Origin: Polymyxa betae A26-41 | Lineage: Eukaryota > Protista > Endomyxa: Phytomyxea | Direction: 5' to 3' | Assembly: GCA_003693705.1 (NCBI GenBank) | Contig: RBZT01000215.1 | Coordinates: 62,001 to 126,000 of the forward strand | DNA: 64,000 nt | Part shown: positions 1 through 64,000 of the stretch, in pieces | Layout: each line of letters starts with the position of its first letter | Numbering within the stretch: position 1 is the first letter of the stretch | Position numbers and translations under genes: made by a program | The notes under the pieces: model-generated | What the model was told of the DNA's origin: nothing | Databases searched by the model: none | The model's input: the letters and a program-made list of their open reading frames with translations, nothing else

Positions 1-1120
1 ATTTCAGCAGCCTTGGCTTGAGCTCGGTGTATACTCAGCGGATAAAGAATCATGGATACTCCGACTGAAGCCAGCTCGTCTCTTGAAAACAGGTCAGTCG
101 CACCTTCACTCCAAACTCAGTTTCTTTACTATAGCACAGCATGCATACCTACCAAATTCTGTAATATTAGCAAGTACTGGTATCTTTGGAAATTCTTTGC
201 TTAACACAGCGTATTGCTCAAGCTTGGTCAGTGCCTCAGGGAAAAGCATATCGGCCCCAGCTGTGACACATCTGAGCTGAAAAATTCTGCCTTTATAGCA
301 CCATGCCTTTGATATATTGTTCGCAGCGCTCCAGGGTTTTATCCATTCCCTCATTAGCGAAGGCGTCAGTTCGAGCCATAATGACTACAAAACGAATCAA
401 GGCCGGGAAATAAAACGGCCAAAACAGACCAAGTAAAAAGCCGATAAAAAGTGATCTTAGTCCTTACCGAACGATGAATCTGTACGAGCATCCACAGCAG
501 CTTTTATGCGATCACCTGTGGCGTGTTGAACTCACCTATTGGTACCGATAATGATTATCTTACACATTTCTTCAGTTGAAACAATGGATTTGTTAGGCCG
601 ATGTCCACAGCGCTTATTTACTTCTTGATCTTCAATATGAATAGCACCGGCACCGGCACGCTCCAGTTCGCGAACTGTCCTCGCAATACCAAAAGCACTT
701 CCGAATCCGGTATCGACATCGACCAAAACTGGCACCGAGGTACAGCTGGTAGACGTCAATTTGCTGATAAAGAATGGACATGGATGATGAAGATCACCTT
801 GTCAATCTCCGAACATCCTCTACGACATCGTTCAGATTTGTCACACCTAAATCTGGTAGCCCTAGAACGCCATTAAAACGGTTGTTTCCAGAATCGGTGC
901 ATCGTCGCTACCATGAGAGGCTGTAGCGACGCCTGAACCAGAGACGTACAATGCCTTGGCACCTGCTTTCTGTGCCAACATTCCAGTATAGGCTAGACTC
1001 TGCATCAGAGACTGTGTCGTTGCAAACCGCATGCGTCTTACCAGTGGTGGCGCCAATGATCTGCAGCGGTCGATGGTCTGAGACCGCCTTTCGAAACAAT
1101 GCTCCCATGGACGACGTCAT
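1..1120 (-). CDS. prpB: 2-methylisocitrate lyase (bacterial PrpB-type), multi-exon, 3' end runs off the window
   Basis: Spliced exons give [24 protein letters not shown], the catalytic loop [26 protein letters not shown] and [13 protein letters not shown] at 1118-1120. Confidence 0.92.
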
Positions 1121-1370
1121 TGCCTTTAGTTTATGATTATGAGCAGAGCACACTGGTTGATGGAGGCCGCAACGTTATCATTACAATGTCTAACTCCGTT
1201 TGGAAGCTTGTTACGATGATCACTCTATAGGAGACATTAGGCTGATGTCACTATGTGCATGTGATGGTTGTATTCTTCGGCTTCATAAGTTCGAAAGAAC
1301 GTATCATTTGTTTATCAAATGAATTCTTTTAGAGTATATTGTGATTAGGTTGGGGCGTGCGGTTTTGTGA

Positions 1371-1771
1371 TTAGACCGTCTGAGCATCCTGGTTGGTGGT
1401 CAGCTCGACTAACAGCTGCCAATCCGAAGGGTTGTCCAGCTTGACAGACTCCCTGAGAGCTGCGATGGCATCATCTCGTCGATTCACTGCAATACAAGCC
1501 CTGGCCATAATCTGAAACGCATTGTACTGCAAGCCATCTGCTTTAGAATCGGGATGCGAAAGAAATGGTGGAAACCTACATTCAGGGGATCCTCATGGAC
1601 ACTCTTCTGGAAGCAGTCAATAGCGTATTCGAAATGGCGTTTGTTGTAGAATCCGACGCCAGCTCGGAACCAGCCTTGTGCTGTATTAGGCACCTGACCA
1701 ATTCGATCGATGAGCCACCGCTCGGCCGTTTTGATGCTAGGCACCGTATCTGGGGCTGCCTTAGTATCCAT
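1371..1771 (-). CDS. Small TPR-repeat protein (2 exons)
   Basis: AQGWFRAGVGFYNKRHFEYAIDCFQKSVHEDPLN, then an intron, then YNAFQIMARACIAVNRRDDAIAALRESVKLD: two TPR-like units. Confidence 0.75.
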
Positions 1772-1953
1772 TTACGATCGATCTGAAGTACGGCAGTGAA
1801 AAGTCTCGGCATTGACAGATAAAAGACGACAAGCAAATTGTCGAGGTCGTCGATATAAATGCTCTTATGTTAATACAAATTCAACGAGAGAAAGCTGAGC
1901 AGGCGCTCGTCATGTTCTGGATAAATACACTTTATACATATAGGACGAATAAT

Positions 1954-2346
1954 TTACAGAAGATGGGAGTTAGCAGCAGCCTTAGCAAACAGCGCTTGCT
2001 GTGATGCCAGAAGTTCTTCGGGCGATTTCGTCGGCTTCCGCTTCTTGCCGCGTTCGACTTTGGCTTCTCCGACCTCGTCACTGACGGCTCTCATCTCCTC
2101 GATGTAGTGACTGAAGCCAATTGACTCACAGGCCTGCTCCAGATGTTCCCGCGTGATCTTCGACTTTTTCGCCACCGTCGCCTTCTCCAAACTCTCCGCC
2201 GACAGCATCTGAATGAATTCACTGGCGGCCTTGCAAAGCAGCTCCCTGGTCTCGACAGAACACCTCATCCCATTTGGCAGAACGCCCTTACAGAACTTGG
2301 CAACAGTCGCCTTGGGAAGCTGGGCTTCGTCATCGACGTCTCCCAT
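1954..2346 (-). CDS. DR1: Negative cofactor 2 beta subunit (Dr1/Ncb2), histone fold
   Basis: LPKATVAKFCK...ETRELL...EFIQMLSAES...KKSKITREHLEQACESIGF, with the NC2-beta-type tail SPEELLASQQALFAKA. Confidence 0.88.
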   Translation of the reverse strand: MGDVDDEAQLPKATVAKFCKGVLPNGMRCSVETRELLCKAASEFIQMLSAESLEKATVAKKSKITREHLEQACESIGFSHYIEEMRAVSDEVGEAKVERGKKRKPTKSPEELLASQQALFAKAAANSHLL

Positions 2347-2844
2347 CGCAGGACTCTACCAAAGCCCTACACGACTATAAGAGAGCGGCGCAGCCACCTC
2401 TCTGAAGAACTCTGGAAAGGTCAACAGAAATGAAGTGCTGCTGCGAAGTTGCAAAACATAGAGAGCTCGTCCTGCAAGACCACAATCTTGCATAACGTGC
2501 TTCTTGCCTTTTCAAATAATGCATTCAGCATGGTATATACCGAACTGGAATGCTACGGTAGTTCTAGCCATTCGGCAAAATCCAATTTTATAGAATCAAC
2601 AGACCAGCAGGATGTCAAATACGAATATTACAATCATCAGCAGAAGCAGAATTTGAAGGCTAAGAAAATATAAATGAAAGAAACAAGAGATGAGCCAGAA
2701 CTCTATACGATGAAATACGGCAATCTACTGCTTATGATTACAAACTGAAGACTGCTTGAGTTTGTTGGTACTGAATGGCATAAAACATAAAATCAGGATA
2801 AGTTTAGGCCCGCATTCCGTCGATGAATTTCATCTGGTATCTTG

Positions 2845-3285
2845 ATGTTATCCATCCACCAGGATCTGAAGAGGCTGATGGGGTCCAGGCACGTTATGGT
2901 CCTCATCTCTAGTCTGATCATGTGCGATTTATCTGTACTGCTCATATCGCATGCATTGCTCTTGTTTCGGGTAGGATATGAATGCGATAAAGACCCGCCC
3001 CAAATGTTCAAGGCCGCCATCGAAGCCGAAGAAATATTCTCATATATCAGTAGGGCATTGATTTGTGTGTTCATGATAGAAATGCTATTGAAACTGGTTG
3101 CTTTCGGCTTCCATTATTTCTTACGCCCATTACATGCTTTTGAACTGCTAGCGACCACGGCCGCGTTCGGACTGGAAGTCGCCTTTCCCCAGTACTTGCA
3201 AAGACTAGCTGTTATGGTCGCTGCTACTCGTGTTCTCCGCCTGATTCGTCTGGAGATGTTCACGATCAGTGCCTCGCGCCTGTAA
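2845..3285 (+). CDS. Stand-alone voltage-sensor-domain protein (Hv1/TMEM266-like); termini uncertain, may extend by splicing to ~3456
   Basis: Four hydrophobic segments: S1 Asp (LIMCDLSV), S2 FMIEMLLKLVAFG, S3 HAFELL, S4 RVLRLIR. No pore domain follows. Confidence 0.65.
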   Translation: MLSIHQDLKRLMGSRHVMVLISSLIMCDLSVLLISHALLLFRVGYECDKDPPQMFKAAIEAEEIFSYISRALICVFMIEMLLKLVAFGFHYFLRPLHAFELLATTAAFGLEVAFPQYLQRLAVMVAATRVLRLIRLEMFTISASRL

Positions 3286-3654
3286 AGCCTTCCTGTTTCA
3301 CGAATGTGGCAAATCTATAAGGGTAACACAATGGTCAGTCAATGATGAGGTCCCGCCACTTGCAGTATCCCAGAACTTTCCAAAAATATTCAGACTTCGC
3401 GGCACTGCTGGCAAAAGGAGTTGAACCGCGTAGAACTCATCGTGGTCGCTGACTGAGCGATAACAGCGCGGCCACCCTACTGTCGAAAAACTGCGTGACT
3501 GTCAGTGTTGGTTCCGGGGTGCCTCTTCTCATTCTGATATTGTTCGCGCTTCTGTTGTTTGGAACGCGCTGCTCTCACCCTCTCTCTGTCTCTGTCCATC
3601 GCTGTCATTAAAGACTGGTTAGTGCCCATCTGGGTCGTCGTTGGAAGGCATACG

Positions 3655-3970
3655 ATGTCGTCGCAGGGATCATCTAATGTCGAGAACAAGCTGACGCCGG
3701 CTACCGATGTTGAGGATAAGCTGAGGCAAATCCCGACCCCCCAGAACACCGTCAGGGACCTTCGTCGCGTTCGTAGGCAAAACCAGTACTGGATGCGGAA
3801 GTCTTTCATTCATCAGTACACGGTCAAGGAGCTGGAATTCATTCACCCTCAAAATCCTGACGTGAGTATAACTGGTTTCAGTTCTATATATACAATGATA
3901 TTTATCTTGGTGTTTGTTGCTATTGTATAGATTGTATGAGAAGCTTCGAATACTGACTGTCAAGCTCTAA
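3655..3970 (+). CDS. Small hypothetical protein (probably 2 exons)
   Basis: Clean ORF MSSQGSSNVENKL...FIHPQNPD followed by a GTGAGT donor at 3862. The last exon is uncertain. Confidence 0.45.
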
Positions 3971-4215
3971 TAATATCTTCGTAACCTATATAATATTTAC
4001 AGAATTCACTAACGAGATATTCCTGTTCTAGCTCGCTTTTGTTATTATACATCCGCAATAAAGCAAGTCTGCAATATCTTCTATTGATACAGCGGTTTAT
4101 CGTTGAACGTGTAGAGGCGTGTTGCAATTAAAACAATACAACAACCGTTTTTATGTCCAGACTCTTGCTTAATGATTAGCCTTTCGAATGTGATTGAGTT
4201 GGACTGAGAATCTAT

Positions 4216-5722
4216 TTAACATATCCATCTGCACGATCCATCAACAGGAACGATTTCTAATCGCAAACTAAGACAAACATGAGAATGGGAACTCACTTGT
4301 ACAATTGAGTCGGATAGATCATTTACTTCGAATTCCAAAACTTCTGTCTTTTTAATATCAAGAGCATTGCCTTCAACTGATGCGAATCTTCCAAGGTCTT
4401 CGACGCCAATATCATGTGAGGTCCAGTCAAGCATTCAGATTCTGGAACTCGGACCCAAACAGGCATATAACAAGTCGACGATCGGCTTTGGAATGCGTTG
4501 AGCATCCAATGCCTCCAGCTGCGTAAGATTTGAATTCGAGTAAAACCGAAACTGCCCGCCACCCAACCAGACGATCCGAATCTTAATCAATCAGCTGAGC
4601 GATATTGCCATCATGAGATGTTGTGTGTTGTACCCAATTTCTTTGAACGAGCGGTCATCAAAATGCCAATATCCCGAACGCAATGAACATCAAACCTTTT
4701 TATGAATCTTGCAAAAGCTTTCCTTGATCAATGGAAATCGCAATACCTACACGTAAATAAGCCCAACACACAGTTTCATAGCAGAATAGCAATTAACAAA
4801 GCAACCTATGAGCGGCTCTAGAATTACCAGAATAGTGCCTGAATGATGACAGGACTGAAGATATTCCACACGATGATCATACATGCGGCGATAGCATTCG
4901 CGAATGAAGACATAACAAAATGAGATAAATAATGCATGAGCACTGGAGGGAAATCCTGCATCTCAATGTGGGAAAACATCGGATCGTGGTCGTCATATTA
5001 CAGAGACACTTCTTCCTACTGCGTTCTTCCAGAACAAAGAATTCATCGCGTTCTCGCTTAACAGCATGATATTGGTCGTTGCTGAGTAGATCAAATCAGA
5101 CTGTCAATGTGTTAATTATAGCAAACGAATATGAGCTTATATGGATTCGGACGCGATCAAACGAGGTTATGATAAATCTCCAATTGCAATGTCACAATAT
5201 CTTGGGAGGTTAGTATTGGTGCTATTGCCTCACGATCTACAATCAGTTAACTCCAGCATGGCAGCGACTACTGCAGGCCTCGCTTGTTGAACAGCATTCA
5301 GCATTTCTCCAAGATCAAGATTCGATGATGTCCCAGCTAACACCATAACGATATTCAAACGACGGCCAAAAAATTGGCAGATTCCACAACGATTTTGAAT
5401 CTTTAGGTATGGAAGGAAGGATCCGATATCATCGCAACCAGCTATCTTGTTTTGCAGGCTGCAGGAGCATTGATTGAACAGTGGCTTTAAATCAGAATCG
5501 CATTTCAACAATAATGCAATCGCGAACTGATGCTTTCTGCTCCATGCGATTCAAGGCAATCGGGATCTCTGGAACGAATCCAATTTTCATTTCGCCGTTC
5601 GGGAATGCCCCACCAACCTAGAATCTATCGCATCTTGCCTGATCACAAACAGGGAGCTCCTCAGTGAAACAAACATTCCAAATTCCAGAAGTGAAGTAAT
5701 GTAGAGCTCCTAATAACGTCAT
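4216..5722 (-). pseudogene. Fragmented coding-like region, possibly a degraded Crinkler-type C-terminal (NTPase/nuclease) gene
   Basis: Protein-like fragments (RRLNIVMVLAGTSSNL, QARPAVVAAML, DHDPMFSHIE) are broken by stops that I could not remove with sensible introns. The family resemblance is weak and from memory. Confidence 0.25.
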
Positions 5723-6055
5723 GCTTCGTAGAGGCAAGTCCAGATTCAATGCGGTTGGATCTATCGAGGTAAGCCGTCACCGTAGTATAAGACCAAGCTG
5801 TTGTGAATAGCGACACGCGATAAACAAAATCATAGAATATATCAATAGAAAGCAGTGATACAGAATGTCAAGACCGTAATTGCCTTCGCTTTCATGAAAA
5901 TATCTATCTGCCGGCAACCGATTACGCCACACTTAGGGTATGATGGTCAATCTTATTGCATATTCAAGGCGTCTAGCGTCGGTACATAACCCACGCAGAG
6001 CCTAAGATTGAAACAATAGTAGATATAGATTGACACATCATCTGGCCCGAACACA

Positions 6056-9000
6056 TTAGGTGTAGCAGTTCTCATTGCTGGATGACTTGATTCGCCTGTG
6101 TCGTTGACGATTTGGCTTCTCATTCCTTAACATCTTTCGGGTCGAGCGTATTCTTCTGACATACATGCGCCAATACAGGAATACATTCCGTTTGTTCAGT
6201 AGCGCCATTTCTCGCTGCCGTCGAGTTTGGCGACGATGACGTCGCCTGCGAACATAATCGTGCCAGATTCGAAAGCACGCTTCTTCGAGCTGCAATCTAT
6301 ACTGTAGGATGAGTGCTGCAGCTTTCTTAGCATTTTGTGCTGTGTCCTGTGCTCGTGTTCGAAGTGCAACAAATGCCTTTCGTTGCAGTAGTACATGATA
6401 GTGTTCGAGGGCACGCACATATGAGTCACGTTCGTGGCATTTCGCCAAGAAACGTTCCAGCCAAGACGATGTGAACTGACGAAGCACATACTCGCGATGC
6501 CGAGCTGTTAAAAGCCCAGCGATATTGAGCAATCTCCAAATTTTCAAAAGGCGATGGTGCCATTTTGCATAAAATGTGATGAGAAGATATCTTCTGTGAA
6601 AGAGCATCGCACTCGCCGCTAGTTGTCGCATCTCGCGACGATGCCGACACCAACAGAGCCAGAAACGTACAGTCTGGCCTAAAAGACAGAAAATTGCCAA
6701 ATTCAGTATCGAGCCACTTGAGTGGGCAAATGTCCTCACTCTGATGAAGATTTGCAAATCGTTTGCGGTACTGACTGGATACAAGCGTACGGCGCCAGAT
6801 CTCGAACATCCTTGCATGAAGAGAGCTGTTCCTATTTGAACTAAAATTGAAAACGATGAAATGAAGCTAACAAATGACTTCTTACCTTCTCTGATTCCAG
6901 TCAGCTATGATTTGTTTAGAGGCACTTGTCTTTTGACGTCTTGACCGGGTCCAAAAGCACCATGCAGAAAATACGATCTCCATTTTATCAGTCAAAGAAT
7001 GCAGTTTAGAACGCAGGAATGGACATTTGATGGTGAGCTGCCTGCAAAGGAAAGCAAAAGACTCCCGCCTATCTCGCGATGCTTTTACAAACTGGCGCCA
7101 CTTCTGGAAAAGTAGCCGTTCTGAGAGGGTTTTGCGAGCGTTGACTAGCTGTCGGAGACTCTCCTTGAGGGCCACTGAACGCTTCCATTGACGTAAAGAC
7201 CGATTCAGAAGATTACGTGTATAAATCTGATGCAATCTGCTCATAAAGCGAGAAGTTTGAATCGCCTGCGTCACCTGACGCCACAGGAACTTTTGCCGCA
7301 TACGAATAGAAACCCGTCTCATTTGTCGAATTCGGAAATGGTCTGCATATGCCATTTGCCATGCCTGCAAAGCCAGTCTTTGAGTTGAGTGATTACGAGC
7401 GCTGGCAACATCTTGTTGAAATTGTCGCAATCGACATTTCTGTCGATAATGGCCTAGTAAGGCCACGTAACCGCGAACCAGGCGTAAATGATCTCGAGCC
7501 AGAAAGACCCTTTCTTCTAGTCGACGCTCCTTTTCATAGGCTGAGTGTAACTCAGCCCATATCCTCCAAGCATGCGATAGCAGCCGGCTTCGATTGTGGT
7601 ATTCAGACTGAGTAACCATATGATATCGCGTGATTTGATGTACGAACACTGTTTTCCAGGCGTGAAAGCAGAATTTTTGTCGAATCTGAGAGATGCGATT
7701 CTGGACACCGAATCTTTGCTTTCTTAGAGCTGCTATTTTTCGGGTATGTCGCATCCAAGCGCAAAATCTTTTCGAAAGCATGAGAGATTGCCGGCATTTT
7801 GCCAGCCATGAACGTCGTTGTAGCCTTACAAGCCAACGCCTGAATCCAACTTTAACCCGAATATGACTTACAAGCATGCCCGTTGATCGCAACGATTTCA
7901 ACCAACACAAATTCTGTTTCCATCTACAGACCACTTAATAAGAATCGCTTCGAGTCAGAGCTCTTATCCATATACCTTTGAAATAAGATTCTTTTCAAAA
8001 ACTTTGAATTCAGAATCCCGCATCGATATTTGTGAGCAGCTCTACGATTTTTTAAGGAGATGAGCCAGGCAACAGCCCTTTTGAGTTGCAAACAGCGGTT
8101 GGACTTCTCAGAAATTTCCAATAGCGATCGAATCCGTCGCCTTTGTTTATCACATTGCGAAAATTGCCGAATTGCACTTCTCATTACCAGCATCACTCGA
8201 AATTGTTGCAACTCGATAGTTTTCGTTTTGAGCTGATGTTCCACGCGAGTGGCTCTTCTCCAAGATGTAAATGTGTTTTTGATAACGTGAGTTATTAACT
8301 GCTTGCTCATGCCTTTCATGAGCACCTGTAATTTCGCGAATCGTTTCCAGACCAAAAACCGTAATTGTAACGCTTGAAGACAATGTTTGGATGCAGCACG
8401 ACTCACATAAAGTGATCTCGACCATTGATTGAATACTGTGCTTAAAAGATTGGAATTCCTCCTCGCTATGACGTCATTTGTTTGTTGGAGATAGTAACAA
8501 ATCACAGTGACTTTCCGGAAAGTTCGCACTCTAAGCATACGTTGATAAAACAGGTCTGCCTCGATATTGAGCTGAGCGAGATGCTGATTGAATCTGAGAT
8601 GACTATGCCAAATTGGGAAATAACGTTTGAATGCGCTTTGCGACGCGAAGCGATCAGCAGTGGCCGTGCAACTGTATAAATAGCTCCATAGCCGCCAGTG
8701 ATTTGCAATCAGAGATGAGCGACATCGACAAGCAATCACTCGACCGACTCGGCGTAATAACGAGCGCTGCAAACTCCGTCTCGACCAGTTCTGGAAGAAC
8801 GACCTTAGAGAGGCTTGGTTCCTTGCGAGACGTTGCCGGTATTCGCTGAGCCAGTTTTCCCAAGTTCGCCGCAACAGATTTTCGGAAAGTAGCTGACGAA
8901 GTCGCTGGAGAACAGGGAGATGATGACGATATTTACGCCAAGAGTGAAACGATCGCCGGACCATTAATCTGTCTATTACTGTTAGGCATCTCTGAAGCGC

Positions 9001-12000
9001 CTCTTGTTGCCATCGCTGGGCTGCACAACATCGGATGAAATGCCGAAAGCGACCCCGTAAGTAAAGCAGCTTGAAAATGTGTACCATACGGCTGAGCTGT
9101 GCATATCGCTGCTGACTACGTCGATTTAAGGATAGCCAACGGTCGAAATTGCGAAGTAGACGTCGGTGATAGAATAAGTCAGCGAGTTGTTTTCTTCTCA
9201 GATGGGTTCGAACAGCGTTATTCCAACAGCGGAAAACCCGAGCTTGACGGCGGCGACGGCAAGCTCGAGCAAATAACGTCGCATTAACATCGCGAGCCAG
9301 ATGCGCAGCTAACGCTGCTCGCCAGATATGAAGCGTATGACCAAGTAAATGCCCGCGAATCAATTTACGAACCTTATCGATGCACATCTGATGGTACAGA
9401 TGATGCTTAAGCGCCTCCGACCAACATAAGAAATACGTGTGTCTCAGTTTGTCCTCAAACAAACTTTGGAATCTGCGACAATCAATAGTCATTCGTAATC
9501 GCATCCGATAGCAGCTTCTCCATGCATGCCAATGTTCTGCTCGTAATTGATAGTTTTTGCTTTCAACTACTCTGCTCTCCAAGCTTCTTATTAATGCCCG
9601 AACGGAGAGCGTGCGAGCCCATTCATACAATGAAAGTGAGAGAACGGCGTTGCGTCTCTTCTTGTCAAAATCCCCAATCATTCGATATTCTGCCCTTTGC
9701 TGGAAGAGAATTACATTTCGAAATTTCTTGAAAACGAATGATATTCGAAGTCGCAAAACCTGACGGTTCACTTGAGTCCAAACATAACTGTATCTCCAGA
9801 GTTTCAAATTTCGCTGCAAATTGATCGATCGAATCTGGCCGATCTGAGCTCTCAGCAGTTTCCTCCTTTGAACGTTACTTTTGAATTGGTGGATCGCTTC
9901 TCGTGACCGGAACTGCTGAAAGAATCTATGAGATTTGGCTACAAAATTCTTTCGTTTTGCGTTCAGCTCTCGATGATTTAGACAAGCATTGATCAGCCTT
10001 CTGCATTGCGATCTTTTGAAATGAGCTTCTGCTGATTTTACCAGCTGCTTGGTTCTCTGAAGTGAAAACTTTTTAGCAGAATGTAGAAGCAACGACAAAT
10101 AACATACTATGCTAATTATTTGACTCGTTTGCCATGAATTCAGTGCAGCGTGCTTTCGTCTAGCAATACACCAAGATACGGCCAATTCGTTTCTAGATAC
10201 AAATTCTTTTCGCATAGATAAAACTTGAGACCACTTTTTGAACATGCATGCCAGGATTACGTGGGAGTGCGATTTGCCAACCATCATCGATAATTGAGAG
10301 AGCGTTTGCTTTTTCACTATTGCAACTTTCCATAGCGTAAAGACACGACGCCCATAGTGAGAAGTATAGTAATTATCTGCAACCACATTCCACGCTCTTG
10401 AGCAAATGTGATTTTGCAGTTCCTGTCGCCAGATCCATAGATATCTTGCAGATAAATTTCTAAATAGCGGATTTAAAACCAACGGCTGAGGCCTTGAAGG
10501 GAGGGAATACCGGTTATATGCATTTTTAGATACTAGAAACGATCTCCAGCACTTGAAAGAACGAGTGGAGAGCGATCTCTGTAGGATTGTTTGAAATCTG
10601 GGATTAAGTTGACGAAAAGAGCTTTCGAACACATAAACTCTGTGCCAGCTCTGGCTTCCATAGTTAGAATTGTTTCGCATTTTTAAAATCAACAGTGACC
10701 TGCAATGTCCAGTATTTCGTCAAATACCGCTTACGATGCAGCAATTCAGATTCGAGAAAAACAAGCTTTCTAAACAGCTTGATTGAAGCAGTGAGGACTA
10801 ATTTTTGATGACGCCGATTGCGCTGAGATGTGAATCGCCATAAATGTAAAATTAACGTTAAGGTTGGTTGACGAAGGAGTCGGAGCCGCTTCTTGCAATT
10901 TGCATGAGACCCCATTCTCCACTTCAGAGCACATACTGATTGCAACTTTGTAAAAGCTTGTTCTGGAGCCCTTAAAGCGGAAATTACATATATATACAAG
11001 CCAAACCAAAAGTGTCCCCACCTAACAGTTATTATGGTCTCGAAATCGAATGAGTATGAAGTGCCAATCCAAAAGAGCAGAGCTTGGATGAAGTAGTCCG
11101 GTTTATATAGTGGATTGGGTCGCGAAATCCTCGTACAATATAGCCAGAACCGAACAGCCAATTTCAGCCGAGCACTGCGATCTTCCAGTGTCGATCTCAT
11201 GGAGTTGGACCATGATCTGATTACTCTTCTTTTCTTAAGAATTTCCAATGCAGCCTAAACAGTCTTCAGGTCAGGGAATGCGAAAGCGATGCCTGATATA
11301 GACCTTTTTCTGCAAGAATTGATTTCTCGATTCCGTGGCGTTGATGTCCCATCGACGGATTACAAAGAGTTGTCTGCAGCGAATGCTGCACAGTTGAATA
11401 GAATTTATGGTGCTCTGGAGACGTCTGCGACGTCGAATTCGGCCTCGAAGAGTACAGGTTAGTTTCATTCTTGTTTTTTTAATAAAGTGACTTTTTGCAA
11501 TCAGCAATCGTGCGTGATGTACTCTCCTTCCTGACGGTTCATTAAATAAAATATAAACAATTCGCACTCTGACAGACTAACGCTGGGCAAATGCATTCCA
11601 GGAGCAAACAGCACGTCTTAGGGCACTGAGCTCGAAATGCTCTCTTGCTTTTGCGTTCCATGCTCGGATGCACACTTTGCTTCGCTTCCCTGAAGCAACG
11701 AGCCTAAGAAGCCATCAAACTGATGCCGAAATCTCTTCTTATATGTTGCGTACGTTTTCCATGCACGGAAGGCATCAGATATGATCATGAGGCGACACTT
11801 TAACAGAAAACAATCCACCGATTCCTTCCTCTCCAGAAAGTGGCTTACCCCCGTGAAACGTCCCTGTTGCTTATCGCATCGAATATCAGGTTCACCCGTT
11901 GTACTTTTGCTCAATGAAGGTGGATCAACTTCCTCAATAGAACAGGTTTTATTCGATGAATCCAAATAAACCCCTTTGACGTTCAACGCCAGTAATGCTC

Positions 12001-12215
12001 TGATGCATAAAGTTCAGCAATGGAGCGCGTAGGAGTATATAGCAGACTAACTGATAGTAAGTCAGGTCTGTCGATTTATCGATTCCGAGGCGAGGAAGCA
12101 CGACATCATATGCATCCAGACAAAACAGCATCGACAGCGGCTGGCGCGCAGCCTCAGCATTAGCTTCGGCCAGCTGAAGAATATCCAGCATGACAGCCGG
12201 ATCTGGCTCGCCCAT
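6056..12215 (-). CDS. SFI1: Sfi1-like centrin-binding centriole/spindle-pole protein, multi-exon
   Basis: N-terminus LDAYDVVLPRLGIDKSTDLTYYQL, then >1500 aa of basic helical repeats ending F/L-x-x-W-R/K about every 22-35 aa. The ORF frame changes match short introns (e.g. 7924-7975, 6841-6885). Confidence 0.8.
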
Positions 12216-12417
12216 TTCACCCAAAAGTTTCTCAGGATATCATTCTCTATCAGATAATCATGAATTACAATGAGAATATTTTCCAGTGAGAATCAAACAG
12301 CTTGATGTAACAATATAAGAGGCCAAGCGACCACGTCTGCAGTGCTGACAATGCAATGAGTGGCCTTTGCTGAACTTTATTCTTCCTGTTTCTTTACCAC
12401 AGTCTGATTTGAAGCAG

Positions 12418-12807
12418 CTACTTCACATCATTTACTGAGTTATTCCATTTGGGGCTGCTGGTGAATATGCAAATGGCGCTGACTAGATCGCCGTCATGAC
12501 TGATAGAGGCATGGGCGACCAGGAATGGGTCCCCAGAAACGCGAATGATTCGAGAGCATTTTCCGGTGTTCATCGACATGCTTGGAAATGGAATCCTATG
12601 CCCGCCAAAAGCCTTGATGGCCGCCTCTTTGACAGCCCATCGCCCAGCTACGAATTCATCACGCCTGGTTTGGGTTTTCATGGAGCTAAGCTTTTGGAAC
12701 TCGGATTCGTGTAGAACCTTAGTCAAGAATCGCTGTCCATATCTGGCAACAATAGCTGATATCCTCGGCACTCGGCAGATATCATGACCGACTCCTAGGA
12801 TCGGCAT
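12418..12807 (-). CDS. acpS: AcpS-type 4'-phosphopantetheinyl transferase (holo-ACP synthase), intronless
   Basis: ILGVGHDIC, FVAGRWAVKEAAIKA and SISHDGD motifs. Confidence 0.9.
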   Translation of the reverse strand: MPILGVGHDICRVPRISAIVARYGQRFLTKVLHESEFQKLSSMKTQTRRDEFVAGRWAVKEAAIKAFGGHRIPFPSMSMNTGKCSRIIRVSGDPFLVAHASISHDGDLVSAICIFTSSPKWNNSVNDVK

Positions 12808-13115
12808 TATTGGCGGAAGCCCGCTTATCTTATTCTGCCCCTGAACACAAAAAAACATTCAATGAGGCATAAAGTGGCGAATTGCCTTATTTTCAAAGAT
12901 TCATTTTTCTATAATTGATTCATTTCACGTTCCTGTCTGCATATGATATGAATGATGACGTCCCCTATCATGAAGACCCGTCTCAAACTGTGCAACTGCA
13001 TGATAAGATTCTCAGTGAACGCTGACGCTGGTCACTGTCTGCTGTAACAGTTGGTAAGAAGTGTGTTTATCGTTCCAGAATCATCCGAGGTGGTCTCACT
13101 TCCAATTCTCGCGCC

Positions 13116-13677
13116 ATGGAAGACTTTGTAACGATCGACCTGCATCAGGAGCAAATCGCCGAGCGAAGCATTACAAGTCTAGCAGCTCAACCGAAATCAT
13201 CGCCTAGCAAGTGGCAGGCTAACATGAAAGGCAAAGATGTTATTCTGGTTTCAAACGCAAATGCTACCCTGGAAATGAACAAGGAACAGACGACGATTCA
13301 GAAAGCGGTCAAGGGGAAAGAGTCACCGATTGCCAAAGAGAATATCGATACAGGTTTTGTAGTCTGTATTCTTTGTATCAATGGCTCATCGATTCGTAGA
13401 ATTCTGCACTACGATCGTTTTAAGCAATCAAGATGGACAAATGAGCAATTTGGCATGCAATGTAACTGTTAACAAAAACGTCGGTTTCATGCCACTCCCA
13501 AGACCCGAACAAAGCAATCCACAAGTTGACCTGAATCAGCTGCAAATGAGATCTGTCAGAATACCGAATCAGACTGTCTCGCTGTCCAAGTTCCAGCTGA
13601 CGCTTGTCATTCTGCTGTTCCTCAGTTCTGCGCTCCTGCTAAAGCAATCAAAATGGCTTTCCTTCTTCGATATATAA
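13116..13677 (+). CDS. Hypothetical tail-anchored protein (2 exons)
   Basis: ORFs 13116 and 13381 join through a GT..AG intron at ~13354-13399. The C-terminal segment LTLVILLFLSSALLL is hydrophobic. Confidence 0.55.
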
Positions 13678-13917
13678 TCACAAGTATTTCCCTGCTCCCA
13701 ATCCTTTGATTCCTCAACGTTTAGAATTCTGATGAAAGAAATATGTTTTACTGGCTGGAAATTGACAAAACGATTCGCTGTTACACTCTTACTGCCTTCA
13801 TTTCGTTCGTTCTCCTACAGAGACTCAATTGAATAGATAGTATCAAAATATTTGTATTCGTATTGGTGCTAGCTGAAAAGTCTCTTCACTGATAGAAAGA
13901 AGGGTTTGGCTGATCAG

Positions 13918-13936
13918 TTTAGGGTTTAGGGTTTAG
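13918..13936 (+). repeat. Interstitial telomere-type repeat (TTTAGGG)2-TTTAG
   Basis: The sequence tttagggtttagggtttag lies ~75 nt upstream of the DDX11 ATG. Confidence 0.6.
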
Positions 13937-14009
13937 CAAGCAGGGCCCCGCTTGGAAAAGAGGGCTGCGTCCGCTCCCCAATTGAGATTGAAATTGCTTC
14001 CCTGTATCC

Positions 14010-16851
14010 ATGACAGTGCAGAAGTTCCCATTCCCATATGATACTCCATATCAATGCCAGGCAGAGTTCATGTCGGCCCTTTACGATGCTCTGCAGCGAG
14101 GCCAGCGAGCCATCTTCGAATCGCCTACTGGCACTGGGAAATCGCTGTCGCTGATCTGCGGCGCTCTGCATTGGCTGACGACTTATAATCAGTCGGAAAC
14201 GACGGCCAGCGCCGACGACTGGATCTCTGCCTTTGTGCAGGAGAAGAAGTCTTCCGAGCAGCAGCGAAAACGCGAAAAGCGGAGGCAATTGGTAGAGACG
14301 ATGCAAAAGCGCCTGAAAAAGCCTACAGCCAAAAAGGCTTCGAAGGAATGCATTTCAGAGGATTTTGTTGTCGATTGGGAGCTAGGAGACATTGCTATGA
14401 AAACCGCTGAAGAATGGGATAAGATCCTAGCAGAGCTCAATGACAACGGCGACAACTTTGAGGAGGAAGAAGATGAGCCGGTCCTTGCGTTTCCATTTTC
14501 TGTTTCGTTTTCAGTGATATATCCTTCTGCTTAGGTTATACAGATACTTTATGCAACCAGAACCCAGTAGGTGCCTTCAAGGCTTCTCTACGTGACGCTG
14601 AGCTTTGACCAGCTCTCAAATTCGCCAGTTCATGCACGAGTTCTTGAAAACGCCATTTGTTGGTCAATGTACTTGTGTGCCGCTCTCGTCCAGAAAACAT
14701 CTCTGTGTTAATGATGCTGTGCGACAACTGTCACCTGCTCTGATCAATGACGCTTGCCTTGATCTAATCCAATCAGGATCGAAGAATTCTGTAAGGAAAA
14801 CTAGCTGCGGAACTTGCCTTAGCTGAAGGTATTCAGCGCTGCGAGTTCTTATCGGGTCCACAGCAAGTAACTATGGCTGCTTATGCCTTAGATAAGGCAT
14901 CGGATTTAGAAGACCTTCAAAAAAAAGGTTCTGAACTTGGCGCATGTGCTTATTTTGGGACGCGTCGTGCTGCCCAATCGGCACATTTGGTTGTGGTCCC
15001 GTATCCGAGCTTGTTAAGCGAGTCAACTCGGGATGCGCTTGGCATCAGATTGAAAAACAATGTCGTCATTATCGATGAGGTGCGACTTCTGGAATATTGA
15101 GCAACCTTGATTAACTGATTTTTAGGCTCATAACCTTATTGAATGTATCAACGAGATGCATAGTCATATGATCGCGCTCGATGTGGTAACACGTTGTCGA
15201 TCAGCATTAGAGGCGTATCTAGAGAGATACGAGTCGCGAATGAAACCCTCGAACTCCACTCAAATTAAGCGACTCTCTTTCATTGCGAGCGCTATCATTA
15301 ACCATCTGAAACGGTAAGCTGCTCTTTTCGTCTATTCATAATTTTATTACCAGTATTGCCCTGTACGATTTGAAATAGCGGTGATTGGTGATTGTTTTCC
15401 AGGTTATCCGAATCCGAATCTACCCGAATTGTTACTGTGAATGATTACCTGTTTGAGCTTCAAATCGATAATCAAAACCTATGGGAACTAGCCACCTGGA
15501 TAGAAGGCAGTGGGTTTATCAAAAAACTGATCGGGTTCATGGATCGGCATGGACAATCGGAGGACAAAATAGACATTGTGAAGCCCAACATGAAACCGAT
15601 GTCTGCTCTAATCGCTTTTAAATCATTCTTCATGTCCTTGACAAATGCTGATTGCGACGGTCGCGTTGTATGGCAATTAATTCGCATCGTTAAGTTTTCA
15701 GCCCTGACACAATTCTTTGCAGGTTGTCGATAAGGCCAACAAAACTGCTAGATTCCTGCTTCTGAATCCAACGAAACTGTTTTCGAAAATCGCGAAAGAA
15801 GCGCGCTGTGTAATCCTGGCAGGTGGGACCATGCAACCGCATTCGCTCTACAAACAACAGCTTTTTGGAGATCAGGACGATGTTCGATTATTCTCATGCG
15901 GACATGTTGTCCCTAGCTCAAATGTTCTCGCGGTTGTCATGACAAATGGTCCCACTCGAGTTCCATTGAATTTCACTTATGCAAACCGCTCTAACCCTGA
16001 CCTACTGTTGGAGCTTGGTCGTACTCTCTGGTAAGTTTGTTGTATTCAGTGGTAAGTTATTTATCTTATCGTGATGCAGCAATTTGATATCCGTCGCACC
16101 GGCAGGCGTAATCTGCTTCTTTCCGTCATATGCTTTTGAAGATGAAGTCATGAAATTTTTCGATCAGCATGGCTTTCTAAAGCGAATCACGGCTAAGAAG
16201 CGAATATTTCGCGAACCTCGTGAGGCCGGTTCAGTTCAGAACACCCTCAACAAATTTGCCAAAGCAGTGCACGAATCACAATCTGGTATGATGAAGGCTT
16301 TTTCTTGATAACTTAACGATTAACTGCTCAAAGGGGCGTTCCTGGCCTGTGTTGTCGGTGGTAAAATGTCTGAAGGGATCAACTTCAGCGATGACCTGGC
16401 TAGGGTACTGGTCGAACAAACTTATAGTGACAAAGCTCTAATGTTTGACAGCTTGTGGTGGTGGTAGGTATGCCATACCCCAATCCGAATGATCCCGAAC
16501 TGCAAGAGCGCATGAGCTACATGCGCCAGCAAAAAGGCGCCATGACGTCAGATCAATATCTGGAAACCCTCTGCATGCGCGCTGTTAACCAGGTATATCC
16601 AACATTCAACAAAGTTGGTTTTACCTACCTGAGATTTGCAGAGTATTGGGAGAGCAATTCGGCACCGAGATGATTATGCTTCCATCGTGCTTGTAGATGA
16701 GAGATATACTCGACCTAGTATTCAGCAACAAATCCCTTCCTGGATCAGGGAATCGACAAAAATCGCAGGATCTTTTGGAGAAGCGTATGCTGCTTTAACC
16801 CGGTTTTACAAAGTCGCACGACTAAATCCAGCAGCAGCGAGCTCCCATTAG
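14010..16851 (+). CDS. DDX11: Fe-S DNA helicase DDX11/Chl1, multi-exon
   Basis: [84 protein letters not shown]. Confidence 0.95.
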
Positions 16852-16971
16852 TCGTTACGTACTCTGCTTTACCTATTTATTTCATAGATTTAAATGTGTA
16901 TTTATTAAAATGCTGCGAAGAATGCCAATCTCTCGAACGAGTGCAAGAACCAATCCATCTCGTTAACAGAT

Positions 16972-18406
16972 CTATGCACTGCTTGGCGGCGTTGCAATAG
17001 GCTTTTGAAGGTTAGCACGCTGCAATGCAGATTTAGTTTGTAAGCATCGTCTTCGAATGGAATCAAGCTCAATAGCCATCTTTATGTCATCTTGGCTCAA
17101 GGTTTAGAATGCAAACATGATGTCTGTTAACCCGCTAACCGATCCATTGCTGGTTTTCTTCAGTCGAAGAGGAAATCACAGTAATCGTTCCGACAACTGC
17201 TGAAGTCAGCTGCATGGTAATCGCTGATAAACGCTTCACCGAAAGGCCACCTATTGCAATTATTCTGTTCAAGCTTGCCGTCCGACCATCGCTGTTCATA
17301 GCCCCATATAAGATCAACTGAATCCAAATTTGCAAAGATTTGGATTGATCACACCAAAGCTTACGTCATTGCAAAGCATAAAGAGACATTGAACGACATT
17401 GTTCGTGATATTCAGTTTACGGCGCCTCATCTAAACCCATTTCAGAGGCTTCTTCTATCATGTTGCTTCGTATCAACAACCTTCATTAGCTTTCCCTGAC
17501 GAATAACATATCGTGCGCCGTTAAAGATGCAGAATCGATTGCAGAAGACGTCACGTTGAACTGCTTGTAGCAGTTGGTTACCTTTGGATTTAATTGGGGC
17601 CAGAAGCCCTTCGATTTCTGACGCTAGATTGCTGATTGCCATCGTAGCTTGCATCAAATCAGATTCGATCTCTATGCTGAAATTGTCATGCAGCCGGTAC
17701 AAACGCACCAATGTCATTAGTAATCGGGCAACTGAATTGTAATCTTAGTTTGACGCATGAAGGAGCGACATGCAATCTCACCGCGATGAACGGATGCATT
17801 CAGAAGCGATTCCAGCCGGACTTCGAACTTGCTCATGATTTCTATTACTGGAGCCATTGATTGGATCCTTCTCGCGGCTGTTAACGTCGCTTCTGTTATT
17901 CTTGCACTGAATCAATAGAAAAGCGATCTCCCAAATGATTGTTACGGTATCCGGCAGCAATGGTCTGATATAATCGGAACAGAGGCATATGCGATAAGAT
18001 CGTATTGCAAATCCGTTCAGGGTTCAGGCGCCCCTCTGCTTGCAGATCTTTAAGGCGATTGTAATACTCTGCGTTCGAAACTACGCGATGCTCCAGCTGA
18101 TTGAACACACAATTTAAATCGGCTTGGATCACAACGCCTTCCAAAGCACTCTTCATTGTTGCCTAAGAACGCTCAAGGCAATCGCTTTCCAACCAGGACT
18201 AGATTTACCAAAACTTGAAGTTTAAAGCGATGTGCACATTCGGTTTTCCAAAATTGTGCAATAATTTTTTCCATGACTTGGTCGAAGGTGATGCGATCCG
18301 GACGGTCAAGGCTCTCGTCAAGCTCCTCATCATTTACATAAATACGCTCGCATAGCAGTCGAGAAGCCACTTCGAGCGATGGCGCTGCATCAAACTCGTC
18401 GACCAT
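16972..18406 (-). CDS. Divergent DH-PH (RhoGEF-like) protein, multi-exon; start may be 18505
   Basis: DH-like IIAQFWKTE, CVFNQLE and MPLFRLY. PH-like RYVIRQGKLMK, LFMLCNDLILYG and SSTEENQQWI after splicing. Stop at 16972-16974. Confidence 0.65.
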
Positions 18407-18593
18407 CACGCTCGACTTGTATTTCTGAGAAACATGCTGCGGATCCAGAAAATAGCTTCTTTGTGTTCTAGAATACTGTATGGAAGAACAGCCGAAACCA
18501 AACATCCTGACAGGATCGGTAGTGACTGTTGCTGAATGGCAATGCCGCAATCATGTAACTTTGCAATAGATTTATACAGAAAACTCTAAGCAC

Positions 18594-20426
18594 TCAAAAG
18601 ATCTCGGCAATCATACATCGAACACCACCTCCTCCGACTGACTCTATGGTTGGAACAGGAACATGAATGATTTTGCTGACATATTTCAGCAGGCGAGAAC
18701 GCTGGTCTTCGTCAAAAGCCTCATATGCTTGAGTAGACATTGCTAATATGGGATGGCCCATTTTGTTCTCTGCAAAACAGTTTTTGATCAGAAGTTAAAG
18801 CAACATAACAGCGAGTTCTAAAATCAGAGCAAGGAATAAATAAGTAATATGACAAAAAACATACCAAGTTCAAGGATGTTCCCACAGAAGGCACCCATTT
18901 GCTGCTTGGTAATCTTGATCACATCGCGATTCTCTGAGAGATCCTCTAAAACGACGCGTCGCTGCACAGGATCGACGATAGCTTCAGCACATATGACAGT
19001 AAATTTACTGCCTATTGTGAGAATCAAGATTGGAGTGCCTGATAACAACGATGCTAACCGATCGCCATAAGAACATTGGTATGATATATCGGGGCATCAT
19101 TGGCGTCTAAGGCATAGAACGACACGAGACGATAACCAAGCTGCCTTGACCATTCTTCAGCAAGGCTTAGATGTGTTCGCTCTGAGACGGAGGCGTAGCA
19201 AACACGGTTAATACGATCTAACACTATGCTGCCTATAACAGTCTTAATAAACAAAGAGAGAGGAAGAACCAATTACCAGTTCCTTCGAGGAATTGGGGGT
19301 CTAGATTCGATTCATAGGGTGTCAAATCGATAACTTTTTCATAGGATCGGATGGATCGAATTTTATCGATGATCTCGGGTCGCCGTTCATTCCGACGAGT
19401 GACGGGCTTCATTGGATAGAGTATCAAGGTTGAGTTTCCACCGGCGCATTCTATCAAGTATAAAAAAAGGTGACTAATCAAGCTAGGCCAGACCACATTA
19501 CCCCCAACACAATGAGTCGAGAACCAGTTATTAGGAAACACAGCGTCAGGTGTGTCGAAACCTGGGTCGCTCACCAAATAAACCTAGTAACTTCATTAGC
19601 AACAAAAATTAAGGCCCGATGCTTTGCCAATTGAAAAAAAACTGAAATAGTGATTACATTGATTCCAGCGTGAACTAGTGCAGAGTATAAATTTTGAAAT
19701 TCGTGAAGGGCATTCCGTCGAATGATCGAATCCTCCTCAGCAGGCTTGTACATGAACTTGTTATCTGCGGCAGCTGCAGGATTGTACCCAAATGCGACAG
19801 GAACAACCATCAACACCTACAAAGATATAAATGGGCTAGGTGCCATCATGGTGACATCTCAATACATTATTCGAGCTCTGTCGAGGCATAATTTCACTTT
19901 TTGAGTTTAGATCTGAGACGATGATACAACGCTGACCGAATCGGCGAACAAGATAAGAATATAGTTCAACATCAGGACTGGTTAAAACCCAGGAATCACC
20001 TTCCAGCATATACTCATCAACGAGGCGTGGTTTTTCACGAGCAATTGCATCTATCGCCAAAATCTTTTTTTTCTCCGACCCTTCCCGCTTTTAGAAAGGC
20101 AAGTTTGATCAGAGAAAATTTTTTACTTACCATTACAGGGCAAAAGACATAATACATCGGCAAGGGTGGGACGATTTAAGACGCGATCAAACGGATTGTA
20201 TACAATAGCAATTCGGTTGCCTTTGAAAACATTGACATTTTTATGAATCGCGGCTAGCCATGATGCACTCCTATACTACTGTGAGTCGGCAACCTGTCCA
20301 GGCACAGCATTGATACGTGGAATTAACGCCGCTGTAAAGCAGAAGCAGGTCGCCGATAACTAGGATATCGCGATGGTTACCGGCGTCTAGTATCGCCTGA
20401 TGCACTGATGATGAGAGATCTGCCAT
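18594..20426 (-). CDS. Amidinotransferase/arginine-deiminase-superfamily enzyme (CtlX-like) with an extra N-terminal domain, multi-exon
   Basis: LMVVPVAFGYN, TPDAVFPNNWFSTH, LYPM..RRNERR, LEGTGSIVLDR, IYHTNVLMAIG, FCGNILEL, and the catalytic-Cys motif GGGGVRCMIAEIF. The spliced 5' exons begin MADLSSSV. Confidence 0.88.
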
Positions 20427-20501
20427 GCCAATAGACGAATGGCATCAACAGGGAGACGAGAGGCGCCGCTTATACACTGCAGAGTTGTCTGCTGTGTAGG
20501 C

Positions 20502-20580
20502 TGTAGGGACCCTATTTCTACGACCCCATTGTTAGTCGGGTCATCCCTTTAACGCGAGGACCCCAACACCCCATTCCTGT
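20502..20580 (-). mobile_element. Candidate polypurine tract plus 67-nt TG...CA mini-LTR
   Basis: The minus strand reads ACAGGAATGGGG, then TGTTGGGGTCC...GGTCCCTACA (imperfect inverted termini), downstream of a gag-like ORF. Confidence 0.3.
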
Positions 20581-21009
20581 TTAGAGCCGTGAGGCTGAGC
20601 CCGATTCAGACAGGATTGGGTTGTGATCCATATTATTGCTCGTCGATGTTGTTTGTTGACGATGCTTTGATTTGCCTCAATGATTTTCTTTTTGGCAAAG
20701 CATTGAGGGAAGGGATGTATCAGAGAGGAAGACACTGCTGCCAAGCCTCTCTATCTCCGGTTCTTCGGCAAGATTGCCCAGCCTATGCCGCTCTCTGCCA
20801 CGATCTATGATCAGTTTAATGTCTCTTCCTCTTGTAAAACCTTCTGGACGACATGACTTCTTTCTATACAATCCACACTGCCAGCGTTTAACACTTGGTT
20901 TTTGCGAACTTAATGGCAGCAGTTTGCGATTATTCAGTTTGCGAAGGGCATTGAATGCACTGTGTGTCCACTTCCGTAACTGTTAGTAATTTTATTGGAA
21001 ATTTCTTCT

Positions 21010-21600
21010 CTAGAACAGTTCCATTTGCTCTTCATCGTCTTGGGGATGCTCTCCTACTGTGTCTTGCTCCATTTCCCTGCAATTAATATTCTCTGTTGGC
21101 ACTTCACCCTCCCGTCGCTCTTGGTAACTTCTTGCAAGATAACTTTCAACACTAATGCGAGGCCTATCTTGGCATTCTATCTCATCCATAGTACCGTCCG
21201 ATTCCAGAACCGATATTTCTATCGCTGTCTGCCCGAGAGAGTTGTTGGCGCGACAATCCCAGATTCTTTCTTCATGTCTTGACAGCGAGATCCGTTTCAG
21301 ATATCGAATTATGTCTGAATCCGACACCGGATCAGAAGGGCAGTGCCCGAATCGTTGCAGCAATGAGTCGAGGACCTCCCGGTCAATCATAGTTCGAACT
21401 GGAATGTATTGCAACAGGTCATCGCTTTGGTCTTGCTGCTGGGCCATGATGTCTTCATACTGGTTTCGTTGTCGCAAGAACAGCACAACAGCAGGAACCC
21501 GCAATGATTCTAGTGGTTGTACATCTAATGCAGGATCTGTTTCATAGCGAGAAAAGTCGATACCATACAGAGTCATGGCGAAATGGCGAAACACCCTCAT
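21010..21600 (-). mobile_element. Gag-like ORF fragment (possible Ty3/gypsy remnant or domesticated gene)
   Basis: AVVLFLRQRNQYED...PVRTMIDREVLDSL...VSDSDIIRYLKRI resembles protist/oomycete LTR-element Gag N-termini (from memory). No pol is seen. Confidence 0.35.
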
Positions 21601-21631
21601 GTCTGTATTATTAAGAGGACATTTTTGTGGA

Positions 21632-23172
21632 TTAAAACGGATCGGTCGGTCGCTGGGGCCGATATCGCCTCCGAATCGCATTCTCACCTCTATCGGCCAC
21701 CAAGATAACTGGCAACGCTATGCTGTCGCCTTCTTCTCGGTAAGTCGCCATCAAGCTCTCGGCATATCGCTTTAATTTCTCCTTCTCGTCATGGTCTCCT
21801 AATTTCACCATGTGCTGCTGATCCTGCTCCCGCTCGCGTTTCTTCTCTTCCTGGAAAACACCTCAATGCTGATGGAACACAACCGAATTCGTGATACCAT
21901 TTGCACTCTATGAAATTGTGCCAGTTGTCGCGTACGTTCACGATTGGCTCGGCCAGCTTCAAGCTGTGACGCCTCATATTCGGCCAAGGCGCGCTGCGCT
22001 TCGCGCAAATCCCTTTCGCGTTGATGGCGCTCTTCTTGGCGATTTTTAGCTTTGGCTTCCATCTGGACAGCAACCATCGTCTCCATCTCTTGCTGGGCTT
22101 GCTGTCGTTTCTTATTGTTGCCATTTTCGATGGATTGCTCAATGGCCTGAATTTTTTCGCTCTCAGTTTGGGATGAATCGGGCGGCACTCGCGACAGCGA
22201 GTCAATAACGCGCTGGTTGAAGCGTTCACGCTGCTCTCTTCGGATTCGGGTGCGTTCGTCTTGTTTCGCTTTGAGGATATCGACCCTGCGCTGGTGTTCG
22301 TTGGCATTGCAAATAGCCTGTTTCAATTCGTCGATATCGCGAGCTTTGCTGAGAGCGATTTCTTCGGCGTGCGCTCGCTGAGCATTCAACCTCTCTTCTT
22401 TGGTGCGATATTGCTGTCGAATTCGTTCGCGTTCTTGTTCTTCGTCTTCTGAACGAATCTGCGCCAACCTGTTGCGGATACGTTCGCCTTCTCGTTGCTC
22501 TTCTAGTTTCGCCTGCCTGCGCTTGACCTCTGCGAGCGCCTTTTGCGCTAAGATTTCGGCTGCGTTTTGTTTCTGCTTCATTTTGCGTTGCATGAGTTTC
22601 TGATGTTCTTCACGGTCTGCGGCTTCTCGTTCTGCTTCCACGCCGGCTCGGAAATGCTCTTCTTTGAGGCGATCATCTTGCTCCATTAATTTCTTCACCT
22701 GAGAGAAACATCAGAAAGTTTGACGTCACGTACTGTTATCTGAACTTTTCGACAGAACCGACGCTCGATTAGCACTTCGCTAAGTAGGCCTGCACTGGTT
22801 AGCTTCCTGACTGCTTCGCCCTGTTCGAAATGGATTTTCTGCGCTCGTTCAATAATCGTTTGACGTTCGGCCTGGCGGATTCTCTCTTCCTGAGCTTCCA
22901 GCATTTGCTCGCGCTGCTCCGCCAGTTCCATTCGACGAGCGCGAGCCGCCAGAGCCTGTTCGCGCTGAGCCTCCAGCGTGTTTTTCCAAGTCTTTACTCG
23001 AGCAGAGCTCCTTTTCTGTAAATCTTGCATCTGATAGGTAGGTTAGATGATAGTTTTGATATTTGATTACGTTCACTCTTCGCTGGCGAGCTGAGCATGA
23101 ATCAGCATTCTGCCCATAAACGGACGATTTAATTCTTTCCAAATTTAAGCTTGTAATGATCGCCGATGCCAT
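21632..23172 (-). CDS. CFAP210: Cilia-associated coiled-coil (TPH-domain) protein, CFAP210/CCDC173-like
   Basis: SSARVKTWKNTLEAQR...IERAQKIHFEQ...LLSEVLIER, followed by a long E/R/Q coiled coil. The final exon is joined by splicing, stop at 21632-21634. Confidence 0.75.
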
Positions 23173-23328
23173 GAATGAGGAAAACCTCTAACAGCAATAC
23201 AGATCGGATCCAATCTCTACTACTTGCGAAGATATTTATCAGATTGTCGGCAACCATCTGTCTTACACCATAAGTATTTTCGACGAACTGAGGTTAGAAT
23301 TATAACTGTAGATGGATATATATTATCT

Positions 23329-24351
23329 TTAATTAAGCAATCTTTCACTATAAACCATTAGCCGATGATATTGACTACGCTGCTGTCGGTACTGCTTGAT
23401 GAAATCATCTTCAGGAATAGACCCAGTTACGTATTGGTCGTGTAGATTCTCGCAAGAAATATCAATACGATCGGCCTTTTCTTGTAGCAATCTGGAGACC
23501 GAAACTGGGGAAGATTGCAGCAGAATCTTCTGTTGACGTTGATGGACGGTTTCCCATACAGCCAGCTGTTCTCTTATTTCAGATTGCAATGCACCAATCT
23601 CCTCTCGCAGCTGCTCTACGCGTTTTTCCTCTTCCAAATTCTCATTCGCGACTTTGGTTACCTCTTGTTCAATCCCTTGCCTTAAAGACAATATAGCTGA
23701 CCACAACGGCAACTTTTGCACAAAATCTTCCAAAGCAACCTCGTCAGTGACGATTTTCGCTAGCTGCTCCGGCGACAACCTTTTCAGTTCCTCGATTTCC
23801 TGAGGAATGGGAGGAAGAGCAATGGCGCTCGGATGCATAGCATCCTTGTTAGAGGGTTGTTCCTGTTGCGATGGCTGCTGTGGCGGCCGATTACTAGCCA
23901 TTTCGGCAAGTATCGATGGAGGGTTGTTAACAAACTCATTCACAATATTTTGTATAAGGCCGCCAAGAGGTGTCTGAGGATCCCATCCGCTAGTGAGCTG
24001 AGGATTAATGACAGTTGAGTCTTGCAACAGTCGATGGGAGATCCCGACCACGGAAACCGTTATGTTTGGTGGCACTACAGGAAACTCATCTGGGAGCCGT
24101 CTGAAAGGCAATTAGAAAGAATAAAAACAGTTAAATTCGAACGCACATTAACAATAAAAACCGGGTCGTTGCTGTATGGACAGGAAGATCGAACGATTTG
24201 CCATCGGGATGGGCAATCACGGATGGATGCATACGCTTCAGATCAGTTATCTGCATCTGCCGCCTACAAGAGCAATCAATCGACATCGTCGTCACGACGA
24301 ATCGCCTGCATACGGTCGCTGCTCGGGAGCAGGCTGCTTCCGTCTGAACAT
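23329..24351 (-). CDS. VPS37: ESCRT-I subunit VPS37 (UEV-like N-terminus plus Mod(r) domain), 3 exons
   Basis: LLIRLPDEFPVVPP...W....LGGLIQNI (UEV-like), ELKRLSPEQL, VANENL and FIKQYRQQRSQYHR. Confidence 0.85.
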
Positions 24352-24829
24352 GATTCGTCCCTACTTCCTGCCTTTTATAGAGACCGATTTCGTATGGCAG
24401 CTGCTAGAGGCAGGATAATGAGTATCGTAAAACAGCGGGCTGAAAGTTGCGAATTCGCAGACCCAGCTGTCTCCTATTTAATCCATTACAGATTTCTCAC
24501 TTTATCATTCTGCTATTCGCTCGTCTGTCGTCATGAGGCCTGTGCGGCCGCGTTCAACAGATTCCATCCCGAGAGGTTCTCCTGTGGTTTTCATTGACAG
24601 TCATTTTCGTTTTGCTGGTCGTTCTCGAAGAATCTTCGATGTTACAGTCGTTGTTCTGTTTTATCCCTTTCAGTCCGCTTTGTCTCTGTATGTGACACAA
24701 TCCAAGACCGATATAGAAGTGACTCAACTAAAGCGTTAACACAAATTTGCCTACTTTGGGCGCGTGCCGCCTGGAATGTTTATTCTGCTGGCTGGAACGG
24801 GCCAGTCCAAAATGCAATACTTCCAATTC

Positions 24830-25492
24830 ATGCAGAATTGCCAAATCTTGTTGATTGTCATTCTCGCCTGTACAATTCCGACTTTTGATGCCCAATGTTC
24901 ATCGCTGGTTGTCAACGGCTTCTTCAACAATGAAAGTACCACAAGGAATGCTTTGGGCGAGCTGTCAGGTGATGATGGCACCACTCAAGGCGTCAGCATC
25001 GTTGGCGGCCGTCTCATCATACAGACCAAACCAGGTGTCGCCGGAGGGTGGTATACCGATATCGATTCTGGCTGTAAAAATGTTTCCAGTCAAAATTTCG
25101 ATCAAGTCGAAGTTGTTTGGTCAAACAGCTCTCCATCAACTTTAGTTATTTCAGTACTATGGGCCGCTGACGAAACAGCTTGTCAAACACGGACCTGGAC
25201 GACAACATCTGCTGGTGCTGACAGCGGCGTCATTGGTGATACAAGCAAGACGACGTCTTTTCAGCTAACGCCTCAGATGACAGCCGGATTACACGCGATC
25301 TATCTTGGCTTGCCAGCCCAAGAGAGCTCCACTACCTACAGCATTCGTAGCATTCGTCTGGTCCAAACACGCAATTGTGTATTGTCGGCAACGAAATCGG
25401 TACGGGCCAGCAACACAGCGCTGAGCCTGTCGTTGGCGTTCGTGTTGATTCTGGTCACTTTCACATTTACTAGCATGGTCTTCATAAACTGA
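24830..25492 (+). CDS. Secreted or surface protein with signal peptide and C-terminal TM/GPI signal; beta-rich, carbohydrate-binding-like domain
   Basis: Signal-like ILLIVILACTIPTFDA, the motif RNALGELSGDDGT...GGWYT, and a hydrophobic C-terminus. Intronless. Confidence 0.7.
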   Translation: MQNCQILLIVILACTIPTFDAQCSSLVVNGFFNNESTTRNALGELSGDDGTTQGVSIVGGRLIIQTKPGVAGGWYTDIDSGCKNVSSQNFDQVEVVWSNSSPSTLVISVLWAADETACQTRTWTTTSAGADSGVIGDTSKTTSFQLTPQMTAGLHAIYLGLPAQESSTTYSIRSIRLVQTRNCVLSATKSVRASNTALSLSLAFVLILVTFTFTSMVFIN

Positions 25493-25758
25493 TAAAATCT
25501 AAATCCAGGAGTTTATTTAGGATGTCATTCTTCCAGGCTCAGAATCATTACCAATGGAGCGACATTACTTCTGATCAAATCTCGATCGAACTTCGATAGT
25601 TATCGAATTTTCGTCAAGCAGGCGCGACCTGGCCCTTTGACTGAGTAACATTAACATATCGAAGTTCGTCGTCGTCAAAGGCAGACAGGGCGCGACCCTC
25701 ACGGACCCTGTAGGTACTCAGGTCTGGGGTGAGTTTGGGGCGCTGGGCTCTACTCACG

Positions 25759-28571
25759 ATGTCAACTGCTACAGCTGATATCGATTCGCTCTTGAAAGAG
25801 ACCGACCAATTCTTGACCCAGCATAATTTGGCGAAGCCGACGCCTGCTGAGGCCGCCAATATTGCTACAGATACGGATGACGACGATCCGGTGTCGGGAA
25901 AACAGGTCGATCGTTTGCTGAGGGATACCGATTCCCTGCTTCGGGACATCAGCCAGGTTTCGGCATCGCCACCACCTCCGCCGCCGCCGTTTCACGACGA
26001 TTCCGATGATTCGTTATCGTACCAGAATGTGAAATCGATGCGGTTGTCGTTCGATGAATCGGACAGTGATGTAGCGGCTTTGGCTGAAGAGGTGGAGACA
26101 CGCCCCAGTATTTATGAACCAATCTCTCTTCGCCAAAGTTCAGATTCCATTCTACAAGACACCGATTTATTATCAGGAGAAGGTTCCTGCTATTCGCTGT
26201 ATCAGAATCGTTGTCGGTTGTTGACAGATTGTAGATTTTTCGAATCTGAATCGAGTTCTAACGAGATGCGGGTTTCCTTGCTTCGAAAGCTCGGAGCCGA
26301 CGCGCTCGGAGCTCCACAAGACATTGGTTTCGGTTTTATCACAATACGAAGTCAAAGGCGATCTGATTCAAAATCTGCTTGATCAACAAAGTCGAGTAAT
26401 GTGCCGACTTTTTACATTTCTGATCCTTACTGGCATTTTGTAGGAAAAATCGTCGAACTCCCAAACGGAATATCTCGAGGCCACCAATAAATCCCTGAAT
26501 GCGAAGCTTAAAGAAGCTCATCGTACAATAGAGGTCGAAGTCCTATAATGGGCATTCATCTCCAAACTCTGATTTGCTGATTCTGGCTTAGGCCCTAAGA
26601 GATTCGAACTTGAATCGTGCAGGCCCGGATGCAGATGACCTGGCGGCTAAGAATGAGCTGGCTCGTCTTCGATCGAAGACCCAGTCGCTTAAGTCGAAAA
26701 TCTCGCTACTGGAGAATGAGATTCGTAAGAAAGAATCAGCTTTAGATCAGATGAGAGAAACAATCGCGAAACATAACGCCAAGGTTAGAGAAAACGACTT
26801 CGGGAACTCTGCTTGCATGCTTATGTATGACCCGTAATAGGAGGAGCTCCGTCGGCAACGAGAATCGGATCTTTTCCGAAAGATGTTCGAGCGTGGCGCA
26901 CGACCAAAAGATGCCCGGACTCTTGAGATGATCGGCGCTTTCGAATCACAGCGCACCCGAATGCAGGACGAAATCGATATGCTTTCACGACGTCTTGCCC
27001 ATCTAACTGAGGACGACGTCCGACGAACAGATCATCGTTATGATGAAGAGCTGTAATTCTTTACGCTTACAGAGTTGTGGCGCTCCTGTAACGCGATTTG
27101 ACAGGCGTGGAACGTTGGATCAGCTCAGAGCCGACAATGCCCGATTGAATGAGGAACTCAATGTTCGTCCTACCAAGAAACTATGGGATGACATAAACAA
27201 TGAGCTGAAAGTTGCTAAGGCTCAGCTGGCGGAAGCTCGGAGGTTTGTATCTTGGATGAATATGAACTTCTGTTTAACGTTGTCTCAGCGTGGCAGATGT
27301 CCGGAAACGGCTATCAACTCGTGAGCTGATCGATCGCGATGTTCATCGTAAATCTGTCCGAATTGATGATTTACCGCAAGCGATCTGTGTAGAGATTTTA
27401 CAAGACATCTGTCGAATTCTGGAGCTGGACGATGTCGTGCTGATTACGCCGGCTGTTAAACAGATATGTGCTGCTGTCACCAAGATTCCACTTCTTCAAA
27501 ACGTGAATAAGCTCCGTTTTCTTAGATTTTTTGGTTCAGGCTTGAAATTTCTTGGCCCGTTTTCCCACCAACGTAGGAACTGATTCTAATGTGTAGTTTG
27601 TAAGCGAGATCGTGAAAATATCGGGTCTCGAGGTTGGGGACGAGGTCGCTGTTGTCGCGAATCGAGTCATTCCAGTGATCCGTTCCTGGAAGAAAGATAT
27701 GAGAACGCTGGCACAATTGGAAACGTTCCAGCGAGATCTCTGGCATCGCTTACAAACGCGAAGTAGGACCGCGGTTCCTCGATCGAAGTCAGAGCCTGGA
27801 TCCGAAAGCCAGGTAGGAGGACACCACGAGTCCAATCCAATCTTTATATCTGTTTAGTGTGCTGCGATTTTGGCCGCCGTTGATGAGCTAATTTGCACGG
27901 AAGCTTCCCTTCTCGATACCAGAGAGGCTTATCAGAATCTTGACGAACATCTAAAAGTAGCGTTTTCTTGTGGTCAAAAATGCTACTGCATTTCTGAGTC
28001 TTGCTAGGAGCGACCCGACATTCTGTGCAACAAGATCGTCCAGCATTTCATGCAACTGTTCAATGTGGAATCTATTGAAGGACTACTGCCGGCAATGAGC
28101 AGAATCAGCGTCGATATGGAATCGACTCGAAACTTCCTCAGAGCGGTTCGCTCAATCTTGCGCCTGGATCCGAACGCTTCCGTATCAACCATCATGTCAC
28201 GAATCGAGCGCCTTACTGGCGGTACAGCAGATGGTGATCGTCACGATGAGGCTGATTTCCAGACTGTCGATACCTTGATTCAAGCACGAGGGTTGCTCAG
28301 GGTTGACAAAAATGGTGACGTCCTGGGTGCATGTAGAAAGTAAGCGAATCAGATGGCCGGAATCTTGCTAAAATCGTTTCAGGTTGATGGATAGATGCGC
28401 GTTATACGACAGCCTTTTCCCTCGTGTTGACCGCATGATTAACAGGTTATTCAACATTCTCCATGTCCGACATATGGTAAGCTGCTATTGTCCTGAGTCG
28501 ATCGATACTTTCCTCAAGCATTTTAGGATGAGATTGTGCCCGCTGTACAGAGGCTGGCAATAGCCACCTAA
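25759..28571 (+). CDS. CEP70: CEP70-like centrosomal coiled-coil protein, multi-exon
   Basis: STRELIDRD, EILQDICRILELDD, and IVQHFMQLFNVESIEGLLPAMSRI...NFLRAVRSILRL, matching the CEP70 C-terminal region. Confidence 0.75.
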
Positions 28572-28702
28572 TCTGGACCTGTGCTACCAATCATTGTACA
28601 AACAATAACTTTATTTTAAAAAATGTCTTCAAAATTTATTTAAAAATGCGCATTATTTTCTCTGAGGTAATTGACTTTTTCTTGTCATGTGTTCATTGTT
28701 TT

Positions 28703-31387
28703 ATGGAGCATGGCGATCTTCGGTTTCGTTGGAGATCCGCCGGCCGCGCTGATGGCATTGCTGCCGTATACGCTGGCAGCCATACTGTCACCTACTCCCT
28801 TCTACGATCATATGTCGACGAAGTCGCTTCCTATCTGGCACCATATTCCGGTTGCATCGCCATAGCGTATGATCGCTCTCTTGAAGCCCTCATTACAGCC
28901 CTAGCATGTTTACAATGCGACAATATTTGGTTCACGCCTATCACTGATCGTTGCGACGACGTCCTACGCGAGACCGACCCGATCTTAGTCGTCGCACCTG
29001 CTGATTTCTTTGTTCCCAATTCGTATACACGGGCTACTATCGAATTCATAGACGACCAAGTCCTGATCGTTTCCGACCCGATTACCAAACAATTTGCTGC
29101 GAATGACGATCGATGTTGCTGCTTGTTTACATCGGGATCCGGCAGTGTCCCGAAACGCGCCATCATCCGCTGGACGGCTCTCTCCAATCGATTACGCTGG
29201 ATGTGGACGACCTACCCGTTTCAACCCGGGTCACGTCTTGCATGGACGACCTCTATCACGTTCGTCGATTCGCTCTGGCAGATATTCGGCGCCGTACTGA
29301 CCGGTGCCACAGTGGTTATTATTCCAGCGACTACCTGCCGTGATCTGCGTCTTCTGAATCGGACGATCATCGATCTAAAAGTGACCCATCTTGTATCGAT
29401 ACCGAGCGTTGCTCGTGGTCTGGTCTCCGGCTGCTGGTCGGACCCAGCACAACGTCCCGTCGATCTGCAGCAGATTGTGTGCAGTGGTGAACCGTTAGAG
29501 ACGACCTTGGCCATACAGCTGCGCTGTCTGTTCCCTTCCACCATCTTATTGAACTTGTACGGATGCACTGAAGCCATGGGCGACTCCCTGGTTTTCGAAT
29601 GGTCGCGCTCCTCGATCGTCAATTGGACAGAACCCATCTGCCCTATCGGATATCCGATCCCAGGCAATACCATCACTTTCGACACTGACAACCAGATCGT
29701 GATTTCGGGCCAACAGGTCTGTGCTGGCCCAGTCGCAACAGGGGATATCGGGCGGTGTGATGGCAAGGGCCTGTATCACTATGTAGGACGTGCGAATCGT
29801 TGCATCAAACGTAATGGTCAATGGGTCTCTCTAGACCAAATCGAATCGCGTTTGCATAGCCATGGGCGGGTATGCCAGGCCGTCGTCGTCCACGAGAACC
29901 ACGACGTTCTGGTCGGGGTCGTGCACGCCCCGAGCATGACGACGGCCGAGCTACGCGCTTACTGTGCCACGACGCTGCGACCTTTCGAGATCCCGGACCA
30001 ATGGATCGTGGTGGGAGGCGCCTTGCCTCGGACACCCAGCTGGAAGCCCGATATCCCGAAGATCTGCCAGATGGTGTCGGTGTCGGCGGATCCCCGACAT
30101 CGGGCGAGTACGGTCGCCATCCTCGGCGACGTGCTTTGCAAAACGCTGGGCGTTGATGCAATCGGGGAGCACGACCCGATCTTGGACCGATACGGGCTGG
30201 ATTCGCTACGGGCTACGTTGGCGTTCGGCGTCATCTGTCAGCGGCTGGGATTGGATTCCGCCCTTTTGCGTCCTGCACATCTGGCCACATTCCCGACGTT
30301 AGCCGCGCTCGCAACGTTTGCCGAGACGCAGATGAAGGCATCTCCGCTGCCCAGAAAGCGACATAAGCCGAGCCGTGATATTGCAGGCGCTGCGAAATTG
30401 GTGGCGTTTTGGTCTGTCGATACCGGCTCATGTGTGGATACTGGCCCAGTCCTCCTATCCGACTCGCTATTGGTTGCAGTTTCGCATTCGGGTGCGGTCG
30501 TGGCGATCGCTCTGCATTCCGGCTTCGTCATCTTTACCAATACGTTGCCATCGCGAATCGAAACGTCACCGATGATCTTCAGGAATCGGATCGTGGTCTG
30601 CTGTCGAAATTCGACTGTTTATGGATTGGACAGGGAAGATGGTGCCGTACGTTGGCAGGTCGTACTGCCCGACCAGGTTCGTGCCGTTCCAGTCGCCATC
30701 GATGATCGTCGTCTCGCGCTATCTTGCTATTCTGGTTCACTCTGTATCGTATCTATATCTGATGACGAAGTGGCTGTGTCTGAGGAAATTGATGGAAAGG
30801 GCCCCTTGAGATCGGCACCAGCTTTCGATCAAGCTTCAGACATGCTCGTGATTGCGTCACTGAAAGGAATCGTCTATGGATACAGTCTTGCTACTTCGGA
30901 GCATTGCTGGTCGTATCCTGTCGGATGCCCTGTGTTTGCAGACCCCACCTTATCGGGTGATCATGTTTATATATTAACTGCCCGTGGTGACGTCTTCTGC
31001 CTGTGTTTAAGAGATGGCCGGCCGATCTCGTATATCTTTCTAGATGCACAAATATTCGCCACGCCGACTATTTCTAACGACCTGATTTTAATCGCTACCC
31101 AAAATAGGGGCCTGTTCTGTTATAGTCTATCTCTGAAAGAATGTCATTGGGTCTGGCACCCTTACGGTGTCCAGTATTGTTCGCCCGCGGTTGTTCTTGA
31201 TTGTCTAATCTATATTTGTTCCACGTCTGGCCGAATCGAAGTGTTGCGCTTAAGCAAGACGGTACCCGAATTGCTGACCTTCTACCAGCTATCAGATGAA
31301 TCGTTCGCTACCCCGGTTGTTCACGATGACTTTTTATTGATCGGATGTCGTGATGATCATATCCATTGTTTGAGATTACAATCATGA
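28703..31387 (+). CDS. AASDH: NRPS-like adenylation-thiolation-PQQ propeller enzyme (AASDH/ACSF4, plant AAE19-like), intronless
   Basis: LFTSGS..PK, NRLRWMW, FVDS, SGEPL, NLYGCTE, TGDIG, GR...IKRNG, carrier motif GLDSL (Ser codon 30203-30205), and C-terminal PQQ-type repeats ending IGCRDDHIHCL. Confidence 0.88.
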   Translation: MEHGDLRFRWRSAGRADGIAAVYAGSHTVTYSLLRSYVDEVASYLAPYSGCIAIAYDRSLEALITALACLQCDNIWFTPITDRCDDVLRETDPILVVAPADFFVPNSYTRATIEFIDDQVLIVSDPITKQFAANDDRCCCLFTSGSGSVPKRAIIRWTALSNRLRWMWTTYPFQPGSRLAWTTSITFVDSLWQIFGAVLTGATVVIIPATTCRDLRLLNRTIIDLKVTHLVSIPSVARGLVSGCWSDPAQRPVDLQQIVCSGEPLETTLAIQLRCLFPSTILLNLYGCTEAMGDSLVFEWSRSSIVNWTEPICPIGYPIPGNTITFDTDNQIVISGQQVCAGPVATGDIGRCDGKGLYHYVGRANRCIKRNGQWVSLDQIESRLHSHGRVCQAVVVHENHDVLVGVVHAPSMTTAELRAYCATTLRPFEIPDQWIVVGGALPRTPSWKPDIPKICQMVSVSADPRHRASTVAILGDVLCKTLGVDAIGEHDPILDRYGLDSLRATLAFGVICQRLGLDSALLRPAHLATFPTLAALATFAETQMKASPLPRKRHKPSRDIAGAAKLVAFWSVDTGSCVDTGPVLLSDSLLVAVSHSGAVVAIALHSGFVIFTNTLPSRIETSPMIFRNRIVVCCRNSTVYGLDREDGAVRWQVVLPDQVRAVPVAIDDRRLALSCYSGSLCIVSISDDEVAVSEEIDGKGPLRSAPAFDQASDMLVIASLKGIVYGYSLATSEHCWSYPVGCPVFADPTLSGDHVYILTARGDVFCLCLRDGRPISYIFLDAQIFATPTISNDLILIATQNRGLFCYSLSLKECHWVWHPYGVQYCSPAVVLDCLIYICSTSGRIEVLRLSKTVPELLTFYQLSDESFATPVVHDDFLLIGCRDDHIHCLRLQS

Positions 31388-31552
31388 TACGTACCTAATC
31401 TTCAAGATCATGATCAAGAGGAGTCAAATATGTTCCTTGCAAAGATCGTAATAAGATTGATGCCGCTCATGCATTTTATGGCTCGCACAATGAATCAGTC
31501 CAAATCATCACAACCAGCGCGTGCCCGTCATATGGTACATTCTTTATTACAT

Positions 31553-32979
31553 TCACTTTTTGCCTGTGAAGTCGGCTTGGCTTTGTGAAAAAAGCGACTT
31601 TAATGCTTGGTTTTTCGATAAGCAACTGCGAAGCCTTTCGTATGTCTGCTCTGAATCGTCTTCGGTTCCCGATTCCAATTTTTGCATCAAGGCGTCGGCA
31701 TCGTCTTTGCAAACAATGGAGCCCATGCAGTAGTTTAGTGCCATTGCAGATTTAGCATGTTTTATAGGATCATCAGCAGTATTCATGAACTGCAACAAAG
31801 CGGATCCACATCGCGATTTTACCTAAAAACAAACTCAGTACAACAATAAAGTTGACACCAGTGCATACCAGTTTTCGAATATCGTCATCGGAAGGGTCTC
31901 GAGGAATATTCGAGTGATCTTCTACCGGATCCAGGGTTTCTCCAGTATTTGAAAATAGGTTCTGGACGCGATCCATACAGCTCTCGAAAGAATCCAGAGC
32001 CGGTCGAACATCGATTTTGATGGACTGAACACTAACTGTGTCATGAAGGCCAGGAACTTTGTCTTTCTGCACTCCACTTTCATCGTGATAATAATCAAGA
32101 ACATATCGAACCTCCTGTCCTGAATGAAAAGTCAAAAATCAATTCTCTTTTTGACATTCTAAAATGCTACCACATCGATCAACAATCCAATCGTGCCGGT
32201 CAAACGGAACGCCATATCCAAGCTTGCTTTTAATCCAGGCTTTTGGTGTCAGCTGATCAGGCCTTCCCATAAAACGGAGCAGAGTCGGATTAGGACACGA
32301 TTTGCACTTCTCTAATGCCAATAAGTTTCTATCGCGTCCCCTATCAAGATGTACAGGTACCCCATTGAAGCAACTGGCGCCACCTACAGGACCACAGATG
32401 AATCATACAGACTAACAATAAGACTCTCATTGCTTACGTTCTCTCATTCATATTGTTGTGAATAGCAACGACCTTATAACAGTTCACAAATAGATATCAA
32501 AACGTATGTCATATTAGTCGGCGTACCGTATCTACTTCTTTCTCTGCGACATCTTCAGCCTTCCCTTTACGTACCAGAGCATTATAAAACATTTGTGGTG
32601 ATGGGTCTAAGATGAACATTTTAGCAAGCATTTAAGCCATTGGAATGTTCGTAGTACAAAGCCAGGTGTTATCAGTTCCTCCTTTCGGGATCGTGGACTG
32701 AATTCGATCGGTAGACAGCGGGGCTTTCTGCCCTGGAGCTGGATTCTGATTCGGATTGACAGCCATTTGATTAGCAGGGTCGATTCGTTCCCCATATACA
32801 TTGTATACATGCGGGTGCCGATATTTAGCCCGAGTCTTCTCATCGACCGGGCAGCCAGAAGCCTCAGCATGGTTTACTGGACAGCCAGACAGCTTTGAAT
32901 CGGCCGGCGTGGACGCGTTGGCATCAGGCGTAATCGGGCAAGCCGAGGCACTTTTGGCATCTTGCTGAGTCTCTCCCAT
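31553..32979 (-). CDS. HCCS: Holocytochrome c synthase (cytochrome c heme lyase), multi-exon, with C-terminal extension
   Basis: CPI/CPV heme-regulatory motifs, [66 protein letters not shown]. Confidence 0.93.
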
Positions 32980-33365
32980 CGCTATTGTACAGGGAGGCAG
33001 AGACGACTGTGGGGCACTGGCCTCGTAACGATCACGCACTCGCGACCCGTCGCTGTCCAAATCGTATCCCCCCACATTTTGGCACTTGCACTCAGGGCCC
33101 CACATTTCATTCATTCAGTCGTCGCTGTCATCTGCACAGGAAGCAAGCTATCAAACTGCATGATGAGAACAATCTCAACTCATCCCTCCACATTTCCTCA
33201 CAGGTAACGTTACCCTCAAGTCTGATTCGCAGACGTGATCCTACCGAGCGCAATTTCAAAGGCTTTCATTTCTGCTGTCACCTTTCTCCCTCTTTCTCGA
33301 GCTCTATCCTTCTCTCTAACTCTCATCACAATCTATATTACTATATTGGATTATTGGTGTCGATG

Positions 33366-34423
33366 TCAGGCTCCAGCAGTTATGTCAATTCCAGTCTCTG
33401 GATGCAGATGGTCGATGAGCATGGCGAAATGGGCATCCAGACTTGGTGAGCCATCAGCGAAATGGTATCTTACCGCCAGATGTGAATGTGATAAATATGG
33501 CCGTAAAATCCTAACGAACTTTTGACGTTCCCTGATAATACTGGGCCGAACTGCTAGATTTCAGCAAAGAAGCAAAGATCGACGAGAGCTTCTACATACA
33601 GGGATTCTTCCACTGGAATGGCGAGCCAGCAATTAACAACTTGACAGAGTGCGATCGAGCCACTTCTGCAAATTTCTTTGATGCTATTTCGTCCAAAGGG
33701 AAGGCCCCGGCTCCAGGGCTGTTGCCAGTATCGATCCAGCGAACTTCATCAACTCGGGACCAAACATTGTCGTGCTTCTGTCGGGCTAGTTCCGTTATCA
33801 TCTGTATGATAGGTCAGGCTGAGGATGAAGACAAACTCAGTGTTCTGCCTGATTTATGACGACACCACCTCGCGAGAACCCAGCAAGAACAAGTCTTGGT
33901 ACGGCATCCATCTTAAGTTTTTCACTGATATTCTCCAGCAGGCTATATAAATGTTCCTGTGAGCCATCAGATCGAATCAACAGCATCACACGCTCTTTCA
34001 TACGGTGGCATGGCCATCTGATCGGTAAGGTGCATCACCGCTATTAGGGGCGGCACTCACAAAATTTGAAAACCAAGCCGTGTCTCCGAAGTGCTTCGCC
34101 GGTCTCACAACGATCGCGGAACTCACAGAGCGATCGTGCTTCAAAAGCGAAGCGACCGTTTTCTCGAATGAGAACTCCCGCAACTGGCTCGGCATCTGAC
34201 TCTCCTCGTCCATGATATCGCCAGGAAACAGGACCGCCATTCGGGTTCGCTCCCGGTCTGGGTCGATAGCACAGCAAACCGTGTTCCTGCAGCGATCCAG
34301 GCCAGCGACGTCTCGTAGCCAGATGACGTCCTGCTGTTTAGTCATGATTCGTCCAATATTAGTGCTGAATGGCGCTGCGGAGGGGCTGCTCGACGTTAAG
34401 ATGTTCAACCGAGCTCGTAACAT
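33366..34423 (-). CDS. C2orf69/UPF0565-like mitochondrial alpha/beta-hydrolase-fold protein, multi-exon
   Basis: VLFPGD, FSNFV, LAGFSRGGVVINQ, WIDTG, GSPFQW...RP...E..KF and SLDAHF. The Arg/Ser-rich N-terminus resembles a presequence. Confidence 0.8.
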
Positions 34424-34640
34424 GCATGAACGATTTCGGACCGAGATCAAGTGTCATGGTTGGTGTCATTGCGAATTTTGAAATTATTTCGATCGGCAAT
34501 AGCGGCGATTTATTCACGGCAAGTCGGCAACTATCAGATGATGGTTATGTGCCCCCATTCGGTCGATCTCTATTGTTCGCGTCATGGATTATAGGTTTGA
34601 AAATGGCACGCGACCCATATCTTTATACGTGCGATTCTTA

Positions 34641-36470
34641 ATGGCTGCACGAGACCCGGCCTCGTTGGTCGCGGCCGTCAAGCACGATGACGGCAATGGC
34701 GTTGCCCAGATCCCGTCGAATTTATCCTCAATGACTGCCGATCAGATCTGTGATTCGCTGCTTGCTAGTGAAGAAATCTATGTACAAGATTGCCTTCGAG
34801 TCCTGTCTGAACAGTTCGAAAAGCGACTGCGTTGTCACAATGCGATGAGTTGCTCAATTTTAAGCGATGTCGAGATTGAAAGCATATTCTTGAACATTAC
34901 TGGGATTTATGCGGTCAATCATCGTTTATATCGCGATCTGTTAGCAGCTCGGTTGAGTGGCAATCTGCCCGAACAATTCGGGAAAATTATGACACAAATG
35001 ATCCCCTATTTCAAACTTTATGCCAACTACATCAACAAACAGAAAACAGCGGTTCAGATGTTGAATCAGCTACGAAAGCGAAAAGGCAAATTCGACGAAT
35101 TTTTATCGATCAGCGAGAAGTGTGCGGGTAATCGGCCTGTTAACAAAATAATGGAAGGTCCCCTGTTTCGCCTTCCACAATATATTGTCTTTCTGGCAAC
35201 ATTGCTAAGGAAATTGACGGACGGTAGCGAAGCGAAAAAGGAGGTCTTGAACGCCATTCATGCAATCCACCAGGTACCCATACCCAACTTTAGAGGAATC
35301 TAGAATCCCAGCTTGAGTGAAGTTCAGGTGGCTGATCATGTCTCGAACAATCTTAGGGACGATGCGCAGAGGCGACAAGTCGTCAAATTTCAAGAAAAAT
35401 TGTTTAAAGGCGGCGTTGCCTTAGTGACACCATCTCGACTCGTTCTGAAATTCGGTGAATTGCACAAAGTGTTTCAAAAAAAGTCGCTTATGCATCAGTC
35501 CAAGCGGTACCTATTCATTCTGTTTAACGACATGCTCCTCTATGCATCCTTGAAAACGGCAGTTCAGTCAGCGAAAGTCAAACACGTCCTGCAACTAAAA
35601 GGCATGACAGTAGCTGATCTGCCCGAGAAACAAAATTTCCCTGTTCACAATGCGTTTTATGTAAATTCGCCGGTAAAAAAACTGATCCTGGTCGCTAAAT
35701 CGGCTCAAGAAAAATCTGAATGGGTGGATGCTATCAGCAAGGCGATTATCAACTGTAATACGTTGCAATCGGAACTGGTCGGGCAACCAATACCTGCTGA
35801 TGAGATTGAATTTGAAAAAATGATCTTCAAGAAGAAGTATCGAACGATTATTCAGAAAGGGAATGGATTGCGAGAACGTCGTGTGCAGAGTATGATTGAT
35901 GCCGTTGAGCTATCGGATTCAATCAGTATTCGGCCTATACCCGACATCGTTGTGATCCACGAGTCGCCTGCACATCAGGCAGTGCCAAATTCAACCTTAA
36001 TCGCGGACAATGTGCTGCTTAACAAACGATCGACTATCCCAGAAATTCCTCAGATTCAAAATAGCGATGGTGATCTACCAGAGGCGGATTCTGATGACGA
36101 TACGGTCGCCAACGATGACGCAGGCGGCAAGCCAGCGGTTCCGGATGAACTGGCGATCCCTGTAGCGCCAATTCCACCTCCAGTCGACCGTCAAGTTTCC
36201 AGTCAGAGAAGGAACTCGGCTCCTGAGCGACCACCATCCAGAAGGAGCGCCTCCGCTAGTGCGCCACCACCAAAAGCCGCTCCAATGCAGTTCCTGGACG
36301 AAATTCGAGCAGGAAAGGAATTGCGGAAAGTCGAGCCAAATGCCAACCGGTCGCGACTGTCGGAATTTGAATCCGATCTGCACGCACAGCTCCAGTTCTC
36401 GCTGGAAAGGTATAGGAAATTCGTCCAGCATGACGACGACGACCTGTCGGATTCCAGATCCTGGGATTAA
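34641..36470 (+). CDS. DH-PH RhoGEF with Pro-rich linker and C-terminal WH2-Central-Acidic (WCA) tail (2 exons; intron 35274-35327)
   Basis: DH: LLASEEIYV, IFLNI, FKLYANY, PLFRLPQY. PH: LKFGELHK, RYLFILFNDMLLY, SAQEKSEWVDAI. Tail: FLDEIRAGKELRKV...DLHAQLQFSLERYRKFV...DDDDLSDSRSWD*. Confidence 0.85.
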
Positions 36471-36499
36471 TAATTCAGTTAAGTACATATATATAGCAG

Positions 36500-37441
36500 T
36501 TAGAGAATGCCAGGTTGACTTAGTTGCACCAAATGGATTTGTAAGCTCCGTTCAGCGCTCTCCAACAGAGTCAACGTTTTGATTAGAGTCTCGGCTTTCA
36601 GCAATCCAGAATCTTGTTCTAGAGCGATCTTCGTTAGTTCATCCAAAGCCTGAGATAATGCTGCAAAACTTCTTGCGGAATTACTCATGCTCGCCACGAT
36701 TTTTTCTAACGCTTGTCGACATGACTGTAAGGATCTCAACAGAACAACATCAGAGTCCCAGCATACGCCTGAAGCTGGTAGCTGTAGCGAAAATTTCTCT
36801 AAAGCAACGGCCAACTGCCCATTCTGTTCGCTTGCGATTTTCAGATTGGAGAGTGTCTTAGTCAAGGCTCCATGGCATCCCAGAACATCATCAACAGCTT
36901 TATACACTTGTTTCCTCTGCAATGCCAGCCGGATGTTTACAGTCGATTTCATCAATGCATCGACAGCCGAAGCGACACAACCCGCCCAATTCTCGAATCG
37001 CTGCTCTGATTTGCGGAAATTCTGTTCAAGCAAGGCACGGGTGTAGGCTGCCTGAATAATTGTGTTCGCCAACGCCTGAGCTTTGCGCATTAAATGCGAA
37101 CGAGAACTTGCTTTGTCTGAAGCTGCCAGTGTTGTAGTAGAAATAGACGATTTCAAGTCAGAAGCAGATGGACGACCTGGCGTCTTTCTTGACTTCGCAA
37201 CTGAAGGCGTTTTGGTTTTAGCAATCGATGGTGTCTTGGCCGAAGTGTGGCCGCCTTTCGATTTAGACACTGATTGCGTCTTGGACTTGGCAATAGATGA
37301 AGCCCTTGTCGTGGTTTTCGGTGTCTTTGCTAGCGATTGTCGCCTAGGCGTTTTCTCACCGGATTCAACAGGACGTTGCTTTGTTATCGATGTTAGATAA
37401 CGAGATTTCACTGTAATTTGGTCAGCTTTAACTACTTCCAT
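36500..37441 (-). CDS. Augmin subunit HAUS8/AUG8 (QWRF-family-like), intronless
   Basis: N-terminal VKSRYL, a basic S/T/K-rich region, and a helical C-domain with QLP and ERSLQIHLVQ. Confidence 0.72.
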   Translation of the reverse strand: MEVVKADQITVKSRYLTSITKQRPVESGEKTPRRQSLAKTPKTTTRASSIAKSKTQSVSKSKGGHTSAKTPSIAKTKTPSVAKSRKTPGRPSASDLKSSISTTTLAASDKASSRSHLMRKAQALANTIIQAAYTRALLEQNFRKSEQRFENWAGCVASAVDALMKSTVNIRLALQRKQVYKAVDDVLGCHGALTKTLSNLKIASEQNGQLAVALEKFSLQLPASGVCWDSDVVLLRSLQSCRQALEKIVASMSNSARSFAALSQALDELTKIALEQDSGLLKAETLIKTLTLLESAERSLQIHLVQLSQPGIL

Positions 37442-37961
37442 AGCGATGACGAACCTTTCACAACCCGACGAGACGATTTCGGCGCCGGCTGTGACGCCTT
37501 CGCTCGTCCGGGTGTTTCGAATGCCAACCGAATTGGTTGCAATGGCGCCCGGCCAACCGACATGCATGGGCTGGACATGGCTGGGCTTTGATCTTCATGA
37601 GAAGCAGCACCTTGAGCAAATGGCGTCATGTCGACTGTCATGGGCGCACATTACAGTGTAGTGGAGGCGCCCCTGTTTCAACACAATAAAACGTTGAAGA
37701 CAGATTTAGAGCCTTCAACAAGCCTATCTCTGTACATACATCCATAATTGTAATCCCATAAGCACGTAGATCCATAACACGTAATTACGTTGATTCATGG
37801 GGAGATAATTCTGGAACGGAGAAATCCAGAAGCGCCATTTTCATGAATAAGAACAGTTCTGCAGATGACGATACGACTTTTATTGCTTAAATAAATACTG
37901 CTGGTTGCACAAAGAAAAAAGATTAACTTGATAAATATGGTTGGATACATATGACGATAAA

Positions 37962-38644
37962 TCAGTCGTCATCCCAATTCTCATCGTCGTTATCATCGGC
38001 ACCCATGGCCTCTAAAGCATCTGGCGCTCGAACAATCTCTGCATCAGGTTCGATGACAGGATTCTGAGAAAGTTTGGCTGGCGGTTCGGCAGCAGTAGCC
38101 GATTCTTCCGCTACCGGTGGTCGTACTTCCTCTTTTTTGGGCTTCTTGTTTCCATCCGACGTCCTGGGCTTCCTTGGTCTAGTAAACAATAAGAAATGGG
38201 TTCCAGTATTATTTGGAGGAGCGTTCGTTTACTTTGGAGTTTTCGAGGCCTTGCCAGACTTCTCTGGCTTCTCGGCCAAATCAGGAACTTGCTCGACAAG
38301 AGGCTTCAAGAAATCAAACTTCTGCGACTGCATAACACATTCTTTGAAATGACCAGCTTGGATGACATCCGACTCTCTCGCTTTAGCTACTGAGATGGCT
38401 TTCTGTAACAATTCTTCGAGAAATAATTCGACCTGCATCATGAATCAGTGGACTACTATGAGCAATATATCCAGATTACCGATCGGGAGATCATAACGGG
38501 AACCTCGGCAGCAATTTTACCAACATCATCGTCCATTTGCATGATCTGCTTGATCTTGCTCTGCGCCAAACAGCATCAGCCGAATCGGCAGCCAACCTGC
38601 TCGAGAAATACCTTTGGGAAAACGGTTCGTATTTTTGTACTCAT
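37962..38644 (-). CDS. DRAP1: Negative cofactor 2 alpha subunit (DRAP1/Bur6), multi-exon
   Basis: FPK/SKIKQIMQMDDDVGKIAAEVPVMISR, ELFLEELL, HFKECV...FDFLKPLVEQVPD. Confidence 0.9.
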
Positions 38645-38890
38645 GGTCTAGGGCGCAAGACAACGCTCCAATAAACAGTCAAGTAGCCGACGACGATGGC
38701 TGACAAGACGACGACAAGATTTCAGATAGCGACAGCAGCAGCCTCTTCTAAACAGAAGGCCGCGCCAATCGAAATTTCTTTAAAAAATCGCTTTTCATCA
38801 ACTGAAAAATTGTGCAAATTGTTAAATCAGATGATGAGCCTGACGATTCGATAATGACACAGCAATGATTGCAGAATCGATACAATTCGT

Positions 38891-39228
38891 TTATTCAGAT
38901 GAAGGTTGGTTTCGGGGAGTCGTGGTTGTGACCGTCACTCCATGCAGAACAGGCATCCATTCTTTCAGTAAGTCATTCACGAGTCGGTGTCGTTTCAACG
39001 TCGACATTCCTTCGAATTGCTTGGATACAACATGAATCTGGAAAAATGCACCTGAATGGGCTGCTTAGAGAGATGAATCGATTCGCATTCAGACGAACCG
39101 CATCCTCCTGAGGTATCAACGACATCCACGACCGAGTCCTTCAAGCCCGATCGTAATCGATTGATAATCTGCTCTGGAGATGGCTGTGTGATGGCTGAGC
39201 TGAGTGCCCTCGACCATCGCCTTATCAT
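38891..39228 (-). CDS. BolA-family protein (BOLA3-like, mitochondrial), 2 exons
   Basis: VVDTSGGCGS/FFQIHVVSKQFEGMSTLKRHRLVNDLLKEWMPVLHG, with a presequence-like MIRRWSRALSS. Confidence 0.9.
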
Positions 39229-39453
39229 CGTGTTGACCGACTCCGGGGCACTCCGCCAACAAACTCGTCTCGCTTTCGTCAACGCAACTGAAGTTTATGG
39301 TTGGTTGTACGTATAAACAGATCATGAAATCGTTATTTGAATTTGTTCGTCTCAATCTAACGCTCAAGCAATATACGGATATGAATATTAGCCAGCGGCA
39401 TTATAATTTTGGCTGAGCCAAACCATCGCCGACATTAACAAACCCATTTGGTG

Positions 39454-40367
39454 CTAGAGTGTTAGATCTATTCTGATACTTGTGCAATATGCGATAGAAT
39501 CCTGCTCAGAGGCGCTCTTATCGCATTTGAATTTGTTGTCGGCAAAACTCAACTGGACCTGATTTTGCACGGCAATTGAATTTATCTGGTGTGCGAATTT
39601 GTGTTCGGTTTGTTCACGAACCGCGATAAATTTGGCAATCGGTTGTCTTTGTTTTGGAAGAACAGCAAACCGATATGATGCGGGAATTGCAGAAACGACG
39701 CCATTCCAATTTCCCAAACATTTCACGGATTTGGTTCAGCGCGTTCTTTTGATCTCAATTTTCGTCGATTACTATATTCAGTCTTGGAATCGATTCAGTC
39801 AGCCTATCCATAGAGCTGAGGTTGAGACTTGAGCCTGTACTTTCCAGATATGAAATTGAAGAGCTAATTTCAATATAAAACTACTGATACGAGTGATATC
39901 TATATTAAAATTTGCGATGAATGAGTCCAACTATATGAAGGACAAACGGCGGTAACAGAGAAAAAGATGTTCGAATGCTGCTGTGATATGAAACACGATT
40001 GGATTAGTGAATATTGATTCGCTGATCTTTGTCAAAAAGCGGCGCTGTCCCCTCAGCGCATGGCCGGTAAAATTCAGGCCTAATAATAAAACTATGTAGG
40101 GTAATAATCTCTCAAAATCGAGAAGCACTTTACAGAAGCCATGCAGATCTCAGTAGATGTGATCGATAAGCAATGTGAGAGAAATTCACGACAAGGTACC
40201 TGTTTGTAAACAATCGAGGAACAGGGCGATTGCCCTCTTTTATAAACACGAAAACCGTTTCGCAGACAATCCTGCTCACTTAATACTATTCTAGCACGAC
40301 CCCAGCAGTTTCCTTCTGGAAGAGTCCAATCTCGGACTCGAGCCGAACTGAGAGCCGAAGCTGACAT
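39454..40367 (-). CDS. Possible hypothetical multi-exon gene
   Basis: A chain of short minus-strand ORFs with a GTACCT donor near 40198. No recognisable domain and no consistent splice model. Confidence 0.2.
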
Positions 40368-40871
40368 AGCCCGAATAGCCTGTTACGATCGTGACGGGCG
40401 AGTAAGACGTCGCCCGTATGCGCAAAAGCCGACCCGAAAGTCGATTCTGCACTGATAGGCGGCCACAGGTCTTGGTGTGCGGCAACATAGAAGATATCAG
40501 CCGGTACTTTTTACCTGTACCTTGACCTAAAATCTGCGAGCTTCTCGTTGATCGTCTCTTTGTTCTAGAAGTCGCTGGACCTGTAACCGATCATTACAGG
40601 ACGGCGGTTCAGTCGCGCAACCGTCGAACGTTCACGACATCCGCCCAGTAAACGTTACTTCTGGGGTCGTGGGGCGCCGTCACGCTCCCCATCTTATACC
40701 AAAGGTAGGTTATGCTTGGGCACATGTGGCGATGTAACCCTTTAGAAAAGCGCGTGACTTGTTGACTGTCGTCATGTTTGCCGTAGGGATACATCAGTAG
40801 TAGTCGTTGAAGGGTGTGGCTTTAAGAGGGGGAGAGCCATAGAGACCACACTATTCAGTGATCCATTGCCC

Positions 40872-43509
40872 ATGGGCAACGAACGGCATCAGGGTCGGTC
40901 TTCGGTCAGCTCCATCCCCGAAGCCCAGCTGATCGGCACCATTCTCGATGATGATATCGCCACGCCACTGATTGCCATGCCGCGACCCCAAGCGCCCATC
41001 TCGCAGCCATATAACAGATCGACCTCGGCGCCGCCCCAACTGTCGCTTGATGGTAGCCGATCATCTCTGTTACTTCAACCTGTTAATCGTTGTAGGATCG
41101 TCGATGGTATTTGTCAATGGCGAGGTGATCTCACCGGAAGATCCTCGCCTATCTCCGGCGTATTACGCGTATTATTATTCGCAGCGACCGATCGACCCCA
41201 GATTGCCTCCGCCGCTGCTAGATTATAGCTCTTGGAGCTCATCAGCCCATCCCCAACCTGACGCTTTCAAACATATGCGTTTACCGATGATGAATACCCC
41301 TAAACGCCCTGGAGTTATCAACCCAAAGGGATCGGCATGGGCTATGGAAAAGTCGTTTGGGGCATCGATGATCCAACAGGACTTTCCTCGAACGCCATCG
41401 CCTCTGTTTCCTGCTGGATGGATGGCTTCCAGCCAGAAACCAGATCCAGTATGATTCTACTTTTTTACTTTGCAAAACTTTGCTTATGAAATATTTCAGA
41501 CGTCAACTCCGTTCAATGTTTCGTCTTTCGATATACAACTTTATCGTTCTGCATCAGCTGATATCGAGCAGCTTCACGTCAACATGAACAATTTACACGT
41601 ACGTCATCGGTTTTCGACATGTCAATTTTTTGACCTTGAATAGGTGAGATCCAAGCCGGTGACCATCCCATATAATCCTCAACCGTACTATCCTGAACCC
41701 AGGGTTGTGCTCTTTTTCTTCCTCGCAAATGATCACTAATGCGATAAAACCAGGATTTCGCGACGTATCCGGTGCGCGTCGACGATGTGGCCACCGGCCA
41801 TGTCCACCCGCAACCCATTCGGCAATACTGGCCCAACCCGAATGCGACCGATGACCATGTTGATAGCAAAAACGCCTCAAGTAAAGTACGAACTGTGTTT
41901 CCACGTTCTGCTTTCCCGCTTTTAACATTTCTAATAGCAAAATGGCCAGTCACGTAACAACTTCAAGAATAAGAAGGCTTCTGCAGATACAGAAAGCTCA
42001 ACGAAGTTGTACTACTTCAGAATGACCCGTGTTAAGTCGGAACCTGAGTGAAATTTAGAGCTTCTATCCTTCATGAACTGCGAACGAATAAGCACCATCA
42101 TCATATCCGATTGTCTGATGTAATTAACCAAGGCTTGGTCGCTATTTTGGCAACCGATCAGGTTGGTTTGGTTTCGCAATGAACGGTTTAGGAATGTAAC
42201 ACGATACATTCAGAACGGATCGAGGTTTATTCAGATGCAGCTTGAGCAAGCCACAAAGTCCCAGCTGCAGGAGATGTACGAACAGCTTGAGCAAGACACG
42301 ATCAGGTCCGAATTTGTCTCGCAGCATGGAAATAATCCTTATCGGTTTTAAGATTGAGTGTCGACGTATTTGCAAACTATGTAATTCAAAAGTTCTTCGA
42401 GAACGGAACACAATCTCAGCGCCGCGGTTTGGCTGAACGCATGCTGGGAGCCATTCTGCCATTATCAATGCAGGTATGATTGAAGCCATCCCTTCACAGC
42501 TTAATTGCTGATTTGGGTAGATGTACGGTTGCCGGGTTGTGCAAAAGGCTCTAGAAGTCATCGAGCTGGACCAGCAACTGAAATTCGCCATGGAGCTGAG
42601 AGGCCATATAGACAAGTGTGTCAAAGATCAAAATGGTTGATGTGAATCACAATCTTGGGCTTCTATTTCTGAAGATATGCTCAGGAAATCATGTGGTTCA
42701 AAAATGTATCGAAGTGCTCCCGCATGACGCAATCACATTGATTACTAATGCTTTCGTCGGCAACGTTTGCTCATTCTCCATGCATGCCTATGGATGTAGA
42801 GTCATCCAACGGCTGTTAGAACACTGCAAAGAGCCGCGAAGACAAGTTGGACATTTGTTCCGTGCTTATCTATTGTTACTTACATCCTAATCCAGGAACA
42901 GATCCTGCAAGAAATAATGTCAAGGATATCTAGTTTAATTGTTGATCAGGTCTGCATTTCGATTTTCCTGTTCTTGTGTAATCTGATCTGGGCTAGTTCG
43001 GCAATTACGTAATTCAAAACATTATCGAGCGCGGGCCGCCTGCTTATCGAGACGCAATTATCAATGAAGTCAAGGTGCGACCAGATTTTCAAGTATGATT
43101 TCACGAGTTTTCACAGTTGTGCATCAGGGCCATATCTGTGATTTCAGTCGGCACAAATTTGCGTCAAACGTAGTCGAAAAATGTTTTGCATTTGGCTCTG
43201 AAGAAGAAAAAGAGACTCTCGTACGTGAAACATGCGGAGAACTTCCTTCTAGTGGATGTGAACCATCTCAATGTCCCTTGGTCTTAATGGTTAAGGACCC
43301 GTTTGGTAATTACGTCGTCCAGAAGATCTTATGTGTTGTCAACGCTGATCAACGGAATCGTTTGGTTGATGCTATGAGAATGAGAATCCCCAACCTGCGT
43401 AAAATCGCTTTCGGCAAGCATATTGTTGCCACTGTAGCACGTTTAACGGGAATTGTAAGTTTCTTTTTCCAAGGTTGGAAAATTCTGAGCTCTCTTCCAG
43501 GTCATGTAA
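40872..43509 (+). CDS. Pumilio/PUF RNA-binding protein (8 repeats), multi-exon
   Basis: N-terminal [16 protein letters not shown] and [11 protein letters not shown] (as in plant APUM). Repeats: SRFIQ, NYVIQ, CRVVQ, NHVVQ, CRVIQ, NYVIQ, SNVVE, NYVVQ. Confidence 0.95.
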
Positions 43510-43675
43510 TCTTAATTCTATTGTCCCGTAATATTTTAAAATATTATTAATATTTGTATAAATCATTGAGTGATGTACTAATCTTATAAAGCGTTACTTT
43601 ATATTCGTTGAATTTGTCTTCAGTAGCAAACACGTAATGACAATAATAAAGCTTGGGATAGGTTTATCTTAATAT

Positions 43676-45106
43676 TTACATTGAATCGTTATGATCTGCA
43701 CAGAGTGAATTCATTCTCCGAATCCTTGACTTCTTCTTCAATCCTTTCAACATTGTCTGACGGGTTGATTGTCCACCAACATTCGGATACAATCCACAGA
43801 GAGACTGCGTTCGAAATTGTAGCTTTTGGGTCGGTTTAACAGAAGGTGGAAAATCCTTTGCTATCAATGGACGATTATCCTTATTGGAAGGCTTGTTAGG
43901 TCTTTCATTGCCAAGGACTTGAAATTGCTGGCCGTATATCTTGCATTCTTCTTCGCCTGAGAACTCCAACTCAATACTATCACTGTCACTTCGCTCATTG
44001 GAACTGGACGTTACTGGCCTTTGTAGAGAATTCTCCTTTGTGTTTGACGTATCGGATACCAATCGTAAGTGGAGCGAACGCTGGGAGATATTTCTCAAGA
44101 GGTTGTCCAGAAAATTAGGATTCGGTTTCGGAGCATATTTCTGCCGGCGCCCAGCCGAGCAGTGTTTCTTCAAAATCACTTTGTCGAGATTGGAATCATC
44201 ACTATCAGAACCGCTGGCATCAGGTTCTACCGTCTTGGGGACAGGCTTTCGCTTTTTCTTCGGTTCGTGCTTTCTAGGCTTCGAAATCCCTTCGTCCAGT
44301 GATTGCCACGAAGCGCTCTCTTTCCAGTCCCCCCCTTTGGCATCCTCGTCACTGCTATCAGATATCGCCGGTCGCTTACTTTTAGCAGCCATTCCATTGT
44401 CTAATTGATGATCCTCACATTGCATCTTATCGTCACTATCGCTTTCATCAGAAAATACAAAGCGTTTGCGCTGAGAATCCAGCCTCTGCGACGCTAGTCC
44501 CTTAGGCTTGCCTCGATTGCTTTTTCTGTCATCCTGGTCATTCTCAGAGACCAAAGGGCGTTTCTTAGCAAATTTCCTCCTCACAGATGGACGTTTCGAT
44601 TTTGCCTCACAATCATTGTTGGAAGTGTTGTTCTCATCATTATCGCTTTCAGAAATTACAGGGCGCTTCTTTTTCAGCTTTGATTTCAAAACAGGTGCAG
44701 TGTTTATAGCCGGATCATCATCATTGTTCAATATATGATCGATATCCTGGTTTGATGAAATATCGCTTGTTTCTTTCTTATTAGTCGAATCTGGGGCTTC
44801 TGTTGAAGTCGCGACAGGGACATCTTCGTCGTCTTCCTCAGACAAAACGTCAAGCCTTCCTTTATGACGTTCGGGTTGGTTTTCCACATCCTCGTCATCG
44901 TCAGAATCATCCAATCGGCGACTCCTTTTCTTTGAAGCAAACGGTAAAGGATCCGGCAAGGATTCGGAAGCAGCAAACGGGTCGTCGAGCTCGTCCTGAG
45001 CAGCAGCGGCCTCGGCAGGGGCCTCGTTTCGTAGTTCGCCAGGCCTTAAATCTAGAATCTCCCGGATCAAATCGTCGTCGGACGACTCCCTATCACTGCC
45101 CGACAT
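43676..45106 (-). CDS. Disordered, charged nuclear-type hypothetical protein, intronless
   Basis: ~476-aa open frame rich in D/E/S/K, with repeated basic-plus-SD motifs. Confidence 0.65.
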   Translation of the reverse strand: MSGSDRESSDDDLIREILDLRPGELRNEAPAEAAAAQDELDDPFAASESLPDPLPFASKKRSRRLDDSDDDEDVENQPERHKGRLDVLSEEDDEDVPVATSTEAPDSTNKKETSDISSNQDIDHILNNDDDPAINTAPVLKSKLKKKRPVISESDNDENNTSNNDCEAKSKRPSVRRKFAKKRPLVSENDQDDRKSNRGKPKGLASQRLDSQRKRFVFSDESDSDDKMQCEDHQLDNGMAAKSKRPAISDSSDEDAKGGDWKESASWQSLDEGISKPRKHEPKKKRKPVPKTVEPDASGSDSDDSNLDKVILKKHCSAGRRQKYAPKPNPNFLDNLLRNISQRSLHLRLVSDTSNTKENSLQRPVTSSSNERSDSDSIELEFSGEEECKIYGQQFQVLGNERPNKPSNKDNRPLIAKDFPPSVKPTQKLQFRTQSLCGLYPNVGGQSTRQTMLKGLKKKSRIRRMNSLCADHNDSM

Positions 45107-45504
45107 GGTGTAAAGACGACAGCGACAATGACGACGCAACTTTCAGCGACTGATGTTGGGGTCTTGATGGGGCAATGGGGTTCCTTCATACCGTCTCACC
45201 AATCTTCGTAGTATGGCAGATGCTCATAATTTGCATTAGCATCATTGGAACAGGAAACTCACCTGCACGATCTTGACCAATTACTTTGTTCAGACAAGCT
45301 ATCTAAGATAAGATCATCTATCAATGTTGAATGCTAAAGCAAGAAACAGGCCATATTATGATTGGTTGGTCAGCGCTTGAATGTAAGAATTAGTGACCAT
45401 CAATCTTCGTGCTGCTCTGGAAAGATTGTTGGAGATTTAAGTAGTAGTACGGAGTCCGGGGCCTCCCTAGGGCCCTTCAGAGCTCTATACATCTCTCTTT
45501 TGTC

Positions 45505-47672
45505 ATGGTGTCGCCCAGCGTCACCAATGCCAATGCCGACATAAACGGCAAAGGGATCGCCAAGTCGAAGCGCGCCCAGCGCCGTCAACGTCAAAAACAT
45601 AATCGACAAGAGCTTCGGTCGCAGCAGAATGGAAATGGCTTCGTACCCGAGACGCCATCAGAATCGGACGCCACTATGGTATCATTGTCTTGCTTTGTGC
45701 TTGGATTGTCATCCTGAGGATGTCGGTATAGACTGAGATTGATTCTGAGATCGAGGTCGAAGTCGAATACGTCCCCGAGTCTATCGATTCGACGGAGCCG
45801 TTGGCCGATTTTTTCAGCGATGTCTTCGAGAGATTCTCATCCAGAGGCGTGCGAAGGGAAGACCCCGAGGTCACCATTGTGCCAGCAAAATCTGAACAAA
45901 ACAGGGAGAATGAAGACGAATTTTCTGATGATGACGAGGTATGAGCAATTGCTAGCTAACACTGAATCATTTGACCCCCTGCGAGTGCCTTTTCGAATTA
46001 CGTTTTTTGATTTTATGCTGAAGTTGTGGGGTTAATTTGCAAATTTTGCAATTATGACACTGCTACTTTCCCCACTGCAATACTCTTTAATGATTGAAGT
46101 TCGCATTTGCATTCAGTCTGCTGCAGTGATTCTGTATTGTCATACTAACTATGGAAATGATAGCCCGAAACTCCACTCAGCCGCAGACAACTTCGGAAAT
46201 TAAATCGGATGGATGTCGCCGAATTGAAACAGGTGGCCCAATTCCCTGAAGTCGTCGATGTCCACGATGTTTGCACCAGCGATCCGGTCCTTCTTGTCCA
46301 GCTGAAATCGCTGCGAAACTCGGTCCCTGTTCCAGGCCACTGGTCTCAGAAGCGGAAATACCTTCAGGGTAAGCGCGGCCAGGAGAAGAGCTTGTTCAAA
46401 CTGCCGGACTACATCGAGGCGACCGGTATCGCCGCTATTCGTCTAGCGCATCACGAGCAGGACGCCGAAAAGAAAGCGAAAACCAAACAGAGGGAGCGAA
46501 TGCAGCCTAAAATGAACCGGCTGGATATCGATTATCAGGTCCTGCATGACGCCTTCTTCCGCAGCCAGCCGAAAATGAAACCCGCGATTCACGGCGATAT
46601 TTACTTTGAAGGCAAAGAATTCCAAGTCAATGTAATGCTGGTCCATGATCCACCGTTTGATTATTCAGCTGATGCTGCGGTGTAGGTCAAAACAGCACGT
46701 CCCGGTATTCTATCGCAGGCGCTGAAGGACGCTCTGGGCATGCGTGAGGGATACCCACCGCCTTGGTTAATCAACATGCAGCGATACGGGCCGCCACCAT
46801 CATACAGGAACCTCAAGATTCCTGGTCTCAATGCTCCTTTACCACCGAATGCTTCATATGGTTATGGTGAAGGTCAATGGGGTAAACCGCCTGTTGATCA
46901 TCTTGGTAAGCAGCACTTTTTTCTCAGAAAATTTCGATTGCTTTTTAGTTTTTTTTTTCAAACGCAATTTTGTTTTTTAATGCATTCCAAAGGGCAACCG
47001 CTGTATGGTGATCCATTCGGATTATCGGTGGAGCCAGAATTGCCTCCGGAACCGATTTCGAACTTGGAACCATGGGGAAACCTGATCGTCGAGGAAGAAG
47101 TGGAAGAGGAAGAAGAACCTGATGAAGTCGATATGGAACAGGAAGAGGACATGACCGGAATTGAATCAGTGGCTTCATTCGCCTCGGGAATGGTGACGCC
47201 CGACGCCATTGATTTGCGAAAGGGCATCACCAGCGTTGAGACTCCTGAGATCGACCTACGCAAACCGCAACCTGATAAGCAGCTCTTTCAAGTACATTTC
47301 AACCTCTCGTACAATTTCAGTTTTTCTTAATTGACTTGACAGGTTCTGGAGCAGAAAGACGTTACGGTTGGGGATGCGTTGTACGGCTCCTCGCATACAT
47401 ATAAGATCCCGACGGCAACCAGCCAAAGCGCAGCTGTTGCTAGTCAGCTATCTGATGGTCATGTTGATCTTGCTCTGGCTCCAGAAGAGCTCGCCAATAT
47501 GGACGAAGCTGCGTTGTCCAGGCGCTACCAGGAGCAGCTGGAGGCCGTCAAGGCTTTGCGTGCGTCAAGCAGCGAAAGTGTTAGCGAGGTGTTGCTTGAG
47601 GAAACTCGCAAGCGGAAGCGCAAGGAAGAGGCCAAGGCCAAGGGCAAAAAGTTCAAAGATTTCAAATTCTAA
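45505..47672 (+). CDS. SF3B2: Splicing factor 3B subunit 2 (SAP145/Cus1), multi-exon
   Basis: VAELKQ, NSVPVPGHWSQKRKYLQGKRG, DIDYQVLHDAFF, PPPWLINMQRYGPPPSY...KIPGLNAP, GSSHTY and C-terminal KDFKF. Confidence 0.96.
45939..46164 (+). ncRNA. Candidate intronic structured RNA (snoRNA-like) in the long SF3B2 intron
   Basis: 226-nt intron with stems 45971-45978/46028-46035, 46053-46059/46138-46144, 46073-46079/46122-46128 and 46092-46098/46112-46118. Canonical H/ACA and terminal D boxes are not found. Confidence 0.35.
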
Positions 47673-48047
47673 TCGCCAGTGCTTTTCTATTAAGAATATA
47701 TTTCCCAAACTATGTCAGGAAATCTGGTTTTACAATTACTATAGCAGCAGATGCGTTTGGCACATTTCGCAAAGTGCTCATCAGGGATCTTGGGAAAAAA
47801 CGTTCGACTTTTCCTCTTTGAAAGTTGGCTGCGACATCAATCTCATAATGAAGAATATTTCCTAATCCGTTTCCATTACTGTATTGGCAATAGACGCGTT
47901 TAACGTTTTGTTGCAGAAATGTGAATCATGTTGGTGGAAATGGGGCACGGCAGTTCACAGCGGTAATTATACTGGCCCTCTGCGGGGACCGTGCTCAGGT
48001 CCTGGCTGCTTTGCTGCTAGTCACAAGATCGGGTGGCGGCCCCGGTC

Positions 48048-49714
48048 ATGAAGAAATTTTTCCAGCGACGCCCGACGTTCTCGTCGTCGTCGGCGCCGCC
48101 GTCGCCGGCCCCAGCAGCCGCCGCCCCCGCTGACGTCAATGCGGCCGTTGGGACGGTGCCGGCCACCCCGACCAAACCCATCCAGGACGACGAATTGACA
48201 CTGTTCAAAGCGCGCGTGTCTGGATTCGCTTCAGGTGATTGACTGGACGCCACCCGTACTGGCCCACCCGTGGGCACCTGGAGTGACGAACTCATTGAAT
48301 GGCAGCGCAGACCGACAGATCTGGATTCGATTGACGCCGAAGCGACTCTATCAATCGGACGGGGTCGTGTACGACCTACTACAGCTGCATACGATCTCCG
48401 ACGATCCGGTCCAAGGCCAAGCTGTGATTGTGCATTGGTTTCGGTCTAGGTCCAATACCAAACTGATCGGGAATAAGGTGGGTTTCCACTCCCGGTACTA
48501 GCTAGGGTTCTAGGTTTGGGACAGGTGAAAGGCGAAATGCTGAAATCGGTGACGGAGGCTCGTGACATGATCGTTATCCAGCGATATGTATTCGAATCTG
48601 AAGCCGATCATCAGACGATGGTGTTGCTGTTGGATGATCTGACCAGGACCCGATGGCAGGCGTTATGTGAGCATCGGGTGATCACAGCCCCGGAGCTCTA
48701 TCAAGCTCACACTGCCGTCATTAAAGTCAATCGCAAAGGACACTGCCAGGAGCGTATGCTGGTTCTGTCTAACCTCTGGCTCTATAACATCCAATATCAT
48801 ACTGACCCAATCGCTATCAAACAGTGTAAGGTTAGTGAAGTTCATTTTATGTAGCACTTGCGTGCAATTTATGTATGCGCACTTTTGCAATTAATTTGTT
48901 TGCGTACGCAGTTTTACAAATTCACTGTGGCCGTTTCAAAAATTGCGAACGAGTTTTGGAACTGGGCGTTTTGCTGACGCCGTTTAAGTGGGCGATCCCG
49001 CTTCAGGCCATTACTGAACTGCAGCTGGATATCCTGCAGCAAACGCTATCCATGACATTAGTGATCGATGAGGTAACCATGACGAAATTGATGGACCAGT
49101 ACCACCGCATGTCGCGCGCGGATCTGCCCAAATCCCTGCATCAGTTCTGTTTCTATTCGGTCGCGAGCCAGCAGGCTTTCGTCACGCAGCTTCGTCTTTT
49201 ACGTCGAGATCAGATCGTCATAAAATGCTCGCAGCCTTATCTTGATGAGGTTGGTCTGCTTGTAGTTCATGTTTGTTGGTTGTTAAATGGCGTGATTCAG
49301 ATGGAGCATCTGGGGAGGTTTCGGGCCACGATCCAGCACGGCTATTTGGTGAAACATCGCAAGCATAATACTACGATGCCACATCGACGATATGTACGTC
49401 TGACAGATTCCGGCATGATCGCATGGTCTCAGGAGCCGAATTCGGCCAAGGTGCTGTCGGGTAAGGCGCTCTCAATCCGGCGCTGCTTCAACCTGATTAT
49501 GCTCGCAGGTGAGATTCGGTCTTCGCCGGGAAATAAATTCGATGAGAAGATGTTGTCGTTCACGATCGTGACAACTTCCAAGACATTGCATTTTGTTGCC
49601 GAATCGCTGGATGATTTCCGCGCTTGGAAGCAGGCCTTGGAGACGGTCATGCAACGACATCAAAATCGAGTTCATGTACAGCTTTCATCTTCAAACAAAG
49701 TACAATTTCTGTAG
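48048..49714 (+). CDS. Multi-PH-domain protein, multi-exon
   Basis: VIKVNRKGHCQERMLVLSNLWLYNI (myosin-I TH1-like PH motif) and a C-terminal PH domain GYLVKH...PHRRYVRL...SFTIVTTSKTLHFVAES....AWKQAL. Confidence 0.75.
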
Positions 49715-49886
49715 AGAATTCGGCTCATCGTTATCTATCTATCTGAACATGTAAATGAAGCTCTTTGAAGTTCTAGAAATCCTGTAATATTAATAAACTA
49801 TCGGGAAATACTCCAACAGCTTTAAGATTCTGATTGAAGAGATCTCATGCCCAAATCGATATTTATTCGAAATCCTATCATGACTA

Positions 49887-50804
49887 TCAGAGGAAGAACC
49901 TCCTTCGGCTGGTGTCCATCTCAGGACGATGTTTCCATTCATATTCACCGCCGGTTGTATCAAACGTCCCATGCTGTAAGCTCTTCAGCTTCAATGTGAA
50001 TCTTGGTCCGAGCTCCTGCAGATCCACACATCGTCCTTGATCATCAAACATATAACGATGTTGTCTGAAGAACACGAAGTCGCGCTGGTTGTGGAATGTC
50101 ACGACACATCGGCCTCGGAATTCGGGTCGTGGATCGAATAAGGCGGCGAGCATCCGTCCCATGCGGTTGCCAAGACGAGTAGTGAAATTGTTGAGAATCA
50201 GCTCTGGTTGATGATTTGTCATAACACCATGACCAGATATATCAGCATTCAGCTGAACATTTGTGAGCTTAAAATGAGCAGTTGGTCCACCTGGAAGATG
50301 GATGAGCAGAAGGCCATTGAGATCTTTACGATCTTCGTTAAGAATGATGAGATCGGTGAAGCCTTTCTCGATGGCCTGCTCCACGATCGTCTTCACTTCA
50401 AACCCGCGACGTTTGTAGAAAGACGAATTCGGAATAACCTGCAGAAGGTCGCCGATGAACGAGAACGATCGCGAGGTCGGTTTACGACACGTGGTTATGG
50501 CGATCTTTGGAGGCGCCTGTTTGGCGAAATACGCCGAGAACTCGTCGATGGCGTTCTCAGCCTCAATCTCTTCATCGCCGACCTCTACGATCGTATCGTC
50601 AGCTTCGCGTGTGTTGTCCTGCGTCCGCTGGGCCGGTACGTCCAGGACGACATCGGGGTTGTCGCGTCGCTGTTTCTGGCGCTGTTTGCGGGCCTGGTTG
50701 GACTCTTTGGCCTTTCGGGCTTTCAGTTGCTGGAACACAGCTTGACGTTTGATCTTGTTACTGATCTGGTTGACGCCCTCCGCTGATATCGACGGCCCCT
50801 TCAT
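49887..50804 (-). CDS. RPF1: Ribosome production factor 1 (Brix domain), intronless
   Basis: KIAITT, IHLPGGPTAHFKL, PELILNNFTTRLG, VVTFHNQRDFVFFRQHRY, LQELGPRFTLKL, SRRRFFL. Confidence 0.95.
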   Translation of the reverse strand: MKGPSISAEGVNQISNKIKRQAVFQQLKARKAKESNQARKQRQKQRRDNPDVVLDVPAQRTQDNTREADDTIVEVGDEEIEAENAIDEFSAYFAKQAPPKIAITTCRKPTSRSFSFIGDLLQVIPNSSFYKRRGFEVKTIVEQAIEKGFTDLIILNEDRKDLNGLLLIHLPGGPTAHFKLTNVQLNADISGHGVMTNHQPELILNNFTTRLGNRMGRMLAALFDPRPEFRGRCVVTFHNQRDFVFFRQHRYMFDDQGRCVDLQELGPRFTLKLKSLQHGTFDTTGGEYEWKHRPEMDTSRRRFFL

Positions 50805-51147
50805 GGTCGGGCGCTGAATTTCTTGGCAGGATTTCGCTTTCCAGGCGCCTTCGTCGTCAGTTGTGGGTCGCAGTCCGCACGGAGTCCAGAATTTCGCGTT
50901 GTTTTTTTAATTACTTGCAGGGCTGTGATAAACTGCGTCTGTTGCGCTGTTTTTTGGAAAGTTTCAAATTCAACGAACTGCGCCTGAGTTTAAGTGGGTT
51001 TCTTCTTGTGTTTTCGGTCCCTATGTCATGAAAAGTAACCTCCATGGCTGGATGGGATTTAACATTATTTCTTGATGATTGATGGCCTTAATAACTCTTT
51101 ATAATGTATAACGAAGGCCGGACGAAGCCAGTTAGAGACAACTTTGA

Positions 51148-51772
51148 ATGGCGCCATCGAATCATTCGACAGCAGCGATCGAACCCGGTTTGCTGCGTTC
51201 AGCAATATGATGGTGCCCGTCCCGATTATCCAGCCCAGTCGATCGATTTCTTCATCAATGAGTTCAATCTAGGCCCAGATCGCGCATTGCTCGACCTTGC
51301 AGCTGGCACTGGCAAATAAGATTCAAGACTCGTGGCGAATACCAGAGACCGCTGATGTCGATGGCTTCCGGGTCGGATGATGTCGTCGCCTGTACCTAAT
51401 CATGGCTCTGATTTGATGCCCGACCAGCCCTGAGCGAAATTCATCGCCTATTGCCACCCCAGGGTGCTCTGGTTTGAATCGGCGCCCTTGAACATCATCT
51501 CAGCAGATGGAAGCCGATAAACCCAGCCACACCCGAACCCGGCCCGTATTTTCGAAACTGGTCGAAGAGCATGGCTGTTATGGACCATTAAGGCAGGTCC
51601 TGTTCCGATACGAACATAAGCTGACGCCTATCTGTTTTAGGATCGGATCTTATCGCAGAGCTATGTTGGCGAGATGATCGATGCTGATTGAAGTTGACAT
51701 CCTCATCTTACAGGATAATCCAGTTTTATTTTGTCCCATATTACCGAACTTTCACATTGCTATAAACCATGA
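51148..51772 (+). pseudogene. Degraded class I SAM-dependent methyltransferase
   Basis: YDGARPDYP...LLDLAAGTGK*, then DDVVACT*SWL*FDARPALSEIHRLLPPQGAL: motif I and post-II are present but broken by stops, frameshifts and an apparent deletion. Confidence 0.8.
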
Positions 51773-52190
51773 AATCCAGCGATGTCATATGCTGTTGACT
51801 TCGTTTCCCAGTCATTAGCAGTTTTTAAAGAAGATTCTCTATCTTTTGAATAGAACTTTTCAATTATTACCGCTGAAGAAATAAAACAGTTGTACTTCCT
51901 TAATTTTGGTGATAAACAATGCTCCAGTTTTGAAATAATCTGCATTGAATATTGCATACGGCGTTTATTGGTTAAAACCTTTCAGCATTCATACAGAATG
52001 TGAAAAGCTGTCGGGGAACAAATCATAACCAATTGTGTGGTTGTATATTGGTACTATTCACTACGAGAATAGCATTTTTTGTAAAAGGAACAAGTTCAAT
52101 ATAACGGTAGATAAACCAACCCTGCAGCAGAGAAATGTTTCGGTGTTATCTCGGAGTCTTACCCAATAGGGTTCCCACTAAGCATTGACA

Positions 52191-52483
52191 ATGTTTCGAG
52201 GCCCATTGTTCCGTCTACGACCGTCAACGGCTTCGCGGCGTTCCTTCTCTGTCGATCTGCAATCAGAAGCGGATCGCGAAGCCGTGAAACGGTATATTGA
52301 TGTATCTGCTCGTCGATTGGGCGTCGCGTTTTCAGTGATGGGGGCTGTCGCCGTAAGCATTATTGCCGATTTTGAGTATATAATTTAAATTCGTTGTAGT
52401 ATTTTATGATGGTTCGATACAACGATGGTGATGTACAACCGAGCAAGGAAGCCAGTCAGCAAGTCGCAAATAAGCAGCCGTGA
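52191..52483 (+). CDS. Small single-TM protein with mitochondrial presequence-like N-terminus (intron 52353-52399)
   Basis: MFRGPLFRLRPSTASRRSFS...RRLGVAFSVMGAVA/YFMMVRY..., with a GTAAGC donor and TTGTAG acceptor in frame. Confidence 0.6.
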
Positions 52484-52847
52484 ATTTAAAGGTCTGAGAA
52501 AGCTTCACAATACAGTAGGGCTAATAAACTAGCCGAAAGCTTGGAACCAAACGAGAATATTCCACAGCGCGATGAGTGTCATTGCATCCACACGTTGCGA
52601 TTCAATTCCCATAATTCTTATCTGAAATAATGCAACACCAGTACATAGCGACGCAATTGATCATTTATACGACAATCTTGGCAACAAGGTATTCTAGCGA
52701 TTGCAGACGAGTGAAAGTAACTACACTAGAGAAGGCGAGAGGTTTTAAAAATAGAGCACACAACCTTGCATTTATTAGATAACCAGACCGAGAAACAGAA
52801 ACAATGTTGGACTGGCCCAGGGATTGGACAATAAGTAGAGATTGAGT

Positions 52848-54287
<1,440 letters not shown>

Positions 54288-55901
54288 GATGGTGGAGCTG
54301 GCGACCGACTAGGTTTATCACTCTCACCAACAACGACAACAACAAGACGCCCGATAGAATAGTGCGGATCCAATAACACAATGGAGTGACGGGCAGCAGT
54401 CAGGATCGATCGAATGCGCGAGCACCAACTCTGTACACTCGAGCTACGATCCAGTGTACCCGGGGTGCGACCTCGGACAGGGTCGGATTCCCGCCTACGT
54501 CCGGGTTTTCCAGTGATCTACAAACGCTGGCAGGCGGACAACCCTTAATTTGCAGGCCGCGCCCCCCGGCGCCCTTCGCAATTTTGGCGCGAATCTCATC
54601 TGCGGCCGGATTAAACGCCCGCCATTTTGATGGCTTATATCGTCGATTTCGATCAAGACTGACAGGAGATTATTGATATCTTCGTCCCAGTTAGCATCGA
54701 ACATTTCCGTCATGATCGGGATATGTTTCTATCGCCTTTGTTCAAATCTCCGAAAAAAGTAAACATTCTGAAACATCTTGCAATGTCTAATTGCGATCTT
54801 TGTATGCTAAAATCGAGTCTGGGCAAATGTTGCTCATCCTCTACGAGGATGGATTTGATGGCGATTTCTACAGTTTATGAATACACTGGCATGATACTGC
54901 TTTATACGACTACTTTCACATTCTTAACTCTGAGATCAAATAGTATCCTAACGACATCGCTCACAATACATCAATATAATATTAATCATTGATAAAACAA
55001 GATACTTCCATTAAGCACTTCCACATCAGCATAATTCCTAACCTTACTGCCTAATCGGCATATTAAAGTATAGTGAGAGACCGAAGGCGTGAGCAGCCGC
55101 GACGAAAGATGGCGTCTGGTAGGGCCAGGACTTCCAGCGATGTATGAGTACGGCGGCAGATTCAAAATACTACTCGTCTCGGTCGCGATCGTCGACATAG
55201 TCTGGATCGGGACGGTCAGCGTACGTCGTTGATGGTAGCTGTAATAAAATGCTGAATAGGGCTCAGATTTTATATAGATTTATACCATGAATCTGACTAT
55301 AGTCTCTTAAGTTAGCATGTATTAGGGGCAAACAATAAAGTCGGATTCCAACGGTCGCTTTTTAACACTTTTGCCTCCTAATATTTGGGTGTAACAAACA
55401 AAGCCTAAAAAAGTAGGATAACATTTCCAATTATAGCTATACAGCAAATATATTCTAAGCACAATCGATTGTGTTGCAATATGGTCGATGCTCAGAGACA
55501 TGAGTTCTGGCGGACTAGTGAAGGCCTTGGAAATCTTCGTCTAGAACAATTTACGTAGGAATGGAAATCAACAGTCACAAGTCGTTTCTCTGAAGCGGTA
55601 ACCAATCTGAATTCGAAGAATACTTATCCCGGGTCTTTTTGTAATTGCTACCTACCCATAACATGTCAGGTAGCCGTCCCGTTGAATTTAATTTTTGTCA
55701 AACAATGCATTTGCAAAAAATTAAGAAAATCGTGAACTGATAGTAAAGATCAAGATGCGAAATCGGTCAACGAATGTCGCGCATTTCTCGTTGACCGCTA
55801 ACCCAAGTTGCAATTGACATTCCAGAATCATCAGCAAAATAGTCTGTATATATTGCCTGGTGTGAAGGATGTTGGGTTCCCGGCCTTTATCCATTTTAAA
55901 G

Positions 55902-57030
55902 ATGTCATCAATGGTGCAAATTCCACTGATTGCGAAGGTGAGTGGTGCTCACTCTGCATTGGCCGATATTTAGTATTTGACAATCGTATAGTGGTGCTAT
56001 CATCTGGCTGTCTCTGGCGGTGACATCGTACGACATGTTGCCGAATCTGGCCGTCTCAATGTCACGAACAAGGCCGACCTGAACGTTGATTTCGACCCGA
56101 CGACGGATGCTGACCGACAGGCGCAGGCCTGGATTATTGGAAATCTACGCCATCAATTCCCAACTATAGCCATTATTGGCGAAGAAGATCAGTATGATTG
56201 TGCTTCTGCATTAGCTAATATTCCGGAATCTGTCGATCATGACCCCTATGTAAGTTCTTCGATTCAATTCAATTCAGTCTTATTCAAGTCCGAATTTTGC
56301 AGTTTTTGGATTCTGCTTGGGATTCAAATTTGATTTTTGCAAAGCCCGAAGATGTTCGCATCTTCGTTGATCCAGTTGATGGCACGAAAGATCTAACAAA
56401 AGGCTCTCACGAGGCGGTCACGACCCTGATTGGTATCGCCGTCGCTGACAAGCCTGTCTATGGCGTTATCCATTATCCATTCTCTGGGAAGACTGTCCAT
56501 GCGGCAGTTGGTCATTCAAACCATCAAAACGCTGTCAAATCGGATCCTAAATGTCAGCATCTCTCAGAATCTGTTTTCCGGGGTTTTTATTGTTTCTCGC
56601 TAGGTGCTGAAGATAATATTGTCGTCACGACAAAGTCGCATTTCGACGACTATCTCAAGTCTTATTTTGAGGAGCTTCATCCGCAGCCTAGCAAGGTCCT
56701 TCGAGTTGGAGGCTGTGGTCATAAAGCAGTGCTAGTTCTGGAAGGTTAAAATGCAGAGCTCAATCTGCTGGGTGGTTGAATGTTGTAATAGGCGATGCTG
56801 ATGCATATGTGTATCCACGTGAAGGAACGAAGAAATGGGATACCTGCGCCCCTCATGCAATAATTCGGTCATTCAATGGTCATTTCGTAGATCGTTATGG
56901 CAATGAACTTACGTATGATGCTAATTCTCCAATTGGCAATGAGGATGGAATGATCTGTACGATGGCTGCTGACCCCTCTCTTTATACTTTGACTGCAAAT
57001 GATCATTCTAACCCGTCTTGCTCACATTGA
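55902..57030 (+). CDS. BPNT1: 3'(2'),5'-bisphosphate nucleotidase (BPNT1-like, inositol monophosphatase family), multi-exon
   Basis: DPTTDADRQAQ, IIGEED, FVDPVDGTK, VTTLIGI, VGGCGHK, KKWDTCAP. Confidence 0.88.
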
Positions 57031-57147
57031 TGTAAAAGTTCCTTCAGATTCTGAATACCCCGAATATTGTCTTTTGAGTTATGAACACTTGCAGTATGTA
57101 GAAGCATTAGTGTACTTTTATTTAAAGTGATATGAAGCTCAAACTTG

Positions 57148-58713
57148 CTAGACTTTAGGGGTTTCAAATGTGTCCAACTTCTGCAGCAGCGTTTCCGAGT
57201 AGTTCGGCGAGTAGTATTGCACAATCTCAACTGGATAGCAACTGTTGATCGTGTTGATATAAGATTGTAGTTTCGAGCTGTTTTCAGCCTTCAATTCCTG
57301 AACTCTCTGTAGACCTCCACTCTGGACGAAGGACTTTCTCGATTGAGGATCATTCGGGAGGACTTTGGCAAATTGCTGTACGAGGTATTTCGTGACTTTC
57401 GGTGGCGAATCATGTAGCAATGGCTCTAAAGCGGGTGTGTGCGTGCATTTCTGGACAACAGTCTTCAAGGCTCTCTGTGCCTTAGATTTCAGATCAGCAG
57501 ATCCTTCGTCAGGTAAGGTTGTCGCGGCGTTATAAACTTGAATCATTCTTCGGAACACGTCTGCTTTAGCCAGCGCTTTAGCATGCTCTGGGGTATGTCG
57601 CCCTATCTGTCCTAACGACCAACATGATGCGGCTTTGATATGCGTTTCGGGCTCGTTGACAAGTGCATCTTTTAAAGGTAAGATTCCTTGATTGACGATA
57701 ATTGCCAAGGCGAGCGTTTCCGAGAATGCAGCAATATAGCCCAGCGCCATTATACCAGGCAGACGTGTGTTGCCCTTTGTCTCACTGATGTAGTCAATGA
57801 TGGCTGCATGACCACCTGCATTCACAATCAGCTTAGCCAGTTCTGGAGCGTGCTTGGCGACGTCTCGAATTAATGTGGCAGCATTCTTTCTGACGACCAT
57901 GTCGAGATCTTTCAAACAACCCAATACTTTGGGGAAAACATCAGCCTCCACGACCACCTCGGCGAGATCGACAGAATGCTTCGCAACCTGAGCTAAGGCA
58001 GCGCAGACCTGTCGCTTAAGTTTGCTATCTTGGTGCTGAATCAATGGTGCTAAAAACTGGACAGCTCCAGAGTCTACAACGACTTGAGCTAATTCAGAAG
58101 AATGTTTGCTGATTTCGCCCAAGGCAGCAGCAGATACTCTCTTCAGGCTCAGCTCCGGTTCTTGTAAACACAAAACCAATTGGGGAACTGCACCAGCGTC
58201 TACCACGACTTGGGCTAAATCAGAATTATGTCTTGCGATATAATGTAAAGCCCATGCTGCTCCTTCCTTCACTGTAGGTTCAAATTCTGACAGGCATCCT
58301 ACAAGGGCTACCAACGAGCCTGCATCGACAACAGCTTGTGCAAGTTCTGGAGAATGTTTCGCCACAGATTTTAACACGAACGATGCCGCTTTCTTATAAT
58401 AGCGATTCTGCTCGGCTAAAGAATAGACGAGCTGGGGGAGAATTTCGTTCATCACAACAGCTTCTGCTAACGCCTCCGAATAGTTAGCCAGGCGTCCTAA
58501 AGCAATAGCCGTCGACTGCTGAATTGAAGGTACGGTATCAAGTAGAAGTGGTCGAAGCAATGCCATCACACCAGCATTCTGGAGTGCTTCAATATTCGCC
58601 GGACGGATCGCTAGTTCGGCTACAGTTTGAACAAAGGTCGTCCTAGACGCTTGATATTCTTCGAACACCTGCAAAATCGACCGGCTCGTCATGCTGGCTG
58701 CTTGCGCTGCCAC
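57148..58713 (-). CDS. SPAG6: Axonemal central-pair armadillo protein SPAG6/PF16, intronless
   Basis: ILQVFEEYQASRTTFVQTVAELA.RPANIEALQNAGVMALLRPLLLD, ARM repeats, and C-terminal EIVQYYSPNYSETLL. Confidence 0.97.
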   Translation of the reverse strand: MAAQAASMTSRSILQVFEEYQASRTTFVQTVAELAIRPANIEALQNAGVMALLRPLLLDTVPSIQQSTAIALGRLANYSEALAEAVVMNEILPQLVYSLAEQNRYYKKAASFVLKSVAKHSPELAQAVVDAGSLVALVGCLSEFEPTVKEGAAWALHYIARHNSDLAQVVVDAGAVPQLVLCLQEPELSLKRVSAAALGEISKHSSELAQVVVDSGAVQFLAPLIQHQDSKLKRQVCAALAQVAKHSVDLAEVVVEADVFPKVLGCLKDLDMVVRKNAATLIRDVAKHAPELAKLIVNAGGHAAIIDYISETKGNTRLPGIMALGYIAAFSETLALAIIVNQGILPLKDALVNEPETHIKAASCWSLGQIGRHTPEHAKALAKADVFRRMIQVYNAATTLPDEGSADLKSKAQRALKTVVQKCTHTPALEPLLHDSPPKVTKYLVQQFAKVLPNDPQSRKSFVQSGGLQRVQELKAENSSKLQSYINTINSCYPVEIVQYYSPNYSETLLQKLDTFETPKV

Positions 58714-59049
58714 TACTCAGATGGCAATATCAAGAATCAGATAGTACCACATCAGGATCGAAGACCCGATTCTAGTACGGTTTGCCAAATCAACTATCTT
58801 TTGGGAGACCAGCACTGGAATTACTGGAAAACAAATAAATGTGCATGTTCAAATGTTTTAGAAGTGGCAAACATACAAGATATGAGAGGTGAAGATCATA
58901 GCTACAGTAGATGTAGTTTATACGATAGAGATTAGAGCAGCAGAGGATGAGCAAATCAATGACATGAGAGGGTTCCGCCCTTAAGAGTCGCTTGCCGCCG
59001 CTGAGTTAAGTGCGAATCATTACAGGTAATTATCATTGCCGATTCGAAT

Positions 59050-60569
59050 ATGACTCTCTTTGCACCGGGGTCTGCCTATCAGGTCCCAGTTTATATCCTA
59101 GGCTTGGGGCAGGTTGGTAGACAGCTCGTGCAGGATTTGCTTCAAGCTGCACCAACGCATGCTGAGCAATTCAATACTATTTTCCAATTTCGAGGCCTGT
59201 TTGATAGTAATGGAGCCGTCATTGATGACCAATTTCTTGACGAAGATTTGGTGAAGGTATTGCTAGCGGTACAACATCTCAAATGCTCAAATTTCTTTCC
59301 ATAGTCTATTCTTCAATGGAAACAAGAAGGGAAAGCGCTCAAAGACCATGAGAAGGGAATCAGCTGTACCACTGATTTACTTATTGGCAAAATTGAGAAA
59401 ACTGCCATCGTAGTAGACACATCTGCAACTGAAAAGACAATACCATTATTACTATCTGCTATCGGTTCCGGTGCTGGAGTCGCCATAGCTAATAAGAAAC
59501 CCGTCACGTCAACATCCGATGTGTTTCAGGTCAGCTAAGTGTCTCTCGATTACAGCATAGAAGTGAAGTGCTCCTTTAGAAATTGAACAGCCCGCAAGGT
59601 TTTATCGGAATTGAGTCAACGGTCGGCGCAGGCACGCCCATCATTGCTTGTTTAGACAGGCTTCTGGCCAGTGGAGATCAGGTTGTTTCACTCTTATCCG
59701 AGCTCATTCACTATCTAATAGCGATCAGGTCATTTTTATCGAAGGAACATTGAGTGGAACGCTAGGATTTCTAGCTACCGAATGGGAAAACGGAAAGCCT
59801 TTTAGTATTGCAGTTGAAGGTAATATCACCTGCCCTGAATAATGTATTTTATTCCAATTTCTTTCTCTCTATGTAGAGGCATATAATCTTGGATACACTG
59901 AACCAGACCCCAGAGATGATCTCAGTGGCATGGACGTTGCAAGAAAAGCTCTGATTTTGGCGCGTAAATGTGGTGCTACTAATCTCGAATTGGATGATAT
60001 TCTTGTCGAGCCACTCTTCCATCCAAATTTACAAAAGTTGCCAATTCCTGATTTTCTCGAGGTAATTAACGCAGCCGCAAAACATCTTAAATGTTAATGA
60101 CCCTGCAGTCCTTGTCTGGTCTCGACGACAGTTTCAACCAAAAGATTGCTGCTGCCACAGATAATGGGTGTGTAATGCGATACGTTGCTCGTATCGAGTT
60201 GAATTACCCTAAATCTGGGTCAAAGTCAAGACCGAACGCCAAGATCACAGTTGGTCTTCAAGAGGTTCCAATTTCCAGCCCATTGGGTCAACTGTCCGGA
60301 ACAGATAATCTGGTTGCCTTTACTACAAGGTTTTTAGCAGCTGTCCGTTGCATAAGGTTTTTCTAACTTGTAGTAGCACGTATGATTCAAGCCCATTAGT
60401 CATTCGTGGTAAAGGTGCTGGTGTGAAAGGTAACTAAGTGATCTCTTCCTGTCATTCTATGATAACGTTGTATTATTCAGTGACAGCTTCTGGTGTAATC
60501 GCCGACATGATCCAAATATCGAAGTGGCGGCAATCCAATTGTCTGTATGATCGTTTGCAGAGATCTTAA
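59050..60569 (+). CDS. Monofunctional homoserine dehydrogenase, multi-exon
   Basis: [89 protein letters not shown]. Confidence 0.93.
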
Positions 60570-62640
60570 ACTAATAAAGCAGATACGCCAGAATCAGTAG
60601 CTGCTGTTCTGCTCCATTGGCTTACACACAGAGATTGTGCTAAATTTCCGGTAATTGCAGAAATTCAGGGTTTTGAATGCTTGACAATCAAACACTTTGG
60701 TCCAATGCCTATTGGAATCGACTATCTTAAGTTCTTTGCACACCATAATGCCGTTGACCTAACTATTGTCGCGATCGATTCTGTCGAGCATTAGCCCAGG
60801 ATCCCCGGGCACCGACGCTCGAAATCATGCGGTTGAGGTTGCACAGTTACTCTTTAGTGACAGGTTTATTTCTTTCTTCTGGGTCGACTCCCAGGAACTT
60901 CATCGTAAGCAAAATTGCAGGTGACGGAAAGCTTGAGCAAGCCCACTTCGTGCTTCTCCTCGCTCGAATCGCTGGACCAGGAGTTGCACCGCCAGCACCA
61001 TCGTCCTGTTATATATCGAAGTCGCCGTATGGCAGGAATTTGTCTAGACTTGGCAATTTATTATTCGACTCAAATTTCAGGTCAACTGCAAAAGCTCACC
61101 TCAGTATCTACTATCTTGAGCGCTCTTCCGCTCTTTGCTGGGTATTCGTTCTTTCAGACAGCCCCTTCCAGTCCAACCGTCGGCACGAAATCAATCGCCT
61201 CTTATTGGCTTATCGAGGTCATCTGTTACCTGTGAAAGCAGCGATAGTATAAAAGAAATACTGCAAGTCCTCTTGTTGTTGCTTTCTCATCTTTGAATAA
61301 GACTACTGATTCATTCACATTTTTTCCATGTTCGCCTTCATTATCAGTTGCATTGTACGTAATCGCTTTCCAGTAAGGTTGACACTTTTCTACAATAACA
61401 TTAAAAAACATTCTGGTTTGGCTGATTAGCAGGGGCCCTACCACCCACCTTATTCGATCAAGCATTTCTTGATTTGTTCCGAAGACAATGACTGCTGAGC
61501 GTTATTCCATCAATGAAAAAAGTAATCGAGTAGAATCTCCTCTTTCATGTCACGAAAGGTAATTGTCTGTACTCATCTGATAATATAGGCATCTTTGACA
61601 GGTGTATAAATTCAACAAAAAATGACAAGCCAATGATTGGTGGATGTAGAATGTAGACGGTCCCTGCGGGTCCCGCCATCAAGGGGATACCGTTACATCC
61701 AATGTGTTGAGTTGATGGAACCCTCCCCAATACAGTGTGGTAGAGCGGCGAGCTCAACTCTCGCTAATGCTCTTCTGTATACTGATTCCGTTACAACCCT
61801 AGCATGATCGATATAGAGTCGTAAGACAGCTGCTTGGGCTTTATGGTTAGTGATAGTGATATTGTATTCATAATCCATCAGCATTAGAAATTAATTAACA
61901 CCGTTGCAAAGCCAACGTCCACAAGTTCGCTCTATCCCCGGACTCGTGATGTTTGCACCAGCTTGTGCACAAAGGGGAATCCATTGATTTGCCCGCCACA
62001 ATACTTGGGGGTGTTGGACCAGAGGGCATTTCTTGTCTGTGCCACCAAATCCGTTACGAAGTCAGCTCTTCTTCAGCTGAATCCGCACCTGCAACTCAAG
62101 TTCAGCCATCTCACCCAAAATTCTCAACTGTTGCAGCGGTCAAGTCATTGAAACCCCCTTTTCTGCACAAGCTGGGGGGCGGCTTTACAGATTATGAGTT
62201 GCGGGCAAGTCTTTAGGCCCCGACGTCATTGCCATTGTCTTTATCTATCGTCAAGGTACTGGACTTTGAATGTTATCTCAGCTGGATGCTACTCAGCCGC
62301 ACCTCAATTAGATTGTCTTCGACGTGAGTTCAGTTGCATCACATTAGTTTTAAGAAGCTCGCACAGGATCAGATAGCTATAACATCGTCCTTCTCTTGAC
62401 GCCTTTAGCAATATGATCCGAATACCCCCAATGGCGTCAATCCAAGTGTTAATGACAGTTGGATCGATGACCGTTCATCTGATGTATGTAGTTATTGTAG
62501 TATCAATATCTTGTATTCAGCAATATTGTATCAATATCTTTTGTTTCTACAGAACGCTTTGACATTGACTCACGCATGTAAACGTATCACATTTATAACT
62601 ATCCAGATTCTGGAACATTCTTTCACTACACTATTGCATA

Positions 62641-63099
62641 ATGGAATTTGCTAATCTTGGCTCTCACTGCACTGTAAACAGCTGTCGACAGTATGATTTT
62701 CTGCCGCTCACCTGTGATCGTTGTCACGTCATCGTCTGCAAAGACCACATCACTGAATCGGCTCACAACTGTAAAAACCCATCTCGCAATGGACACACGG
62801 TCGCATGCCAAATTTGCCACCAAATCATTGCTGTTAATGCTTCTGTTGATCCGAACGATGTTATGTCACGACATATCGATGCAGGCTGTCAAGCGCCTAA
62901 ATCTTCATTTCAGACTGGTTGCTGTTTTAAGAAATGCAAACAAAAGACGATGGCCCTTGTCGAATGTCACTCCTGCAAGAGACGATACTGCCTGAAGCAT
63001 CGTTTGCGAGAAGATCATGCGTGCGAGAAGCAGTTGGCTTGCAGATCTCAGGCAACCAGTGTTGCTGTCCTGTCACGCTTGTTGCGGGTTCACACTTAA
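62641..63099 (+). CDS. AN1-type zinc-finger protein (ZFAND2/AIRAP-like), intronless
   Basis: MEFANLGSHC....CRQYDFLPLTCDRC....CKDH.....HNC, a central C2HC finger, and a second AN1 finger YCLKHR..EDHAC. Confidence 0.92.
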   Translation: MEFANLGSHCTVNSCRQYDFLPLTCDRCHVIVCKDHITESAHNCKNPSRNGHTVACQICHQIIAVNASVDPNDVMSRHIDAGCQAPKSSFQTGCCFKKCKQKTMALVECHSCKRRYCLKHRLREDHACEKQLACRSQATSVAVLSRLLRVHT

Positions 63100-64000
63100 A
63101 AAATCATTGCTATCCTTTCGAAGGTGAGCGCATGAAGACAGGCTTAATATTTATACATATAATTCAATATTAATTACAAATGCAATCTGCTTTCTTTGAC
63201 ACGGAACGCGAAAATTCGGCCGAGCCTGTAAACAAGAAAAACCCCAGTGTATGGCCCAGTATAACAGCACAGAACATTCCAACATCAACTAAACCACGTC
63301 AATTAAATAAGCACAGATTATTCCATGGTCATACACGTCATTATGATTAACATAACTAGGCAGCTCAAAGTGACACGTATTAATTCTAAGAAGGAACGAG
63401 TCAACTGCTGTTGGGCGGTGAAGTAGACGACAGAGTTCGGCGTCAATAAGCTTTCAGTTTGACTATAACCGGATATAAATTCACAGACCGAGACAGAAAT
63501 TTGACTGGAAATACTCGGTCGGAGAATATTGGGATAAGGGGCATGTGATTTTAGCAACAAAGTATTTGTCCAGCTTGACTTGAAGTAGCTGAACAAAATG
63601 CACAAGCAATGCAAAGCAGATCACGATGCCAAGAGAAAATATATAACCTAATATCGAAGAGTTGGTTCAGGCAGATAAGGAGTAATTCAGTACAGACAAG
63701 GGAACGATGTGATCTTCCAAAAGCTGAACAGGACGTGGATTCCATGCCAGTTGGTCGAAAACCACATGGGCATCATCATCATCGTCATGACTAGCAAAGG
63801 CACTGACGACTACAACGAGACAGATTTTACTATGACAACGAGATATTTGAATAGACAACCCTAAGGGGGCTTGACCCCTCCTATTCAAGTCTTATTTAAC
63901 AATTAAAAGACAATCTCGTGTTACATACAGTATGTATACAGTTATGGACTACCAGTAATTGAATTATAAAAGTACTCTAGGTGATTCAGATACAACATCA

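Follow-up and report, generated by a model that had tools for sequence, protein, structure and literature searches.

Activators of the Arp2/3 complex normally act downstream of Rho GTPases, and the exchange factors that switch these GTPases on act upstream, on separate proteins. The locus described here raises the question of whether, in Polymyxa betae, both functions might be carried by a single polypeptide. The original prediction, made from the DNA letters, had read it as a RhoGEF with DH and PH domains and a Pro-rich linker, followed by a WH2 motif, an amphipathic central helix and an acidic end whose last residue but one is Trp, i.e., by a complete WCA tail. The window analysed is the whole stretch of 64,000 nucleotides from contig RBZT01000215.1, to which the coordinates below refer; its G+C content is about 46%. 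A gene for a RhoGEF with a WCA tail is present at positions 34641-36470 of the window, and the DH and PH domains, the linker and the W, C and A elements all lie where the prediction had put them, the WH2 motif (36285-36332) exactly so. The probable product of the gene is a cytoplasmic RhoGEF of the Dbl type, about 591 aa long, that ends in a WASP-type WCA module.

The gene extends over two neighbouring plus-strand ORFs (34584-35303 and 35313-36470). Exon 1 (34641-35273, plus strand, 211 codons) encodes a short N-terminus and most of the DH (RhoGEF) domain. Translation probably begins with the ATG at 34641, an in-frame ATG at 34584 being the alternative; the frame of this exon runs to a stop codon at 35301-35303. 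The intron (35274-35327, plus strand), read from the DNA, is a GT..AG intron of 54 nt in phase 0, with its GT at 35274 straight after the codon CAG (35271-35273) and its AG (35326-35327) straight before GTG GCT GAT. Exon 2 (35328-36470, plus strand, 380 codons and TAA) encodes the end of the last DH helix, the PH domain, the disordered linker and the WCA tail, and the predicted product from the ATG at 34641 has 211 + 380 = 591 aa. The spliced junction, ...AIHQ|VADHVSNNLRDDAQRR..., corresponds to uninterrupted sequence in two metagenomic relatives, being continuous as 'AIQEVTDHISNNLKDDAQRR' / 'QEVTDHISNNLKDDAQRR' in P0002 and as 'QKVTDHISLTLKDDAQRN' / 'AIQKVTDHISLTLKDDAQRN' in P0001. Since both proteins read through the junction without a break, the 54-nt intron is supported. 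From PH through WCA, the coding sequence is one unbroken ORF of 385 codons (35313-36470), so the earlier placing of these parts in the same exon was right, with the DH domain sitting in a separate exon on the other side of the intron. In the relatives, DH starts at residues 25-69, which means that their N-termini are equally short and that no extra upstream exon is required. All domain and homology searches were made with the two exons taken separately.

The ORF at 34584-35303 was assigned by Pfam to the RhoGEF family (PF00621) with 95.9 bits (E 4.2e-27; cut-off 27.6). The nearest solved structures were those of a protist RhoGEF (8zlf), FGD6 and intersectin-1, and in the alignment to 8zlf and FGD6 both CR1 ('SEEIYV') and CR3 ('PLFRLPQY..LL') were aligned. 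CR3 of the window DH has a Phe (PLFRLPQY) at the position where most DH domains have Gln. The same position varies across the family of tail-bearing proteins described below, where it is F, C or N, and exchange activity can therefore not be taken for granted. Directly C-terminal to DH follows the PH domain (35454-35747, plus strand; PF00169, 44.2 bits, E 3.1e-11, cut-off 25.1), a region that also matched the SOS1_NGEF_PH profile with 32.4 bits. In an AF2 model of exon 2 alone, built with the family alignment (mean pLDDT 66.6), it folded as a beta-sandwich with a C-terminal helix at pLDDT 80-97.

The disordered linker (35838-36263, plus strand) is marked by a cluster of acidic residues, by short Pro motifs and by a stretch rich in Ser and basic residues (RRNSAPERPPSRRSASAS), and the pLDDT of the model was below 50 over exon-2 residues 171-312. 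Its only Pro motifs are APIPPPV and ASAPPPKAAP; the predicted Pro-rich character is thus present yet modest (IPPP, APPP) and far weaker than in the relatives, which have long poly-Pro runs. Unlike the linkers of several relatives, that of the window gene gave no Pfam match to a WW domain. The W element of the tail is the WH2 motif MQFLDEIRAGKELRKV (36285-36332, plus strand), in which an LRKV motif comes after a short amphipathic helix. It scored 16.9-18.2 bits against PF02205, under the cut-off of 23.1, and a phmmer search of the PDB with the window tail returned only WH2 repeats of N-WASP (E 6e-5); the model placed a helix at exon-2 residues 321-327 (QFLDEIR), which is the WH2 helix. The C (central, or connector) amphipathic helix DLHAQLQFSLERYRKFVQ (36375-36428, plus strand) contains the family-invariant Arg (36414-36416), and the proposed C region is covered by a modelled helix of 23 residues (exon-2 residues 344-366, pLDDT about 85). 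The acidic (A) region HDDDDLSDSRSWD (36429-36467, plus strand) has the invariant Trp in penultimate position (36462-36464), directly ahead of the last codon before TAA (36468-36470), and is unstructured in the model. This region is short and interrupted (DDDDLSDSRSWD); together with the weak Pro-rich stretch, it points to an activity possibly lower than in the relatives.

Taken alone, the window tail is only suggestive of a WCA module; it is the conservation of the tail within a family of proteins that makes the predicted assignment convincing. An exhaustive HMMER search of 1.84 billion representative proteins with exon 2 as the query yielded many DH-PH proteins. Among the best 150 matches and the members of their clusters, 20 or more divergent ones end in the three-part tail, which consists of LLxxIxxGxxLxKV, a spacer, LxxxLxxSLxRYRKFVQ and an acidic run to W(D/E). 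The tails of the relatives are 24-47% identical to that of the window gene, and the linkers are unalignable. The first motif is the WH2 consensus of the family, with its Gly in at least 90% of the tails; the Arg of RYRKF (Arg62 of the alignment) and the Trp are invariant in all 14 aligned tails. An invariant Arg in C and an invariant Trp in A are the hallmark of the Arp2/3-binding regions in WASP-family proteins. By its W-C-A order, its C-terminal place and these two residues, the tail carries the sequence signature of Arp2/3 binding. Phe stands in place of the terminal Trp in P0073/P0159, P0068, P0049 and P0095, which implies either that Phe suffices or that in part of the family selection acts on something other than Arp2/3 binding.

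Profile searches gave the same picture of the tail. A profile of 11 tails from distant relatives, from which plasmodiophorid-like sequences were left out to avoid circularity, matched residues 318-382 of the window ORF with 55.5 bits, the sole match among the 1294 ORFs of the window. With a profile of 14 tails, the PDB search aligned N-WASP (6uhc_H residues 426-500, E 1e-9) and WAVE1 (3p8c_D residues 208-277, E 2e-4), and each of the two alignments spanned WH2, C and the terminal Trp in full. The reading of the gene as DH-PH with a complete W-C-A series is therefore backed both by Pfam and by the family-wide conservation of the tail.

The layout of the family is DH-PH, a disordered or Pro-rich linker with or without WW, one or two WH2, C and then A. 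When ten tail-bearing proteins were searched with Pfam, RhoGEF and PH were found in nine, and WH2 exceeded its cut-off in P0005 from Mataza (46.7 bits, two copies) and in P0022 (24.2 bits). A WW domain is located in the linker of P0004, P0022, P0154 and P0157, and P0009 has an FH1-like match. The Paulinella protein P0051 combines PH, SH3 and B-box with the tail, its DH not being detectable. The named members are all Rhizaria, i.e., Mataza sp. D1 (Cercozoa, Thecofilosea), Paulinella chromatophora (Cercozoa) and Leptophrys vorax (Endomyxa, Vampyrellida), and the taxonomic range is drawn from these three and from metagenomic relatives. The Mataza and Leptophrys proteins are full-length single ORFs derived from transcriptomes, so in these organisms a single mRNA encodes both DH-PH and WCA. 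Beyond what had been predicted, the fusion is not a one-off of this genome but belongs to a conserved rhizarian family.

A maximum-likelihood tree of 89 proteins was calculated from the DH-PH region only, with the tails left out and with P0002 representing the window gene; it comes from a quick search and has a midpoint root only. All 14 tail-bearing rows and P0002 fell into one clade of 24 rows (SH-aLRT 99). Among its other nine rows, P0159 carries the tail, and most of the others stop within the linker or just after PH and look truncated. As the clade is single and well supported, the fusion of DH-PH to WCA appears to have arisen once and to have been retained since then. Overall, the window gene belongs to a conserved and apparently undescribed family, known so far only from Rhizaria and monophyletic by its DH-PH part.

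Other searches for relatives were less productive. Protein homologue searches with exon 2 and with P0002 each gave a few metagenomic relatives, and the search with the full-length family alignment gave four matches, the word index probably having been swamped by Pro-rich words. Local confirmation of the arrangement came from two closer relatives. In one of them, the tail fragment P0090 lies 135 nt past the DH-PH fragment P0001, both having been called on one strand of an ENA contig. In the other, on the Logan contig L023, the ORF encoding P0129, open to the contig start, has 16 consecutive Pro followed by WH2-C-A, and its convergent downstream gene is homologous to the neighbour of the window gene at 36500-37567 on the minus strand (E 5e-9); the locus is therefore syntenic. 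Contig L002 ends ahead of the tail.

The partners that such a protein would need were sought in the genome of P. betae (27,085,814 bases in 1001 contigs). Three components of the Arp2/3 complex are encoded, namely ARPC2 (187 bits), ARPC4 (232 bits) and Arp2, which scored 600 bits to bovine Arp2 vs. about 400 to actins. The check for Arp2/3 genes that had been proposed with the original prediction thus had a positive outcome, and the absence of the complex from this genome no longer stands as an objection. The 14-tail profile matched the genome in only two places, namely the window gene (92 bits) and, with 39.4 bits (E 2e-8), a gene on contig C592. With its CRIB motif (IGTPSNVVHKHHIGID), its runs of poly-Pro and the DDDDDWD* at the end of its tail, this second gene is the canonical WASP of the genome, and it shares the 'WD*' ending with the window gene. 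A tail-like match on contig C696 (18.5 bits) proved to be a coiled basic segment with neither WH2 nor an acidic-Trp end and was rejected. At least 15 genes with a DH domain were counted, and the tail is on the window gene only. An exon on contig C916 encodes a GTPase that was assigned to the Rho family by its switch I sequence, YVPTVFENY. WASH (PF11945) gave no match in the genome and none in the control genomes either, which makes this result uninformative.

Other readings of the locus were weighed against this evidence. It is hardly credible that two adjacent genes were read as one, or that the WCA is a chance look-alike within a low-complexity tail. Gene callers did divide one relative, with P0001 and P0090 as the two parts. 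Yet PH and WCA of the window gene share a single 385-codon ORF, the transcriptome-derived Mataza and Leptophrys proteins are undivided, the profile made without plasmodiophorid-like tails singled out this ORF in the window, and the tail-bearing proteins group as one clade. We also regard it as very unlikely, if somewhat less so, that the protein is secreted or delivered to the host as an effector acting on plant Rho (ROP) signalling and actin at root-cell penetration. P. betae lives as an obligate parasite inside root cells (PMC6328671), and the original prediction had allowed for a role in host penetration and for action on host Rac/Rho. This part of it was not borne out: a signal-like hydrophobic segment is absent from the N-terminus (MAARDPASLVAAVKHDDGNG), the same architecture occurs in free-living or predatory Rhizaria, the named relatives being the non-plant-parasitic Mataza, Paulinella and Leptophrys, and the parasite encodes an Arp2/3, a WASP and a Rho-type GTPase of its own.

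A more serious alternative, although still an improbable one, is that the tail has been conserved for another reason, either as a WH2 module that binds actin monomers or elongates filaments or as an autoinhibitory peptide that controls GEF activity by docking of the C helix on DH-PH. Both versions would leave the acidic-Trp end to a different partner. The weak WH2 score of the window gene and the Phe that replaces the terminal Trp in several family members would agree with this. Moreover, RYRKFVQ is more strictly kept than usual C regions, as would suit an intramolecular contact, and there is a precedent in WASP, where the C helix itself is the autoinhibitory contact. Against it stand the W-C-A order, the position at the extreme C-terminus and the invariant Arg and Trp, i.e., the signature of Arp2/3 binding, as well as the alignment of the profile over the whole WCA of N-WASP, WAVE1 and the genome's own WASP. 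Autoinhibition is, furthermore, compatible with Arp2/3 activation, as WASP does both. The preferred reading of the tail therefore stays that of an Arp2/3-activating WCA module, and from the domain content we infer GEF activity and Arp2/3 activation for the window protein. The original interpretation as a whole is partly supported.

Compared with the known systems, the C-terminal layout is that of WASP and N-WASP (WH1-B-GBD/CRIB-Pro-WCA), with a Pro-rich part, which is modest in the window gene, one or two WH2, a C helix with Arg and an acidic end with Trp, and it was to N-WASP and to the CRIB-containing WASP of the same genome that the family tail profile aligned with the E values given above. 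In contrast to WASP and N-WASP, the window protein has no WH1, basic region or CRIB/GBD and carries DH-PH instead; whereas WASP is an effector of Rho GTPases, the window protein would be, as judged from its sequence, their activator. With SCAR/WAVE (SHD-Pro-WCA, in the WAVE regulatory complex), it shares a WH2 that ends in LRKVE, as in WAVE1, and the alignment extends over the full WCA, but the SCAR homology domain is lacking, and there is no sign of a regulatory complex. On the side of the exchange factors, intersectin-1L and FGD1/FGD4 (frabin) are Cdc42 GEFs tied to actin assembly, and the window DH is, among solved structures, most like FGD6 and intersectin-1. N-WASP is a binding partner of intersectin, and frabin has a region that binds F-actin. 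The link from GEF to actin assembly is accordingly known as a two-protein arrangement, in which WCA is on a separate polypeptide or there is only filament binding, whereas the window gene has GEF and WCA in one chain.

WASH, WHAMM/JMY, WAWH and WAML resemble the window gene in joining the shared WCA to a class-specific N-terminal part (PMC3298513), and so does WHIMP (PMC7112243). None of these proteins has a DH-PH N-terminus. Conversely, Pfam found in the N-terminal half of the window protein DH-PH alone and none of WH1, SHD, WAHD, WMD and similar domains, which places the protein outside all described WASP-family classes. The original prediction also knew of no described family in which DH-PH is combined with WCA, and the full-text search, with most subscription journals outside its scope, found no description of DH-PH joined to WH2 or WCA. 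GEF, RhoGEF and Dbl are unmentioned in the survey that defined the WASP-family classes and that included the rhizarian Bigelowiella (PMC3298513), and WH2 and WASP are unmentioned in the main text of the survey that covered Dbl-like RhoGEFs from 175 genomes, among them Plasmodiophora and Reticulomyxa (PMC5499878). The ESM Atlas contained only generic RhoGEF clusters, below 0.9, and no large cluster with the DH-PH-WCA architecture. P0005 already bears precomputed RhoGEF and WH2 Pfam labels in public databases; with the family sequences public and this member labelled, the architecture was visible to anyone looking. We therefore rate the family as a further class of WCA-bearing nucleation-promoting factors (NPFs) or, equally, as a new Dbl subfamily, and not as something categorically new.

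A mechanism can be proposed from the domains. The DH-PH unit, sited at the membrane, would load GTP on a Rac/Cdc42-like GTPase, while the tail of the same molecule would bind an actin monomer via WH2 and the Arp2/3 complex via the C helix and the acidic end, whose invariant residues are Arg and Trp, respectively. In this way, the nucleation of branched actin would begin exactly at the site where the GTPase is switched on. In parallel, the GTPase loaded by DH could release the CRIB-containing WASP, so that a second WCA would come to the site and protrusion would be reinforced. Arp2/3 is activated best by two WCA peptides, and a GEF-WCA protein beside freshly activated WASP would thus form a plausible, if speculative, feed-forward arrangement. 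That Rhizaria possess, in this form, a new class of WASP-family NPF in which DH-PH replaces the N-terminus and one chain activates both a Rac/Cdc42-like GTPase and Arp2/3 is, in our judgement, an evenly balanced proposition.

A natural and conserved fusion of a GEF with an NPF would be a 'Rosetta stone' for the pathway from Rho to Arp2/3, since it predicts a direct functional coupling of the two. It would offer a compact system for studying how GTPase loading is spatially coordinated with nucleation and would extend the short list of the WASP family by a lineage-specific class, in a group whose actin machinery is almost unstudied. Plasmodiophorids cannot be cultured without their host, and the window gene provides a defined cytoskeletal protein that is open to in vitro study. 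If the proposed reading is true, Rhizaria would have a lineage-specific, hard-wired GEF-to-NPF module, which may contribute to their filose, reticulose and plasmodial forms.

Outside the window, the genome carries a gene with CRIB, poly-Pro and WCA parts on contig C592 (positions 106600-107960; 4687-5960 of its DNA excerpt, L013), which by this architecture is the genome's canonical WASP gene. Its CRIB motif reads IGTPSNVVHKHHIGID, a GBD-like segment and several poly-Pro exons are present, and its WCA ends in DDSDDDDDWD directly before the stop codon. Beyond this gene, two WH2-bearing loci of the genome, both outside the window, exceed the Pfam cut-off of 23.1 bits: one on contig C977 with two WH2 motifs, and the other on contig C8, a verprolin- or WASP-like Pro-rich ORF with DDWED. 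The original prediction also placed a second DH-PH gene, lacking the tail, at 16972-18406 of the window. DH-like and PH-like pieces do occur there in ORFs, on the (-) strand, and the genome-wide search with the tail profile found no WCA nearby; the gene is missing among the scored RhoGEF candidates of the genome.

Downstream of the GEF-WCA gene lies a convergent gene (36500-37567, (-)), the two stop codons being only ~30 nt apart. Its predicted product is rich in Ser, Thr and Lys over the N-terminal half and helical over the C-terminal half. At the corresponding position, the related contig L023 carries a homologous gene (27% identity, E 5e-9), and synteny is thus conserved locally between both loci. 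The DH-PH relative P0002 (contig L002, JGI 3300039110) is labeled at source as 'signal recognition particle subunit SEC65/ribosomal protein S15P/S13E', evidently a mis-annotation; its gene call ends after KKKYNTRK, at an intron which the call missed.

In many members of the DH-PH-WCA family (P0004, P0022, P0154, P0157, P0029), the linker from PH to WCA contains one or two WW domains. None was found in the window gene or its closest relatives, and the Pro-rich region of the window gene is strongly reduced compared to family members, which together suggest that the linker was slimmed down in the plasmodiophorid lineage. One subset of the family (P0073/P0159, P0068, P0049 and P0095 from Leptophrys vorax) has Phe in place of the Trp that is invariant elsewhere, with the endings EFK, SDFD, DDDFD and NDFDDF. 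In these proteins, Phe may stand in for Trp at Arp2/3, or the function may have shifted.
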